A stretch of DNA of 63,776 nucleotides, the filler included. It is 7 parts of 7 records of this genome, joined end to end, with 100 filler letters (N's around TTAATTAATTAA, not from the genome) between each part and the next. Parts side by side here need not be neighbours in the genome. Positions count along the whole stretch, not along the records: positions 18,017 to 33,050 come from SRR31156797_70393; 6 more parts are not named here. One strand, written 5' to 3'. A model generated the notes under the pieces. The model was not told where the DNA came from. It saw nothing but the letters and a program-made list of their open reading frames with translations, and made no database searches. The position numbers and the translations under genes were made by a program. This document shows, piece after piece, positions 1 through 63,776 of this stretch. Within the stretch, counting starts at the first letter, position 1. Each line of letters starts with the position of its first letter.

Positions 1-41
1 TCAGAAAATGCACCGGATAAACCGGTGATTATCACGGTGTG
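1..41 (+). repeat. degenerate attC-like hairpin (5' end cut by window edge)
   Basis: GAAAATGCACCGG-ATAAA-CCGGTGATTATC imperfect palindrome with a bulged G. GGTGTG lies where a GTT core would be. Confidence 0.35.
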
Positions 42-78
42 TCTATTTTCAAAATAATATTTGCAGCACACGGCAAAC

Positions 79-107
79 TTGACATGTGATATCACAGGCA
101 GTATCAT
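79..107 (+). promoter_or_regulatory. sigma70 promoter with operator palindrome for hicAB
   Basis: TTGACA(79-84)-17 nt-TATCAT(102-107). Perfect palindrome TGTGATATCACA (85-96) in the spacer. ATG follows 5 nt after the -10, so likely leaderless. Confidence 0.75.
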
Positions 108-112
108 CTATT

Positions 113-349
113 ATGTCGAAAATCGAAAAAATATTTATTAAATTACGAAACAATCCCCGCGATTGGCAGATTGAAACACTTAAGGATATTGCGAAACGTT
201 TTAATATAGAATGGCGGCAACCTGGGACAAGTCATGTTACTTTTCGACATCCGAACGGATCAAAACTCACAGTTCCAGCACACCGCCCTATTAAACCATT
301 CTATATTAAGAAATTTGTTCGCCTTATTGATGAGGGAGAGGGGGAATAA
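113..349 (+). CDS. hicA: HicA-family mRNA interferase toxin
   Basis: 78 aa, basic, with GTSHVTF (G-x-S-H) and LTVPAHRPIKPFYIK motifs. Lies upstream of hicB. Confidence 0.9.
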   Translation: MSKIEKIFIKLRNNPRDWQIETLKDIAKRFNIEWRQPGTSHVTFRHPNGSKLTVPAHRPIKPFYIKKFVRLIDEGEGE

Positions 350-353
350 AATC

Positions 354-710
354 ATGGATGAACAACTCAAGTACCCTTTTGAAATTAGACACCTTTCAGA
401 GGAAGAAGGAGGAGGCTATCTAATAACCTTTCCTGATTTACCCGGTTGCATCTCTGATGGTGACACAATCGAAGAGACTATAAAAAACGGAATTGATGCT
501 ATGAACTCATGGCTTGAAACAGCAAAAGAATTTAATGACTCAATTCCAGAACCTGGCAGAAGTCAAGCTAGTGGTCGCTTTGTACAGCGAATACCAAAAA
601 GTCTACATGTGAGGCTCGCTGCACGTGCAAAACAAGAAGGCGTAAGCATGAATGCTCTTGTTACATCTATCATCTCAGAATCATTGGGTAAAAAAGAAGC
701 TCATCAATAA
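354..710 (+). CDS. hicB: HicB-family antitoxin (C-terminal RHH)
   Basis: GYLITFPDLPGCISDGDTIEE N-domain and SGRFVQRIPKSLHVRLAARAKQEGVSMNAL RHH. GA-rich RBS before ATG 354. Confidence 0.92.
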   Translation: MDEQLKYPFEIRHLSEEEGGGYLITFPDLPGCISDGDTIEETIKNGIDAMNSWLETAKEFNDSIPEPGRSQASGRFVQRIPKSLHVRLAARAKQEGVSMNALVTSIISESLGKKEAHQ

Positions 711-883
711 AGCATCAGAAAAGCCGGCACACCTGTTCACTCCATTTCCTGAAACATGAAATCATGGCCCCTTATGCCGGCTGAACTTTCCGTTAGTGGG
801 ACCGGGTGACCGGGGCGGTGGGCGACCCCAGTTTCACACCCGGTTTCACCTCGATAAATCATGGAATCGGCCGGATAGGGCCC

Positions 884-1792
884 TTAAGTCCCGTTCTCTC
901 CCGCAATTCGTATGCGGCTGCTGACGCACGCATGGCAGGATCCGGATCGGAGCCTCGCGGCATCGGAAAGTGAAAAGACACCCACAATGTTTTTGGCGTC
1001 ATCCTTGTGGACAAAGAGTCGATGAACGCCCGTAAAGATCATTTGTCTGAGTGCATCTTCAATTAAATCGGTCTCGTCGCACGAAATGACCCGGGATGAT
1101 GACAGGACCGTGCCCGCCGTTTCCCGTGAGGAGACGCCGTGGCGGTAGGCGATCATCAGATCGGTTTTGGAAATAACCCCCACGGGAACATGATGCGTGT
1201 CCGTAATGAGAACGGCTCCGAACCGATATGCCGACAGCCCCTCCATAATCTCCGACAGGGTATGATCCGCCCGGAATGACGTTACCGACTGTGTCATGAC
1301 CTCTTTAACCTGGAATCGGGAGACCGTATCCGACATCATATGCTTGCGCCTGTTGACCGCTCCGTATTCACAGTTTCGACAATACTGGTACAGCAGACCC
1401 ACAATATCCGGATAGGCCAGGACACCCATAACCCCGTCAGGGGAACCGTCCGACACATACAGCCGGTAAACCCCGTTTGTTCGCATGGTATCCAGGGCCG
1501 ATTCCAGCGAATGGTGCGGACTGCAAAAGAGCGGAGGGGATACCATCACGTGTTCAAGGGGTGAATCCGTGGGCAATCCCGCGTAAAATGCCCCCATAAT
1601 ATCGGTTTTGGAGACCACGCCCGCCGGATGTTCATCCTGATCCCGGATCAGGAGCGCATTGATTTTGAATTTGATTAGATTTCGAATGCCGTTGCTGATG
1701 GATGATTTTTTGGGGAGTCCGATGACCTGCATGCGCATGGCTTCTCCCACCGACAGGTCACTCAGAACGGTCTTTGTTGGGACAATGGCCAT
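884..1792 (-). CDS. CBS-domain protein (two Bateman modules, each followed by CxxC)
   Basis: Duplicated GV(V/I)SKTD(I/L)M motifs and V(Y/H)RL(Y/F)V. YCRNC and SCHAC motifs. Start chosen at MAIVP. Confidence 0.85.
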   Translation of the reverse strand: MAIVPTKTVLSDLSVGEAMRMQVIGLPKKSSISNGIRNLIKFKINALLIRDQDEHPAGVVSKTDIMGAFYAGLPTDSPLEHVMVSPPLFCSPHHSLESALDTMRTNGVYRLYVSDGSPDGVMGVLAYPDIVGLLYQYCRNCEYGAVNRRKHMMSDTVSRFQVKEVMTQSVTSFRADHTLSEIMEGLSAYRFGAVLITDTHHVPVGVISKTDLMIAYRHGVSSRETAGTVLSSSRVISCDETDLIEDALRQMIFTGVHRLFVHKDDAKNIVGVFSLSDAARLRSGSCHACVSSRIRIAGENGT

Positions 1793-1832
1793 CAGTGGGC
1801 ACCTGTGAACGTGAATGCAATTGGAAGTATCC

Positions 1833-2300
1833 TTATCCGGACAGTTTATGGGCAAAATAATAGAACAGATCGGAAATATAGACAATCCCTTCTATCTTCT
1901 CACCATTGATCACCGGCACACGGCGAATATGTTTCTTAATCATGATGTCCAAAATCATCATGATGTGCGTATCCGGAGAAACCGTTATAATATCGGTGGT
2001 CATGATATCTTCCACCCGTATGGATTTGGCCGATTCACAGATATTTTCCGTCAATCCGTAAACGTCCAGATCCTCCATGGTTCCCCACACATGAATATGT
2101 TTCGGGCGGATAAAGAGTAGAATGTCGTACATGGATATCATGCCGATGAGGCGGCGGGTTTCGTCCGTAACCATCATCCCGAATACCCTTCGTTTTTCAA
2201 CCTCGCCCGCCTTTTTTAAAAGCGTCACCGCTTCAGCGATGGATGCTTTGGGAGGAAGCGTATGAAACCGGGTGTTCATCACATCCTTGGCTTTTTGCAT
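1833..2300 (-). CDS. CBS-domain protein (single pair)
   Basis: AKDVM, LIGMISMYDIL, RVEDIMT and IRRVPVI-GIVYISDL motifs. Confidence 0.9.
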   Translation of the reverse strand: MQKAKDVMNTRFHTLPPKASIAEAVTLLKKAGEVEKRRVFGMMVTDETRRLIGMISMYDILLFIRPKHIHVWGTMEDLDVYGLTENICESAKSIRVEDIMTTDIITVSPDTHIMMILDIMIKKHIRRVPVINGEKIEGIVYISDLFYYFAHKLSG

Positions 2301-2610
2301 ATTCCTGTCCCTCAGTGCCGGAAATACAACCTGTCCTTTTAAAAGTATACTTGAGCATATCCCGCAGGGTCAACGTCTTTTAAAGATCACGGCTCGCATC
2401 AACCGCAATCACCCGGCCGGCATTTTGAGGAATCCCCTTTGAATTTGGCGAAGGGAACATTTTTCACCTGGAGTGAACGGACACTGCGGCGACGACAATA
2501 GGTTTAATACTACCTCTCCTGTTTGGCCATTTGTGGATGGGAACTATTTAAATTTGCCAATTTCTCATTAAAGATTATTTTAACCTGAAAATATTCTTTA
2601 GCCCTGACCC

Positions 2611-3450
2611 TTGAAGGGAGGTGTGAATGTGGTGAAAATGGCGTTTCCAATGGGATTGACGGTCTTTTTTCTGATCTCATCTCTTTTTTTTTCAGCCTGT
2701 GAAGATACCGATATGGGGATGGCGACCCAGGCGGGGATCGATGCCTTTCAGGCAGCGACCCTCAGCCATGAGGATGTGATACGACTTTCCCGTGAGGTTT
2801 CCAGGCGGTCCGATCATCAAAACCGGATCGCTCCGCCGAACAGTCCCCATGCCCGAAGACTTCAGAAGCTGGTGGGCAGCGGCCATGGAACAACAGCACA
2901 TCCATTTAACTTCAAAGTCTATCTGTCGCCCAAGGTGAATGCTTTTGCCATGGGTGACGGTTCCATCCGGGTTTACAGTGGATTGATGGACATGATGAAT
3001 GATGAAGAACTCCTCTTTATCCTGGGCCATGAAATGGGGCACGTGACCGGCCGGCACATCAAAAAAAAGATCATGCTCACCTATGCCGGAAGCGCCCTCC
3101 GCAAAGCCATTGCCTCCCAGCAGAACCAGGTCGGTAACATTGCCCGGTCCGGTATGGGAGCCTTTGCGGAAGGATTGCTGAATGCTCAGTTCTATCAACA
3201 GGAGGAACGGGAAGCGGATGATCATGGGGTCCGTTTTCTAAAAGAGAGGGGTCGTGATGAAAAGCCGGCCATTTCCGCTTTGATGAAACTTTCAACCCTT
3301 GGCAGCAACCACTCTTTTCTGTCGAGTCATCCGGCGCCTGAAGCGCGGGCCGAACGTCTGCATCGAAAATCCCTGTCGCCTGAGTCGGACAAAAAGCCAT
3401 CCTTTTATAACCGGCTGGTTGCATGGCTGACAAACCTTTGGCCCTTTTAA
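2611..3450 (+). CDS. M48 family Zn metallopeptidase lipoprotein (LoiP/YggG-like); exact start uncertain
   Basis: Lipobox FSAC, NAFA, HEMGH zinc motif, EREAD and SSHP motifs. Confidence 0.88.
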   Translation: MKGGVNVVKMAFPMGLTVFFLISSLFFSACEDTDMGMATQAGIDAFQAATLSHEDVIRLSREVSRRSDHQNRIAPPNSPHARRLQKLVGSGHGTTAHPFNFKVYLSPKVNAFAMGDGSIRVYSGLMDMMNDEELLFILGHEMGHVTGRHIKKKIMLTYAGSALRKAIASQQNQVGNIARSGMGAFAEGLLNAQFYQQEEREADDHGVRFLKERGRDEKPAISALMKLSTLGSNHSFLSSHPAPEARAERLHRKSLSPESDKKPSFYNRLVAWLTNLWPF

Positions 3451-3612
3451 AAGAATCGCCGTCATCGATAACCCCCCGCCAGCAAGAAGGTTCCCCGGTA
3501 GCCGGGGTGGGGAAAGGGGGTTTCCATGGGGGCATTCCCGATATTCCATTTTTATGCCCTCCGAATCATTTAGAAGTGTGTGTTATGGAAGCAACTTTAC
3601 TGGATAAAGAAA

Positions 3613-3641
3613 TTGACACTGATCGTGTCGCATGTTATTGT
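3613..3641 (+). promoter_or_regulatory. sigma70 promoter and operator of the MazEF-type TA pair
   Basis: TTGACA-17 nt-TATTGT with overlapping inverted repeat GACAC-TGATC-GTGTC (3615-3629). Confidence 0.65.
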
Positions 3642-3671
3642 GTTTGAAAATGAACATCTTGGGGGTGTATT

Positions 3672-3896
3672 ATGAGAAGTGTTCGTATCAATATCAGCCT
3701 TCCCAAAGACGTCTTTTCCGCGCTTTCCGAAGAAGTGGAATCCAGGAAAAGGAGCCGTTTTATCACGGAGGCCGTCAAAGCCTTTATCAAAGAGAAAAAA
3801 GCGCAAAGGCTTGCAGCGGAATACCGGGAGGCTGCCGCTGAAATCCGGCGGGTTAACCAGGAACTGGAAGGGACCGTCAACGATGGCCTCCATTAG
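3672..3896 (+). CDS. RHH (CopG/NdoAI-like) antitoxin
   Basis: RINISLPKDV-RSRFITEAV RHH and LAAEYREAAAE acidic tail. Overlaps the toxin start. Confidence 0.85.
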   Translation: MRSVRINISLPKDVFSALSEEVESRKRSRFITEAVKAFIKEKKAQRLAAEYREAAAEIRRVNQELEGTVNDGLH

Positions 3897-4227
3897 ACGC
3901 AGTGAAATCTTTCTGGTGAATTTTGATCCGACGGTCGGTGCTGAGGCCAAAAAAACGCGGCCCGCACTGGTGGTTTCAAATGACGTGAATAACGAGCACT
4001 CTCCCATCGTCTCCATTTCCCCCATAACTTCAAATGTAAAACGCGTCTATTCTTTTGAAGTGGATATCACTGCAGGCATCGGAGGCCTGCGAACCCGTTC
4101 CAAGGTGATGGTCAATCAGACCCGAGCCGTAGATAAAATCCGTCTTATCAAAAGGTTCGGGAACCTCCCTAAAGAGATCATGGAACGGATCGACCAGGCC
4201 CTGAAGCTGCATTATGGGCTTGAATGA
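3883..4227 (+). CDS. mazF: PemK/MazF-family endoribonuclease toxin
   Basis: RRSEIFLVNFDPTVGAEAKKTRPALVVSND, PITS and QTRAVDKIRL motifs. Confidence 0.93.
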   Translation: MASIRRSEIFLVNFDPTVGAEAKKTRPALVVSNDVNNEHSPIVSISPITSNVKRVYSFEVDITAGIGGLRTRSKVMVNQTRAVDKIRLIKRFGNLPKEIMERIDQALKLHYGLE

Positions 4228-4281
4228 GGTATTCCCATTTAATATCCCAATAAACTCACAATCCTGCCTTACCTGAAAACA

Positions 4282-4740
4282 TCATGCATTGAGATGGCCA
4301 CTTTCTATCCGATCCAATTGATCCAGGTCCCAGTGAAGGTCCATCTCCTCGAACATCCTGCGGGCTATTGCCAGGTATTCTTTCGCATTTATGCCGTCCA
4401 GGGAGTCGTGCTTGCTTTGGGGTTCTGAAAGGCGTTTACCCGCTTCGAAACAGGTGCGGGAGAGTTCAACCCGGTAACCATGGCTTTTAGCGTCATTGAC
4501 ACTCTTTTTCCAGTGCTTCAGGGCTGTTGTCTGCTTGCCCATAAGCCAGAAAGATGTGCCAGCCAGACGATTCATCTCACATTCATAAAAAGCGAATGGC
4601 CGGGAACCTTTCAGGCCCCAGTGCCGCCACCATGGGGGTAAAGCCCACCATATGGCAGAACATGACCGTGACCTGCTTTTTCTCCCCTTCGATTCGATCC
4701 TTGTGAGACAGGATTTTCTCGGTAAGGCCTTTGGGACAGT
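4282..4740 (-). pseudogene. remnant of class III adenylate/guanylate cyclase-ATPase-TPR protein with a large internal deletion
   Basis: An alternative frame over about 4738-4610 reads PKGLTEKILSHKDRIEGEKKQVTVMFCHMVGFTPMVAALGPE (cyclase N-motif with Asp replaced by His). It is joined to a TPR-like C-terminus (ELSRTCFEAGKRL...ARRMFEEMDLHWDL). Confidence 0.7.
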
Positions 4741-4827
4741 GCATGGCACCCCATAAGAACCCGGATCATATTCCATCAGAATGTATTGTTCAAAGGAATG
4801 ACCGAACTCTGGGCCTCCCGGTTAAGG

Positions 4828-4998
4828 TCAGGCACGGGCCAGGGCCGGACTCTCCTTGAGATAAGTTCCAATCTCTCGGGCATCTTCCATTTTCAAGCAC
4901 GCCTTTAAAGTATCCCGGGCTTCCGATTTGCTAACGGATCTGATCAACTGTTTGGCGCCGAGGATGTCTTCCAAAATGTGATGCTGATGATTCCGCAT
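4828..4998 (-). pseudogene. 56-aa ORF resembling the C-terminal helices of PTS enzyme I (PtsI/PtsP)
   Basis: Manual translation gives ILGAKQLIRSVSKSEARDTLKACLKMEDAREIGTYL. Resemblance is from memory only. Confidence 0.35.
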
Positions 4999-5016
4999 GG
5001 CTTCTTTCCGGTATCC

Positions 5017-6292
5017 TTATCCGTTTAACCTGTCCAAAAACCCTCTCATATAAACACATCCCTGATCAATTTTCGGAAGAAATGAATGGAAATATTCTTC
5101 GGTCACATGGTCGGATCCCGGCCATGTTTCAAGGACCTTGGCGCCGTCAAAATCAACCCCCGCCACCCGAACCCCCAGGTTTGTGGCCGGCATATAGAAA
5201 TCGGATCCCGGAAGCACCGCAATACCGCTCTCCTCAAGAAGCGCATTGGCCATGGCGCAGGATGTAATAATCCCTCTGTTATGGAGTTGTTTGCTGAAAT
5301 TTGCCAAATCGGGGAACAGATAAAAGGAACCGGCGGGCTTGGGGCAATTCAATCCCATATCCATAAACTGCCGGTAAAGATAATTCATGACATATTGATA
5401 AATGTCGGTGGTTTTTTTCACAAAGGGCCGGACTTTCTCAAAATCGCCATAGGCTTTCAAGGCGGCGTATTGGATGGGGGCGCTGACCGCACTGAAGGTT
5501 TCGCTGATCACTGACTTCAGTGCGGACATCATCAATTCCAGGGAATCCGGTATCAGAACAACTCCCAGGCGATAGCCGCCCGCGGCAAATGATTTTGAAA
5601 GCCCCCCTGAAACAATGGTCCCTTCAGGATAATACGTCGCCAGGCTGCTCATGGGCCACTGGTCAAATTCTATCATGGCATAAATTTCATCTGAAATGAC
5701 GATCACCTGGTATGCCCGGCAGATTTCAGCCAGCTCCTTGATTTCATTTTCATGATAAAGGGCGCCGGTGGGGTTGTTGGGGTTGTTGAAAATGAGAAGT
5801 TTTTGGGATTGTCCGGCACTGTAACAGGCCCTGTCCAGCAGTTCCGGTGTCAGCCGGTAGTTGTTGTCCCTTGCCGTGGGGATAGGGATAATTTCCTTTC
5901 CCCTGAGCGCCGCCTGTGGACCGTAGCTGACCCAACTGGGCACCGGCACCAGAAGGGGGCCTTCCATCAGGTAGATAATCTGAAAAATAAGCTCCTTGCT
6001 GCCGGGGCCCACACACACGTCCGAGGGCTTGAAACCGTACCCGAATTCCTTTTGATAAAATTCCGAAACCGCCTCACACAGTTCCGGCAACCCCTGGGTG
6101 GGAAGGTAATCCTTCTTGTCTGAATTTTCCCGAAGGGCTTGCTGGATGATTTCAGGTACGGGAAAGGGAGACTGGCCGAACCCGAAGTGTACGATGTCCT
6201 TCCCTTGTCGCCGAAGTTCAAGGGCCTTTAGATTGATTGCCAGGGTTGCGGACTCTTTAAGGCTTAACACCAATGGATTTAACGCGGGTCTC
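5017..6292 (-). CDS. class I/II PLP-dependent aminotransferase (5' end at contig edge)
   Basis: GPGSKE, NNPNNPTG, ISDEIY and GLSKSFAAGGYRLG (PLP lysine) motifs. Confidence 0.93.
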
Positions 6293-6392
6293 NNNNNNNN
6301 NNNNNNNNNNNNNNNNNNNNNNNNNNNNNNNNNNNNTTAATTAATTAANNNNNNNNNNNNNNNNNNNNNNNNNNNNNNNNNNNNNNNNNNNN
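6293..6392. other. artificial contig linker
   Basis: N-run + TTAATTAATTAA (stops in all six frames) + N-run, 100 nt. Confidence 0.98.
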
Positions 6393-6884
6393 GATGGCCA
6401 TCTGCTTACCGGGCATGGCGTCCAGGGCGAAGCGGGCGGCCACCTCGGACACACGGGTGGAACCCTTGGTGATGACCATAAACTGCACGGCCACGAGGAT
6501 GATGAAGATGATCAGGCCGACTACGATTCCCTCCTGCCCCGTCGATCCCACGACGAAGGTGGCGAAGGCCTTGACGATCTTTCCGTCGAAGAGGGAGCCC
6601 TTGGTCAGGATCAGTCTGGTGGAGGAGACGTTCAGGGCCAGGGAGAAGACCGTAGAGATCAGCAGCATGGTGGGAAAGACGGAGAACTCCAGGGGATCCT
6701 TGTTGTACATGACGATGAGGATGATCATCAGACTGAGAAGGATGTTCATGATCATCAGGAAGTCCAGAAGGAAGGTGGGCAGCGGGATGATCAGCATGAT
6801 CACCACCGACAGCACGCCGACGGCCACAAGCAAGTCGCTGTTTCCCGATGAGAGCAATCGTTTTATATTATCCTGCCAGGCCAT
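6393..6884 (-). CDS. flhA: flagellar export protein FlhA (N-terminal part)
   Basis: IIPLPTFLLD, FSVFPTMLL and ITKGSTRVSEVAARFALDAMPGKQMAI motifs. Confidence 0.97.
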
Positions 6885-6899
6885 AGTTCAACCCCTTCC

Positions 6900-8102
6900 T
6901 TATCCGGCTGTTTTTCCCGAAAGCTCGTAGATCTTCACAAGGATCTCGGAAACCACGGTATAGTATTCTTCGGGGATCTCGTCTCCGATCTCCACGTTGG
7001 CATAGAGCCCCCGAGCCAGGGGAACGTTCTCGATCATGGGAACGTCATTCTCACGGGCCACCGCCTTTATTCTCTGAGCCACCTCGTCCATGCCCTTGGC
7101 GCTGACACGGGGAGCGGTCATGCTCTCCTGCCTGTACTCGAGGGCTACGGCGAAGTGGGTCGGGTTCGTCACGACCACGTCCGCGTCGGGAACGGCTTGC
7201 ATCATCTGATTGGTCATCAGCTCGCGCATTTTCTGACGGAGCCGGCTTTTGATAAGGGGATCTCCCTCGGACTGCTTCATCTCTTCCTTGATCTCATGCC
7301 GGGTCATTTTCAGGGATTCCCTGTGCTGGAAGCGCTGAAAGAGATAGTCGGGCAGAGAGAGGACCAGAAGCACCAGGGCCGCTTCGATCATAAGACGGAA
7401 GGCCAGGCCTCCTATCAGTGACGCCGCCTCGGAAACAGTGCCGTACACGAGGTTCGTAATCTCCGGGACCTTGCGGCTCACGTTCCACCAGGCCAGAAAT
7501 CCGATGACGCCGATCTTGAACAGGCTCTTGGCCATATTGAACATCCCCTCCACCGAGAACATAACCCTCTGGGCCCATTTCACAATGTCGGGGGAGATCT
7601 TCTTCAGGTCGGGCTGGATGGATTTGGTAGTGAACAACAGCCCCACCTGGAACAGGTTGGCCAGAAGGGCAGACAGAAAGGCCACCCCCATCACGGGCAG
7701 GCTCAGTCTGGCGAAATAGCCCACGAAGGCCCTTGCGATGGACGCGCCGGCGGTGCTGACGTCGGCATCGACGGCGATGTTCAGGAAGAACTCCAGCATG
7801 GACTTCATGGTCCGGACCATATAGGGACTCAGTATGCCGATCAGGATCAGGGGAAAGAGGAGGACCAGGGACGCCGTAAGGTCTGTGGATTTGGCGACCT
7901 TCCCTTCCTCTCGGGCCTTGCGGATCTTCTGTTCGGTCGGCTCTTCGGTACGGCCCTCGTCTTCGGCGGCGAACCACTGCAGGTGGATGGAGAAGGAGTC
8001 ATCCCGCTCCAGGGCGGGGATTCGGGACAGGTGCTTATCCAGTCCGGAGCCCCCTGCCCCCATGGGCTTGTCCAGGGCCGTGATGCTTTCGATGGCCGTC
8101 AT
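6900..8102 (-). CDS. flhB: flagellar export protein FlhB
   Basis: EGRTEEPTEQKIRKAREEG and the TNPTH autocleavage motif. LQWFAAEDEG N-terminus is typical of spirochaetes. Confidence 0.97.
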   Translation of the reverse strand: MTAIESITALDKPMGAGGSGLDKHLSRIPALERDDSFSIHLQWFAAEDEGRTEEPTEQKIRKAREEGKVAKSTDLTASLVLLFPLILIGILSPYMVRTMKSMLEFFLNIAVDADVSTAGASIARAFVGYFARLSLPVMGVAFLSALLANLFQVGLLFTTKSIQPDLKKISPDIVKWAQRVMFSVEGMFNMAKSLFKIGVIGFLAWWNVSRKVPEITNLVYGTVSEAASLIGGLAFRLMIEAALVLLVLSLPDYLFQRFQHRESLKMTRHEIKEEMKQSEGDPLIKSRLRQKMRELMTNQMMQAVPDADVVVTNPTHFAVALEYRQESMTAPRVSAKGMDEVAQRIKAVARENDVPMIENVPLARGLYANVEIGDEIPEEYYTVVSEILVKIYELSGKTAG

Positions 8103-8896
8103 AGTGAGGCCCCCTCGAAGTGATAGAGCCGCAGCATCTCGTCGATCTGATCGAATCCGTTCTCGATGATCAGGACCATCTTCTCTATCAGAAAGGGAGA
8201 GGCCATCATGATGATCAGGAATCCCACGGAGATCTGAATGGGGAATCCCACCATCATCAGGTTCATCTGGGGAGCCGCTTTGGCCAGCAGCCCCATGGTG
8301 ACGGAGATCATCAGGAGGGTGCCCATCATGGGCACGGCCAGGATCAGGGCCTGTTCGAAGAGCTGACCCAGGGAGCGGATGAGGCTGTCCGACAGGAAAC
8401 CCGGATTGGTCATCAGATAATCCCCCTTCATGGCCCGGAAGGAGCGGTAGATCCCCGTGATGAAGACCTTCTGGATGCTGCCTGACACAATGAAGACGAA
8501 TATGCCGATCAGGTTGAACATCTGGCCTACCAGGGGGATCTGCACCTGCGCCAGGGGATCGAAGGTGGCGGAGGCTCCGAAACCCATCTGGACCGAGAAC
8601 ATCTGCCCTGCCAGCTGGAAGACGGCGAAGATCAGCTGGAGGAACAGACCGATCAGAAGGCCCGTCAGGACCTCATAGAAGAGCAGGGCCCCGTAGAGCA
8701 GCCCCGACTCGGGGATGACGTATCCCAGAGTGCTGACCAGGGGATAGACCGCCACGGCGGTGAACAGGGTCAGGCCCCCGCGGGCCATGGCCGGTACGGC
8801 GCTTGAAGAGAGTACGGGAGATACCATGAACAGGGCGAAGACCCTGGCGAAGATGAGAAAATAAAGCTGCAGGTTCCGTATCAGCTCGTTATACAA
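8099..8896 (-). CDS. fliR: flagellar export protein FliR
   Basis: FQLAGQMFSVQMGFG and KAAPQMNLMMVGFP motifs. Confidence 0.95.
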   Translation of the reverse strand: MYNELIRNLQLYFLIFARVFALFMVSPVLSSSAVPAMARGGLTLFTAVAVYPLVSTLGYVIPESGLLYGALLFYEVLTGLLIGLFLQLIFAVFQLAGQMFSVQMGFGASATFDPLAQVQIPLVGQMFNLIGIFVFIVSGSIQKVFITGIYRSFRAMKGDYLMTNPGFLSDSLIRSLGQLFEQALILAVPMMGTLLMISVTMGLLAKAAPQMNLMMVGFPIQISVGFLIIMMASPFLIEKMVLIIENGFDQIDEMLRLYHFEGASL

Positions 8897-8913
8897 GCGC
8901 GTTCAGCCTCCCC

Positions 8914-9183
8914 TTATCCCGCCATGGCCGGGATAAGTTCAAAGATGGTTCTCGTATAGTTGATCATAGAGTTCACCATCCAGGCCCCGAGAAAGCCAAG
9001 GGTCAGAAAGATGGCCAGGATCTTGGGAACGAAGGTGAGGGACTGATCCTGGATGGAGGTGGTCGCCTGAAAGATGGAGATGACGAGTCCCACCACCATG
9101 GCCACCAGAAGAACCGGCGCCGCCATGGTAAGGGTCTGGAGCACCGAGTTTCTGAGAAGTGAAATCACAAAACCTATAGTCAT
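8914..9183 (-). CDS. fliQ: flagellar export protein FliQ
   Basis: GLVISIFQATTSIQDQSLTFVPK motif. Confidence 0.96.
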   Translation of the reverse strand: MTIGFVISLLRNSVLQTLTMAAPVLLVAMVVGLVISIFQATTSIQDQSLTFVPKILAIFLTLGFLGAWMVNSMINYTRTIFELIPAMAG

Positions 9184-9201
9184 CAATATCCTCCTGGATT
9201 C

Positions 9202-9984
9202 CTAAAGGAAACTCATTACCAGCTGCCTGGTCAGCAGGCTCCACCCGTCCACCAGGACGAACAGCGCCAGTTTGAAGGGCATGGAAATCATAACGGGGGG
9301 GAGCATGATCATACCCATGGACATCAGCACCGAAGCCACAACCATATCGATTATGATAAAGGGCACATACAGGAGTATTCCGATCTTGAAGGCTATGGTC
9401 AGCTCGTTGAGAACGAAGGCGGGGATCACCACGTAGGTGGGAACGTCCGCAAAGGTTTCGGGCCTTTCCAGTCCCCTGAGGGACATGAAGAGCTCGATAT
9501 TCTCGGGATTGTCCTTCAGCTGATTGTACATGAAATAGCGCAGAGGGCCCTCGGCCCTGTCGATCATCTCATCCATCCCGATCTCCCCTTCCGCGAAGGG
9601 CCGGAAGGACTCGGTATAGATCTGGTCGAAGGTAGGCCACATGACGAAGACCGTCAGAAACAGGGCTATCCCCATGAGGACACTGGCCGGAGGCACCTGC
9701 TGGAGCGAAAGGGCCCGCTTGATAAAATCGAGAACGACGGAAATCCTCAGGAAGGAGGTCATCAGCACCATCAGAGAGGGCGCCAGAGAGAGGACGGTCA
9801 GCAGCAGAAGCAGCTGTATGGAGAGGGCCGTCTCCTGGTTGCTCTGGGGCTCCCGGATGGTCAGATCCACAAAGGGTATGTCCAGTATGCCGTCGGTCTC
9901 GCCCGGATCGGGTACCGGCACGGCCTGGGAAAAGGCCGGCAGGCTTACGGAGAGAAGGATCAGCAGGAAAAGGATGCGTTTCAT
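9202..9984 (-). CDS. fliP: flagellar export protein FliP
   Basis: MTSFLRI and [34 protein letters not shown] motifs. Confidence 0.97.
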   Translation of the reverse strand: [260 protein letters not shown]

Positions 9985-10592
9985 CACTCCTCGTCCTCCA
10001 GGCGCCTGAGACGGTCCCGCTGGCCACGGAGGAACTGAGGGGACGCATCACGGAGAGACCGCTCGCGCCGCCCGCCCGGGCTTGCAGAGGAAAGGCCCCT
10101 CTGGATGAGGTTTCTGAACCGCCTGTCGGGAACCGTGCTCTCCGCCTCCGTCTCCAGGCGGATGGAGTCCAGGGTCTCCTTATCGCTGATCTCGGAGATG
10201 AGGTTCACAGAGCTGCCGCCCATGCCGATCAGAAAGACCTGGTTACCCACCTCCACGAGATGGAGGGAGTTGTCACGCCTCATATGCCTGGTGGAGAGGA
10301 TGCGGATCCTCTCCTCGCCGTTCTCGGCCATGGGGCTGATCTTCCTGAGGAAGTAGAGCAGAAGATAGATGACCCCGATGATGGCGATCAGCACGACGGC
10401 GACGCGCAGAAGATCTCCGAAACCGACGGTCGCGGGAACGGCTTCCTCCGCCGGGGCCTGAGCGCCGGCCTCGGGGAAAACAGGCAGTTCCTCTTCGTTG
10501 ACCACAGGAAATCCGCCTGGCTCAGCCGCCTCCTGTGCCCCGGGGCTCAGGATCACAGCGCAGAAAAAGAGCAGTAGTAGAAGATGTTTCAG
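9984..10592 (-). CDS. fliO: flagellar protein FliO/FliZ (start uncertain; possibly CTG at 10592)
   Basis: Signal-like segment, TM helix and LHLVEVGNQVFLIG motif. Lies between fliY and fliP. Confidence 0.85.
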   Translation of the reverse strand: MKHLLLLLFFCAVILSPGAQEAAEPGGFPVVNEEELPVFPEAGAQAPAEEAVPATVGFGDLLRVAVVLIAIIGVIYLLLYFLRKISPMAENGEERIRILSTRHMRRDNSLHLVEVGNQVFLIGMGGSSVNLISEISDKETLDSIRLETEAESTVPDRRFRNLIQRGLSSASPGGRRERSLRDASPQFLRGQRDRLRRLEDEE

Positions 10593-10686
10593 AATCCCCC
10601 TCCCAATATTTTCCAGGGGCTTCCGGCCGGAGGAGAGGACGTTAGTCGGAACGCCCCGCTCACCGTTCAAGAAGCCCTATTATCCT

Positions 10687-11910
10687 TTAGCTTTCTCCCA
10701 TCCGATCCAGATTGGAAACGATATCCGTAACACGGACACCGAAGTTTTCATCGATAACCACGACCTCGCCCTTGGCGATCAAGTTGTTGTTAACCAGAAT
10801 ATCCACCGCCTCACCGGCCAGTTTATCCAGCTCGATAATGGTTCCCTCACCGATGCCCAGGATATCCTTGATCTGCCACTTGGCCCTTCCGAGCTCTACG
10901 GTCAGCTCCATGGAAACGTCCATGAGAAGGCCGATGTTCCTCTGTTCCGAGGGTGAGATATTGTCTCCGAACTCGGGAAACTGCACTCCCTGGACATTGG
11001 GAGGAGCCTGCTGCATCATGTAGGGATTCATCTGCTGCATGCCCCCCATCATGGGCTGGCCGGGCATTCCCATACCCATTCCCTGCTGGGGCATTCCGCC
11101 CATCATAGGCTGACCGGGCATCCCCATGCCGCCCGCGGCGGGCTGTCCGGGCATCCCCATCCCCATACCCTGCTGCATGCCGCCCATATCGGGGGCTCCC
11201 ATTCCGGGCATACCGCCCATAGCCGCGGCGGGATCGGGTGCGGCAGCGGCGGCTTCGGGAGCGGCGCCCAGCCTGGACGCCAATTCGGAAGCGACGCTCT
11301 CCTCGAGCACCTCTATCATTTCAAGAGGGCCCTGGCCCTCGATATCCACGGGATAGCTGATCATCACAAGGCTCTCTCCTCCGGGAGAGAGGAGGCCCTT
11401 GGCGATCTTCTGGCTCTCGGGGCTGATGGTCATGATATTGGTTCCCACGGTGTCGCCGATGTAGGTGACCTCGGAACCGGTGATCTGGCTGACCGCCTCG
11501 CCCACGGCGCTGATGGCCGTGCCGTCCATCTCCACATCGCTCTGCCCGATCATGGGACCGGCGATCTTAACGGCGTTATCGGGGGTGAAAACAAAGGCAT
11601 GGCCTCCGCTGACGCCCTGATTGAAGTCCATCCTGACCTCTACGATCTCATCGCTGAGCCGGGACATCAGATCATCCCGGGAAAGGCTCTCCACAGCGGG
11701 AGACCCGATGGTGACACCGGTGGACATGATCCCGCTCATGGTAGCGCTCAGATTTCCGACGACGCCGCCGAAAAGGCCTTTGAGAGCTTCCATTTCAGAG
11801 CCGCCCAGGCCGCCCGAGCCGCCTGCGGGAGCGGCATCCATGCCGCCAAGTGAGTCATTACCCATCAACAGAGCATCAATTTCATCTTGAGAGAGGGAAC
11901 CGTCACTCAT
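10687..11910 (-). CDS. fliY: flagellar switch protein FliY/FliN (CheC-like domain + FliN domain)
   Basis: LSQDEIDALL CheY-binding peptide and C-terminal FliN domain (LTVELGR...GEVVVIDENFGVRV). Confidence 0.93.
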   Translation of the reverse strand: MSDGSLSQDEIDALLMGNDSLGGMDAAPAGGSGGLGGSEMEALKGLFGGVVGNLSATMSGIMSTGVTIGSPAVESLSRDDLMSRLSDEIVEVRMDFNQGVSGGHAFVFTPDNAVKIAGPMIGQSDVEMDGTAISAVGEAVSQITGSEVTYIGDTVGTNIMTISPESQKIAKGLLSPGGESLVMISYPVDIEGQGPLEMIEVLEESVASELASRLGAAPEAAAAAPDPAAAMGGMPGMGAPDMGGMQQGMGMGMPGQPAAGGMGMPGQPMMGGMPQQGMGMGMPGQPMMGGMQQMNPYMMQQAPPNVQGVQFPEFGDNISPSEQRNIGLLMDVSMELTVELGRAKWQIKDILGIGEGTIIELDKLAGEAVDILVNNNLIAKGEVVVIDENFGVRVTDIVSNLDRMGES

Positions 11911-11966
11911 TCTTCGTCTCCTTCAACGGCCAGTTCTTCAAAGTCCGTCTGATCTATATCTTCTAT
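11907..11966 (-). CDS. fliM: C-terminal 19 aa of the upstream gene, probably FliM
   Basis: IEDIDQTDFEELAVEGDEE* with its stop overlapping the fliY start (ATGA). Called mainly from gene order. Confidence 0.65.
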   Translation of the reverse strand: MEDIDQTDFEELAVEGDEE

Positions 11967-12066
11967 NNNNNNNNNNNNNNNNNNNNNNNNNNNNNNNNNN
12001 NNNNNNNNNNTTAATTAATTAANNNNNNNNNNNNNNNNNNNNNNNNNNNNNNNNNNNNNNNNNNNN
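11967..12066. other. artificial contig linker
   Basis: N-run + TTAATTAATTAA + N-run. Confidence 0.98.
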
Positions 12067-12398
12067 GCGGCGATCGCATCCAGCTTCTGATCTAACCGCC
12101 GCGCACCTCGTTGATGATGACATTCCGAATGCGCGGAAAGGCGGAAATCTGGGGGTTTTTAATCAGGGAACTGCTGGTTAGAGCAGTGTTTCCGTCAACG
12201 AGTCCCCACACTGTCCCCCACACCGGATTCTTTTTGCAAGTGGGCCCCGGCCACCGTCAAAGTTATGTAGCGCTAATCCGTCACGAGCATCTGCGGTTTC
12301 CGACGAAAATTGAGTTCCAATCCCACTTTCCGCTACGCCGCCACAATCGCTTGACGACCGCACTAAGCAACCAAGGACCGATAGTCAATGTGTTGTCG

Positions 12399-12794
12399 GG
12401 GACGCGGCAGTTCGATGTCGTCATGGCGTGGTCGGTCGATAGATTGGGGCGCGGCCTTCAAGACCTTGTCACCTTCCTTGGGGAACTTCATGCCGTCAGT
12501 GTCGACCTCTTCATCCATCAGCAGGACGTCGACACGACGACACCGGCTGGGAAAGCGATGTTCCAGATGATGGGCGTCTTTGCGCAATTCGAACGGGCGA
12601 TGATCCAGGAGCGTGTGAAGGCCGGTTTGAAAAAAGCAAAAGCCGCCGGTGTCAAACTTGGTCGCCCCGCCGTTAAGGCCGAAACCAGACTGGCGGTACT
12701 TACCCTTGCCGAATCCGGGGAGTCGATCCGCTCAATCGCCGCCGAGATAAGGTTGGGCGTCGGCACTGTCCATCGGATAGTGAAGGCGGCTTAA
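12399..12794 (+). pseudogene. N-terminally truncated serine recombinase (resolvase/invertase)
   Basis: FDVVMAWSVDRLGR, FAQFERAMIQERVKAG, GRP and HTH motifs are present. The N-terminal YxRVS catalytic-serine motif is absent upstream. Confidence 0.8.
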
Positions 12795-12936
12795 CCGGCG
12801 GTGCGGCGTTAAGTGACCGGAAAGAAAATCTCTTTCCTTTCGACCGTCTGGTTTTCGTTCCAATGCGGAAGCCAGCCGACATCGGCTCTGAATACCGTTT
12901 TGTGCCAGATAGATATATCTCTTGTATTCACAGTGC

Positions 12937-13746
12937 CTACTGGGTAGCACGCAAATTCAGAGCGATATCCGGAAAGTTCGTGGTGAAGGTGGCTACCTTC
13001 AGGTCTAGCATGCGCCGAATGGTGGCCTCGTCGTTGACGCCGTAAGCACCCATGCGGATTCCGGTGGCCTGGGCCGACTCCATGGCTGTGGGGCCGAGAT
13101 CGGTGGCGTGCAGCGCGATTTCGGCCAGGCCGTGGCGGACGGCGATATCGAGGATCGGTTCGATGCCGCCGGTGTGGCGGTAGACCAATCGGTTGACCAG
13201 CCAGATCATCGGTGTGTCGGCGGCGACATTGTGAAAACGGTCCAGGATGCCGACGAAGAAGGACGTGATGACGGCGCGATCCGACATCCCACTTTCCGAA
13301 AGGATTCGCGCGACGTCGGACTCCAGATCGGGGTAAGGGACTTTATCGGCATTGCCCTTGATTTCAACCCGGACGATCAGCGGGCTTGGGCGAAAAAGGT
13401 TGAGTACCTCCGAAAACAATGGAATTCGATCGGCCTCGGTTCCCTTGATGGTGTGGTGCGCGAGTTCGTCGAAGGTCGCGTCCACGATGCTCCCGAAGCC
13501 GTCCGTCATCCGCTCCAGCGTCGGATCATGATGAACGACCAGTTGGCCGTCTCGGGTCGGATGGACGTCGAACTCGACCGCCTCAACAGGCAGGCGGGCG
13601 GCGTTGCGGAACGCTGTCATCGAGTTTTCGGGCCACAGCCCGGCGCCACCGCGATGCGCGGCGATGGAGGTCGGTGATTTGCGGGTCGTCGGCAGGAACG
13701 CCTCCTTACGGTCCGTATCGTGGGGACATCTTGAAATCCAAGACAT
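12937..13746 (-). CDS. glycerophosphodiester phosphodiesterase (GDPD) family
   Basis: AHRGG-PENSM-AF, VEFDV, VVHHD, VEIKG and TTNFPD motifs. Confidence 0.93.
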   Translation of the reverse strand: MSWISRCPHDTDRKEAFLPTTRKSPTSIAAHRGGAGLWPENSMTAFRNAARLPVEAVEFDVHPTRDGQLVVHHDPTLERMTDGFGSIVDATFDELAHHTIKGTEADRIPLFSEVLNLFRPSPLIVRVEIKGNADKVPYPDLESDVARILSESGMSDRAVITSFFVGILDRFHNVAADTPMIWLVNRLVYRHTGGIEPILDIAVRHGLAEIALHATDLGPTAMESAQATGIRMGAYGVNDEATIRRMLDLKVATFTTNFPDIALNLRATQ

Positions 13747-13880
13747 AGTTTCACTGTGCCGTCATAAAAATGCAATAGATTGTGCGTATATAAGAATTAC
13801 GCAGTTATTATTGCCTGGGCTACCCGTTTGCGGTACCGTTCATGGGGCGCTTGTTGGCAGGCAAAGGCATTATTTGCACA

Positions 13881-14795
13881 ATGGCAACAACGATCCGCGA
13901 CACCATAGAACAATATGACGGCCGCCTTTCCCGGTCGGACCGCCGGTTGGTGCAAGTGCTGTTGTCGGCACCCGGTGGCGGAGCGTTCCTGTCGTCGATC
14001 GAGGTGGCAGAACGAGCCGGAGTTCACCCGACCACGGCGGTGCGGCTGGCGCGGAAACTGGGCTTTCGGGGCTATCCCGAATTGCGCGCCAAGCTGCAGG
14101 AAGATTTTGTCAGCGACAGTGGCGCCGAACGCGTCCAAAAGCGTCTCGCCAAGATGGGTGAAAGCTCGATCCTGCAATCCATCGTCGCCAGCGAGGTTGC
14201 GGCACTGCAATCCATTCCCGAGCATATCAGCCAGGACCAAATCGAGGCCGCGACGTCTCTGCTGATTGGTGCCGAGCGAATTGCCGTGTTCGGTGTCGGG
14301 CATGCCTCGGCGTTGGCCGACCTGATGTCCCGGCGGCTAAACCGGTCGGGCTATGCGGCGTCGGTATTTCACCATTTTGGTTGGGAAACGCCCGAGAAGG
14401 TCATGGGGCTGGGACCCAAAGGGGTCCTGGTTGCCTTCGCCTTCCGGGTCATTCCCGACAGCCTGCCGGCGCTGCTGGATTTCGTCCGCAGCACCGGGGC
14501 GAGTTCCATCATCATCAGCGACCTCGTCGGACCGATGATTCGGCCTCAGCCGGATGTGCTTCTGGCGGCGTCGCGCGGTACCGAGGGTGAGTCGCAGTCG
14601 CTGACGGTGCCCATGGCGATTTGCAATGCACTGATCCTTGAAATGTCAAAGCGGGACGGCGGTCGATCGGTCGCCTCACTCGAACGCTTGACCGAGGTAC
14701 GTGCCGCCCTGGCACGTTTTTCCGGTCGGCCCGCGCCGGACCTGCCAAACCCAAAAAACAATATGAAAATAAAATCTCGAAAACCGGAGGAGTAA
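13881..14795 (+). CDS. RpiR/MurR-family regulator (HTH + SIS)
   Basis: EVAERAGVHPTTAVRLARKLGFRGYPEL HTH and SIS domain IAVFGVGHAS. Confidence 0.93.
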   Translation: MATTIRDTIEQYDGRLSRSDRRLVQVLLSAPGGGAFLSSIEVAERAGVHPTTAVRLARKLGFRGYPELRAKLQEDFVSDSGAERVQKRLAKMGESSILQSIVASEVAALQSIPEHISQDQIEAATSLLIGAERIAVFGVGHASALADLMSRRLNRSGYAASVFHHFGWETPEKVMGLGPKGVLVAFAFRVIPDSLPALLDFVRSTGASSIIISDLVGPMIRPQPDVLLAASRGTEGESQSLTVPMAICNALILEMSKRDGGRSVASLERLTEVRAALARFSGRPAPDLPNPKNNMKIKSRKPEE

Positions 14796-16396
14796 TGCAG
14801 ATGAGAACTTCATCGACATTGACCGTCATCGGCGGCGCCGTATGCGCAACCGCTCTGATGGCTAGTCTGTGGGGTGGCGAGGCGGTCGCTGCCGGTCGTC
14901 CCGACATTTCCATCGCGGTCAACAAGCTGGCCCGCAATTTGGACCCGGCGAAGCAAACCGGCAACGTCGACGTGCGGGTCTATTACTCGATTTACGATAC
15001 GCTTATTCGGCGGGATTTCCGCAATCCGCCGAAGGTCGGCGCGAAGCTGGAACCCGGCTTGGCCACCTCATGGAAACGGATCGATCCGAAGACCCTGGAA
15101 CTTAATCTTCGCAAGGGCGTAACCTGCCACGACGGCAATCCCTTCAACGCCGACGACGTGCTGGCCACATTCTCGGCTGAGCGCCTGCGTGGGCCGAAAT
15201 CCTTCAATCCGCGCGGCCGTGTTTATTTCGGTCATGTGATCGACGTACAAAAAATAGACGACTTTAAGGTTCGTTTCGTCACCGAGAAACCCGATCTGAT
15301 CCTGGAACAGCGGCTGTCCAGCTACACGGCCTTCGTCATTTGCGACGAGGCGTGGAACGCCTTCAAGACCGAAGGCGAGGACTACATGGTCTGGATGGAC
15401 AAGGCCTTCAAGGGCTTGCGCTGGAAGCCGGTGGCAACCGGCCCGTACAAGGCCGTCAGCTATCGCAAGAACGATCATATCAAGCTCGAATCCCACGATG
15501 ACTATTGGGGCGGCAAGCCGGCGGCAGCGTCCGTGACGTTCAAGGAAGTGCCCGAGGTCGCGGCCCGCATTTCCGGCGTTGTCAGCGGCGAATACGACAT
15601 GGCCGTCGAGGTTCCGCCGGATCAATGGGAAGTCCTGGACCGCTACGACGACATCGTCACCAAGTCGGTGGTGCTCGACAACAGTCACGTATTGGTGTTC
15701 AACACCCAGACCATCAAAAGCAAGAAGCTCCGCCACGCCATGAGCATGGCCATCGATCGCAAGACCTTGATCGACAGCCTGTGGAAGGGTCAGACCTATA
15801 CACCGAACGGCCATCAGCTCGCCAGCTTCGGCGAGATGTATCAACCCGACCGCAAGGGTTACGTCTATGATCCGGAAAAAGCCAAGCAATTGGTCAAGGA
15901 ATCGGGCTACGGTGGCGAGGAAATCACCTACCGGCTGATTCCCGGCTATTACCTCAATAATGTCGAGGCGGCCCAGGCCATTCAGGAAATGTGGCGCAAA
16001 GTCGGCATCAATACCAAGCTTGAATTCGTCGAGAGTTTCAAGAAGGTTCGGACCAAGGACACCATGGCCTACTCCTGGTCGAATACGTATCGCCTTCCAG
16101 ACCCGACGGGTGCGATCTTGGCCAACTGGGGGCAGAGCAGCGGCATTCAAGCCAAGCAAAAATACTTCCAGCCGCCGCAGGAATTCAACGATCTCGGCAC
16201 CAAGTTGTTCGGCATGAGCGACATGAAAAAACGCTCGGCGGCCTTCAATCGCATGCTGGATATCTTCGAGGACGAAATGGCGATGACGATCCTCTACAAC
16301 CCCATCGTCACGTTCGCGATGAAGAAGAACGTCGACTGGACTCCCTATTCGTTGTTCTTCATGGACTTCCGTCCGGATAACTTTTCGATCAAGTAG
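14795..16396 (+). CDS. family 5 ABC substrate-binding protein, AccA-like
   Basis: Signal peptide, PGLATSW-LRKGV-HDG-ADDV and PVATGPYK motifs. DTLIRRDF, TFSAERL and WSN resemble Agrobacterium AccA as recalled. Confidence 0.9.
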   Translation: MQMRTSSTLTVIGGAVCATALMASLWGGEAVAAGRPDISIAVNKLARNLDPAKQTGNVDVRVYYSIYDTLIRRDFRNPPKVGAKLEPGLATSWKRIDPKTLELNLRKGVTCHDGNPFNADDVLATFSAERLRGPKSFNPRGRVYFGHVIDVQKIDDFKVRFVTEKPDLILEQRLSSYTAFVICDEAWNAFKTEGEDYMVWMDKAFKGLRWKPVATGPYKAVSYRKNDHIKLESHDDYWGGKPAAASVTFKEVPEVAARISGVVSGEYDMAVEVPPDQWEVLDRYDDIVTKSVVLDNSHVLVFNTQTIKSKKLRHAMSMAIDRKTLIDSLWKGQTYTPNGHQLASFGEMYQPDRKGYVYDPEKAKQLVKESGYGGEEITYRLIPGYYLNNVEAAQAIQEMWRKVGINTKLEFVESFKKVRTKDTMAYSWSNTYRLPDPTGAILANWGQSSGIQAKQKYFQPPQEFNDLGTKLFGMSDMKKRSAAFNRMLDIFEDEMAMTILYNPIVTFAMKKNVDWTPYSLFFMDFRPDNFSIK

Positions 16397-16458
16397 TGAA
16401 TAACGCGAGACGGGTCGCCGTGGTGTTATGCTGCGGCGACCCCACTCGCGGCACTCAC

Positions 16459-17292
16459 ATGGACACACTACTTTCGATCGAAAAGCTCAACGTGACCTTC
16501 CGCACCGAAGACGAAATCATCTATGCGGTGCGCGACGTGTCGTTCGCGGTCGGACGTGGCCGCACCCTTGGTATCGTCGGCGAAAGCGGTAGCGGCAAGA
16601 GCGCCAGCTGTCAGGCGATCATGGGCCTGACTCCTGAAAACGGCGCTGTCCGGGCCGACCGGATCGATTTCGACGGCGCCGACATCAGCGGGCTTTCCGA
16701 AAAGGCGATGGAATCCATTCGTGGCCGGGACATGGCGATGGTGTTCCAGGACCCGATGTCGTCGCTCAACCCCGTTCACACCATCGGCAGACAGATCGTC
16801 GAAAGCCTGACGCTTCATCGGGGCATGACCCGGGACGACGCGCGTGACGAAGCGCGCAGCCTGTTGGATCTCGTCGGTATTCCGGAACCGGTCCGGCGTC
16901 TCAAGGAATATCCGCACCAATTGTCCGGCGGCATGTGCCAGCGGGCGATGATCGCCATGGCGCTGGCGTGCCGACCGGCGGTTCTGTTCGCCGATGAGCC
17001 GACAACGGCACTGGACGTCACGGTCCAGGCCCAAATTCTGGAATTGATGAAAAGGCTTCAGGCCGAATTGGCGATGTCCATCGTTCTGGTCACCCACGAT
17101 CTTGGTGTGATCGCCGAAATGGCCGACGACGTAGTGGTGATGCGCTACGGCCAAGTCGTCGAGGCCGGTCCGGTGCGAAAAATCTTCGAGTATCCAAAGC
17201 ATCCGTACACCATCGAACTCCTCGAAAAGATTCCGCGGCTCGATCGGCCTTCGCCGGTTTATGAGCCGCCCCGGGCGGGGGCGGGCACATGA
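16459..17292 (+). CDS. Opp/Dpp-type ABC ATPase
   Basis: GESGSGKS, YPHQLSGGMCQR and DEPTTALD motifs. Confidence 0.93.
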   Translation: MDTLLSIEKLNVTFRTEDEIIYAVRDVSFAVGRGRTLGIVGESGSGKSASCQAIMGLTPENGAVRADRIDFDGADISGLSEKAMESIRGRDMAMVFQDPMSSLNPVHTIGRQIVESLTLHRGMTRDDARDEARSLLDLVGIPEPVRRLKEYPHQLSGGMCQRAMIAMALACRPAVLFADEPTTALDVTVQAQILELMKRLQAELAMSIVLVTHDLGVIAEMADDVVVMRYGQVVEAGPVRKIFEYPKHPYTIELLEKIPRLDRPSPVYEPPRAGAGT

Positions 17293-17916
17293 ATGAAGTT
17301 CGGCCTCTTTTATTGGCGGACGGTCTGGTCCGTCATTTCCGCAAACCCAAGCAGGCTCCATTTTCGCGCCGCGAGGTCGTACACGCGGTCGATGGGGTGT
17401 CGTTCTTCATCCGCCCCGGCGAAACGCTTGGACTTGTCGGCGAGAGCGGCTGCGGCAAGTCGACCACCGGGCGCATGGTCATCGGCATCGACCAACCGAC
17501 GACCGGCCGTGTGTCGTTCAACGCGGTCGACCTGTCGACCCTGGCCAAGGGCGATCTGCGCCATTTGCGCCGCGATATCCAGATGATTTTCCAGAATCCC
17601 GTCGGGGCATTGGATCCACGCATCCCCGTCGGCAGGCAAATTCGCGAACCCCTGGACATTCATGAGGTCGGAACACCGGCGGCCCGCGAGGAGACGGTGT
17701 CCGACATGCTGTCCTCCGTCGGTTTGGAACCGGAAATAGCGGCGCGGTATCCACACGAACTCAGTGGCGGGCAGGCACAACGAATCGTCATCGCCCGCGC
17801 CTTGGTCGTCAAGCCGCGCCTGCTGGTATGCGACGAACCCGTCTCGGCGCTCGATGTCAGCGTCCAAGCCCAGGTCGTCGCACTATTGGCGGATTTGCAG
17901 AAGAAAATGGGCGTCG
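17289..17916 (+). CDS. second Opp/Dpp-type ABC ATPase (3' truncated)
   Basis: GESGCGKS, YPHELSGGQ and DEPVSALD motifs. Confidence 0.93.
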
Positions 17917-18016
17917 NNNNNNNNNNNNNNNNNNNNNNNNNNNNNNNNNNNNNNNNNNNNTTAATTAATTAANNNNNNNNNNNNNNNNNNNNNNNNNNNN
18001 NNNNNNNNNNNNNNNN
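17917..18016. other. artificial contig linker
   Basis: N-run + TTAATTAATTAA + N-run. Confidence 0.98.
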
Positions 18017-18834
18017 TCATCACAGAGAATGGGACGATCCCAGCCGTCACCTTTATTTGTAGGAAAGGTGATCAAGCCGGTAATGCGATTCTTGCCTTTG
18101 ACGTCCTTGTGGGTCACGACCTTGGTCACACCCGCCATGGCCTCTGCCTCGGAAACATCAATAGACACAATCTTGGCATGGGAGACTTCAGCCTGCACCA
18201 GAGCACATTGAAGTGTTTCCTCCGGCATTTTAACACCAATATCTGCACCGAAGTCAGTGGTGCCAGTAACCTTGGCAATAGCACTCGGACGTGGAAACTT
18301 TGTACCCCATATCCTTCCATCAGCAGGGATTTTAAAGGCCAGATCGTCCATGCTCATCTCGCCGCGCAAAACCTTGGCTGCATCCATGGTAGCATCTACA
18401 AGCTGCTTATAACCTGTACAACGGCAGGCATTGCGATGCTTGTTAAACCAGTCGCGGACCTCTTCTCTGCTAGGATTGATGTTCGTGTCAAGCAACCCTT
18501 TAGCGGAAACAATAAAACCTGGACTGCAAAAACCACACTGCGCTCCACCGTGAGCCATCCACGCCATCTGAATTGGATGCAGGTTATCTGGGGTACCGAT
18601 CCCCTCAATAGTGGTTATTTTTGCACCATCAGCAACACGCCTCATCTTGAGAGCACAAGAACGAACCACTTTGCCATCCATAATGACGCTACAGGCCCCA
18701 CACTGCCCAGTATTACAACCTACCTTGGTACCGGTAAGCATCAGACTCTTTCGTATTACAGTGGATAGGGTATCCTCGGCCCCTACAACAAGGCTCCGAT
18801 TAATACCGTTAACAACAATTTGCTTGTTAATCAT
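18017..18834 (-). CDS. mop: molybdopterin aldehyde oxidoreductase (xanthine oxidase family, D. gigas Mop-like), 3' truncated
   Basis: [2Fe-2S] motifs GCNTGQCGAC, QCGFC and CRCTGY. KGKNRITGLITFPTNKGDGWDRPILCD matches Mop as recalled. Confidence 0.93.
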
Positions 18835-18883
18835 TTTTGTTCCTCCAAATTGAGAATTACTTCATCAATGGGCCGTGCCCATT

Positions 18884-19906
18884 TCAAACTTTTCCAAAAC
18901 CACACACCGGATAACGGCAATTTTCACAGCTTTCACAGAACCCACCATGAGCAAAAGCGACAATATCCTCACGGGTCAATCGCTCTTCTGCAAGGATTCG
19001 GGGAATTACCAGGTCAAAAATGCTAGCCTTGTGGTACATCACGCATCCGGGTAAACCGACGACAGGCACCCCTTCCAGGTAAGCCAGCAAAAACATGGCT
19101 CCTGGATAAGTTGGGGCCCCATAGGTCACGACATCTGCTCCTGTACTTCTAATCGCAGACGGCGTTTGATCATCTGGATCGACACTCATGCCTCCTGTTA
19201 CTGCGATCATATCTGCTCCGTCTGCCACCAAAGAATGAATAGCTGCAACAGTCATATCCACTTCATCTGATACAAAAACCTGATCAATGATGGTTGAGCC
19301 AAGCGTCTTAAACTTTTTTTGCAGTACCGGGCCGAATCCATCTTTTATCCGACCGGTATAGACTTCACTGCCTGTTGTTACCACCCCAACCTTTGCAGAC
19401 TTGAGCGGCTTCACCTGGATAAGAGGAGTACTTCTCCTGCAAATGCTTTCCGCCTTTATCAACAGTTCTCCAGGAACCGCCAATGGGATAACTCTGGTAC
19501 CTGCAAGTGCACGCCCTTTCCGGACAAACTGATAACTGTGAATGGTGCCAAAGGTTACATCTTCAAGTGAATTCAGAGCTAGAAGCCCTTGGACGTTGAT
19601 AGACAGAAGTCCATCAATTGCAGCAGTAAGTGTGACCTTCCCTTCTGTAGGCCCGTCAAAAGTTATATTTTGCCCAGCAGCAGCGGAAGCTAACCTGATG
19701 GCAGCATCATCTTCATGGACATAGCCATCCTTCGGGTCATACACATAAAGATTGGCCTTTCCGATATCAAGCAGAGTCGAAATATCCTGTCCGGTTACCA
19801 CATGTCCTCTCCTGAATGCCGGTCCTTTGGATTCACCAGGGACAATACGGGTAATATCATGACACAGCACGGTGCCCACAGCCTGCTCTACAGGAATTGC
19901 TTTCAT
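18884..19906 (-). CDS. MoeA-like molybdopterin-binding protein
   Basis: VLCHDIT-FRRGH, VTTGSEV, TGGMSVDPDD and GLPGC motifs. C-terminal CxxCxxCxxxxC. Confidence 0.9.
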   Translation of the reverse strand: MKAIPVEQAVGTVLCHDITRIVPGESKGPAFRRGHVVTGQDISTLLDIGKANLYVYDPKDGYVHEDDAAIRLASAAAGQNITFDGPTEGKVTLTAAIDGLLSINVQGLLALNSLEDVTFGTIHSYQFVRKGRALAGTRVIPLAVPGELLIKAESICRRSTPLIQVKPLKSAKVGVVTTGSEVYTGRIKDGFGPVLQKKFKTLGSTIIDQVFVSDEVDMTVAAIHSLVADGADMIAVTGGMSVDPDDQTPSAIRSTGADVVTYGAPTYPGAMFLLAYLEGVPVVGLPGCVMYHKASIFDLVIPRILAEERLTREDIVAFAHGGFCESCENCRYPVCGFGKV

Positions 19907-20075
19907 TTGCCTCCCCTTTGAAATGTTACATCAAACGCAACAACACTCTCCCTTGGGAATATTACCAAGTGTCATTTATAGTTATTTATAGTTCGAATGA
20001 CGAAATTCATTTTTTTTAATAATTTACATACTTCAAAAAACTCACGGATAACTAATAAAGCACAATATAACTCGT

Positions 20076-20091
20076 AGCAAATTTCAGGCCA
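20076..20091 (-). promoter_or_regulatory. sigma54 (-24/-12) promoter of the moeA-like/mop operon
   Basis: Minus strand TGGCCTGAAATTTGCT is GG-N10-GC. A sigma54 activator gene is adjacent. Confidence 0.8.
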
Positions 20092-20189
20092 CCAACTAAC
20101 AACTTCTGTAAAAAGGAAAACAAAACAAGAAACTCAGCCCATAGCGGTTGACCGAGGAAGGGGGGAGGAAATAAATTTGAAAAGAAATA

Positions 20190-20250
20190 TGTGAAGTACC
20201 TGTGAAGCACCTGTGAACTCTTAAAGGGAAAAGGTTACAGTTACTTCACA
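20190..20250. promoter_or_regulatory. candidate upstream activator sites
   Basis: TGTGAAGTACC / TGTGAAGCACC / TGTGAACTC at an 11-nt period, plus inverted TTACTTCACA at 20241-20250. About 100-160 nt upstream of the -24. Confidence 0.55.
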
Positions 20251-20262
20251 CTGCTCCCATGA

Positions 20263-22269
20263 TCAGTTAATGATATCATAGCGATGCATTCGGTTGTATA
20301 TGGTTTTACGAGAAACGCCTAGCTCCCTGGCAACTCTGCTTACATTCCCGTGATGCAGATCAAGCAGGTGAAGCAGTTGCTGTTTCTCCTTTTCTTGCTG
20401 CTGTTTGCGATGCTGATCAAGGTTCGATTGCTTTGGCGTCGTAATAACACTTTGCAACCCCAGCTTACTTTTATGGGTAATCTCGTTGGGTAATTGGTTA
20501 ACACCTACCACACCATTGATGGCAAGATTGACAGCCCGTTCCACCACATTTTGAAGTTCACGCACATTACCGGGCCACGGATAGGAGTACAGGTAGTGCA
20601 TAACATCGCTGTCTACAGTAAGCCTGGCCCCTCTATCGTGACAAAGTTTCGCAAGAAAATGTTCAAACAGCAGAGGGATATCTTCTTTTCGATCTCGCAA
20701 AGGAGGGATGGTAATTGACATGACATTCAGCCTGTAATACAGATCCTGGCGAAAAGTTCCATTACTGACTTTTTCCAAAAGGTTCTTATGGGTTGCACAG
20801 ATGAGCCTGACATCTACCGGAATCTCTTTGAGCCCCCCTATCCTGGTCAGACGCTTTTCCTGTATCACTCTCAACAAGACCGCCTGATGCTCGAGGGGCA
20901 TATCACCTATTTCATCCAAAAAAATGGTACCGCCTGAGGCCAGTTCAAACTTACCGGATTTACCACTTTTACGGGCACCGGTGAACGCCCCGTCTTCATA
21001 CCCAAAAAGCTCACTGCCCACCAGCTCCCTGGGGATGGCACCGCAGTTAAGAGGAATAAAGGGAGCAGCACTGCGACTGCTCTGATTGTGAATAGATTGG
21101 GCAAAAATCTCCTTGCCCGTACCCGATTCACCTTGCAGGAGGACATTAGATGCACTTTCAGCTGAAAGCTTAGCCAACTGCACAGCCTCCTTCATCTCGT
21201 GGCTCTCACCGATAATATCTTTGAACTGCAGAGACGCTAAATAACCGCTGTATCGGTGTACTAAACTTTGGACAGCCTTGACTGGACGTAATGTTACGAA
21301 ACTACCTGTAAAAGTTTCCAGCTCGTTGATAATTGGCTCAACGGAAGCAAGGCACCTGCAGTGGCCTTTTGCTGTTTCAAGTGTCAGCTCAATCTCCGAG
21401 CGTGAACACTGACAATTAAGGATAGTGCTGATTTCTTTCCCCCCTGTGCCCCCCGAGAGCAAACTATGCAGCGGTATCCCTGTCAGATCTGTACGTGTTT
21501 TGCAAAAAATCTTTTCTGCAGCGGGATTGAGTTCTACTATAGTCCCGTAGCAGTCGAGAATCATAACCGCGTCAGAGACCATATTAAAAAAATCTACCAG
21601 TTTTTTATTGGCTTGTGCCAGCTGATTATTCTTCTTAATAATTCGCAGCTGGGCAATAATCGCCTTTGCACCGGCAACCACCATCCCGAGAGTGTGAACA
21701 TGGGCACTTTCATAGGCACCTGAAATATTAAGTGTGCCTATTAAATTTCCAATGGGGTCAACTATTGGTGCAGCCGAACAGGTAATGCCGTGGTGTTTTT
21801 GACAAAAGTGTTCAGCCCCAGACACCTGTACAGGCTGCTGCTCCTCCAACGCAGTACCGATGGCATTGGTACCGGCATCTTTTTCATGCCAGCTTGCACC
21901 AACAAAAAAGTTACTGGTCAGCGGCGTTTTGGCGGCCTCCTTATCACCGAAAATCTCAAGAATATTCCCCTCATCATTTGTAAGCACTACAACAAACCCC
22001 GTTCCCCTGACAATACTGTACAAATCTGCCATAAACGGATGAGCAACGCGGATTAACTCTTCGCGTTCCAGAAGTGCCAATGCAAGCTTCTCACCATGGA
22101 TATAATCGCGCAGACCAATGTTTAGTGGATCTACCCCAGCATCCACGCACCGGTCCCACGACCTGAAAATCTGTGCTCTGACCAAAGGAAGATTACGGTC
22201 ACCAGAGCCAATAAAGGCCTGCCAATTTTCATAGAGTTTTTTTTCTGATCCTATAACCTGCACAGTCAT
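20263..22269 (-). CDS. sigma54-dependent activator, GAF-PAS-AAA+-Fis HTH (AcoR/DhaR-like)
   Basis: SWDRC, GTNAIG, GESGTGKE, GAFTGA, FLDEIG and WPGNVREL motifs, plus C-terminal HTH. Confidence 0.95.
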   Translation of the reverse strand: MTVQVIGSEKKLYENWQAFIGSGDRNLPLVRAQIFRSWDRCVDAGVDPLNIGLRDYIHGEKLALALLEREELIRVAHPFMADLYSIVRGTGFVVVLTNDEGNILEIFGDKEAAKTPLTSNFFVGASWHEKDAGTNAIGTALEEQQPVQVSGAEHFCQKHHGITCSAAPIVDPIGNLIGTLNISGAYESAHVHTLGMVVAGAKAIIAQLRIIKKNNQLAQANKKLVDFFNMVSDAVMILDCYGTIVELNPAAEKIFCKTRTDLTGIPLHSLLSGGTGGKEISTILNCQCSRSEIELTLETAKGHCRCLASVEPIINELETFTGSFVTLRPVKAVQSLVHRYSGYLASLQFKDIIGESHEMKEAVQLAKLSAESASNVLLQGESGTGKEIFAQSIHNQSSRSAAPFIPLNCGAIPRELVGSELFGYEDGAFTGARKSGKSGKFELASGGTIFLDEIGDMPLEHQAVLLRVIQEKRLTRIGGLKEIPVDVRLICATHKNLLEKVSNGTFRQDLYYRLNVMSITIPPLRDRKEDIPLLFEHFLAKLCHDRGARLTVDSDVMHYLYSYPWPGNVRELQNVVERAVNLAINGVVGVNQLPNEITHKSKLGLQSVITTPKQSNLDQHRKQQQEKEKQQLLHLLDLHHGNVSRVARELGVSRKTIYNRMHRYDIIN

Positions 22270-23069
22270 TACATGAATCTCTTTTCCACGAATGTATCAC
22301 AACAAAAAAAAGGAGATGTACAAAGTAGACTATTTTGTAACCGTACTAAAAAAAGATAGATGGAAGCAGAGGCTGCCCTGTTGACGCTGTTAAAATTCAT
22401 TACCCAAAAAAATCATTTTTTTTCCAATATAAGAACACAGTACCCGCCGCCCCAAAACTGAGCCACAATCAATGTTTTATCAGCAATTTACAACGCGAAA
22501 ACAAGAGCAGCATAACACCATATTAAAGCGCAATGCATCCTTTTCCTAACAATGACTTATCATGACATTTTCCGACACCATTTCGAAGTTCTGCCCCTTT
22601 GATCTCTTGCTCACTGCACATCCAGTATTTCTATCCAGTCATCTACCCGGATTTCTCATCAGTTCATGCGGCGTCAGATTCAAAGTTTGGCTATGAACAG
22701 ATAAGCGTAGACTCCAACAGTAGCCGATATTGATAGCCAACGTACTGAAGATACAGAGATTGTGTGTAATTTGACAAATTGCCACAGTGATCATGAGAAG
22801 TTCGGGCTAAAAGTTGGCAGTACTGTCCGTACACAACCGTTTTATATGTGTTTTATCGAGCAGAAGGTTGTTGCTTATCTGATAGGGATATGGCAGCGAA
22901 AAAATTCCGAGGCTGCAGCCATGCTAATGCGGTAAAAAGTGAAGTCAGCTTGAATGGCGGGAAAGAGTTATCCCTCTTCAAGGTAAGCGGCTTGAAGTTC
23001 AGCGAGTGCAAGAAGGGTATAGTCAGCAAAACCCTTCTCACACAACCTGACCAGGACATCCATCGTTGG

Positions 23070-23435
23070 TCAATTCCGCGGCATCATTGGATTACAATCC
23101 TTTATAGTTACCTTCCCTTGTAAAAGGTTCCCCTTCGAATATTCTGTAAAGTAACAGGAATTGGTGGCAGGGTCATAATTCTCAATCCACAGATTATCTT
23201 CTTTCCAGGTTGCCCCCATGTGCAGCTGCCCATTGGGGACGCTAATGGTCATAACCCCGCCATAGTGTTTGACAAACACCTGCTGCAACCGAAAATAGTA
23301 GGTTCCCCAAGCGACAACAAGAACAACCATGGCCAGGATAGCTCCCACCTTCCAATTTTTGGCAACCACTGTAAAACCATAAACAAGAGCAATACACACA
23401 GCAATAACTGCAAACCAATAGAGATAGGTAATCAT
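23070..23435 (-). CDS. hypothetical membrane protein (2 TM + soluble domain)
   Basis: GAGG RBS upstream. Two hydrophobic helices, then YGGVMTISVP-ATWKEDNLW. Confidence 0.8.
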   Translation of the reverse strand: MITYLYWFAVIAVCIALVYGFTVVAKNWKVGAILAMVVLVVAWGTYYFRLQQVFVKHYGGVMTISVPNGQLHMGATWKEDNLWIENYDPATNSCYFTEYSKGNLLQGKVTIKDCNPMMPRN

Positions 23436-23652
23436 TTAATACACCTCATTTTGTTCCTTTAAAAATTACCGGTGCCATGGACCGAAGTTTTCACGACGCC
23501 GCAAATTGTTTATACCTGCCACAACGGATAAACATTGTACAATATTGGCAATGTACTTTATCTTACCTGCTGCCTTACCTTATTTGCACCCATCACTGTA
23601 TACAGGGTGCCTTGAAAATCAAGGTGCCTGTACTCTACAAAAAGAGGAGCAC

Positions 23653-24852
23653 ATGTCTGCCACCTTTCGGTTCAATCGTATGGAATTCGCCGGATCCCTC
23701 GGCGACCTGGGAACAATCCTTCCTCTGGCCGTCGGCATGATCATGATCAACGGTATGCACCCCACCGGTGTTTTCCTCGGATTCGGACTTTTTTATATTG
23801 TCTCAGGGTTGTATTTCCGGGTCACCTGCCCTGCCGAACCGATGAAAGTCATCAGTTCCTATGCCTTGGCAACAGGAATATCTGTGGGCCAGATTCAAGC
23901 GTCGTGCCTATGGATTTTTTTGTTCCTGCTCATTCTCGGTTCAAGCGGCTTGATAACATCCATAGGAAAAATCATCCGTAAACCAGTGGTCAGGGGAGTA
24001 CAACTGGCAACCGGCCTTATGCTGGTCATGCAGGGTGTAAAACTGATGGCAGGCACGTCACCAATGCAGCTTATCCACCAAATGGCGGAACCAAACATGA
24101 CCGTACAGGCAATTGGACCGGTTCAATTGAGCTGGCTCATTGGCGGACTATTGGGACTGCTCGCACTTCTGCTCCTCGACAACAAACATCTGCCAGCTGC
24201 AATCATAGTAGTGGGGACTGGAATCGGAACTGGCCTGCTCTTTTCAGTGCCGGGTAACCTTGACCAAATCCAACCTGGTTTCTTTCTGCCCGACTTTTTG
24301 CCCTACGGTCTCCCAACCTTGGACGAGTTCACCATTGCGCTCATTGTACTGGTGCTCCCACAGCTACCGATGACAGTAGGCAATGCTGTTATTAGTAATG
24401 CCGATCTTGCTGGCCAATATTTTCCAGAAACCGGCAAACGTGTAACCTATCGGGGGCTTTGTTTAAGTATGGCCTTTGCTAATATCGGGAGCTTTTTAAT
24501 CGGTGGCATCCCCATGTGTCATGGTGCAGGGGGCCTTGCCTCACGATACAGGTTCGGAGCGCGAACAGCAGGATCAAACCTCATCATTGGAGGGTTATTC
24601 CTGGGACTAGTCTTTTTACTTGGACCCAATATAATTGGCATCATCAACCTAATCCCTTTTTCCGCCTTAGGCGTGCTGTTGATCTTTGCCGGTTTACAAC
24701 TGGCACTGACCCTCTTGGACCTTGAGTCCAGAAAAGAAATGGTTGTTCCGATCATGATCGTCGGCATTACCCTGGCGTCCAATCTGGCTGCAGGGTTTAT
24801 AGTCGGCATCCTCTTTGATACGTTGCTCCGCTGGGACAAAATCAATATCTAA
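23653..24852 (+). CDS. MOT1-like molybdate/sulfate transporter
   Basis: EFAGSLGDLGT, EPMK, PQLPMTVGNA and PMCHGAGGL-YRFGART motifs. GAGGAG RBS before ATG 23653. Confidence 0.9.
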   Translation: MSATFRFNRMEFAGSLGDLGTILPLAVGMIMINGMHPTGVFLGFGLFYIVSGLYFRVTCPAEPMKVISSYALATGISVGQIQASCLWIFLFLLILGSSGLITSIGKIIRKPVVRGVQLATGLMLVMQGVKLMAGTSPMQLIHQMAEPNMTVQAIGPVQLSWLIGGLLGLLALLLLDNKHLPAAIIVVGTGIGTGLLFSVPGNLDQIQPGFFLPDFLPYGLPTLDEFTIALIVLVLPQLPMTVGNAVISNADLAGQYFPETGKRVTYRGLCLSMAFANIGSFLIGGIPMCHGAGGLASRYRFGARTAGSNLIIGGLFLGLVFLLGPNIIGIINLIPFSALGVLLIFAGLQLALTLLDLESRKEMVVPIMIVGITLASNLAAGFIVGILFDTLLRWDKINI

Positions 24853-25238
24853 GCGGACGGTATCTGTTTAGGAGCTAAACATGAAATACAGTAGCTTAAA
24901 TTTGAGCTGACTGGTTGACAAAACAGGTTTCAAATTAACTCGACAACTACGTTCTGGGAGTCCTCCCTCTGAAAAACCATGAAGTATAATGACTCTCGGC
25001 CAAGCTGATTTGTTACGTATAACAGGAGAATTATTCGCCGGATAATACTGGCAATTATCAGATATTGCCAACATCGACCTATTACCAGGATGAGCATGAT
25101 ACTGCTGTTATACCTTTCTTGTGTCGAGAACATTCCTCCTGTACAACCTTACTAAGGTCGTATTATACACTTTTCATATAATTATTTGCACTTACCAACT
25201 TCGTCGCTACCACGATTATATTTACAACCAAAAAGCAG

Positions 25239-25742
25239 ATGATTAGCTACCTTTTAAGTAAAATTTCCAGAAACACTATCTATACTCAATTTACTTCTAA
25301 ACTTATTCAGCTACGGCTTGTTGAAAAAAAGGAAGTTCTGAGCGATGAACCTATCATTGCCATCAAAAAGAAAGGAAACAAAAGCATAGTGGCCGCTGTC
25401 GAAGAAGCATCAAAATCAGAACATAATAAAGATCCTGCAAATATAAAATTACATAATGGCTTTAAGCACCCTTGAACATTTGTAAATGATTTTGAAATTG
25501 CAGAAGCAACACTACGTTATTTTGTATGCAAATTAGTTCAAAAAAAAATGTTTGTTACACCGCTGGTAGTATTTCATCCAACAGAAAACATTGAAGGCGG
25601 TGTAACACAAATTGAGCGTAGAGGCCTGATGGAGATAGGTGCATCGATTGGTGCAAGAAAATCTTATATTTGGACAGGTCGAACTCTTACAGACAAAGAA
25701 CTGTTAAGTGAAACATTTCTAAAACAAACTGAAAATGAATAA
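25239..25742 (+). pseudogene. YjaA/MreB-like small actin-fold protein broken by one in-frame TGA (25473-25475)
   Basis: ORFs 25239-25475 and 25548-25742 share a frame: NGFKHP*TFVNDFEIAEATLRYF...HPTENIEGGVTQIERRGL. Confidence 0.75.
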
Positions 25743-25820
25743 CATAACAGATCATTACATCATCGATCCACTGCGTTTCGCTGGACTCGAGGAAGTTCAT
25801 CGGTTGACTAAACGTTTGGA
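25742..25820 (+). repeat. attC-like site 1 (degenerate)
   Basis: ACATAAC at the stop codon, internal CATCGATCCACTGCGTTTCGCTGGACTCG, ending AAAC-GTTTGGA (25814-25820). Confidence 0.6.
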
Positions 25821-25852
25821 TTAAGTTTTTATCATTCAATGGAGCTTAATAA

Positions 25853-26314
25853 ATGAATAACCCTAAACGAATACTTGAATCAGCTGGTATTATTTGCTTT
25901 GCACTAGCTCTGTGCCAAATAATTATAGGGTTTTCACCGTCTTGGAGTCTATATTTTGGTGCCCCAGAATCCCTTGTCCAAAACACGTTTTTATTAATTT
26001 TTGTGAGCTTTTTGGTTGCAGGTTTACTCACTTTATTTGCCCTTTATGCTTTTTCGGGGGCGGGTCGTATCCGGAAACTACCCTTCTTGAAACAAACTTT
26101 GATTGCAATAAGTGTAATTTTTATTCTTCGAGGTCTTTTAATTGTACCAAATATTCTTGTTATCATGGGTCAAATTGAAACATCCATACACGTTCCACCC
26201 CGCTTTGTCTTTTTCTCAATAACCTCGTTGTTAATTGGTGTAATCTTCATCTCCGGCCTTATTGGGAACTGGATTCTTTTTTCGACCGCAAACAAACAAC
26301 CTATTCAACAATAG
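25853..26314 (+). CDS. hypothetical 4-TM membrane protein (cassette 2)
   Basis: GGAG RBS and four hydrophobic segments. LYAFSGAG-IRKLP-LRG motif. Confidence 0.85.
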   Translation: MNNPKRILESAGIICFALALCQIIIGFSPSWSLYFGAPESLVQNTFLLIFVSFLVAGLLTLFALYAFSGAGRIRKLPFLKQTLIAISVIFILRGLLIVPNILVIMGQIETSIHVPPRFVFFSITSLLIGVIFISGLIGNWILFSTANKQPIQQ

Positions 26315-26326
26315 ACCAATAACGCC

Positions 26327-26437
26327 ACACAACTGGTCGTTTAAGAGGGACGGCAAAAGGTTCCTGCTCTTGTCAAAATCAAAGCTGAAAACAATGTGGG
26401 GGTAGATCTTTTGCCGCCCCTTAACTCAACGCTCTTG
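26327..26437 (+). repeat. attC site 2 (core GTT appears mutated to GCT)
   Basis: ACACAAC, left arm GTTTAAGAGGGACGGCAAAAG (26339-26359), right arm CTTTTGCCGCCCCTTAAC (26408-26425) pairing with unpaired extra bases, then TCAAC-GCT. Confidence 0.78.
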
Positions 26438-26498
26438 CCGACCACGTCGGCAAAAATCGCGTTTGTGCAATAGAGCAATAATATAACAGGAAATAATT

Positions 26499-27161
26499 AT
26501 GAACGAATTTGATATCTTTGTCAGTGTTGGAGGTACATCAACAGACACGCAAGAAGAATTTGTTCGTGCTGTTGAAGATCGACTGAGAAGCGAAGGACTT
26601 ATCCCTCATACAGTTGGCAGAAATACCTTTAGTGCAGATGCCCCTCTAGTAGCGGTTACTGAGCTTATGAAAAAGTGTTCTGGAACTGTCGTTATAGCTC
26701 TTGAGAGAATGTATTTTGAACAAGGGATAGATAAAAGGGGAGGAGATAATGAAAAACAGCTATCTCAGATAAAATTACCAACACCATGGAACCAAATAGA
26801 GGCTACAATGGCCTATGCTTATAAACACCCTCTAATGATAATAGTGGAGGAGGGAATCAAGAGTGAAGGTTTGCTGGAACCTGGCTATGATTGGTATGTT
26901 CAAAATGTAAAAGCAGAAATGGCATCACTTAATTCGTTAGAGTTTAACGGGGTTCTTTCAAGTTGGAAGTCAAAGGTTACAGAGTCGCACACCAATAAAA
27001 AAAATACAGCTAAAAACAAAAATGAAATAGACCCAACAGAGTTAACAATAGGCCAATTGGTGAGTGGACTAAAGCCTGCACAACTGTGGAGCTTTATCGT
27101 TTTTGGTGCTGGGCTTATAGGCGGTGCATTTGCGTTAGGTGCCAAACTAATTGGTAGCTAA
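26499..27161 (+). CDS. TIR/nucleoside-deoxyribosyltransferase-like domain + C-terminal TM helix (cassette 3)
   Basis: DIFVS beta-A, CSGTVVIA beta-C, TPWNQIE(101)A and PLMII. Hydrophobic tail LWSFIVFGAGLIGGAFALG. The CDS is solid; the fold is inferred. Confidence 0.7.
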   Translation: MNEFDIFVSVGGTSTDTQEEFVRAVEDRLRSEGLIPHTVGRNTFSADAPLVAVTELMKKCSGTVVIALERMYFEQGIDKRGGDNEKQLSQIKLPTPWNQIEATMAYAYKHPLMIIVEEGIKSEGLLEPGYDWYVQNVKAEMASLNSLEFNGVLSSWKSKVTESHTNKKNTAKNKNEIDPTELTIGQLVSGLKPAQLWSFIVFGAGLIGGAFALGAKLIGS

Positions 27162-27170
27162 ATATTTATC

Positions 27171-27225
27171 GCATAACATATCATAACACCCTCGCTGAAG
27201 CTCGCTGGTGAACTTATCGTTCCAG
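27171..27225 (+). repeat. attC-like site 3 (short, degenerate)
   Basis: GCATAAC 9 nt after the stop, CACC...GGTG stem, ending TATC-GTTCCAG. Confidence 0.5.
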
Positions 27226-27292
27226 GCGACTCCGTCGCCATGAATCGCGGCACTGACCAGACACCGTAATTAACTGTCAAAGAGAACCCGCA

Positions 27293-27871
27293 ATGAAACA
27301 GTATCTCGAAAATTCAGAATTCATCAATTGGGATAACCCTGAAGTTCTGGATGTAGCTCGTCGCCTAAAGGGCGACATGGGAACAGACGCGGAAATTTCC
27401 AAGGCATGTTTTGAATATGTTCGAGATTCAATCAAGCACAGCTGGGACTTTCAAATAGATATAATCACATGTAAAGCCTCAGATGTACTAAAGTTCAAAA
27501 CGGGCTACTGCTACTCTCAAAGTCATCTCTTGGCCGCACTATTGAGGGCAAATGGAATTGCAGCAGGGCTGTGCTATCAGCGTCTATCCCTTACTGGTGA
27601 TGGTGCTCCATATTGCTTACATGGCTTGAACGCTGTTTATTTGAAAAATTTCGGTTGGTATAGAATTGATCCAAGAGGCAATAAAGAGGGCGTTGAAGCA
27701 AAATTTACCCCACCAATAGAGCAGTTGGCATTTGGCACAAAAGGCCGTCTTGAAGCAGATATTCAAGGTATATGGCCAGAGCCATTACCGGTTATTGTGA
27801 AAACTCTACAAAATTACAATACCTGCATGGCTGTTTATGAGAACTTACCAGACATAGAAGTCTACAGTTAA
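27293..27871 (+). CDS. transglutaminase-like (Cys-His-Asp) family protein (cassette 4)
   Basis: GYCYSQSHLLAALLRANGI, HGLNAV and WYRIDPRG motifs. Confidence 0.9.
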   Translation: MKQYLENSEFINWDNPEVLDVARRLKGDMGTDAEISKACFEYVRDSIKHSWDFQIDIITCKASDVLKFKTGYCYSQSHLLAALLRANGIAAGLCYQRLSLTGDGAPYCLHGLNAVYLKNFGWYRIDPRGNKEGVEAKFTPPIEQLAFGTKGRLEADIQGIWPEPLPVIVKTLQNYNTCMAVYENLPDIEVYS

Positions 27872-27935
27872 CAAACATTTGCACCGGAAAAACGAACAGC
27901 GACGCTTCAGATGTGCTACAAAGCACGGGTTACTA
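27866..27935 (+). repeat. attC-like site 4 (left half only recognisable)
   Basis: AGTTAAC overlaps the TAA stop, followed by AAACATTTGCACCGGA. No complementary right arm seen. Confidence 0.4.
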
Positions 27936-28085
27936 TTGCCAATTCAAATATCTCATTGATGCATTAATCTGAAACTTTCACGTGCTTCCTGCGTACCTCC
28001 GAGTCAACCATTTTCATGATCGGCTGCAAAGCAAGGCCAAGACTTGCTTATTCGACCTGTCAGATCAAATCTGAGTTACTGCCCA

Positions 28086-28922
28086 TTAAAGGTCTTTAAG
28101 TTTATCCATCTCCTCGGGTCGCATGGCAAAACTGTGGACCTGCTCAGGAAAGGTGCCGTTTTCCACCTCATTCTTATACTGACCAATGGCTTCTATTATT
28201 GATTCTCGCATCTGGGTATACTGCTTTACAAATTTCGGAGTGAACCCGTCAAACAGACCGACCATGTCATGGGTGACCAGTACCTGTCCGTCACAGTCCA
28301 CCCCTGCGCCGATACCGATGGTCGGGATAGTAACAGAATCGGTAATTTTCTGCGCGATGGGTGCGGGGATTGCTTCCAGAACCAGGGAAAAGCAACCTGC
28401 ATCCTCCAGTGCCAGGGCATCATCCATTAACTGACGAGCAGCCTCAGCACTTTTTCCCTGCACCTTGAAGCCACCGAGCGAGGTCGCTGTCTGTGGGGTG
28501 AGACCAATATGCCCCATAACAGGAATGCCGCCATTAACAAGGGTTTCCACGGTATCAGACATGATTCGTCCGCCTTCCAGTTTAACCGCGTCAGCCCCTG
28601 CCTCTTTTAAGAAGCGAGTCGCATTTTTCACCGCACCAGGGATAGAACTGTTATAGGAACCAAAAGGCATATCAGCAACAACCAAAGCACGCTCCGTTCC
28701 ACGGACGACCGCACGTGTGTGATGCAGCATCTCCTCCATGGTAACGGAAACTGTATCCGTATGACCAAGCACCACCATGGCCAAGGAATCACCCACCAGA
28801 GCAATATCAATCCCTGCCTGATCTATCATCCTTGCCCAAGGGTAATCATACGCAGTGAGCATGGCTATTTTGGTTCCATCACCTTTACGTGCTTTTATAT
28901 CTGGTATTGTTAACTTTTTCAT
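28086..28922 (-). CDS. panB: 3-methyl-2-oxobutanoate hydroxymethyltransferase
   Basis: MLTAYD, LVGDSL, DMPFGSY, VKLEGG and GHIGLTPQ motifs. Confidence 0.97.
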   Translation of the reverse strand: MKKLTIPDIKARKGDGTKIAMLTAYDYPWARMIDQAGIDIALVGDSLAMVVLGHTDTVSVTMEEMLHHTRAVVRGTERALVVADMPFGSYNSSIPGAVKNATRFLKEAGADAVKLEGGRIMSDTVETLVNGGIPVMGHIGLTPQTATSLGGFKVQGKSAEAARQLMDDALALEDAGCFSLVLEAIPAPIAQKITDSVTIPTIGIGAGVDCDGQVLVTHDMVGLFDGFTPKFVKQYTQMRESIIEAIGQYKNEVENGTFPEQVHSFAMRPEEMDKLKDL

Positions 28923-28978
28923 ATCATGCCTCTGGTATTATTTAGTTTCTATCCAAAAATGATGATTTTGGTTTGAGA

Positions 28979-29097
28979 GCAGGTAAACGACAGGCTCTGA
29001 GGCATGTGCAAAATTTTGCCACAGGCACTTAACTACTACCGGAGTCTAACGATTACCTCCGAGGACAAAATTTTTCATATAACGCTGCTATCGGCCT
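28979..29097. repeat. REP/MITE-like imperfect palindrome between panE and panB
   Basis: ATGTGCAAAATTTTGCC (29004-29020) pairs imperfectly with GGACAAAATTTTTCATAT (29063-29080). Inner CGGAG/CTCCG stem. Confidence 0.5.
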
Positions 29098-29123
29098 AAA
29101 TACCATTTGTGGACGGGTACTAT

Positions 29124-30050
29124 CTAGTCAATACGTCTGTCGTAAGTTGCTTCCAACGCCTTAACCATCCGGGTAATGAGATCATTGACAGGTGTTGCCA
29201 CCCCGACCTCTCGCCCTTTGGCAACAATCGCCCCATTGATTACATCAATTTCAGTTGCAGCATGTCGCAAGGTATCCTGAAGCATACTGGCCCTGTTCGC
29301 TGCCGTATCCCGACACACCCTAACCACAGCTTCCATTGGATCACGATAAGGCAGCTTAATACCGAGGGTACCAGCAACAGCAGCCGCTTCACCCACGGCC
29401 TGCTCCATAATATCCTTACAGGCAGGGACCTCAGCCAAAACCCCGTTATGTACTCTGAGAAGTGCAGTCAGCGCATTAATTCCCACATTGACCAAGAGCT
29501 TCCCCCAGATCAACCCATTGGCATCTTCACTCAACCCACATTCTATTCCCGCTTGCTGAAAAAGCTGCTGCACCTGCTCAACCTTCTGCTGCCCAGGCAA
29601 ACCAGCAAGCCATGTCATCCCCATACCGGCATGGCGAGTATGCCCAGGGGCCACGACATTGGCAGCTTGGGCAGTAATCCCGGCCACAGCTGTTGGACAT
29701 CCGAAAACAGCATCAACCTGCTCCACGTTGCCCACCCCGTTTTGCAGAGTAACGACCACACCCTCTTGACTGAGCACAGCTTTTGCGGTCAATGCAGCAC
29801 TTTTGGTAGCATGACTCTTGGTAAAAATTACAGCCAAGTCTGCCTTACCCCGAAATTGTTCTACCCGACTGACCACCTCAACCTTAAACGTGTCCACAGC
29901 CCCGTCCATATCGGTAACAACAATCCCGTTGTTGCTGATACTCTCAACAATTTCTGGTTGAATATCAAACAACACAACCTCTGCAACACGCGACAGCCAT
30001 GCACCAAACAAACATCCCATGGCTCCGGCCCCAAAAATAATTACCCGCAT
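29124..30050 (-). CDS. panE: 2-dehydropantoate 2-reductase
   Basis: GAGAMG, TKS, LQNGVG, WGKLLVNVGIN and SMLQD-TEIDVING motifs. Confidence 0.95.
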   Translation of the reverse strand: MRVIIFGAGAMGCLFGAWLSRVAEVVLFDIQPEIVESISNNGIVVTDMDGAVDTFKVEVVSRVEQFRGKADLAVIFTKSHATKSAALTAKAVLSQEGVVVTLQNGVGNVEQVDAVFGCPTAVAGITAQAANVVAPGHTRHAGMGMTWLAGLPGQQKVEQVQQLFQQAGIECGLSEDANGLIWGKLLVNVGINALTALLRVHNGVLAEVPACKDIMEQAVGEAAAVAGTLGIKLPYRDPMEAVVRVCRDTAANRASMLQDTLRHAATEIDVINGAIVAKGREVGVATPVNDLITRMVKALEATYDRRID

Positions 30051-30119
30051 GCTCCCCCTCTTCTAAGGATCGTGTCGCTCTAAATTTCCATGCCTTAATC
30101 CACTACTAACCTAAAAAGG

Positions 30120-31136
30120 TCATTTACAGTGCATCATAACCAGGACTGTATCCAGCATTCGATTGGCATATCCCCATTCATTATCAAACCAGGCCATGAG
30201 ATTCACCAGCGTATCACCACTGATACTGGTCTGGGTACTGTCCAAAACAGCTGAGTGCGGATCATGATTAAAGTCACACGACACCAGTGGTAAATCCGTA
30301 TACCCCAACACCTGGTTCAACTCTCCGGCAGCCGACTGTTTAAACATCTCATTTATAGTATCGACGGTTGTCTGCTCTCGCACTACTGCCGTCAGCTGCA
30401 TTAAAGAGACATTCATGGTAGGCACTCGCAAAGAAACAGCTTTGAACCGACCTTGAAGATGAGGAAGCAAGCGGTCTATCCCTTTTGCCAGCCCGGTATC
30501 AACCGGGATAATCGAATTACCGGAACTCCTGCTTTTTCGCAGATCAGGATTATGATAGGCATCAATCACCGGCTGGTCATTCATCATGGAATGGGTGGTT
30601 GTGATGACCCCGCTTTCAACAAAACAGAGTTGATCGAGAATACGTATAACATGACTAATACAGTTGGTAGTACAAGATGCATTGGAAACGATTCGGTCCT
30701 CGGCGGTAAGCAATTCGTGGTTGAGTCCATAAACAATGGTTGCATCCACATCACTTTGAGCAGGACAGGAAAACAGAACCTTGCCAGCTCCGCTCTGCAG
30801 ATGCTGCTCTGCTACTAATCGATCACTGTAACTGCCGCTGCACTCTAAAACCACATCCACATCAAGATCTTTCCATGGCAGACGGGAGACATCTTTCTCA
30901 CAACTAATCTTTATGACATCATTGTTTACCACCAGGTTCGTCCCGTCACAGGTCACTGTGCCGCCAAATTTACCATGGGTTGAATCAAACTGTGTTAAAT
31001 GTGTTATGGAAGCCAGACTCGCCAATTCGTTAATAGCAACAATCTGTACCTGTTCCCTCTTCCCAGATTCATAAAGTGCACGCAAAATGCAGCGCCCTAT
31101 TCGCCCATATCCATTAATAGCAATACGAATACTCAT
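30120..31136 (-). CDS. epd: D-erythrose-4-phosphate dehydrogenase (GAPDH family, Epd type)
   Basis: RALYESGKR, AINELA, KVLFS, SNASCTTNC, HSMMNDQPVIDAYH, SIIPVDT and DFNHDPHS are Epd-type rather than GapA-type residues. Confidence 0.85.
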   Translation of the reverse strand: MSIRIAINGYGRIGRCILRALYESGKREQVQIVAINELASLASITHLTQFDSTHGKFGGTVTCDGTNLVVNNDVIKISCEKDVSRLPWKDLDVDVVLECSGSYSDRLVAEQHLQSGAGKVLFSCPAQSDVDATIVYGLNHELLTAEDRIVSNASCTTNCISHVIRILDQLCFVESGVITTTHSMMNDQPVIDAYHNPDLRKSRSSGNSIIPVDTGLAKGIDRLLPHLQGRFKAVSLRVPTMNVSLMQLTAVVREQTTVDTINEMFKQSAAGELNQVLGYTDLPLVSCDFNHDPHSAVLDSTQTSISGDTLVNLMAWFDNEWGYANRMLDTVLVMMHCK

Positions 31137-31443
31137 GAGTGTATTATTCCTGCAACTTCAAATTACTGATCCAACTTCTAACCCCACACCGCACCTTCCC
31201 AAATTCATCAACACCATGGCCGATACAGCTCATATACAAAAGAAAAAGAAATCTTGTTACCCCATAATGGCACTTTTTTCTCTTTTTAAGGACTAATAGG
31301 TAAAAATGACCATTTCTTTGGCTAAAAACAGGCTTCACTATACTGCCCGAAGCGAAAACTATCATGATAGTCAAAACAAATTTATTGCGGTACTGCCAAA
31401 GGGTATCAGAAAGGATAACCTTTGGCTCATAGTGTAACACTCC

Positions 31444-31950
31444 TTAGTTTTCAAGGGATTCACGCACCTTGTGCAATATGGATTGTATTGTAAAAGGTTT
31501 CTGCGCATAGGGTATTTCGCTATCGGCAGTATCTTGCAGGAAAATGATATCATCGGGGTAACCAGACATAAACATTACTCGGATATGGGGATACTCTTTT
31601 TTCATTCTCTCCACCAGTTCTCTACCATTCATTTCCGGCATGGCATCTTGAGCGTTTATAGCTGGATTCATAACCACCTGGTCCAACTGCCCCATGTCTC
31701 CCCACACTAACGGCAGGGTACCAGTAAGCTCTTTTTTGATCTCGATATCTTCCCTGATTGCCCTTCGCAGCAGTTTAATGAAATTTTCATCCAACTGATT
31801 AAGATCCACCTGTTTATAATCTAGCTTCTGCTTGCGGCTAAAGACCAGCAATTGACGGATGGGATCGCCTGCGTTTACAAACAGATATACCGCCACACAA
31901 GAAAGTGCACACCAAGCCTCCAAAAGAAACGCCTCTGCATAATTCAACAA
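31444..31950 (-). pseudogene. internally deleted hybrid histidine kinase/receiver remnant
   Basis: RQLLVFSRK...QVVMNPAINAQDAMP (N-box) is fused directly to EMNGRELVE...FMSGY...QKPF (second half of a receiver). No H-box, G-boxes or phospho-Asp. Confidence 0.8.
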
Positions 31951-32132
31951 GAATACTCATCAACAAACACAGAGTCGTTGCGATGACTCCTATTTCCTAT
32001 AATTACAAACAATTCCCTTTGAATACTTGCTATTGACCACCCGTTTTTGATAAACTAATAGTTTAAAGTGTTCAACAAAGGCGGACGAATCATCATACAA
32101 ACAACCTATTAGTACTTTGCGTATTACAAACC

Positions 32133-33050
32133 ATGAGCGGCAACAGCAAAAACACTTCCTCTCCAGGCAATCGCTCCATTCCTACCTCGGCAGGACGACC
32201 TGAGAAACCTGCTCTTCCCCACCCCCCTGAACAATTTCTTAACATCATTGAAAAAGGGAAAAAGGAATGGGAAAAAACCGTTGATGCCATTGATGACATC
32301 ATCACTATTTTGGATAGGGAGATGCGAATCATCAGGGCCAACAAAGCCGCCCATCAGGTGTTCAATTACAAAATTGGGGAACTGGTCGGCATGAAATGCC
32401 ACCAAGCCTTTTATAGCAACACTGAACCGTGCGAAGATTGTCCCATTTTAAAAACCTTAGAAAAGGCTGAGAAACATCGCTCCTGCAAGTGGTTTGCACA
32501 ATCGGACAAGACCTTCGACATTTCAGGCTCCCCTGTAGTTGACGAACAAGGGCAACTCAGCATGATCGTGCACATTGCCCGCGACATCACTAATAGCATC
32601 CGCCAGGAATCTGAAAGTAAAAAACTGACCACCGCAATCGAGCAGGCATCAGAAGCCATTATTGTTACCGATTACCATGGAACGATTCAGTATACCAATC
32701 ATGCATTCACCCTGATAACCGGATACTCCAACCAAGAGGCTGTTGGCAGTAACATACGTATCCTGAAAAGCGGTAAACATGATCCCGCCTTTTATGAACA
32801 ATTATGGTACCACCTGATGCAGGGAAATGTTTGGAAAGGAAGATTCATCAATAAAAGAAAGGACAATACGCTCTACTCAGAGGAATCAACGATCTCGCCA
32901 ATCATTGATGGAGAAGGAAAAATAACTTCTTTTGTGGCGGTTAAACGGGATGTCAGCAAAGAGGAAGCCGTTGAAAAAAAATTACAGCAGGCAATGAAGC
33001 TTGAAGCGATATCCACCCTTGCAGGCGGCATCGCCCATGATTTCAACAAT
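32133..33050 (+). CDS. PAS-PAS sensor histidine kinase (3' truncated)
   Basis: Two PAS/PAC domains and H-box LAGGIAHDFNN at the contig end. Confidence 0.92.
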
Positions 33051-33150
33051 NNNNNNNNNNNNNNNNNNNNNNNNNNNNNNNNNNNNNNNNNNNNTTAATT
33101 AATTAANNNNNNNNNNNNNNNNNNNNNNNNNNNNNNNNNNNNNNNNNNNN
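33051..33150. other. artificial contig linker
   Basis: N-run + TTAATTAATTAA + N-run. Confidence 0.98.
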
Positions 33151-33389
33151 AGAGCGTCAAGAACGGGAATCATATGGTCGCCATCCCGACCTGACGAAAT
33201 CAACCCGATTCCATGACTTGCGCATCGTCGGCTTCCTTCAATAAGAGTATTTATTTCCGATGCTGATAAAAACTCTCTTTCGCACAGTTCCAAAGCCCTT
33301 TGCAACGTCCATGTATCGCTTACCAATGCTCCCTGAATCCGCCCCATAACCTGCTCCATAATTACTTGATGATCCAGCCGTACCATCAC
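33151..33389 (-). CDS. possible N-terminus of a hypothetical protein (truncated)
   Basis: Open frame running into the gap. No motif recognised. Confidence 0.35.
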
Positions 33390-33668
33390 GGCTTATTAAA
33401 CATTTCATAAAGCAACTTGCGGGCCATGATCGCACCGAATCAGGGTCGACGCCATAACGTGCTGTTTATTATGATATATTCACACAACAAACATGCGGTT
33501 ATACCGCCTTTTTCAGCATTATGGATAGCAACGGAACGGCAAAAAATGCCTTCCCGCCTACAAGCCGGCCCGCCCAATTTTGGCCTTCTGGGTTTCATAA
33601 AATAATGGGTGTCTTAATATATTTGATTTATTGCTGGAATTGAAGATTGTGGTGTAGTCGAATTATAG

Positions 33669-33697
33669 TTGACATGAAGCTATAACGTAGCTACTAT
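33669..33697 (+). promoter_or_regulatory. sigma70 promoter with a palindrome in the spacer
   Basis: TTGACA-17 nt-TACTAT with AGCTA-TAACG-TAGCT inverted repeat. Confidence 0.65.
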
Positions 33698-33855
33698 TAA
33701 ATTGATTCAACAAAAACGGGCGGCATGCGACGACTTCAGACCGGATAAAGCAACGGAACTAATTTTGGCGGCCCTGTCTTCTAATAGACCCTTTCGGCGA
33801 CAGCCGCTTTGCGAATGTCCGCAAATAAATTCCGCGGATTACGAGGAGAATACGC

Positions 33856-36441
33856 ATGAATTATATTGACAGGCTGATTGATATTGTCGGTCGGGAAAAC
33901 CTGACCAACAACGAAATTGATTGTTTAAGCTATTCACGGGACATGTCGGTTCACGTCGGCGCCCCCGATGTGATTGTTTTTCCCGAAACAGCAGAACAAA
34001 TAGTGGAAATCGTCAAAGTCGCCGCCGAGGAGAAGATTCCGGTCATCCCCCGCGGCAGCGGAACGAGCGTGACCGGAGCGGCCCTGTCTCCCCTGGGCGG
34101 CATCCTGCTGGACCTGGTAAAAATGAACAAGGTCGTGGAAATCAATTTAAAGGATGGATACGCACGGGTTCAACCCGGCGTGGTCTGCAATCACCTGAAC
34201 AACCAGCTGGCGCCTTCGCACTTTTTTCCGCCCGACCCCGGGAGCGCCCCCATCGCCAGCATAGGCGGCATGATATCCACCAACGCCAGCGGCGTGCGCG
34301 CGGTTAAATACGGCACGACCAAAGACTTTGTAATGGGCCTGAAAGTCGTTATGCCCGACGGTTCATTGATTGAAACCGGAACCGTGGCCCCCAAGCATTC
34401 GACCGGGTTCGATCTGACCCACCTTTTCATATCGGCCGAAGGCACGCTGGGAGTCATTGTCGAAGCAGTCGTTAAAATCCTGCCCGTGCCCGAATACTGG
34501 AAATTCGCCAAAATAGATTTTCCATCCCTGGAAGCGGCCGGCGACGCGGTGGAAGAAATGCTCACCACCGGTCTGCCCATCGCTACCTGCGAAGTCCTGG
34601 ACCGTGTTTCCCTGGATATTGTGGCTGATAAACTCGGCGTCGAGTACCCAGCCGAAGTCCTCTGCCAGATACTTCTTGAAATTGACGGCAACAAATCAGC
34701 CGTTGAAGGCGACGCCGAAAAGATCACGGATATTTCAAAAAAACATAATGCCATTGAAGTCAACTGGACAACCGACCCAACCGAGCGGGCCGCCCTGTCC
34801 AAAGTGCGCCACGGCCTTGTGCCGGCCATGAGCCGGATCAAGCCCTTCCACCGTCTCGTGCCCCTGGTGGAAGACTTCGGCGTTCCCATGACCGCTATCC
34901 CGGCCACCATCAGAGGCATCCAGGAAATAGGCGACCGTTACGGCTACCCCATCGCCACTTTCGGCCATATCGGGGACGGCAACCTCCACGCCACCTTTAT
35001 CATGGACGTGCGGAATCCGGATGAGTGGGCCACGGTCAAGGACATTGCCCTGGAATTCATCGACCTGACCATGAAACACAACGGCACCCTTTGCGCTGAA
35101 CATGGTTTGGGCATGGCCAAAAGCCCGTATATTGACCGCGAACTTGGCGGCGCCGTCGAAGTTATGAAAAAAATCAAGAACGCTCTCGACCCGGACAATA
35201 TATTCAATCCCGGCAAGCTTGTTTTTGACGGGGCCATTTCCGACATACTTGAAAAGAGCGCTTTTGACGCCCTGCTTGAAAAGGGTGAAGGCTTAAAGAC
35301 ATTCGGCGAAGAAATCGACAACGAAATTCTGGCCTGTATCCAGTGCGGATTCTGCCAGGCCGGCTGCCCCACTTACGCCCAGACCAAGCTCGAATCCTTA
35401 AACGCACGGGGCCGAGTCATACTGGCTTATAATATGCTTACCGAACAGATCCCCCCGTCCGACGACCTGGCCCGCCGCATCTACCAGTGCATGATGTGCC
35501 AGAACTGCAAGTATACCTGCCCGGCAGGGGTAAACCTGTCGGAAATCATACATTCCGCCAGGGAAAGACTGACTGTGGAAGGCTGTCTGCCCGAAATACA
35601 TCAGAAGCTTATTGAAGGCATCGCTCAATACGGCAACCCGTTCAGCGAGGCGCCTGAAAAACGGACCGATATTTTCCCTGAATCCTTTGCCAAAAAGGAA
35701 CAGGCGGACACGCTTCTCTATTTGGGCTGCGTATCCTCTTACCAGGATTTAAAGATCATTCCTTCGATAATGAAGGCGGCTGAAAGCGCGGGCGAAGATT
35801 TTACAGCCCTGGGCGAAGATGAGGTCTGTTGCGGGTATTTGGCCTACCTGGTCGGGGACATGGAATCCTTCAAAACCTGCATGAATAATGTAATGGATCG
35901 CATCAGGAAAACAGGGGCCAAACAGGTCGCGGCCACCTGCGCCGGCTGTTACAAGACCTTGCACGATCTCTATCCCAAGTACGGGGGCGACTTTGGCGAT
36001 GTCAAGATCCTGCACGCCATAGAATACCTGGAAGACTTGATTGGTAAAGGCAAGCTGGAGCTGAAAAGCAAGGATAAGCCCCTGAAGGTCGTGTATCACG
36101 ATCCCTGCGATATCGGCCGGCACATGCAGATGTACGAACCGCCCAGGAACGTTCTTAAATCTATCCCGGACGTGGAGCTGGTCGAATTTCCTCTTAACAG
36201 AAACATGGCCAAATGCTGCGGAGGCGGAGGCGGAGTCAAGGCTTTCGACAATCCTCTTAGCGGCGACATTGCCTTTGAAAGGGTTTCCCAGGCCCTGGGA
36301 CTCGGTGCGGACGTAATCGTATCGGCCTGCCCTTCCTGTAAAAACAGCCTTAACCAGGGAGCGGCCCGGGCGCGCAAGGAAAAGAAGGGTAAAATTAAAG
36401 TTATGGATCTGACCGAACTGGTATCGTCCCGTCTGGCCTGA
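33856..36441 (+). CDS. fused FAD-linked 2-hydroxyacid oxidoreductase (GlcD-like) + Fe-S/CCG (GlcF/HdrD-like)
   Basis: PRGSGTS, FGHIGDGNLH, AEHGLG and NPGK motifs. CIQCGFC-CP and CMMCQNC-CP ferredoxin motifs, two CCG domains. Confidence 0.92.
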   Translation: MNYIDRLIDIVGRENLTNNEIDCLSYSRDMSVHVGAPDVIVFPETAEQIVEIVKVAAEEKIPVIPRGSGTSVTGAALSPLGGILLDLVKMNKVVEINLKDGYARVQPGVVCNHLNNQLAPSHFFPPDPGSAPIASIGGMISTNASGVRAVKYGTTKDFVMGLKVVMPDGSLIETGTVAPKHSTGFDLTHLFISAEGTLGVIVEAVVKILPVPEYWKFAKIDFPSLEAAGDAVEEMLTTGLPIATCEVLDRVSLDIVADKLGVEYPAEVLCQILLEIDGNKSAVEGDAEKITDISKKHNAIEVNWTTDPTERAALSKVRHGLVPAMSRIKPFHRLVPLVEDFGVPMTAIPATIRGIQEIGDRYGYPIATFGHIGDGNLHATFIMDVRNPDEWATVKDIALEFIDLTMKHNGTLCAEHGLGMAKSPYIDRELGGAVEVMKKIKNALDPDNIFNPGKLVFDGAISDILEKSAFDALLEKGEGLKTFGEEIDNEILACIQCGFCQAGCPTYAQTKLESLNARGRVILAYNMLTEQIPPSDDLARRIYQCMMCQNCKYTCPAGVNLSEIIHSARERLTVEGCLPEIHQKLIEGIAQYGNPFSEAPEKRTDIFPESFAKKEQADTLLYLGCVSSYQDLKIIPSIMKAAESAGEDFTALGEDEVCCGYLAYLVGDMESFKTCMNNVMDRIRKTGAKQVAATCAGCYKTLHDLYPKYGGDFGDVKILHAIEYLEDLIGKGKLELKSKDKPLKVVYHDPCDIGRHMQMYEPPRNVLKSIPDVELVEFPLNRNMAKCCGGGGGVKAFDNPLSGDIAFERVSQALGLGADVIVSACPSCKNSLNQGAARARKEKKGKIKVMDLTELVSSRLA

Positions 36442-36470
36442 TGCCGGACAGCCTGGAGAGGGGCTCATAA

Positions 36471-37706
36471 ATGTCAGAGGAACAAAAACGCAAGCAGATC
36501 AAAGCGACAAAACTATGCCGGCAAATAATGGCCGATCATTTCAAGGAGCTTGACGAAGCAGCCAGGACCGGATCGGCCAAAATCGCGTGGTGCACGAGCG
36601 TCGGCCCGGCCGAGCTACTCCGTTCCATGGGATACCTTGTTTATTTTCCGGAAAACCACAGCGCCATGCTGGGGGCGACCCGCATGGCCACGGACCTTAT
36701 TCCAACAGCTAACGCCATCGGGTACTCGCCGGACATCTGTTCGTACCTGACAGCGGATATAGGTTCGTACCTGCGCAAGCAGACCCCATTGATCACTGCC
36801 TACGGCATGGACGGGCCGCCCAGGCCGGACGTGCTGGTGTACAACACCAACCAGTGCCGGGACGTCCAGGACTGGTTTTCCTGGTACAGCAAGGAATACA
36901 ACGTTCCTTCCGTTGGAGTGGTCACCCAGAGGAGTGTGGGCCCGGTCATGAAAAACCATATCGAAGACCAGGTCGCCCAGATGAAAGCCATGCTCCCCGT
37001 CCTGGAAGAAGTATCAGGGAACAAGCTCGACATGGACAGGCTGAAAGAAACCGTGTTCGAATCATTGGCTACTACCGAACTCTGGCGGGCCGTGCTGGAA
37101 ACCGGCGCGGCCAGGCCTTCTCCCCTGACATTTTTCGACGCCACAATCCTGATGGGACCGGCCGTGGTCGCTCGAGGAACAAAGCAGGCCACGGATTATT
37201 ATCGCCTTCTGCTGGATGAATTAAATCAGAAAATTTCGGACAACGAAGCCGCGATTGACGATGAGTCTTTTCGAATCTACTGGGACGGCATGCCCATCTG
37301 GGGCAAGCTCAGGCCTTTGTCTGAACTGTTCTCCGGGCTTAAAGCCTGCGTGGTTGCGTCGACTTATTGCAACTCGTGGATATTCAGCGGCTTTGATCCG
37401 GATAATCCGTTTGAAGGCATGGCCAGGGCCTATATTGAACTTTTTATCGTGCGCAACGACGAATACAAGGAAGAATACATCAGGAACTGCGTGAAGTTTT
37501 ACGATGTGGACGGCCTTATTTTTCACGATGCCAAAACATGTCCCAATAATACCAACTGCAGGTACGGCATGCCTCAACGGCTGACGGAAGAACTCGGCCT
37601 GCCCAACCTGACGATTCATGGAGACCTTAACGACCTGCGCTGCTATTCGGAAGAGCAGGCTGTTACCAATATTGAAGCCTTTATAGAACAGCTCGCGGAA
37701 AGATAA
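36471..37706 (+). CDS. 2-hydroxyacyl-CoA dehydratase subunit (HgdA/B, FldB/C, BcrB/C family)
   Basis: GPAELL-FPEN, YSPDICSY, NTNQC, VDGLIFH-KTC and IEAFIE motifs. Confidence 0.9.
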   Translation: MSEEQKRKQIKATKLCRQIMADHFKELDEAARTGSAKIAWCTSVGPAELLRSMGYLVYFPENHSAMLGATRMATDLIPTANAIGYSPDICSYLTADIGSYLRKQTPLITAYGMDGPPRPDVLVYNTNQCRDVQDWFSWYSKEYNVPSVGVVTQRSVGPVMKNHIEDQVAQMKAMLPVLEEVSGNKLDMDRLKETVFESLATTELWRAVLETGAARPSPLTFFDATILMGPAVVARGTKQATDYYRLLLDELNQKISDNEAAIDDESFRIYWDGMPIWGKLRPLSELFSGLKACVVASTYCNSWIFSGFDPDNPFEGMARAYIELFIVRNDEYKEEYIRNCVKFYDVDGLIFHDAKTCPNNTNCRYGMPQRLTEELGLPNLTIHGDLNDLRCYSEEQAVTNIEAFIEQLAER

Positions 37707-37741
37707 ACCGGGCCGACCTTCATAAGTGGAAAGCTTTTCAT

Positions 37742-38548
37742 TTGAACGCTGACGAAAAATACTTTGCAGGAATAGACATCGGCGCTTCCACGGCCAAGGC
37801 GGTTATCATTGATTCCCAAGGGGAGATCGCCTCATTCGCCGTTTCCAAGTCCGGCACGGATTTCAGCGCCAAGGCCGAAACCCTTCTTGACCGGATATTG
37901 GATGAAGCAGGCCTTGGCCGCCACAGTTTGGGCGGCAGCATATCAACCGGGTACGGGCGACGTAATGTGGATTTCGCCGACGGGACCAGGACCGAGATCA
38001 GTTGTCATGCCTCGGCCTGTTATTTTTATTACCCCCAGGCCTTGACCGTTATAGACATCGGCGGCCAGGACAACAAAATAATAAAAGTAGACGCCCGCGG
38101 TCAGCGAACCGGGTTCAAGATGAACCGAAAATGCGCGGCCGGCACCGGGGCCTTTTTGGAAGAAATGGCGTACAGGCTGGACCTGCCGCTGGGAGAAATG
38201 GACGTCCTGGCCCGGCAGGCGGAAACCGAAGTCGAATTGGGAAGCTTTTGCACTGTTTTCACGGCCACGGAAATACTGGAAAAAATCCGGGCCGGATTCA
38301 AGGTGCCCGATATTGTCCGAGGGATATACAAATCAATTGCCAAGCGCATAATGGAAATGGATACCATCACGGATACTCCGGTCATGTCCGGCGGCGTGGC
38401 CGCGCATAATCCCATATTGGTGGATATTATAAGCGAAATGCTGGGCCGGAAAATATACGTTCCGCCGCGGCCTCAATTAATGGGCGCTGTGGGGGCGGCT
38501 CTTTTCGCCAGGCAGAACGGCGAAAAACCGGCGGAAGTAACGGAATAA
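37742..38548 (+). CDS. ATP-dependent dehydratase activase (HgdC/BadF/BcrA family)
   Basis: GIDIGASTAK, STGYGR, DIGGQDNK, MNRKCAAGTG and CTVF motifs. Confidence 0.93.
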   Translation: MNADEKYFAGIDIGASTAKAVIIDSQGEIASFAVSKSGTDFSAKAETLLDRILDEAGLGRHSLGGSISTGYGRRNVDFADGTRTEISCHASACYFYYPQALTVIDIGGQDNKIIKVDARGQRTGFKMNRKCAAGTGAFLEEMAYRLDLPLGEMDVLARQAETEVELGSFCTVFTATEILEKIRAGFKVPDIVRGIYKSIAKRIMEMDTITDTPVMSGGVAAHNPILVDIISEMLGRKIYVPPRPQLMGAVGAALFARQNGEKPAEVTE

Positions 38549-38573
38549 GGTTAATAACAGGGAGGACCATTAT

Positions 38574-39524
38574 ATGAGCAGATGGTTGAATGCAGGTGAA
38601 ATTCTTAGAATCAACGCCAAATTAATGCCGGATAAACTTGGGGCCAAGGACCTCAAGCGCAGCATGACGTTCAAGGAGTGGAACGACAGAACCTGCCGAC
38701 TGGCCAACGGGCTCCTGGCCATGGGCCTGACAAAAGGGGATCGTTTCGCCATTCTTGCCTACAATTGCGTTGAATGGATGGAAATGTACGCCGCCGCGGC
38801 CAAGGCCGGCCTTGTGGCCGTTCCCATCATGTTCAGGCTGACTCCGAACGAATACAGTTACATTCTGAAGGATTCCGGCGCCAAGGCCATTATCGTTGAA
38901 AAGCCTTTTGTTGAAGGCGTGGATACGCTTCGCAACGAATTATCGGAAATGAAGAACTTCATTTTCATGGGCGAAGGGGATGCGCCCGAAGGATACGATC
39001 ATTACGAGGACATCATAAGCCGCTCGTCGCCCGACGAGCCCGGCGTTGAAGTCAACCATCAGGATGTCTGGACTTTCATGTACACTTCCGGCACTACCGG
39101 CAAACCCAAGGGCGCGGTCCGGACGCACGAAAGCTACATTGCCTTTTATGTTCTCAATGTGGCTGAAATGGGCTTCAACCGGGACGACCTCGGCCTGTTG
39201 GTCATGCCCATGTGCCATGTAAACTCTATCTTTTACTCCTTCTCTTTCACCTATGCCCAGGCCGGCGTATGCGTTTACAACCTGGTCAGCTTTGACCCGG
39301 AGCATATGCTCAAAACCCTGGCCGAACAAAAGATCACTTTTACATCCCTTGTCCCGACCCATTACATAATGATGCTGTCCTTGCCGGAAGACGTAAAAAA
39401 CAAATACGACGTATCCTGTGTACGCAAGCTCCTGTGTTCTTCCGCTCCGGCGCGAAAGGATACAAAACTGGCCATTCTGGACCATTTCAAGAATTCGGAA
39501 TTATACGAGGCTTACGGGTCGACC
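38574..39524 (+). CDS. AMP-dependent acyl-CoA synthetase (3' truncated)
   Basis: MYTSGTTGKPKG and YEAYGST motifs. Confidence 0.93.
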
Positions 39525-39624
39525 NNNNNNNNNNNNNNNNNNNNNNNNNNNNNNNNNNNNNNNNNNNNTTAATTAATTAANNNNNNNNNNNNNNNNNNNN
39601 NNNNNNNNNNNNNNNNNNNNNNNN
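39525..39624. other. artificial contig linker
   Basis: N-run + TTAATTAATTAA + N-run. Confidence 0.98.
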
Positions 39625-40072
39625 GATCCAGAACGTTCTCATCGGTGTGATCGCGTTCTTCCTGGCCCTCTATTTCACCACCCGGGTCGAGGCGGAAGAG
39701 ACCGGGGCAAAGGTCGGCGCCGTTGAGATCTGGTACCGGTTTCCGAAATTCGTCATCGGGTTTATCCTGGCTTCCGTGGTATTTTCCTTTATCTATACAA
39801 GCTACAATGCCGATACGAACATGCTGGGGCGGGCCATGATTGACAAGGGCGCCATCAAGGGCATGAGCGATCTGTTCAGAAAGTGGTTCTTTACCCTGTC
39901 ATTCGTCAGCATCGGTCTTGCCACCAATTTCCGGGAACTCAAAGAGTATTTCAAGGGCGGCAAACCCCTTATCCTCTATGTGTTTGGTCAGTCCCTCAAT
40001 CTGATCCTGACCCTGGTCATGGCGTATATCATGTTTTACGTGGTATTCCCCGAGCTCACCGCAACTATTTAA
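39625..40072 (+). CDS. YeiH/putative sulfate exporter family, C-terminal part
   Basis: IQNVLIG, IWYRFPKFVIGF and WFFTLSFVSIGLATNF motifs. Confidence 0.85.
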
Positions 40073-40160
40073 GTAAACAAAGCAATCCTCTTTTCCTGCT
40101 CCGGCGGATACCCGTCCGCCGGGGCAGGGAACCTGGTTTTCAGCATCAAGGAGATTTACC

Positions 40161-40496
40161 ATGGCAAGTGAAAGCGTTCATCCTTCAAGGGCCCATGCCT
40201 GGGGAAAGCTGTTGTTCTTTTCATTTCTCATCTGGGCCTTTGGCTGGGTGGTCGGTCCCTACATGGAGACCCATATCTCAACCTACAACCAGATCGCAAA
40301 GGTGGTGGAGGAGCGTGACATCGATTCCGCCGCCTATATGTATACCGATGAGGTGGGGTCCTATGAAGGCGAATATTACCTGAACGATTCCCTCACCCAT
40401 TCACAACGGGATGATTACGGATTCACCAAATCATTTATTTCAGGCATTGTGCTTTGTTTTCTGATCCTGGGATTTGGCTGGCGATTCATCATGTAG
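40161..40496 (+). CDS. hypothetical 2-TM membrane protein
   Basis: AGGAG RBS and IDSAAYMYTD between two TM helices. Confidence 0.8.
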   Translation: MASESVHPSRAHAWGKLLFFSFLIWAFGWVVGPYMETHISTYNQIAKVVEERDIDSAAYMYTDEVGSYEGEYYLNDSLTHSQRDDYGFTKSFISGIVLCFLILGFGWRFIM

Positions 40497-40512
40497 CAGA
40501 AGGAGAAAACCA

Positions 40513-41100
40513 ATGGATAGCCTTGATACCAAGAAAGAGCTGATCCTGGGACAGGAGAGAACCTTTGCCGCCCGGCTTGGGCGGCTTGTTCTCAACAAAC
40601 CCAGGTTGAGCGCCTGGATGATTTTCATACCGTTTATTTTCGTATTTTATATCCAGGATCTCATGAAATATAAAAAAGGGAGAGGAGCGTTCTCCAGTAA
40701 CTATCTTCTCAGCCGTGAAAAGGCCCTGAACGAGGCCGTGGCCGCCGTGACGGAAAACCGGAAGCCGGACACCATGGCCCTTGCGCGCCAGGCCGACCTC
40801 AAGGGGGCGGCGATAGAAAAATACGGTGCGCTACTGGCCGTGCTGGCCGATCACTACATCCTGCTGCTGAACGCCAAGGGGGAGAGCTATGAAGCGCTGG
40901 TCCGGTCGGCCCATTCGAACAATGCCAAAAAGTTCCTCGCCTTTTCAGACCGGTTGCGCCTTGCGGAAAAAGAGCTGAACAAGGCCCTTCTCCCCGGGTT
41001 CGGCCAGGACACCCAGGGGGTGAAATCCACCATCAAAAACATGGAAATCTGTTCCGAACGCCTGCGCCGGGCCCATGTCAAAGAATTGTTCGGAACCTGA
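40513..41100 (+). CDS. conserved hypothetical protein
   Basis: AGGAG RBS, KPRLSAWMIFIPFIFVFY hydrophobic patch and helical remainder. Confidence 0.8.
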   Translation: MDSLDTKKELILGQERTFAARLGRLVLNKPRLSAWMIFIPFIFVFYIQDLMKYKKGRGAFSSNYLLSREKALNEAVAAVTENRKPDTMALARQADLKGAAIEKYGALLAVLADHYILLLNAKGESYEALVRSAHSNNAKKFLAFSDRLRLAEKELNKALLPGFGQDTQGVKSTIKNMEICSERLRRAHVKELFGT

Positions 41101-41193
41101 TCATTGAGCTTTGGGACGTCTTGCGGGTTGAGACTTGACAAAGCTTGTACTACAATGTGACACTATCTCCTATAGTGGTAAGAGGAGGTCGTC

Positions 41194-42342
41194 ATGAAAA
41201 CAATAACCCCCAAAACAGTCCTTTTCGATCTTATGGCGTTCTTTGTTTTCGCCGCTGTTCTGCTGGTAGCCATGGCAGGATGCGGCGGCGGTGGCGGCGG
41301 CAGTGAAACCACACCACCGCCTGTACTGGCGGGCGTCTTTGTAGACAGTCCGGTGGAAGGTGTCCGCTATGAGACCGATACCCAGGCAGGCTTTACCGAT
41401 GCCGCCGGCAGGTTCCATTATATCGATGGGGAGACCATCACTTTTCAAATCGGGGATATCACCCTTGGCAGCGCCCTTGCCCGGGATTTTATGACCCCGG
41501 TTCACCTGGTGGACGGGGCTGTGGACGAAACCCATCCGGTGGTGACGAACATGGCCAGGTTCCTGCAATCCCTGGATGCGGACGGCAATCCGGGCAATGG
41601 AATCACCATCACCCAGGAAATCCGGAATGAGATCATGGGGCGGCAGATCAGCTTCCACCTCAGCATCTCGGACTTTGAGACCCTTCCCGATATGACGGCG
41701 TTGTTTGATTCCTTGAACGCCATGGGACTCTTTTTCCACGGTGAGCAGCATCTGATTTCCGTTGAACAGGCATGGCGGCATTTAAGGGAGCACATGCTGC
41801 CTTGGGATGACCTCGGCGATCTGGTTCTGATGGGCGTTTTCGGGTCCGGTCCGGTTGAGGGGCTCTACTATGAAACAGACACCCTGGCCGGGTTCACCAA
41901 TTTTGAAGGCATGTTTTTTTATCGGGAGGGTGAGGAGATTGCGTTTTTCATCGGCGACACCCTGCTGGGGCATGCCACCGCCCGGGCGTTCATGACACTG
42001 TTTGACCTGGTGGCAGAGGACTTGGACGACACCGATCCCATGGTCATCAATATGGCCCGGTTCCTACTGTCCCTGGACGTGGACGGGGATACGGACAACG
42101 GCATCACCATCACCCCGGAGATCGAGGCGGGCACGTTCGGCTGGCAGATCGACTTTGATTTCTCCATGATGAATTTTGAAAATCATCCCGACATGACAAG
42201 CCTGATGCTTCATCTGAATGACATGGATCTGTTCTTTGACGGGCCGCACATGCTCGTACCGGTAGAAGAGGCCCTGGATTTCATGGGGGGATATATGTGG
42301 GATTACATGGGATTCGGAATGATTGGCGAAGCTGGCCTTTAA
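41194..42342 (+). CDS. acidic lipoprotein with two tandem ~165-aa repeats
   Basis: Lipobox AMAGC plus Gly linker. GVF-PVEG-YETDT-AGFT and NMARFL-SLD-DG-NGITIT each occur twice. Confidence 0.88.
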   Translation: MKTITPKTVLFDLMAFFVFAAVLLVAMAGCGGGGGGSETTPPPVLAGVFVDSPVEGVRYETDTQAGFTDAAGRFHYIDGETITFQIGDITLGSALARDFMTPVHLVDGAVDETHPVVTNMARFLQSLDADGNPGNGITITQEIRNEIMGRQISFHLSISDFETLPDMTALFDSLNAMGLFFHGEQHLISVEQAWRHLREHMLPWDDLGDLVLMGVFGSGPVEGLYYETDTLAGFTNFEGMFFYREGEEIAFFIGDTLLGHATARAFMTLFDLVAEDLDDTDPMVINMARFLLSLDVDGDTDNGITITPEIEAGTFGWQIDFDFSMMNFENHPDMTSLMLHLNDMDLFFDGPHMLVPVEEALDFMGGYMWDYMGFGMIGEAGL

Positions 42343-42532
42343 AAAATGACAAGAAGAGTGTGCCCAATCCCACCCGGCATGTTATAAGTTAAGTTATATT
42401 TTCTCCATTTCGTAAACCAGACCTTGTCCCGTCTCCTATCTTCTCCCGGACAGGGTGATGAATCCTCGTCATAACCCATTTCTCCGGTAATGAAAACCGA
42501 TCCCGCCGGGAAATGAAGCATCGGAGGGGAAG

Positions 42533-45241
42533 ATGAGAAACCCCATGGTTTCCTTTTTAGCGGCAGTGCTTTTCGCGGGTCTCTTCTTCGCCGGGAAAGG
42601 TGAGGCCCGGGCGGAGGCGACGGACACCCGCCCTGTGGAAGAACGCCTGGCCCGGGAGGTGGCCCTTTCCGACCTTCTGACCCTTGCATGGGAACGGAAC
42701 CCTTTGATTCGGAGCGCCCGCAGCCAGTGGGAAGCCTCCAGGGAAAGCGCCCGGGTGAAGGGCGGCTATCCCGATCCCTTGATCAATGTCACCTATTTCA
42801 CTGAACCCATCGAGACCCGCCTGGGCCCCCAGGACTGGAACCTGGTGATCTCCCAGCCGATCCCCTTTCCCGGAAAGCTTGGCAAAGCAGGGGCGATAGA
42901 GGAGATGGGGGCGAAGATTGCAGGGCTGAACCTGGATATGACCGTTCGGAAGATCCATGCCGACCTTGCCGCAGCCTTCCATGAACTCCGCTATATCCAG
43001 CAGGCCGTGGAAGTGGCCCGCCGGAGCGCACGGCTTCTGGATGAGCTGAGAAAGATCGGCGAGACCGCCCATGCCAGGGACCGGGCCACCCTGGTGGATG
43101 TGGTCAAGGCCCAGTCCCAGGTGGGGCAGATCCGGTATGATATCCTGTTGCTCGACGAATTGGAGGCCCGGGAGAAGCGCCGTATCAACGGGCTCCTGGA
43201 TCGTCATCCCCTTGCCCCCCTGGGACGGGCCGCAACAAAGGGCGTCCGCCGGACCGCCTTTTCCCTGGATGAGATTTATGCCCTGGCCGAAGAACACAGC
43301 GAAACCATCCGTATGGCCCGGCTTTCAATTGAAAAGGCCGGGATCGGGAGCGATCTTGCCCGGCTGGGCAATTTTCCGGACTTCAAGGTGGGACTCTTTT
43401 ATGCCGGTATCGGTGATCCGGATGTGGCATCACCCCCGGCCGATGCCGGAGATGATGCCCTGGGGATTCAGTTCGGCATGACCATTCCCCTGTGGACCGG
43501 CAAGAACCGCGGCCGCATGGCCCGGGCCCGGGCCCTGGAGGAGAAGGCCAGGGCCGTGGAATCGGCCAGGATCAACTCGGTCAGGATCGAAATCAGCAAC
43601 CTGTGGTTCAAACTCAGGAACGCCGAGCGGCTCATCACCCTGTACCGGGACGACCTGATTCCCCAAAGCCTGGGTTCCCTTGTCACGGCGGAGACCTGGT
43701 TCCGGGAAGGGGAGGGCAGCTTTTCCGACTTTATGGAGGCCCGGAACACGGTGTATAATTTCCAGCTTTCCCTGGCCCGGGCGGGCGCGGACCACGGCAA
43801 GACCCTGGCACGGCTGGAGCAGCTTTCGGGAACCTCCCTTTCCGACCCCAAGGGGGCGGCTATCCCGGATTTCCGGGATGAAAGCCAGGCGCTTGGGGCC
43901 GTAAGGAAACAGATCCGGGACGCCCGGACCCGCTGGGAAAAGGCCGCCAAAAAAGGAGAGGGGTTCATCGTCATGGCTCCTTCCAGGGCCGCCTCCCTTG
44001 AACAGGCATCATGGGACGATCGGTTTGCCGCCGCCCGGCTGAATCGGGAATTTACCTTGGAAACCCTTGAGATCCTCACCCTGCTCAGGAACCCGTCCAT
44101 CCGGGCGGCGAAAAAGGAGCTGCTGGGGGCGGTGCAAACCTTTACCCAGGTGCTGAACCTTGACGAGATCCTCCGGCAGTACGCGGCCTTTACCGAAGGA
44201 CTCTCGCTTCCCGTGGGCCCCATGAAGGGCAGGGCGCCGCCCCAAAGCAAATTTCCCTTTCCCGGCGTGACCGCCCTCAAGGGCAGGGTGGCCGAGGAAA
44301 CGGTGCGCCAGGCCGCCGAGAAACTTGCCATGGCCCGCAGGGACGCCGTCACCGCCGTCAGGAAAACATACTGGAACCTGTTGTTCACGGCAGAGGCAAG
44401 AAAGATTACCACCGAAACCCTGGGGTTGTTCAACCATCTTCTGTCCGTGGCCGATACCCGGTACCGGTCCGGAAAGACCAGCTTCCAGGACGTGAACAAG
44501 ATCATCATCCGGACCCGGCTGTTGAACGAGGCCCTGGTCACCCTCAGGGAAAAGGAGCTGAACCTTCAGGCGGGGCTTCTCGCCCTTCTTTTTCTGCCCC
44601 CGGACACCCCGGTGGCGTCTCCTGCGGCCAGGGCGCCGTCCACAGCGCTTCCACGTCTTGAGTCCCTTTATTCCCGGGCCATGGCCCACCGGCAGGAGAT
44701 CCGGCTGGTTTCGGCTAAAAAGTTAAAGGTCGAGGGCATGTTGGAATTGGCCGAGACCATGATCCTTCCTCCCTTTACCCTGAATCTGTCGTCCTACGGT
44801 GATAAAGCCGTTGTGCAGACCGGCAGCGCCGCCGTAACCCCGGCCTTTCCCCAGAGTCCGAAGCCTTCCCCCAAACCGTGGTTCGGCATAAACGATGCCT
44901 GGCTGGCCCAGACCCGGCAGAAGCTTTCGGCCCTGGGCGCGGCCCATGACGCCGCCGTGGCCATGACCCGGCGGGAGGTGCGGGAGGCATGGTTTGAACT
45001 GGACAGGGCCATCCGGGAGGAGGCCCTCTATCGGAAGAGCATCGTGGGGCTGTCCAGGTCCACCTTGGACGTTTCCACCAGGGGGTATGAGGCGGGCAAG
45101 GTCTCCTTTGCCGACGTGATCCAGTCCTATGCCGGCTGGCTCGATGCCCGGACGGCGCTGGCAAGAAAAAAAAGCGATATCGGTGTTGCCCGTGCCGTGT
45201 TGGATGCCGCCGTGGGGCGGGCTTCCCGGGACATTCTTTAA
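42533..45241 (+). CDS. double-length TolC/CusC-family outer-membrane factor (902 aa)
   Basis: Signal peptide and two homologous halves: RNPLIRSA/RNPSIRAA, PIPFPGK/KFPFPGV and WFKL-LYR/WFEL-LYR. Confidence 0.88.
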   Translation: MRNPMVSFLAAVLFAGLFFAGKGEARAEATDTRPVEERLAREVALSDLLTLAWERNPLIRSARSQWEASRESARVKGGYPDPLINVTYFTEPIETRLGPQDWNLVISQPIPFPGKLGKAGAIEEMGAKIAGLNLDMTVRKIHADLAAAFHELRYIQQAVEVARRSARLLDELRKIGETAHARDRATLVDVVKAQSQVGQIRYDILLLDELEAREKRRINGLLDRHPLAPLGRAATKGVRRTAFSLDEIYALAEEHSETIRMARLSIEKAGIGSDLARLGNFPDFKVGLFYAGIGDPDVASPPADAGDDALGIQFGMTIPLWTGKNRGRMARARALEEKARAVESARINSVRIEISNLWFKLRNAERLITLYRDDLIPQSLGSLVTAETWFREGEGSFSDFMEARNTVYNFQLSLARAGADHGKTLARLEQLSGTSLSDPKGAAIPDFRDESQALGAVRKQIRDARTRWEKAAKKGEGFIVMAPSRAASLEQASWDDRFAAARLNREFTLETLEILTLLRNPSIRAAKKELLGAVQTFTQVLNLDEILRQYAAFTEGLSLPVGPMKGRAPPQSKFPFPGVTALKGRVAEETVRQAAEKLAMARRDAVTAVRKTYWNLLFTAEARKITTETLGLFNHLLSVADTRYRSGKTSFQDVNKIIIRTRLLNEALVTLREKELNLQAGLLALLFLPPDTPVASPAARAPSTALPRLESLYSRAMAHRQEIRLVSAKKLKVEGMLELAETMILPPFTLNLSSYGDKAVVQTGSAAVTPAFPQSPKPSPKPWFGINDAWLAQTRQKLSALGAAHDAAVAMTRREVREAWFELDRAIREEALYRKSIVGLSRSTLDVSTRGYEAGKVSFADVIQSYAGWLDARTALARKKSDIGVARAVLDAAVGRASRDIL

Positions 45242-45253
45242 GGGACTGGAACA

Positions 45254-46696
45254 ATGGATATTAAAAGCAGCCTCAAACCCATTATCGTAACGGCCCTGGT
45301 CACGGCCTTTGTCACGGCGGGAGCGGGTTTCACCTGGTTCCGGCTCATGGGATATCATGCCCCCCATATCATCGACTTACCGGCTTCCGGCGGCATGGGG
45401 GCGGGGGAAACGAAACAGCTCTACACCTGCGGCATGCATCCCTGGATCGTCACGGAGGAGCCGGGTTTGTGTCCCATCTGCAACATGGAGCTGCCCCCCA
45501 AGCGGGATGCTGATCAAGTTCCTTCAGGGGAGGCCGGGGAGCGGACCATCGTCTACTGGCGGGCTCCCATGGATCCCACCGAGATCTACGAGGCCCCCGG
45601 CAAAAGCAAAATGGGCATGGATCTTGTGCCTGTGTACGAGGACGAACTGGTGGGGGGGGTGGAGATCAGGGTGGATCCGGTGACCGTCCAGAACATGGGC
45701 ATTCGCACCATCCGGGTCGAGGAAACGCCCCTGGTGCACACCATCCGCACCTACGGCCATATCACCTATGACGAGACCTCCCTGGTCAAGGTGAGCCCCA
45801 AGGTGGCCGGCTGGTACGATAAACTCCATGTGGACTTTACCGGCGCCGTGGTGGAAAAGGGCCAGCCCCTTTACGATATTTATTCGCCGGATCTCCTGGC
45901 CGCCCAGGAGGAATACCTGTCCGCCCTGGGCAGTCCGTCCCAAAGCCTCCTGGAATCGGCAAGAAGCAGACTCTCCTTTTTTGACCTTGCGGAAACGGAG
46001 ATCCTGGCCATCAAGACAGCCGGACGGGTGAAACGAACCCTGACCATCCGCTCCCCGGCGGACGGGGTGGTGATCGAAAAGAATGCGGTGGAGGGGGGAT
46101 TTGTCAAGGCCGGCACCACGGCCTACACCATTGTCAACCTGTCCAGGGTGTGGGTGGAGGCCCATATCTACGAGTATGAAATGGAGATGATCGAAAAGGG
46201 GCTGGATGCCGAAATGACCCTTCCCTATCATCCGGGAAAGGTGTGCAAAGGCAAGGTCACCTTTATCTATCCCTACATGGAGCGGGGCACCCGGGACCTG
46301 GTGATCCTCCTTGAGTTCGAAAACCCGGATCTCTTCCTGAAGCCGGACATGTTTGCCGAGGTGTTCATCCGGACCAAGGGCAAGGGGCCGGGCCTCACCA
46401 TCCCCTCTGAATCGGTGATCCGGTCGGGCACCCGCAATATTGTTTTCGTGGCAAAGGGAAATGGCCGGTTCGTCCCCCGGGAGGCCACCCTGGGCATTCC
46501 CGTTGACGGGGGCCGGGTCCATGTGATTACAGGTCTTGCCCCGGGGGAAACCGTTGTCACTTCGGGGCAGTTTCTTCTGGATTCCGAGTCCCGGCTCAAG
46601 GAGGCCGTGCGCAAGATGATGGAACCTGCCCCGCCGTCTCCGGAAGAGGAAGAGGCCGAAGATGATTTTTTCGGAGATATGGAGAATGAATCATGA
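45254..46696 (+). CDS. cusB: CusB-type RND periplasmic adaptor with heavy-metal-binding domains
   Basis: [36 protein letters not shown] and [10 protein letters not shown] motifs. Confidence 0.9.
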
Positions 46697-47232
46697 TCCA
46701 TGGCATTATCCGCTGGTCCGTAAACAACCGGTTCATGGTGATCCTCGCCACCCTTTTCGTTATCGCGGGGGGGATCACGGCCATGGTGAACATGCCGGTG
46801 GACGCCATTCCCGACCTTTCCGACGTTCAGGTGATCCTCTACACGGAGTATGCGGGGCAGGCTCCCCAGGTGGTGGAGGATCAGGTCACCTATCCCTTGA
46901 CAACGGCCATGCTCAGCGTGCCCTTTGCCAAGGTGGTGCGGGGATACTCCTTCTTCGGAATCTCCTTTGTCTACATCATCTTCGAGGACGGCACCGATCT
47001 CTACTGGGCCCGGTCCAGGGTGCTGGAATACCTGAACTTCGTTGCCGGACGGCTGCCTGCCGGGGTTACCCCGAGCCTGGGGCCCGATGCCACCGGGGTG
47101 GGCTGGGTGTATGAGTACGTGCTCAAGGACACCACCGGGCAATACGACCTTGCCCAGCTCAGGAGCCTACAGGACTGGTATTTGCGGTATGAACTCACCG
47201 CCGTGCCCGGGGTGTCCGAGGTGGCCGGCATC
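46693..47232 (+). CDS. cusA: CusA-type heavy-metal RND permease (3' truncated)
   Basis: [37 protein letters not shown] and GPDATGVGW motifs. Confidence 0.95.
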
Positions 47233-47332
47233 NNNNNNNNNNNNNNNNNNNNNNNNNNNNNNNNNNNNNNNNNNNNTTAATTAATTAANNNNNNNNNNNN
47301 NNNNNNNNNNNNNNNNNNNNNNNNNNNNNNNN
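47233..47332. other. artificial contig linker
   Basis: N-run + TTAATTAATTAA + N-run. Confidence 0.98.
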
Positions 47333-47533
47333 TCTTCATATGAAGAGGCCCTTTTATTTTGTCACCAGACAGTCCCGTGTAACTAAGCTAATTCTTTACA
47401 GCTGTCTGACTCCAATGATCTCCGACCATGAACATTTGCCCATTTTTTTATAAAAACCAAACTTTTTACTTGAAAACGATTCTCAAGTTCACTAAGACTG
47501 TTTTCAGGCGAACAAAAAAACAGGAGATATACC

Positions 47534-47677
47534 ATGACCCAAACAGCCAGTATTTCTTCAATCGACAGAAAAAAATTTCTCAAAAAAGCATTTAAAGGGT
47601 TCTGCGGTCCCAATGAAAAAAAAACGAGGGAGAGTGACACTCCCCCCTTTCCAGCACCAGATAAAGGCAAATATTAA
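47534..47677 (+). CDS. small hypothetical protein, 47 aa (not in ORF track)
   Basis: AGGAG 7 nt before ATG. MTQTASISSIDRKKFLKKAFKGFCGPNEKKTRESDTPPFPAPDKGKY. Confidence 0.5.
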   Translation: MTQTASISSIDRKKFLKKAFKGFCGPNEKKTRESDTPPFPAPDKGKY

Positions 47678-47750
47678 CCCGACCCGATACAGGCTTTGCT
47701 GAACTCGGGTATTTCAAAAATTTCCTGAAAGCGAGTAAACGGAGTATGAA

Positions 47751-47927
47751 ATGGCAGACGTTATAAAAGAAGCAGCACGCATGAGACGACAATACGGTTG
47801 GAAAACATACCTCATTAAGTTTAAGGATTACTATTCATACACTTTCGACCCCACCCTTTTTCCGGATTTCGAATTACTCGGTGAAGTAGGTGCCGACGGA
47901 GCGATTATCCCCTCCTCCAAAGCATAA
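47751..47927 (+). CDS. small hypothetical protein, 58 aa (not in ORF track)
   Basis: GGAG 6 nt before ATG. MADVIKEAARMRRQYGWKTYLIKFKDYYSYTFDPTLFPDFELLGEVGADGAIIPSSKA. Confidence 0.6.
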   Translation: MADVIKEAARMRRQYGWKTYLIKFKDYYSYTFDPTLFPDFELLGEVGADGAIIPSSKA

Positions 47928-47987
47928 TGACAACCATGACTACTCTCCCAAGGTTGTGACACCCATGCTCTGAACCTAACTTCACTC

Positions 47988-48025
47988 TCCCGGCTTCGCA
48001 CTTCTCCCCGCAAGCGAAGCCGGGA
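47988..48025. terminator. GC-rich hairpin between convergent small ORFs
   Basis: 12-bp perfect stem TCCCGGCTTCGC / GCGAAGCCGGGA. No strong U-tract. Confidence 0.55.
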
Positions 48026-48041
48026 TTATCTTTCCCATAGA

Positions 48042-48212
48042 CTAATCTTCTACACACTCTTCAGAGAGTGTATATCCTATCCTTTCAAAGACCTCCTTCA
48101 AATCTCCGGGAATCGCATCCCCGCCGCTGAGAAGCTCCTGCACCTCTTCAGGAGAAAGTCCTGCTGAATCAGCAATAGTCTGTATTTTTTCCGATAGCTC
48201 AGTCTTTTTCAT
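48042..48212 (-). CDS. small acidic hypothetical protein (56 aa)
   Basis: MKKTELSEKIQTIADSAGLSPEEVQELLSG, with a possible HTH-like pattern. Confidence 0.55.
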   Translation of the reverse strand: MKKTELSEKIQTIADSAGLSPEEVQELLSGGDAIPGDLKEVFERIGYTLSEECVED

Positions 48213-48373
48213 ACTGCATATTTTACACTCACTGCGAAGAGTTTGCAAAAAATGATTTTCTATCAAAACCGAAACTGGACATCATAAGAAGATGGCTCTA
48301 TGAAAGCTGTTCGTCTGCCTCATGAAAGGAATTACCCGCTCTTGCAGGCGAAATAACTTTTCCCGGAGCTAAC

Positions 48374-49114
48374 ATGCTGGACAATTTGAGCATCGTACTT
48401 TTCGGTACTAAATACCCTGAAAACGTCGGATCATCGGCCCGGGCCATGACCAACATGGGCTGTGAAAACCTGACCCTGGTGCGCCCCGCATCATGGAACA
48501 TGGATAAAGCAATGCCGCTGGCTACAGTCAAAGGCCGCGACATTGTGGAAAAAGCAATTGTATCGGATGACCTTTCCGAAGCCCTGAGAGACCAAACCCG
48601 AGTTTATGGCACAACAGCCCGCACCGGAGGCTGGCGCAAGGGAGTGATGACCCCGTCAACAGCAGCCCCGCTTATCGTGGAACAGCTCCGGGCCGGGGAA
48701 AAAGTCGCCGTGGTCTTCGGACCTGAAGACAGAGGGTTGACCAACGATGAAACCCAGCTCTGCTCAAGACTGATTAACATCCCCACCAGTCACGAAAACA
48801 GCTCTCTGAACCTTTCTCAGGCAGTGCTCATTATCTTATACGAATGCTTTAAAAACGCGCTGGACAAACCTTACACCCCGGCTGGTCCTCCCGAAGAGCG
48901 TTCCACCTCATTTGAAGAACAGGAAATTTTGGCTTCCAACCTGCAGGAAACCCTGCTGGCTATCGACTTCCTGAAAGCTGACAATCCGGATTACTGGATG
49001 ATGCCAGTAAGACGATTCATGTCCAGAATCGACATCAAACGCAACGAATTCAACCTGCTCATGGGAATTTGCCGCCAGATCAAATGGATAGCCGGACAAG
49101 CTGGTAAAAAATAA
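48374..49114 (+). CDS. trmJ: TrmJ/LasT-family SPOUT tRNA methyltransferase
   Basis: PENVGSSARAMTNMG, GTTAR, VFGPEDRGLTNDE and SSLNLSQAV motifs. Confidence 0.9.
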   Translation: MLDNLSIVLFGTKYPENVGSSARAMTNMGCENLTLVRPASWNMDKAMPLATVKGRDIVEKAIVSDDLSEALRDQTRVYGTTARTGGWRKGVMTPSTAAPLIVEQLRAGEKVAVVFGPEDRGLTNDETQLCSRLINIPTSHENSSLNLSQAVLIILYECFKNALDKPYTPAGPPEERSTSFEEQEILASNLQETLLAIDFLKADNPDYWMMPVRRFMSRIDIKRNEFNLLMGICRQIKWIAGQAGKK

Positions 49115-49197
49115 CACGTAAATAAAGCCAACCCCTTCTCAATTTTAGGAAAGAGCGATACACTAAAGAAAAGATTTTAGCCTTGCGGAGCCAGTAC

Positions 49198-49941
49198 ATG
49201 ACTGAAAAAAATACCATTCAAGAACTCAGTGGAGTTTTTTCCCGCCAGAGAATCGCCAAGGTCGGCACCGGAACCACCACCCGCCGTGTAGCCCAGATTG
49301 GTTACTATTTTGTTGAACAAATGGCCGAAGACCTTTTTCAGGTCCGCCCTTTGAACAGTAATTTCGTTCCTACCGGAGATCCGGAAGGAATTGACCGGGA
49401 CGCACTCCTGAAAGACTATACTCCAGAACCTGAAATGTACCACAAACAGGTTTTGCCTAACATGAAGGAATTGCAGAAGACCCTCGCCCGTGCAGACCGC
49501 CACCGTCAGCAAGGAAATTCATTCAGTGCTGAAATGGAATACACCAACGCAATCAAGGTTGATGAACTAAACGTGCGTGGCAACTTCGGAATCGGACTCT
49601 GTCTTATGCAAAGAGGGGAAACCGACCGAGCCAACGATGTCTTCGCCCGCCTTATTTCCATGGATGCGCCATTTGCCCCTGAACACAAACATATGTTCAA
49701 TGATTTCGGTATCAACCTACGCAAATCCAAGATGATTCCGCAGGCAATTGAGTACTATTCCAAAGCTATCGCCCTCAGCCCGGACGACGAACACCTGCGC
49801 TACAACCTTGCCCGGGCCTACTTTGAAGATAAACAATACGACAAAGTACGAGAAGAATTGGCCAAGTGTCTGGAACTTAACCCGGACTTTGCAGAAGGCA
49901 AAAAATTCGTCGCTTATCTGGACAAAAATAAGCTAGGCTGA
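49198..49941 (+). CDS. TPR-repeat protein
   Basis: NVRGNFGIG, FNDFGINLRK and YYSKAIALSPDDEHLRYNLARAY motifs. Confidence 0.9.
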   Translation: MTEKNTIQELSGVFSRQRIAKVGTGTTTRRVAQIGYYFVEQMAEDLFQVRPLNSNFVPTGDPEGIDRDALLKDYTPEPEMYHKQVLPNMKELQKTLARADRHRQQGNSFSAEMEYTNAIKVDELNVRGNFGIGLCLMQRGETDRANDVFARLISMDAPFAPEHKHMFNDFGINLRKSKMIPQAIEYYSKAIALSPDDEHLRYNLARAYFEDKQYDKVREELAKCLELNPDFAEGKKFVAYLDKNKLG

Positions 49942-49968
49942 TCAACAAAAAAACATTATAGAGTTCCA

Positions 49969-51345
49969 ATGAACTCCATCAAAGGCTTCATTGTAGCAGG
50001 AACACATAGCGGTTGCGGTAAGACCTCGGTAACACTGGGGCTAATGGCTGCGCTCGCCCGTCGAGATATCAACGTTCAGCCCTTTAAAACAGGCCCGGAC
50101 TTCATTGATCCGGGGCACCATACCCGTGCTGCAGGACGAACCTGCCACAACCTTGACGGCTGGATGCTTTCCGGCAAGACCCTGCGCGATATTTTCTCCC
50201 GCTATACACAGGATGCCGACGCCTGCATTGTTGAAGGCGTCATGGGACTTTATGACGGCTATTCCGCGCTAGACGAAACAGGCTCCACCGCACATCTTTC
50301 CAAAGAACTGAACCTGCCGGTAATTCTGGTTGTGGATGCCGGGTCCATGGCCCGCTCCGCTGCCGCGCTGGTACAGGGATTCTGCAATTTCGACCCGGAA
50401 ACCCCCGTGGCCGGGGTGATATTCAACCGTGTGGGCAGCAGCAACCATGCCCAGATCCTGAGCGAAGCCATATCCTTAACTGATGTTCCGCTTATCGGCT
50501 GCCTACCCCGCCGGCAAGAAATAGCCACTCCCTCACGCCATCTGGGACTTGTAACCCCTGAACACCTTGAAGATCTGGAATTCAAGTACAACGCCCTTGC
50601 CGACTGGGTGGAAGAGAATCTCGATCTCGAACAAATTATCGAAGCCCTGCCGGACATTCCCGTGCAACCCCGCTTCGACGAAGTGCCCATGATCCCGCGT
50701 ACGAGGATCGGAATTGCGCAGGATAATGCCTTTTCATTCTACTACGAAGAAAACCTGCGTTTGCTACGTGAGGCGGGGGCGGAGCTGGTTCCCTTTTCTC
50801 CCATAGAAGACAAAGCCCTGCCCGAAGGAATTTCAGGACTTTATTTTGGTGGCGGGTACCCGGAACTTGCAGCCTTTGATCTGGCTCAAAACACCAAATT
50901 ACGCCGGAGTATCTCAGATTTCTCCGCAGCCGGACACCCTGTTTATGCAGAATGTGGAGGGTTCATGTATCTCATGGAATCCATCTGCAAGGATGACCGG
51001 GTTTTCCCCATGTGCGGGATATTCCCTTTCCGCAGTGCAATGCAATCCCGTTTTCAGTCCCTTGGATATCGGCAGGTAGAACTTACCCACGACTCGATCC
51101 TCGGTCCGGTGGGAACAATGGTCAGGGGGCATGAATTCCACTACTCCGCTTTGGAAGAGATGCCGGACAATCCACAGCAGTCCTATCAGGTGACCTGCAA
51201 GAAAAATATCTCTACAAGTGAAGGATTCATTGCCAACGGCAACACACTGGGCAGCTATATCCACCTCCATTTTGCCAGCAACCCGCAGGTAGCAACAAAT
51301 TTTGTAGAATCCTGCGCGGCTTCTTCCCGCGCGGAAGATCTTTAA
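49969..51345 (+). CDS. cbiA: cobyrinate a,c-diamide synthase
   Basis: SGCGKT, FKTGPDFIDP, EGVMGLYDG, SRHLGL, AECGG and GHEFHYS motifs. Confidence 0.95.
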   Translation: MNSIKGFIVAGTHSGCGKTSVTLGLMAALARRDINVQPFKTGPDFIDPGHHTRAAGRTCHNLDGWMLSGKTLRDIFSRYTQDADACIVEGVMGLYDGYSALDETGSTAHLSKELNLPVILVVDAGSMARSAAALVQGFCNFDPETPVAGVIFNRVGSSNHAQILSEAISLTDVPLIGCLPRRQEIATPSRHLGLVTPEHLEDLEFKYNALADWVEENLDLEQIIEALPDIPVQPRFDEVPMIPRTRIGIAQDNAFSFYYEENLRLLREAGAELVPFSPIEDKALPEGISGLYFGGGYPELAAFDLAQNTKLRRSISDFSAAGHPVYAECGGFMYLMESICKDDRVFPMCGIFPFRSAMQSRFQSLGYRQVELTHDSILGPVGTMVRGHEFHYSALEEMPDNPQQSYQVTCKKNISTSEGFIANGNTLGSYIHLHFASNPQVATNFVESCAASSRAEDL

Positions 51346-51378
51346 GCAACCTGCATTTACTCTAAAACGGGTAGCCCG

Positions 51379-52548
51379 ATGCAGAAATACATCATGCACA
51401 TAGACATGGACGCCTTTTTCGCGTCCGTGGAACAGCTGGATAATCCGGCACTACGCGGAAAACCTGTAGGGGTCGGTTCCCTGCATGAACGCTCCGTTTT
51501 AAGCGCCGCTTCCTACGAGGCTCGCAAATTCGGGGTCCGCTCGGCCATGCCCGTGCGTCAAGCCCTGAAACTATGTCCGCAACTACAGGTAGTTTCCGGC
51601 AGCAGACACCGCTACAAAGAAATATCACACAAAGTCATGGAAGTGCTCTCCAACTACTCTCCGGTGGTAGAGCAGGCCTCCATTGATGAAGCCTACATCG
51701 ACATCACCGGAACCGAAAAACTATTCGGCACTCCGCTGCAAATTGCTAAGTCCATTAAAGCCGACATCCACAATGCCACTGGGCTGACCGCATCGGTTGG
51801 TATTGCCCCGGTTAAATTTCTGGCCAAAATCGCCTCCGACCTCAATAAGCCGGATGGAATCTCTATTATCGAAGCGGATCAAGTACAGAATTTCCTAAAA
51901 AACCTGCCAGTGGAGAAAATCCCCGGCGTTGGGAAAAAGGCTCTGCCCCGCTTACGTTCCTATGGCATTAGCTATGCCGCAGATTTACGCCGCTATCCTC
52001 CGGAATTCTGGAAAGAAAGGTTTGGCGAACGGGGACTGGTGCTCTATGAAAAAGGTGCGGGCATTGACCCCACCCCGGTGACCAAAGGCGGCCCCATGAA
52101 ATCATCCAGCGCGGAAAACACCTTCGGTGAAGATGTTTCCGACATCCACACGCTGAAAACCCTGCTGCTCAAGCAATCCGAACGCATAGCCGCAGACATC
52201 AGACGGCACGGGGTAAAAGGGAGGACCGTAACCCTGAAGATCAAATTTCCCGACTTCCGTCAGATCACCCGCAGCCGAACTTTGAATTCCCGGACCTCCC
52301 ATGCCGGAACAATCTACAAAACCGCATGCTCGCTGCTCGATACGGAGTTGCCCATCGGCGCGATCCGTTTGATCGGCGTCGGCATTTCCAATTTCGAGGA
52401 ACGTAATAGGCAGCTTTCCCTGCTCGATGATCCTGAAAAGCCGAAAGAGAACAAAAAATTGGAACAGTTGGACAAGGCGGTAGATCAGGTCCGCCTCAAA
52501 TTCGGCAAGGATATCCTGACCCGTGGGAGGCTGCTTGAAGATAAGTAA
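51379..52548 (+). CDS. dinB: DNA polymerase IV
   Basis: HIDMDAFFASVE, SYEARKFG, SIDEAY and AKIASD-KPDG motifs. Confidence 0.96.
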   Translation: MQKYIMHIDMDAFFASVEQLDNPALRGKPVGVGSLHERSVLSAASYEARKFGVRSAMPVRQALKLCPQLQVVSGSRHRYKEISHKVMEVLSNYSPVVEQASIDEAYIDITGTEKLFGTPLQIAKSIKADIHNATGLTASVGIAPVKFLAKIASDLNKPDGISIIEADQVQNFLKNLPVEKIPGVGKKALPRLRSYGISYAADLRRYPPEFWKERFGERGLVLYEKGAGIDPTPVTKGGPMKSSSAENTFGEDVSDIHTLKTLLLKQSERIAADIRRHGVKGRTVTLKIKFPDFRQITRSRTLNSRTSHAGTIYKTACSLLDTELPIGAIRLIGVGISNFEERNRQLSLLDDPEKPKENKKLEQLDKAVDQVRLKFGKDILTRGRLLEDK

Positions 52549-53641
52549 AGATCAACTTCGTGAAGGATACACCACAGGATCATCAGCCACCGCAGCTGCC
52601 ATGGCAGCCATTCGGGTATTATTTGGCGGAAGCACCCCTCAAAAAATTGAAATCCCTCTTCCGGTCAAAGGCACCTTGAATATTCCTGTAGCCCGGGTGG
52701 GAAAAGAAGGAAATCGGGTACGCGGTGTCATCATCAAGGATGGCGGAGATGATCCGGACGCTACCCACGGCCATGAAATCCACGCGCTGGTGGATATAGA
52801 AGATGCAGACTCTTTGCTAGTTGAAGTGGACGGAGGCAAAGGTGTAGGCAGGGTAACCCTGCCGGGACTGCCTGTTCCCGTGGGCGAAGCGGCCATTAAT
52901 CCCGTACCCCGCAAACAAATCATTGCCGGAGCACTAAAAGAAGTCAGCGAGACAGCTCCGGATTTCAACGGGCTGCTCAAAATCAGCATCGAAGTTCCTC
53001 ACGGCGAAGAAATCGCCAAGGAAACCATGAACTCCCGGCTGGGAATTCTAGGCGGGGTTTCCATACTGGGAACTCAGGGAATTGTCCGACCTTACAGCCA
53101 CGCTTCGTGGAAGGCCTCAATCGCCCAATCGCTCAATGTAGCCCGGGCTGCGGGGATGAATGAGATTGTCTTCACCACCGGACGGCGCAGTGAACGTTTT
53201 TATCTGGAACAATTCCCTGAAACTCCACAAATCAGAATGGTGCAGGCTGCGGATTTCTTTAAATTTTCCATGCAACAGGCCAAATTGAAAGGAATGCGCA
53301 CGGTACGCTGGTCTATTTTCATCGGCAAACTGGTCAAACACGCCATGGGCTTTCCATACACCCACGCCAAGGACTGGGCCATCGACTTCAATCTGCTTGC
53401 TGACTGGTGCGCGGAACTGGGTATGGCTGAAACACTGACAAAAAAAATCCGGGCCGCAATAACGGCCCGGCATATATATGAAATGGTCCCCGAAGATTCA
53501 CGCACGGCTTTCATCAGCATGCTGGTCCGTATAGCACGCGAGAATGCCCGCGCTTTCAGCGGGAACTCGGAGGTAGCAGTCGAGTACTTCCTCTTTGATT
53601 TTGATGGACAAATGGTCTACGACCCCAACCATCAGAAATAA
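52535..53641 (+). CDS. cbiD: cobalt-precorrin-5B C1-methyltransferase
   Basis: LREGYTTGS, KDGGDDPDATHG and RLGILGGVSILGTQG motifs. TTG 52535 follows GGGAGG and overlaps the dinB end. Confidence 0.95.
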   Translation: MKISKDQLREGYTTGSSATAAAMAAIRVLFGGSTPQKIEIPLPVKGTLNIPVARVGKEGNRVRGVIIKDGGDDPDATHGHEIHALVDIEDADSLLVEVDGGKGVGRVTLPGLPVPVGEAAINPVPRKQIIAGALKEVSETAPDFNGLLKISIEVPHGEEIAKETMNSRLGILGGVSILGTQGIVRPYSHASWKASIAQSLNVARAAGMNEIVFTTGRRSERFYLEQFPETPQIRMVQAADFFKFSMQQAKLKGMRTVRWSIFIGKLVKHAMGFPYTHAKDWAIDFNLLADWCAELGMAETLTKKIRAAITARHIYEMVPEDSRTAFISMLVRIARENARAFSGNSEVAVEYFLFDFDGQMVYDPNHQK

Positions 53642-53904
53642 TCTTCTTCATCGTGGTCTCCAAGTGAATAAAGTACGTAAATACCGACAGCACCGGCCAG
53701 CAGGGACACCACATAAAAGGGTATACAGCGGTTCTCCGTACCGGCAGTGTAATCATGTACCTCGTACTCGATATGGATGTTGCCCATAATGTCATTTACA
53801 TCGGACATGGTTTTTCCGGCCAGCATGGGAGCAGTAAGGGAGAATCCGTAGAAAGCAGTAAGAATGGAGCCAATTAGAAGAGCTATGGCAATTAACTTTT
53901 TCAT
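53632..53904 (-). CDS. small hypothetical membrane protein
   Basis: GGAGGTGATGAGG RBS and two hydrophobic segments. Confidence 0.7.
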   Translation of the reverse strand: MKKLIAIALLIGSILTAFYGFSLTAPMLAGKTMSDVNDIMGNIHIEYEVHDYTAGTENRCIPFYVVSLLAGAVGIYVLYSLGDHDEEDYF

Positions 53905-54047
53905 ACCTCATCACCTCCGCAAAAAAGTATGGAAGAGGTCAATTCCACAATAACAGATTCTCTTTTTTTTGGTAACTAATATTGAAAAAAACTTTTATTC
54001 AGAAATCTTCCTTTAATATCCAGCCAATACATTGTATGAAACATAAC

Positions 54048-55271
54048 ATGAAACACCACCTGCAGATAATCGGATTGCATCCGGGCAGTTTGAAACCGAC
54101 AGCAGAAGCAGCAGAAACCATTTCCAAAGCCGATGTGCTCAGTGGCGGAAAACGATTGCTGGAAGCTTTTCCAGAATTCAAAGGCAAAACAATTCCTTTT
54201 GCCTCTCCAATAAATGAATATGCCGAGACAATTAAACAGCAGCTCGAAAATGGGAAGAGAACAGTCTTGCTGGCAGACGGAGACCCTTTACTTTTCGGCA
54301 TTGCCGCATCCCTGACCCCTCTGTTGGGTGATGAAAATGTAGTTATCAGCCCTGCCCCTTCTGCTGTTCAAATCGGGGCAGCGCGGCTGGCCCGCAGCTG
54401 GAAGGACTTTGAAATCATTTCCCTGCATGGCCGAAATGACTACGCTCCCCTCTTCGGAGCCATGCAACGCAAAAAAGATTGCGCCATCTACACAGACAAG
54501 ACCAACACCCCGCAAACCATTGCCCAGCGACTGGTTGAAAAGGGAGTGGATAATTATTCCATGGCCGTGCTGTCTCAGCTGGAAACCACTGATGAACTGA
54601 TCACCCAAGGCAAGCCGGAATCATTTCTCAACTTTACCTGCACAGACCTGAATATCGTCATCCTCACTGCGGAAAACAAGACATGCAGTACCCCGCTCTT
54701 CGGACGGGAGGACGATTCATTCACAAGGGAAAAAGGATTAATTACCAAACTCCCGGTCCGTTCCGCAGGGATAGCCCTGCTGGACCTTAGAGGAAAGCAG
54801 ACTGTCTGGGACCTCGGCGCGGGCTGCGGTTCAGTTGCCATTGAAGCCTCCTTCATCGGCATTGAATCACGTTTTTTCACCGTGGAAAAAAAACCTGAAC
54901 GTTTTGAAATGATCAAGGAAAACATTCGCAACTTTCGGGCCTGGACCGTAGAGCCTGTCTGCGGTGACATGCCGCAGACTCTGGGTGGTCTTCCCGACCC
55001 GGACCGGATTTTCATGGGCGGGGGCATCGGCCGCGACGACTCGGTCATCCGCGAAGCCGCTAAACGCTTAAAACCGGGCGGCAGACTGGTAGTCCACGCT
55101 ATTCTCATGGGCAGTATCCAACGCACCCGTGATCTTTTTGAAGAACTGGGCTGGAGCTGGCAGTCCATGCAAATTCAAGCTTCAACTTCTGAGAAACTGG
55201 CCGGGGATATCCGCTACAAAGCACACAACCCGGTAACCATACTCTGGGCAGACAAGCCCGAAGGACAATAA
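54048..55271 (+). CDS. cbiET: bifunctional precorrin-6Y/cobalt-precorrin-7 methyltransferase-decarboxylase CbiE/CbiT (CobL-like)
   Basis: LADGDPLLFGI, ISLHGR, GLITK-VR, WDLGAGCGSVAIE and PDRIFMGG motifs. Confidence 0.92.
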   Translation: MKHHLQIIGLHPGSLKPTAEAAETISKADVLSGGKRLLEAFPEFKGKTIPFASPINEYAETIKQQLENGKRTVLLADGDPLLFGIAASLTPLLGDENVVISPAPSAVQIGAARLARSWKDFEIISLHGRNDYAPLFGAMQRKKDCAIYTDKTNTPQTIAQRLVEKGVDNYSMAVLSQLETTDELITQGKPESFLNFTCTDLNIVILTAENKTCSTPLFGREDDSFTREKGLITKLPVRSAGIALLDLRGKQTVWDLGAGCGSVAIEASFIGIESRFFTVEKKPERFEMIKENIRNFRAWTVEPVCGDMPQTLGGLPDPDRIFMGGGIGRDDSVIREAAKRLKPGGRLVVHAILMGSIQRTRDLFEELGWSWQSMQIQASTSEKLAGDIRYKAHNPVTILWADKPEGQ

Positions 55272-56033
55272 ATGGGTAAAGTATATTTCATCGGCGCCGG
55301 TCCGGGAGACCCGGAACTAATCACCGTTAAAGGACAACGCATCATCCGCGAGGCCGGACTGGTTCTCTATGCCGGATCACTGGTGCCCGAGGCTGTAATT
55401 GCCGAAGCACGCGACGAAGCACGCATTGAAAACTCTGCCTCCATGTCTCTGGAAGAAACAGACAGGATCATGCAGGAACATGCATCCAAAGGTGAAATCG
55501 TGGCTCGAGTACATACGGGCGATCCCGCACTTTACGGGGCAGTGCAGGAGCAGGCCCGGCTGCTGCAAACGGCTGGCATCGAATATGAAGTCATTCCGGG
55601 TGTAACCTCAGCCTGTGCGGCAGCGGCGGCATCCAGTGCATCGTTCACTGTTCCCGGCGGAACCCAGACCCTGATCCTGACCCGCATGGCCGGACGGACC
55701 CCGGTACCGGAATCAGAATCCCTGCAAAAACTGGCCGGACACAACTCCGCCATGGCTATCTACCTTTCCGCAGGCAACCCTATGGGCATTCAGGAACAAC
55801 TCTTAGCCGGAGGTATGGAACCTTTCACCCCGGTCATCCTCGGCTACCGCATCGGCTGGCCGGAGGAGAAATCCGTTCCAACCACTCTGGAAAAGCTGGC
55901 AGAAACAGCAGAACAGAACAATTTCACCCGCCAGACCATTTTTCTGATCCTGCCCGGAAAAGACAATGACAGCGAATCCCTACTCTATGATTCCGGATTC
56001 AGCCACATGTTCCGCAAAGAAAAGGATACATAG
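55272..56033 (+). CDS. cbiF: precorrin-4 C11-methyltransferase
   Basis: GAGPGDPELIT, YAGSLV, RVHTGDPALYG and QTLILTR-GRTPVP motifs. Confidence 0.95.
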   Translation: MGKVYFIGAGPGDPELITVKGQRIIREAGLVLYAGSLVPEAVIAEARDEARIENSASMSLEETDRIMQEHASKGEIVARVHTGDPALYGAVQEQARLLQTAGIEYEVIPGVTSACAAAAASSASFTVPGGTQTLILTRMAGRTPVPESESLQKLAGHNSAMAIYLSAGNPMGIQEQLLAGGMEPFTPVILGYRIGWPEEKSVPTTLEKLAETAEQNNFTRQTIFLILPGKDNDSESLLYDSGFSHMFRKEKDT

Positions 56034-56109
56034 CAAGAAAAAATAGCACTCCTGTAGCGTTAATGGTAATATATTACTTTCTGAGATCACCAATACAGGA
56101 GTGCTCTTA

Positions 56110-57777
56110 ATGCCCTTACGCTTCTTACCTAAAACAATCAGCAGCAGAATCAAATGGTATTCTGTTCTCATGGTCGGAGTTCCCCTGATCTTCATGACTG
56201 TGATGCTTATCTTTTCCATCAAGTCTACCATATTCAAAACAACCAGGCAGGAACTGGAAGAACAGGTCACTTCGCACAAGATAGTCATTGAAGAATGGTT
56301 CAGGGAACGGCAAACAGATGTAAAATTTCTTGCCGAAAGCGAGGCTTTGCGCAGCGGAGAGTTCAAGCAGATCAGCCCTCTGCTAAAACTTTACGATGAC
56401 ACCCATGAAGACATCAACGGGGTTATCTGGAGCGGAGCTGACGGCATGGCCCGAAGACATTCAACGGACCTATCCACCCCCCCCATTAATATCAATGACC
56501 GCGAATATTTTATCCAAGGACGGGCCGGCAATCCCCATGTAAGCAAAGTTCTAATCGGTCGCGTTTCCGGTAAGCCCATAATTCTGTTTTCACATCCTGT
56601 GACTTTAAATGACGGTTCATTCGGTGGAATTGTCTTTCTGGCCGCACGGCTGACTGCCATAGACAAGCTTATGAAAAACCTTTGGTTCGGCACCAGCGGG
56701 GAAACATATATTATCAATCGCGAAGGCTACATGGTCACTGAATCCCGCTTCCTTGACCAACTCAAAGATGCTGGACGGATAAAAGAGACCGCCATCATGG
56801 AAATCAAGACCAATACCCAAAGTCTTGAAGCGGCATTGGTCGGAACCCAGCCCGAAGGTGTTTACCGCGACTACAGAGGAGCGGAAGTGCTTGGTGCCAG
56901 CCAATGGGTAAAAAACGGAAGCTGGCTCATTGTTTCAGAAGTCAATTACAATGAAGCCATGAAACCAATCTATTCTTTCCTGTGGATAGCCATTGGGGGG
57001 GCTTTCCTGACCTTGCTGATCATAACCCCCTTCTCCATTAAACTGATCCGCTCCATAAGCATCCCCCTGAAGCAACTAAGCTCAGTGGCACAGCAGATGA
57101 CTAAAGGAGAGTTTGATTGTGAGTGTGCTGATACGGGAGTGCTGCATCCGCCTGAAGAAGTAAAACAACTCATGGATGGATTCTGCGCCATGCAAGGAAA
57201 AGTGGACAGCACAGTACAGGCCCTGCAAAAATCAGCGGTAACCGACCAGCTGACCGGACTGCCCAACCGACGCTATCTGATGAAGGAAGGAGCAAGGCTG
57301 GTGGATATAGCCATTCGCGCAGGACAACCCTGCTCGCTGATGATCATGGATATTGACCATTTTAAAGTTATCAACGACACTTACGGTCACACAACAGGAG
57401 ATGTCGTACTCCAACAAATGGGCAAGGCATTTCAGGAGATTGTGCGTTCCTCCGATATTATTGCCCGTTACGGCGGGGAAGAATTCGTAGTTGTAGCGCC
57501 GGGGTCCGACATTAATTCCGGAAAAACCCTCGCCGAAAGATTACGTCAGGGCATAGAGGCCCGTATATTCAATAACGACGCCCAACCTCTAGCCTGCACC
57601 ATTTCCATCGGCGTGGCCCATTATGCCACAGACATCAAATTCGGGGCGGATGCATACGAGGACATGCTCGCCCGCGCTGACACAGCCCTTTACGACGCCA
57701 AAGATACCGGGCGTAATAAAGTAAGCATAGCCGAACCGCATAATAAACCAACAGACCCCCCTAAAGGAGATAATTAG
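56110..57777 (+). CDS. Cache-HAMP-GGDEF diguanylate cyclase
   Basis: Two TMs, DREYF Cache motif, DQLTGLPNRR and RSSD I-site with RYGGEEF. Confidence 0.93.
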   Translation: MPLRFLPKTISSRIKWYSVLMVGVPLIFMTVMLIFSIKSTIFKTTRQELEEQVTSHKIVIEEWFRERQTDVKFLAESEALRSGEFKQISPLLKLYDDTHEDINGVIWSGADGMARRHSTDLSTPPININDREYFIQGRAGNPHVSKVLIGRVSGKPIILFSHPVTLNDGSFGGIVFLAARLTAIDKLMKNLWFGTSGETYIINREGYMVTESRFLDQLKDAGRIKETAIMEIKTNTQSLEAALVGTQPEGVYRDYRGAEVLGASQWVKNGSWLIVSEVNYNEAMKPIYSFLWIAIGGAFLTLLIITPFSIKLIRSISIPLKQLSSVAQQMTKGEFDCECADTGVLHPPEEVKQLMDGFCAMQGKVDSTVQALQKSAVTDQLTGLPNRRYLMKEGARLVDIAIRAGQPCSLMIMDIDHFKVINDTYGHTTGDVVLQQMGKAFQEIVRSSDIIARYGGEEFVVVAPGSDINSGKTLAERLRQGIEARIFNNDAQPLACTISIGVAHYATDIKFGADAYEDMLARADTALYDAKDTGRNKVSIAEPHNKPTDPPKGDN

Positions 57778-58172
57778 TGGAAACTTTGCAGATCAGAACC
57801 AGCAGCCGAGAAGAAATGATCGACATAACCGAATCCGTGCGCAGACTGGTCAAAGACAACGGCTGGCAGTCCGGCGCATTGCTGCTCTACTGTCCACACA
57901 CCACCGGTGCAATTACCGTGAATGAAGGTGCCGACCCGGACGTGGTGCGCGACATAACCGTAAACATGCGCAAACTGGTACCCTACCGCGGAGATTACCA
58001 GCACATGGAAGGGAACTCCGATGCCCACATCAAAACCAGCATGTTCGGCCCGGACCAGATGCTGATCATCGAAGACGGGGATATCATGCTCGGCACATGG
58101 CAGCGTATATTTTTCTGTGAATTTGACGGGCCACGGAGCAGAAAGCTCTGGGCGCAGTTTATGGGCAGCTAA
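57777..58172 (+). CDS. yjbQ: YjbQ/UPF0047 family protein
   Basis: HTTGAITVNE, EGNSDAHIK and LGTWQ-EFDGPR motifs. Confidence 0.92.
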   Translation: METLQIRTSSREEMIDITESVRRLVKDNGWQSGALLLYCPHTTGAITVNEGADPDVVRDITVNMRKLVPYRGDYQHMEGNSDAHIKTSMFGPDQMLIIEDGDIMLGTWQRIFFCEFDGPRSRKLWAQFMGS

Positions 58173-58906
58173 CTAAGCGCCCGCCCCTTCAAGCTGGCAA
58201 AGGCCAGAATCACACCCAACACCCCGCCGAGTAATGCTGCAAAGATGATACGCGCATCCGGGGGAAGCATAAAGGTAAAGGTATGGGCAGGTATCCAGAA
58301 GATGGGTACGGTCTTTTTAAGTACAAAGCCCCACATGTTGTTCCAGTCGATGGCGGCAAAACGGGCCGCAACATCCACCGGAATAATCAAAGAGCGGATT
58401 TTTCCCTGATGGACCTGAATATGATCATCGTAAATTTTGTGCAGAATCATGAGCACCGGGGCGAACACGGTGTTGAGCATTACGCTGGTGGTGAAGGCGA
58501 TGAGCAACCGGGCAAAGAAGCCGTCTTCAGCACTGATATTTAATCCCAAAGAAGTCAGTACCGCCGGAGAACCTACAGCGAAGACCGTAAAGGTGGCTTT
58601 CAAAAACAAGCCGATGAATCCCCACATGACCGCCTTGGCGATGAGACCGAATCCGGGACGCCAGTAACGTCCGTCCACAATACGCAGAGCTACGCATTCC
58701 CCGAAAGTGGCTAGAATGGCGAATTTGAAAAAACTCAAAATATAGCCGTGTTCTTTGGTGTAGAGCTTGAAAGTCTCGATGGGATGCGGCTGGCTGGCGA
58801 TCCAGATGAGCAGCAGTGCAATGACGCCAAGGGTAGTGTAATCCGATCTTTTAATGTGAATTTTATTCATGGGGGGAGTTATCGCCTCAAATATGGTTCT
58901 TAGCAA
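58169..58906 (-). CDS. Mpv17/PMP22-like membrane protein
   Basis: KFAILATFGE and FWIPAHTFTF motifs in a multi-TM protein. Confidence 0.75.
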   Translation of the reverse strand: MLRTIFEAITPPMNKIHIKRSDYTTLGVIALLLIWIASQPHPIETFKLYTKEHGYILSFFKFAILATFGECVALRIVDGRYWRPGFGLIAKAVMWGFIGLFLKATFTVFAVGSPAVLTSLGLNISAEDGFFARLLIAFTTSVMLNTVFAPVLMILHKIYDDHIQVHQGKIRSLIIPVDVAARFAAIDWNNMWGFVLKKTVPIFWIPAHTFTFMLPPDARIIFAALLGGVLGVILAFASLKGRALS

Positions 58907-59819
58907 GGTTGATCTGCGACATATGGGTTGCGATTCCTTTTTCCTTAAAAATCCTGATCAACCTCATGGACACATCACTTTTCAAGCTCCATGCCTCTGC
59001 CGGGGAATCCGCCCATGCAGCAACCCAGCAGACAACACTTTCCTTATCCATACTTCTTATCCAGAATTGCGGAACATCCTGACCATTGTGATGTTCACTC
59101 TTGGAAGCCACATCAATGGCAATTTCTTTAATCTCATCAATATCGATTTCGTATGAGACTGAAAATTCTATGTAAGCCCAGAGCAAACTGTCATTAAGGG
59201 TCAGGTTATCAAACTCTTTGTTCAACATCCGGCTGTTGGGAATGATGTAACGTTTCCAATCCCATGTCTTGATCTTGGTATGGGTAATTGAGATGTCCTC
59301 GACAGTACCGTACTGCCCGTCCACCACCAGAGTATCACCGACCCGCAATTGCTTGGAAAACGAAATTACAATCCCTGAGATCATATTCTCCACCAGCGGG
59401 CGGGCGGCAATACCTACTACCGCAGTGGATACAGCAACAATGATGGAAATCATGGTACTGGGCAGCTTACCCACAAAAGGCAGCAACATAGCCAGCGCCC
59501 AGACCATCACCAGAAAAAGAATCAGTGTACGGCGAATAACCGTGAAGCGGGTCTTAACCCCTTTAACCATATCCCGGCGTTCCTGACGCTCTTCCTTGGC
59601 GCTCAAGACATCTGTGGGGATAGCCGCAGTGGTTTCAGGATCTTTCCTGATCAATTTTTCAATGCGCTCGACCCGACTTTTTCTGAAACTTGTAACGCGA
59701 TAACCAACCCAGATATATATGGTGATCGCAATTGCAGTTATGGAGGCAATGTATATGTAGGGATCAATGTCAGTAAACACGACCCATTCTGTAGTTACTA
59801 TATCAGGAAACGAAAACAT
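58887..59819 (-). CDS. MscS-family mechanosensitive channel
   Basis: GIAA-ENMISG, RVGD, GTVEDI and IPNS motifs. Confidence 0.9.
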   Translation of the reverse strand: MFSFPDIVTTEWVVFTDIDPYIYIASITAIAITIYIWVGYRVTSFRKSRVERIEKLIRKDPETTAAIPTDVLSAKEERQERRDMVKGVKTRFTVIRRTLILFLVMVWALAMLLPFVGKLPSTMISIIVAVSTAVVGIAARPLVENMISGIVISFSKQLRVGDTLVVDGQYGTVEDISITHTKIKTWDWKRYIIPNSRMLNKEFDNLTLNDSLLWAYIEFSVSYEIDIDEIKEIAIDVASKSEHHNGQDVPQFWIRSMDKESVVCWVAAWADSPAEAWSLKSDVSMRLIRIFKEKGIATHMSQINLAKNHI

Positions 59820-59876
59820 GTGAGACTCGACCTACATTTAAATTTATTAACATGTTCCGCCCGGCAATAATAACCA

Positions 59877-60137
59877 CTACATACCCACACATCTTATCAG
59901 AGGTCTGCGTTTGTCTCCCTCCGCAACAGAACAGGTACATATTTCCGGGCTGACTCGCCTTTTGGCACCATTTAAAACCATACGCAAGCAGAAACGTGAA
60001 CCATGTCCGCCGCTTCCAGCCATACAATTAAAAATTTCATCCCCGGCGCGGTCAATCGCCTCAGAAACAGTCAAACCCTGCCGCTGCAGACGCTGAGCCT
60101 TCTTCCTGAGCAGTTCTTCCAGCAATGCGGTGTTCAT
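59877..60137 (-). CDS. small Cys-containing hypothetical protein
   Basis: GGAGG RBS, 86 aa, five Cys. Confidence 0.6.
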   Translation of the reverse strand: MNTALLEELLRKKAQRLQRQGLTVSEAIDRAGDEIFNCMAGSGGHGSRFCLRMVLNGAKRRVSPEICTCSVAEGDKRRPLIRCVGM

Positions 60138-60391
60138 AGGCCACCTCCGAAGTCTTATCGAATCTGTTCATGTCCGTTAATGCCGGATTTCCGGCACATC
60201 CACTCCTGCTACAAGTTCTGATGCAATTTCCAATCCTTCGTTGCCGTCCGGCAATAAAGCATATACAATGAAAAGCAAAACAAGCGGTAATAATTGCGGA
60301 AGTCTCTTTTATTATAGCAGAACAAAACAGCCGAAGCGACATTTTTCCACTTTAAAATTATAAACCCGCTATACCCATGACGGAGCATTCC

Positions 60392-60697
60392 ATGAACAAC
60401 ACTGTGCAAAGCCGGATAGCCATAGGAAAAAGATTATTAAGAACCATTGTCTGTATCATAGCTTTTGAATTGGTCCGGGCATTAGCTTATACAATAATTT
60501 TCGTGCAATATGTTTTCCTGCTCATCACAGGCAACCATCTTACTCCGCTACGCGTATTCGCCAACAGACTGAGCAACTACGCATTTTCCCTGTTGAGATA
60601 CGCTACGTTAAACAGCAATGTAAGGCCGTTTCCTTTTTCTGATTTCCCTGCTGAATCCGAGCAAACACAGTCTCCGTCAGACATAAACTTTTCCTAA
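60392..60697 (+). CDS. DUF4389-like small membrane protein
   Basis: QYVFLLITG-LRVF-YATLN-RPFPFSDFP motif and GGAG RBS. Confidence 0.75.
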   Translation: MNNTVQSRIAIGKRLLRTIVCIIAFELVRALAYTIIFVQYVFLLITGNHLTPLRVFANRLSNYAFSLLRYATLNSNVRPFPFSDFPAESEQTQSPSDINFS

Positions 60698-60703
60698 ACC
60701 AAT

Positions 60704-62836
60704 ATGAGCATACGTATAAAACTGTTTGCCTTACTGCTGATCTTCAGCCTTATCCCCCTGTTGGTAGTTTCCGTTATCAGCAGGCAGGGAATTCAGGAAC
60801 TTGGGCAGATACAGTCCGATAACCTGCGCGCGGACATGATCAAAATCCTGACCGATGAAATGCACCAATCCGCCAAGGATTCAGCCAAGCTGGTACAGCA
60901 ACAAGCCGTATCTCTTGAGTTCGCCCTCAAGGCCATCGGCGCCGAAGCAGAGGACGTACTTAACGATCCGGTAGGAGCTGCTCCTAAAGTTTATTTTGCC
61001 GAAGATTTCAACACCCAAGGACGCCAGCCTGCCGACTTCGGGCCATCCCCCCAATATTTCGTCACTAGTGAAAAGGGACAGAAGACCCCTTCATCGGTCA
61101 GTCTGGAGGAACCTGTTTTTCTTTGTCCGGAAGGAAAGGAACATCTTAATGATGAAGATCTGGCCCGACTCTGTTTGCTCAAGCCTGATCTCAAATCTTT
61201 TTTCAATGAAGCCGGAACAGCTCTGCACAGGGTCTACATCACCCTTAACTCCGGCCTGCACATGGCCTATCCCGGACACGGCAACTATCCCGCCAACTAC
61301 GATCCACGCAACAGATCATGGTTCACCAAGGCAGTGGAACATGGGACCATTGTCTGGGATAAATTCATCGATGCCAGCACCGGACAACAGGTATACACCC
61401 TGTCCAAAACCATCCGCGACCGTACAGGAAAAACCATCGGCGTTGTTGCCATCGACATCCAGCTGGTGGAACTTCTGCGCAAGGAAGACCTGACTTCACA
61501 GTGGTCCAATGCCATTCAAGCCTTCGTTGTCGGCCCGGTTAAAACAGACGAAGGAGTCGAACTGCGCATCTGGGCTGAGGCCGGACACAAGAAGACCAAT
61601 ATGTCGTGGATGACCGGACTGCCAAATGAAGTCCGCTACCTGCAATCATCTGCAAAAGACTCCTTGAACGGACTGATTAACTCCATTGCCAAAGAGCAAT
61701 CCGGGGTCATGCGCATGCCCTACAACGGTATTGATTCGGTCTGGGCATTTGCCCCCTTCCGTGGCGAAGGCAGCTACGTGCTGATCACTCCGGAACGGGT
61801 CATAACCAGAGTGCCGGACAGAGCCGCAAATCAGGCTCTTGAATTAAGCACGAACCTGTATGTAGCCGTCGGTGCGGCCTCTTTCTTCACCCTGCTCACA
61901 GTCGGTCTGGTGGCTTTTGTTGGCAGCCGAAAGATCATTAAGCCGCTGCTGGTCATGACCGATGCAGCTGAAAAAATTTCCGAAGGCGACCTTTCCGTGC
62001 ATGTTGATGTCAAAACCGGGGATGAACGAGAAACCCTCGCCAATGCCTTCAACCACATGATCCCCAAATTGCAGGACCACCTGCGCATCAGCAAGTCAAT
62101 GGAGCTGGCGCAGGAAGTACACACCAGCCTGCTTCCGCAGGAACCGCCGCAGGCCAGCGGATTGGATATCTCCGGGACCAGCATTTCATGCGACGAGACC
62201 GGAGGAGATTATTTTGATTTCTACACTCCGCCAGTCAGCGGCGGAACCGGGATCCTGCTCGGGGACGTAACCGGGCACGGAGTCTCTGCGGCCCTGCTCA
62301 TGACTACCGGACGCGCGCATCTGAAACACGCATCCGGGCACCGGGAACCGCTGGACACACGTATCGGGGAAGTCAACAGACTACTCTGCTCTGATATCGG
62401 CGATACCGGGCGATTTATGACCCTGTTCTGCCTTGAAATTTCCCCGGACAATTCCGCAGCAACCTACGTTCGAGCCGGACATGATCCGGCCACCATCTAC
62501 AATCCGATCAATGGTGAAAAGCGGGACCTCTTAGGTTCGCCCATGCTGGCGCTTGGTATCTTTGATGAAGCCGAGTACAATGAATTTGATGTAGACCTGA
62601 ACGAGGGAGAAATCATCTTCATCGGCACCGACGGCATTTGGGAAGCCCGCAATACCAAGGATGAAATGTTCGGACGCGACCGCCTCGACCGGATAGTCTT
62701 CGCTAATGCCCAGCGCAGTGCCGCTGAAATCCAGCAGGAAATCATTGCCGAAGTCTACAAATTCCAAGACGGCATGGAACAGGAAGACGATATCACTCTG
62801 GTCATCATCAAAGTCAACGAATTCAATAAGGCTTAA
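60704..62836 (+). CDS. Cache-HAMP-SpoIIE (PP2C-type) phosphatase
   Basis: YDPRNRSWF Cache motif, HAMP, and GGDYFD, GDVTGHG, TDG and DDIT motifs. Confidence 0.93.
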   Translation: MSIRIKLFALLLIFSLIPLLVVSVISRQGIQELGQIQSDNLRADMIKILTDEMHQSAKDSAKLVQQQAVSLEFALKAIGAEAEDVLNDPVGAAPKVYFAEDFNTQGRQPADFGPSPQYFVTSEKGQKTPSSVSLEEPVFLCPEGKEHLNDEDLARLCLLKPDLKSFFNEAGTALHRVYITLNSGLHMAYPGHGNYPANYDPRNRSWFTKAVEHGTIVWDKFIDASTGQQVYTLSKTIRDRTGKTIGVVAIDIQLVELLRKEDLTSQWSNAIQAFVVGPVKTDEGVELRIWAEAGHKKTNMSWMTGLPNEVRYLQSSAKDSLNGLINSIAKEQSGVMRMPYNGIDSVWAFAPFRGEGSYVLITPERVITRVPDRAANQALELSTNLYVAVGAASFFTLLTVGLVAFVGSRKIIKPLLVMTDAAEKISEGDLSVHVDVKTGDERETLANAFNHMIPKLQDHLRISKSMELAQEVHTSLLPQEPPQASGLDISGTSISCDETGGDYFDFYTPPVSGGTGILLGDVTGHGVSAALLMTTGRAHLKHASGHREPLDTRIGEVNRLLCSDIGDTGRFMTLFCLEISPDNSAATYVRAGHDPATIYNPINGEKRDLLGSPMLALGIFDEAEYNEFDVDLNEGEIIFIGTDGIWEARNTKDEMFGRDRLDRIVFANAQRSAAEIQQEIIAEVYKFQDGMEQEDDITLVIIKVNEFNKA

Positions 62837-62856
62837 TAAATCAAGAAAGGATAACC

Positions 62857-63102
62857 ATGGAAAACAGCCATCGCTTTTTCAGAAACATAGATTGCCGCTA
62901 TTTCCCCTGCCATCAGGTCAGCGACGAAACCTCATTCAACTGCCTATTCTGTTTCTGCCCGCTCTATCTCGTAGAAGATTGCGGTGGACGCTTTAAAATG
63001 ACTGCAAAAGGCATCAAGGATTGCACAGACTGCAAGATTCCGCATCGGCCCGAAGGTTACGATTACATCATCAAGAAACTTAAAGAAGCGAACGAGCGCT
63101 AA
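62857..63102 (+). CDS. cysteine-rich small-domain (zf-like) protein
   Basis: CRYFPCH, FNCLFCFCPLY and KDCTDCKIPH motifs. Confidence 0.88.
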   Translation: MENSHRFFRNIDCRYFPCHQVSDETSFNCLFCFCPLYLVEDCGGRFKMTAKGIKDCTDCKIPHRPEGYDYIIKKLKEANER

Positions 63103-63131
63103 GCCCCCCAAAGGCCATATGGGAGAGCCAC

Positions 63132-63686
63132 ATGTCAGAAAATTTCACCTTCGCCCTTACTCAGGAAGAAAAGAAGTACCTCAAAGCTCTAGTCCGCAAG
63201 AGCATCCTCTGCCGACTCAATAGACAGGAGGAATCCGTACCCGAGCCAGTAACCGAGCATCTGCGCGAGGAATACGGGGCATTCGTGACCCTGAATAAGG
63301 GGGGGCATCTGCGTGGTTGTATCGGTAATGTGCAGGGAACCGGACCGCTCTACAAAACCATCTGGAAGATGGCCCGCTCCGCCGCCTTTGAAGATCCCCG
63401 TTTTCCACCGCTGAGCAAGGAAGAATTCGAAATAATCGAAATTGAGATTTCCATCCTCAGCCCTATTGATGTCTGCAAGGACACAGAACAAATCATTATT
63501 GGACGGCATGGTTTGATCATGCAGCGCGGCATGCAATCCGGCTTGCTGTTGCCGCAAGTAGCTGTTGACTGGAAATGGAATCGCGAACAATTCCTCGCCC
63601 ACACCTGCCAGAAAGCAGGCATGGAGCCGGATGCATGGAAAGACCCGGCAACCAATATTTTCTGGTTCGAAGCTGAAGTATTCTGA
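63132..63686 (+). CDS. amrA: AMMECR1/AmmeMemoRadiSam protein A
   Basis: GAFVTL-LRGCIG, AFEDPRF, GLLLPQV and FEAEVF motifs. Confidence 0.92.
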   Translation: MSENFTFALTQEEKKYLKALVRKSILCRLNRQEESVPEPVTEHLREEYGAFVTLNKGGHLRGCIGNVQGTGPLYKTIWKMARSAAFEDPRFPPLSKEEFEIIEIEISILSPIDVCKDTEQIIIGRHGLIMQRGMQSGLLLPQVAVDWKWNREQFLAHTCQKAGMEPDAWKDPATNIFWFEAEVF

Positions 63687-63717
63687 TGCGCTTCACGCTT
63701 TTTGATTAATACATTTT

Positions 63718-63758
63718 GCCTCCGGCGGCTTAAACCCTTTAAAAAGGGTTTGCTCCGC
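63718..63758. repeat. REP-like palindrome or possible terminator
   Basis: AAACCCTTT-AA-AAAGGGTTT hairpin preceded by GCCTCCGGCGGC. Confidence 0.5.
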
Positions 63759-63776
63759 TGTCGTTATCCCTAAGAC

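Follow-up and report, generated by a model that had tools for sequence, protein, structure and literature searches.

A widespread family of predicted tail-anchored TIR-like proteins, candidate membrane-tethered NADases or nucleotide N-glycosidases

What kind of protein is encoded by the short ORF at positions 26499 to 27161 of the window (the whole stretch of DNA analysed, 63,776 nucleotides long, filler included), and what might such a protein do? The earlier note, made from the letters alone, had taken it for a cassette-borne TIR/NDT-like domain with a C-terminal membrane anchor, and for a candidate single-gene anti-phage system. This raises several questions: is the product an NADase or an enzyme of other nucleotides? 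Does it act alone or with a partner? Did the gene arrive as a cassette, and does it belong to defence? In general terms, the product most probably works alone at the membrane, held there by a tail anchor, as an NADase or a nucleotide N-glycosidase, and the evidence for each part of this answer differs in kind.

The gene, its product and its family

The ORF is initiated by ATG and translated into a 220-aa protein whose homology to other proteins lies far beyond chance level. All the motifs that had been picked out beforehand are present in the translation (i.e., EFDIFVSVGG, KKCSGTVVIALE and TPWNQIE(101)ATMAY), and so are the Lys/Asn-rich stretch HTNKKNTAKNKNE and the hydrophobic terminal helix LWSFIVFGAGLIGGAFALGAKLIGS. 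The parts of the gene and its product are given below, with the evidence for each in brackets.

26499..27161, + strand: coding sequence, stop codon included, of a TIR-like protein of 220 aa, predicted to be tail-anchored (ORF list, 1145 homologous clusters, AF2 pLDDT 95.4)
26488..26491, + strand: AGGA, Shine-Dalgarno-like, 7 nt before the ATG (sequence; the same Met starts homologues)
26499..26993, + strand: residues 1-165, putative catalytic domain of TIR/NDT fold (secondary structure of the model; VIA Z scores, model residues ~1-166)
Within that domain, + strand: betaA 4-10, alphaA 16-31, betaB 34-37, alphaB 49-59, betaC 62-67, alphaC 96-107, betaD 112-117 and betaE 133-137 (AF2 model)
26700..26777, + strand: residues 68-93, family-specific beta-hairpin between betaC and alphaC, predicted dimer interface (gap in profile alignments, model)
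26781..26804, + strand: residues 95-102, T-P-W-N-Q-I-E-A, W-x-x-x-E motif with the putative catalytic Glu101, codon 26799-26801 (conservation, profile alignments)
26937..27068, + strand: residues 147-190, long alphaE/stalk helix and Lys/Asn-rich linker (helix 147-174 in the model; sequence)
27075..27155, + strand: residues 193-219, glycine-rich C-terminal transmembrane (TM) helix, predicted tail anchor (helix in the model; hydrophobic segment in relatives)

The protein belongs to a large and widespread family that Pfam, NCBIfam and PADLOC all fail to recognise. It comprises 1145 homologous clusters at 90% identity (E<=1e-3; the best one at 94% identity, E 4e-130), or 895 representatives at 50% identity, and it ranges over at least eight phyla plus one archaeal MAG, with a patchy distribution and cross-phylum identities of 55-75%; in species genomes, 222 loci were confirmed. 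The 220-aa protein stays below the cut-off of every model in Pfam, NCBIfam and PADLOC, Pfam yielding 0 families for it at E<=10, and PDB sequences, searched both with the single protein and with the profile, returned nothing significant. Among 123 diverse representatives, S9 is kept in all 123, W97 and E101 in 122 each, R70 and P49 in 121, Q18 and T95 in 117, E69 in 109, G214 in 98 and F/Y211 in 96.

The proposed C-terminal membrane anchor is a common trait of the family, since a predicted TM segment is present in at least 90 of the 108 near-complete representatives; in the protein studied it is the helix at residues 193-219 of 220. According to a Kyte-Doolittle scan, 61 of these 108 are tail-anchored, 29 carry a C-terminal extension after the TM and 18 have no strong TM. 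The layout found here is that of a tail anchor (a single hydrophobic helix at most ~25 residues away from the C-terminus, an N-terminal signal being absent), and the protein is most likely anchored by its tail in the inner membrane with its N-terminal domain in the cytoplasm. In relatives, the domains found after the TM include VHL-beta, Endotoxin_C(-like) and DUF4019, which presumably lie in the periplasm, since they follow the only TM and the domain ahead of it is of a cytoplasmic type. Furthermore, CHAT fusions occur in four proteins at E<=1e-7 (P0125, P0207, P0218 and P0272, the last one assigned by a precomputed Pfam label), P0152 has a weak CHAT match below the cut-off (E 0.0065), and one relative is fused to EAD7+EAD1. 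A search for longer fused forms with residues 1-165 gave only 3 proteins, two of them CHAT-labelled and the other, P0271, bearing no Pfam label.

Fold, putative active site and predicted dimer

The anticipated TIR/NDT flavodoxin-like fold is what the AF2 model predicts (pLDDT 95.4, pTM 0.81), with matches to DNPH1, the SfSTING TIR domain and MilB at Z 13.0-13.7. The top match in VIA-align is the DNPH1 structure 8rps (Z 13.7, rmsd 2.8, 126 aligned), and some 30 DNPH1 entries fall at Z 13.7-12.0 with rmsd 2.2-2.8 over 116-126 residues; the SfSTING TIR domain 7un8 reaches Z 13.3 (128 aligned, rmsd 2.8), MilB 4ohr 13.0, the NDTs 12.7-11.4 (7o62 at 12.6-12.7), BcmB 11.9, and TIR domains including those of TRR-2, IL-1RAcPb, MyD88, SARM1 and ThsB 10-12. 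Foldseek, recommended in the earlier note as a check, likewise returned NDT, BcmB/MilB, SfSTING and SARM1 as its best matches (E 6e-4 to 3e-3). The predicted five-stranded parallel flavodoxin-like sheet with beta-alpha repeats thus places the domain in the TIR superfamily at the level of the fold, and proteins of the NDT branch (DNPH1, MilB, NDT) match it at least as well as TIR domains do. LOG-like structures scored lower than both (Z 9.2-9.6), and a SLOG/LOG-type reading was set aside.

The glutamate at position 101, for which conservation had been foreseen, is present in 122 of the 123 representatives and is aligned to the catalytic Glu of the TIR_2 and DUF4062 profiles. The hhalign probability is 87.3% against TIR_2 (23 sequences, E 3.8e-6) and 88.8% against DUF4062 (17 sequences, E 2.5e-6, 112 columns), control pairs among recognised TIR-clan families giving 86.8-96.2%. 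Probabilities of 87-89% are suggestive, not decisive, and they point to a putative TIR-type catalytic Glu on alphaC in a W-x-x-x-E motif; sequence-profile alignment and topology together would set E101 in the pocket. The beta-hairpin at residues 68-93, which holds E69, R70 and the tip K79-R80-G81 and whose modelled strands span 71-78 and 86-93, is a gap in both alignments. The N-terminal domain is proposed to be a so far unmodelled branch of the TIR / DUF4062 / NDT N-glycosidase superfamily.

How close is this branch to the ones already described? DUF4062 is reported as a TIR-like NADase of anti-phage defence with a catalytic Glu (10.64898/2026.05.01.722283, 10.64898/2026.09.04.749371, 10.64898/2026.06.25.731849), with an acidic-S-Y-T region, a Tyr following that Glu ('E-Y') and a Q/W/E motif (10.64898/2026.06.25.731849). 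DUF4062/'NIR' (PF13271; Swarozyc, Evangelion, Vulcan, Vesta and Avs2 effectors) is the best profile-profile match of the family, with E101 on the second Glu of its T-E-x-E-Y motif, and it is also the commonest weak HMM match among individual members (5 of 67, best E 0.0066; TIR_2 follows with 2 of 67, best E 0.025). Both have an N-terminal x-F-[IV]-S strand, both consist of an N-terminal effector-type domain and then a helical stalk or auxiliary region, and single-gene systems are described for DUF4062. However, the gathering threshold is not reached by any of these 67 members, and the query has no match at E<=10. Moreover, the family studied has the ~25-residue beta-hairpin before alphaC, a W-x-x-x-E motif in which the residue after the Glu is Ala (85 of the 123 representatives; Tyr is never the majority) and a C-terminal TM anchor, the word 'transmembrane' being absent from the main text of the three preprints.

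The likeness to TIR NADases is of the same order. E101 falls on the Glu of the S-x-W-x-x-x-E-x-x-A pattern of TIR_2 (PF13676; SfSTING TIR, ThsB, SPARTA and the E. coli single-protein TIR), the structural scores are those given above, and single-protein TIR systems are described as defending E. coli, one validated system including a TM (PMC11350192). Nevertheless, no Pfam TIR family matches at its threshold, the profile probability speaks for a relation at superfamily level only, the hairpin insertion is missing in TIR_2, and the predicted dimer is built on alphaC and the hairpin, whereas SARM1-type assemblies are described as using AE/BE interfaces. As for Cap12/PycTIR (PF10137), this family and TIR_2 are the nearest named ESM Atlas clusters (0.79-0.82, to be taken as a lead only; 0.82 and 0.79 for Cap12/PycTIR), and the N-terminal 59 columns align with it. 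Membership was rejected at an hhalign probability of only 33.9% (7 sequences); besides, a cyclase/CD-NTase gene is found neither nearby in the window nor as first neighbour in 60 loci, and a cyclic-nucleotide-sensing domain is not evident in the family.

The hairpin acquires a meaning in the predicted quaternary structure. The symmetric homodimer modelled with ESMFold2 has an ipSAE of 0.79, where the best control has 0.00. Among proteins of solved structure, 21 of 30 pairs and 0 of 23 single chains come up to the mark of the homodimer; the runs share at least 69% of contacts, with a partner pLDDT of at least 77. The interface of the model consists of residues 69-93 plus 95-108, that is to say, the family-specific beta-hairpin is predicted, and only predicted, to mediate symmetric dimerisation. 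A constitutive dimer formed through alphaC is a trait of NDT/DNPH1 enzymes rather than of TIR NADases, and NDT/DNPH1 dimers complete their active sites with residues of the partner subunit. Because of this resemblance, the substrate could be a nucleotide, not NAD+.

The protein could then be a membrane-tethered N-glycosidase of the NDT/DNPH1/MilB type, acting on a (deoxy)nucleoside monophosphate (e.g., a modified dNMP, or CMP), either for the sanitation of the nucleotide pool or for the destruction of phage-specific modified nucleotides, a possibility that has to be taken seriously even if it is rather unlikely. The NDT superfamily (DNPH1/Rcl, MilB/BcmB CMP hydrolases, nucleoside 2-deoxyribosyltransferases, PF05014) has the highest structural scores, and its Glu lies on the helix following the third strand. 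In the family studied that Glu-bearing helix forms part of the predicted dimer interface, hairpin residues of one subunit adjoin the site of the other, and the Gly-rich betaA-alphaA loop (S9-x-G11), the conserved R70 and K/R79-R80 could bind a 5'-phosphate. Nonetheless, there is no Pfam match, and the profile signal is negligible (2.2% for PF05014, from just 4 sequences, versus 87-89% for TIR_2 and DUF4062). In addition, D-I-F-V-S at betaA and W-x-x-x-E are motifs of the TIR type, that of the NDT type being D-x-G-T-x-x-E, and effectors of conflict systems typically show CHAT and EAD fusions like those found here. The known DNPH1, MilB and NDT enzymes are soluble, and they have neither hairpin, nor stalk, nor TM.

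Neighbourhood of the gene and origin of the locus

Does the protein need a partner? The proposal that it stands alone, with no cyclase or partner gene, agrees with what is seen across the family: no gene is conserved beside homologues, be it as first neighbour (60 loci) or within 5 kb (80 loci). In the window, the two larger neighbours of the gene encode a transglutaminase-core protein and a small membrane protein, and none of its four own neighbours has a homologous counterpart at the 80 homologue loci. PADLOC (PADLOC-DB 2.0, E<=1) returned 0 families for the 220-aa protein and its two larger neighbours, and hence assigns it to none of its systems, in keeping with the earlier note, which could not name one either. 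Clustering of the ORFs within 5 kb at the 80 loci revealed recurrent neighbours only inside the picocyanobacterial clade. The sole other recurring cluster comprises proteins of 560-1140 aa, seen at 14 loci with varying distance and strand. Four members of this cluster were identified (an ABC transporter, an ABC-oligopeptide ATPase, a mad3/ATPase-type PADLOC match and one with no Pfam family), and due to these mixed identities the cluster is read as generic paralogy. Picocyanobacteria keep the locus in synteny over 14-19 loci, a pattern that looks vertical, not island-like.

Enrichment in defence islands, which had been suggested as a check, did not emerge: PADLOC matches at E<=1e-8 were found in 3 of 75 proximal versus 1 of 75 distal genes (33 loci, a small sample with crude gene calls and with the picocyanobacterial loci excluded). 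Many adjoining genes are housekeeping ones (SmpB, GyrB, RF-1, ligase, RelA/SpoT); elsewhere, immediate neighbours include VapB, HigB, TumE, HEPN_RES, GmrSD, DUF4365 and ThsB_TIR, as well as HNH, IS200 and terminase/primase genes. Two IMG/VR contigs carry a homologue beside a CI-like repressor or replication genes, a phage collection of 50,697 genomes gave no match, and only 4 distant matches were found in 72,556 plasmids. Across phyla, identity over the whole length is ~65%, an unusually high level that is atypical of fast-evolving defence sensors and therefore counts against a defence reading. What speaks for defence is the likeness to NADases of the TIR and DUF4062 kinds, together with the CHAT/EAD fusions and the few prophage or toxin-antitoxin neighbours, and by analogy an anti-phage role may be suggested. 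A literature search for 'TIR-TM' together with 'phage' found no paper.

These same data bear on two readings in which the TIR-like domain is not the effector. In the first, the protein would be a transmembrane signalling one, whose TIR-like domain makes or degrades a nucleotide signal (cADPR-like) or acts as an adaptor, the effector being elsewhere. Thoeris TIRs of bacteria are described as producers of signals (10.64898/2025.12.03.692087), and the variable, presumably periplasmic domains after the TM in 29 of the 108 near-complete representatives give these a receptor-like layout. The protein studied, however, has no ectodomain, and neither a conserved partner or effector at the 60 and 80 loci compared nor any recurrence of the window's own neighbours is seen, which makes this reading improbable. 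In the second, the glycine-rich TM helix would itself be the effector, disrupting the membrane as an oligomer, and the part left to the TIR/NDT-fold domain would be to sense a nucleotide by binding it, after the manner of CBASS, Pycsar or Thoeris effectors that contain a TM. Nucleotide-sensing TM effectors are indeed described, the helix is rich in glycine with G214 and F/Y211 conserved as stated above, and 2 of 67 members show weak matches to holin families (E 0.12). Against this, there is a single TM helix, no cyclase or signal-producing gene lies nearby, the near-invariant Glu and Trp of catalytic type favour an enzyme, and soluble variants carry CHAT or EAD domains in place of the TM. The latter implies that the N-terminal domain is the constant, effector-like part, and little room is left for the helix in that role.

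Regarding the origin of the gene, two further features, neither of them assigned to a strand, have to be considered.

24853..28085 (3.2 kb), no strand: low-GC islet, 39.8% GC versus 51% for the window (composition, flanking families, ORFs)
26318..26467, no strand: structured intergenic element, two hairpins, upstream of the gene (DNA fold z -4.32, inverted repeat I3)

The islet sits between a MOT1-type molybdate transporter gene and panB and holds five same-strand ORFs, this gene included. Since the gene lies inside it, horizontal acquisition is probable, but not demonstrably as an integron cassette. Among five intergenic stretches folded, only 26318-26467 outdid its shuffles (0 of 200 fold as well); it forms two separate hairpins, not one R''/R'-closed attC hairpin, and its arm AAGAGGGACGGCAAAAG occurs a single time in the window. 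A scan for RYYYAAC...GTTRRRY hairpins, crude and run with no positive control, detected none flanking the gene and none at 78 homologue loci, and in the window it picked up only an intra-CDS site and the inverted repeat at 25017-25113. Rfam gave 0 matches at E<=1 on 24700-28200, and consensus scans of the islet for promoters and terminators stayed at shuffle level. The attC-like flanks and the cassette itself are thus the claims that did not hold: capture through attC sites, for which the five short ORFs, the structured upstream element and the small same-strand gene arrays at some homologue loci (e.g., L009) could speak, is hardly tenable given a downstream flank (27165-27285) with no fold beyond shuffles (z +0.22; 109 of 200 fold as well), the lack of attC-like hairpins in that crude scan at either flank and in homologues, and the failure to find any tyrosine recombinase family in the window ORFs scanned (110 aa or longer, greedy non-overlap choice), a CALIN or an IntI farther off being conceivable.

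A proposed mechanism and its meaning

The reading that is tentatively preferred, held with less than full conviction, is that of a membrane-tethered TIR-like N-glycosidase that depletes NAD+ upon a cue, i.e., a single-gene module of the abortive-infection type. The gene, its family, the fold, the conserved motif and the TM anchor count as its established part, as does the absence of any partner kept across loci; the dimer is a prediction, and what the enzyme cuts, what switches it on and whether it acts against phages are conjecture. Two copies would pair through their beta-hairpins and alphaC helices, which would set both W97-x-x-x-E101 sites beside the dimer axis, near conserved basic residues carried by the hairpin. 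The N-glycosidic bond of NAD+ (a nucleotide being the less likely substrate) would then be cut through an attack of Glu101 on the ribosyl C1'. The enzyme would be kept at the membrane by its stalk helix and its C-terminal TM helix, rich in glycine, and may stay silent there until a membrane-proximal cue, perhaps phage entry or envelope damage, or possibly a ligand in those relatives with periplasmic domains. Depletion of NAD+ would stop growth.

A bolder version, which is doubtful, would regard the family as a bacterial counterpart of the Toll-like-receptor layout that has kept its enzyme: a bitopic, N-in/C-out envelope sensor with a constitutively dimeric TIR-like N-glycosidase. The stalk and the one glycine-rich TM helix would wire the cytoplasmic dimer to the cell envelope, around a quarter of lineages adding interchangeable periplasmic sensor domains, beta-sandwich or Cys-rich. 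In the minimal form, the TM helix would report a perturbation of the membrane (phage genome injection, holin action or depolarisation), which would rearrange the dimer and unleash cleavage of NAD+ or a nucleotide. Such a protein would be a defence or stress sensor of the envelope rather than of cytoplasmic phage proteins.

Bacteria, plants and animals share immune effectors that cleave NAD+, namely TIR domains and the DUF4062 domains described of late, and this gene represents a further branch of their superfamily, unnamed in databases, with traits of its own: the predicted hairpin dimer would be constitutive, there is a membrane anchor, and some variants resemble receptors in carrying periplasmic domains. 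If the protein is indeed an active NADase or nucleotide glycosidase, annotation pipelines would gain a missing family, the architectures of TIR-type effectors would reach membrane-anchored forms, and a compact, 220-aa single-gene system would be at hand for the study of how a TIR-like enzyme is silenced and triggered at the membrane. If, on the other hand, it has no role in defence, the fold would have been put to another use in bacteria, which is also worth knowing.

A widespread family of tail-anchored proteins

The gene under study has an AGGA motif 7 nt 5' of its ATG (read from the sequence), and its 220-aa translation contains all the motifs that had been quoted for it in the earlier note.

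26499..27161, + strand: CDS of the tail-anchored TIR-like protein, 220 aa, ATG start (ORF list)
Gene product, from the translation: motif EFDIFVSVGG
Gene product, from the translation: motif KKCSGTVVIALE
Gene product, from the translation: motif TPWNQIE(101)ATMAY
Gene product, from the translation: Lys/Asn-rich stretch HTNKKNTAKNKNE
Gene product, from the translation: terminal hydrophobic, glycine-rich helix LWSFIVFGAGLIGGAFALGAKLIGS

This is a genuine, conserved and widespread gene. When 5.8 billion clusters were searched by word index, 1145 homologous proteins came up at E<=1e-3, the top one with 94% identity (E 4e-130) and dozens with 62-78% identity at full length; HMMER, run exhaustively on 1.84 billion representatives at 50% identity, matched 895 (E<=1e-3), of which 491 reach E<=1e-10 and 136 reach E<=1e-30. 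Every source name among the homologue matches listed is "hypothetical protein", and none of the libraries searched captures the family: the gene product has no Pfam family even at E<=10, only noise in NCBIfam and no PADLOC family; PDB sequences gave no match either, with the single protein or a profile as query.

A C-terminal transmembrane (TM) anchor, as had been proposed, is the dominant architecture of the family. Among 150 listed representatives, 108 carry a near-complete N-terminal domain by a script rule (the other 42 are fragments), and 61 of these 108 are predicted to be tail-anchored, with a hydrophobic helix at most 25 residues from the end, while 18 have no segment over the hydropathy cut-off. 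In the remaining 29 (about a quarter) the helix is followed by more than 25 residues, and these variable extensions, of 26 to about 210 aa, include a VHL-beta domain (protein P0144), a delta-endotoxin domain-III-like sandwich (P0147), DUF4019 (P0261) and Cys-rich or unassigned regions, with P0212 and P0229 also among the extended relatives; we infer that they are periplasmic, which would give a receptor-like layout. Among the members without a TM segment are fusions to CHAT (P0125, P0207 and P0218, and P0272 by precomputed label) and to EAD7 and EAD1 (P0154), and P0152 has a weak CHAT match (E 0.0065). In NTP-dependent conflict systems, the effector end is where CHAT and effector-associated domains are typical, so these fusions fit a constant N-terminal domain acting as the effector enzyme.

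Fold, conserved glutamate and predicted dimer

When 67 diverse members were scanned singly against Pfam, the commonest weak matches were to DUF4062 (5/67, best E 0.0066) and TIR_2 (2/67, best E 0.025). In the ESM Atlas the family's own unannotated clusters lead, and the nearest named ones, PF10137 of Cap12/PycTIR (0.82, 0.79) and TIR_2/TIR (0.79), serve as leads only. Profiles were then compared with hhalign, using the N-terminal 170 columns of the alignment of the 67 members as query and, as targets, family members collected from sampled genomes, six loci of two unpublished genomes being left out.

Profile comparison by hhalign (probability, E-value, aligned columns) and control pairs
DUF4062, 17 sequences: 88.8%, E 2.5e-6, 112 columns
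TIR_2, 23 sequences: 87.3%, E 3.8e-6, 90 columns
PF10137, 7 sequences: 33.9%, E 4.3e-4, 59 columns
NDT PF05014, 4 sequences: 2.2%, E 0.021, 118 columns
Control, DUF4062 with TIR_2: 95.4%
Control, TIR_2 with PF10137: 96.2%
Control, DUF4062 with PF10137: 86.8%
Control, DUF4062 with NDT: 72.0%
Control, TIR_2 with NDT: 66.9%

By these figures, the tie of the family to TIR_2 and DUF4062 is about as close as the ties of those families to each other. Glu101 aligns with the second Glu of the T-E-x-E-Y of DUF4062 and with the Glu of the S-x-W-x-x-x-E-x-x-A of TIR_2, whereas neither has the hairpin of the TIR-like family, an insertion at residues of about 68-93. As the reading in the earlier note requires, the proposed catalytic Glu is retained in 122 of the 123 domain-covering representatives (out of 150 among the matches listed), as are W97 and P111; S9 is kept in 123/123, R70, P49 and W156 in 121 each, G11 in 120, W132 in 118, Q18 and T95 in 117 each, E69 in 109, and N98 in 109 plus 12 with His.

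An AlphaFold2 model built from the alignment of the 67 members (mean pLDDT 95.4, pTM 0.81) comprises the following elements.

Residues 1 to about 145: beta-alpha domain
Residues 71-78 / 86-93: two-stranded hairpin between the third strand and the next helix
Residues 147-174: long helix, then a short helix
Residues 193-219: terminal helix

The leading PDB matches in Foldseek, all with weak E-values, included NDT (2a0k, E 6e-4), BcmB/MilB, the SfSTING TIR, SARM1, DNPH1, ThsB and the SPARTA TIR. With 48,161 representative chains as targets, the matches in VIA-align were the SfSTING TIR 7un8 (Z 13.3, rmsd 2.8, 128 aligned), MilB 4ohr (Z 13.0), the NDTs 7o62 and 6evs (Z 12.6 and 12.3), many TIR domains (Z 10-12) and LOG-like proteins (Z 9.2-9.6); within the top 1000 of Foldseek, human DNPH1 8rps ranks first (Z 13.7, rmsd 2.8, 126 aligned), and about 30 DNPH1 entries score Z 12-13.3. 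The gene product has a TIR/NDT-fold N-terminal domain, as had been expected, with a near-invariant W-x-x-x-E, and on structure alone the TIR and NDT branches cannot be told apart.

Two copies of the protein, folded with ESMFold2 without the alignment, are predicted to form a hairpin-mediated homodimer (ipSAE 0.78-0.80, median 0.79; three controls all 0.00). Of proteins solved as same-chain pairs, 21 of 30 reach this mark, and of those solved as single chains, 0 of 23 do; at least 69% of contacts are shared between runs, with a partner pLDDT of at least 77. The predicted interface is symmetric and involves the hairpin 69-93, with strand pairing (e.g., 71 with 78, 73 with 77), the alphaC helix 95-108 (100-100, 103-103) and residues 14-16, 50, 54, 123-125 and 130; none of the confident contacts involves the stalk or TM. 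If this dimer is true, the two Glu101 sites would adjoin the dyad, close to the conserved hairpin residues E69, R70, K/R79 and R80 of the partner. Such a placement would be closer to NDT and DNPH1 dimers than to the AE/BE mode in which SARM1-type TIRs assemble. This AE/BE mode is described in 10.64898/2026.05.01.722283.

Genomic setting

The gene lies in a low-GC islet with a MOT1-type molybdate transporter gene on one side and panB/panE/gap on the other, shared with four further same-strand ORFs (the two listed below and two small ones).

24853-28085: low-GC islet, 3.2 kb, 39.8% GC (gene 40.1%, window 51%)
25853-26314, + strand: multi-pass membrane protein, 153 aa (weak DUF3995 match, E 0.046)
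27293-27871, + strand: transglutaminase-core protein, 192 aa (Pfam E 1.7e-13)

The claim that attC-like sites flank the gene did not hold. Five intergenic stretches were folded in single-stranded form as DNA, and just one of them beats shuffles, 26318-26467 on the upstream side of the gene (z -4.32); it folds as two separate hairpins (a 14-bp stem closing a 48-nt loop and an 8-bp GC-rich hairpin) rather than one R''/R'-closed hairpin, with no Rfam match and no second copy in the window; the downstream stretch 27165-27285 shows no fold beyond shuffles (z +0.22). A simple scanner used without a positive control (RYYYAAC...GTTRRRY, end complementarity and a closing hairpin) found no attC-like hairpin at either flank, nor within 260 nt of a homologue at any of 78 loci. 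Its relaxed form gave a sole intergenic AAC...GTT-closed hairpin, the inverted repeat 25017-25113 at the left edge of the islet (18-nt arms, 83% complementary, 61 nt apart), which may mark the boundary of the islet or be the remnant of a recombination site. A Pfam scan of window ORFs (at least 110 aa, chosen greedily without overlap) detected no tyrosine recombinase family and one serine resolvase (12111-12791, +). The islet looks like acquired DNA, and an integron cassette is not demonstrable.

Elsewhere in the window, the resolvase, a HicB-like antitoxin (234-707, +) and a PemK/MazF-type toxin (3679-4224, +) suggest several small accessory insertions in the chromosome stretch. An FHIPEP (FlhA-type) ORF of 179 aa (6348-6884, -) and an AcrB-type ORF of 195 aa (46693-47277, +) are only N-terminal pieces of proteins normally of about 650-1000 aa; both adjoin sharp GC steps (about 59-61% vs 42-52%) and may reflect gene breakage, mosaic DNA or joins made in assembly.

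With motifs as seeds, a scan of 185,579 species, at one genome each, confirmed 222 homologue loci (53-75% identity), patchily distributed across phyla: Beta-, Gamma- and Alphaproteobacteria, Nitrospira, Acidobacteriota, Bacteroidota, Planctomycetota, Verrucomicrobiota, Cyanobacteria and one Methanothrix MAG. In the 80 loci examined, none of the window's own neighbour genes, the transglutaminase-core and 153-aa membrane proteins among them, stands beside a homologue. Clustering of the ORFs within 5 kb at these loci bore out the absence of a conserved partner gene: recurrent neighbours are confined to a picocyanobacterial clade (14-19 syntenic loci), and one further cluster of 560-1140-aa proteins occurs at varying positions in 14 loci, its four identified members being ABC-type or unassigned. 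The conserved neighbourhood of the picocyanobacterial loci (L022-L068, Synechococcus/Cyanobium-type), with a roughly 1000-aa protein without Pfam family (L033) and a family-25 glycosyltransferase and a DUF1348 protein (L022), suggests vertical inheritance there.

First neighbours on both sides were run against Pfam for 60 loci (116 proteins, the picocyanobacterial clade cut to 3 loci), and 68 had no family at E<=1e-5, some possibly being crude gene-call artefacts. About 15 of the 60 loci have mobile, toxin-antitoxin or defence-type neighbours (VapB, IS200, SNase, HEPN_RES_NTD1, TumE, terminase with D5 primase, MazG, PLDc_2, HNH, ThsB_TIR, GmrSD_N, DUF4365, HigB, T4 gp19-like tube protein), and housekeeping ones (SmpB, GyrB, RF-1, DNA ligase, RelA/SpoT) occur too. 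In a Sulfitobacter MAG (L065), a ThsB-type TIR gene (4182-4649; PF08937, E 5e-14) lies directly 3' of the homologue, placing two TIR-superfamily genes side by side. The suggested defence-island enrichment was not seen: PADLOC, at E<=1e-8, marked 3 of 75 random genes within 2.5 kb vs 1 of 75 lying beyond 5 kb at 33 non-cyanobacterial loci. The gene has no match among 50,697 phage genomes and four distant ones (27-32% identity) among 72,556 plasmids. Two IMG/VR contigs carry a homologue, one beside a CI-like repressor and an exonuclease and the other beside O-like replication, RuvC and methyltransferase genes, which would fit a prophage accessory gene.

Proposed activity and role

Three 2026 preprints bear on the nearest relative. 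According to one, DUF4062 is a TIR-like NADase whose catalytic Glu is conserved, and it makes up the Swarozyc defence system, which has a dimeric "flower and stem" structure carried by helical stalks (10.64898/2026.05.01.722283). A second renames it NIR and reports that Avs2, Vulcan and Vesta deplete NAD+ in a Glu-dependent manner (10.64898/2026.09.04.749371), and a third reports single-gene "Evangelion" systems with an "E-Y" catalytic region (10.64898/2026.06.25.731849). The word "transmembrane" is absent from these three main texts (supplements aside). A survey of E. coli TIRs reports validated single-protein systems and one TM-containing system (PMC11350192). A literature search on "TIR-TM" with phage found nothing, and no description of the tail-anchored family was found there or among the full-text matches for DUF4062.

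In the reading we prefer, Glu101 would cleave an N-glycosidic bond, the most likely substrate would be NAD+, as its sequence profile and motifs agree with TIR_2 and DUF4062, and the protein would act alone at the membrane as an abortive-infection-type module. Its fold and enzyme class are very probably right when taken alone; the composite is tentative, and we would put it somewhat short of an even chance. The stand-alone abortive-infection role is its weakest step, since known defence genes are not enriched nearby and conservation within the family is unusually high. The main alternative is that the substrate is a mononucleotide: the structure and the predicted dimer mode lean towards DNPH1, MilB and NDT, but the profile and motifs that point to NAD+ speak against it.

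TIR-superfamily N-glycosidase effectors are a known kind, and DUF4062 was characterised only in 2026. The TIR-like family differs from them by its hairpin insertion, its predicted dimer mode, its membrane anchor and its receptor-like variants. On the boldest reading, an improbable one, its members may be bacterial envelope sensors in the style of Toll-like receptors, bearing an enzymatic TIR-like head.
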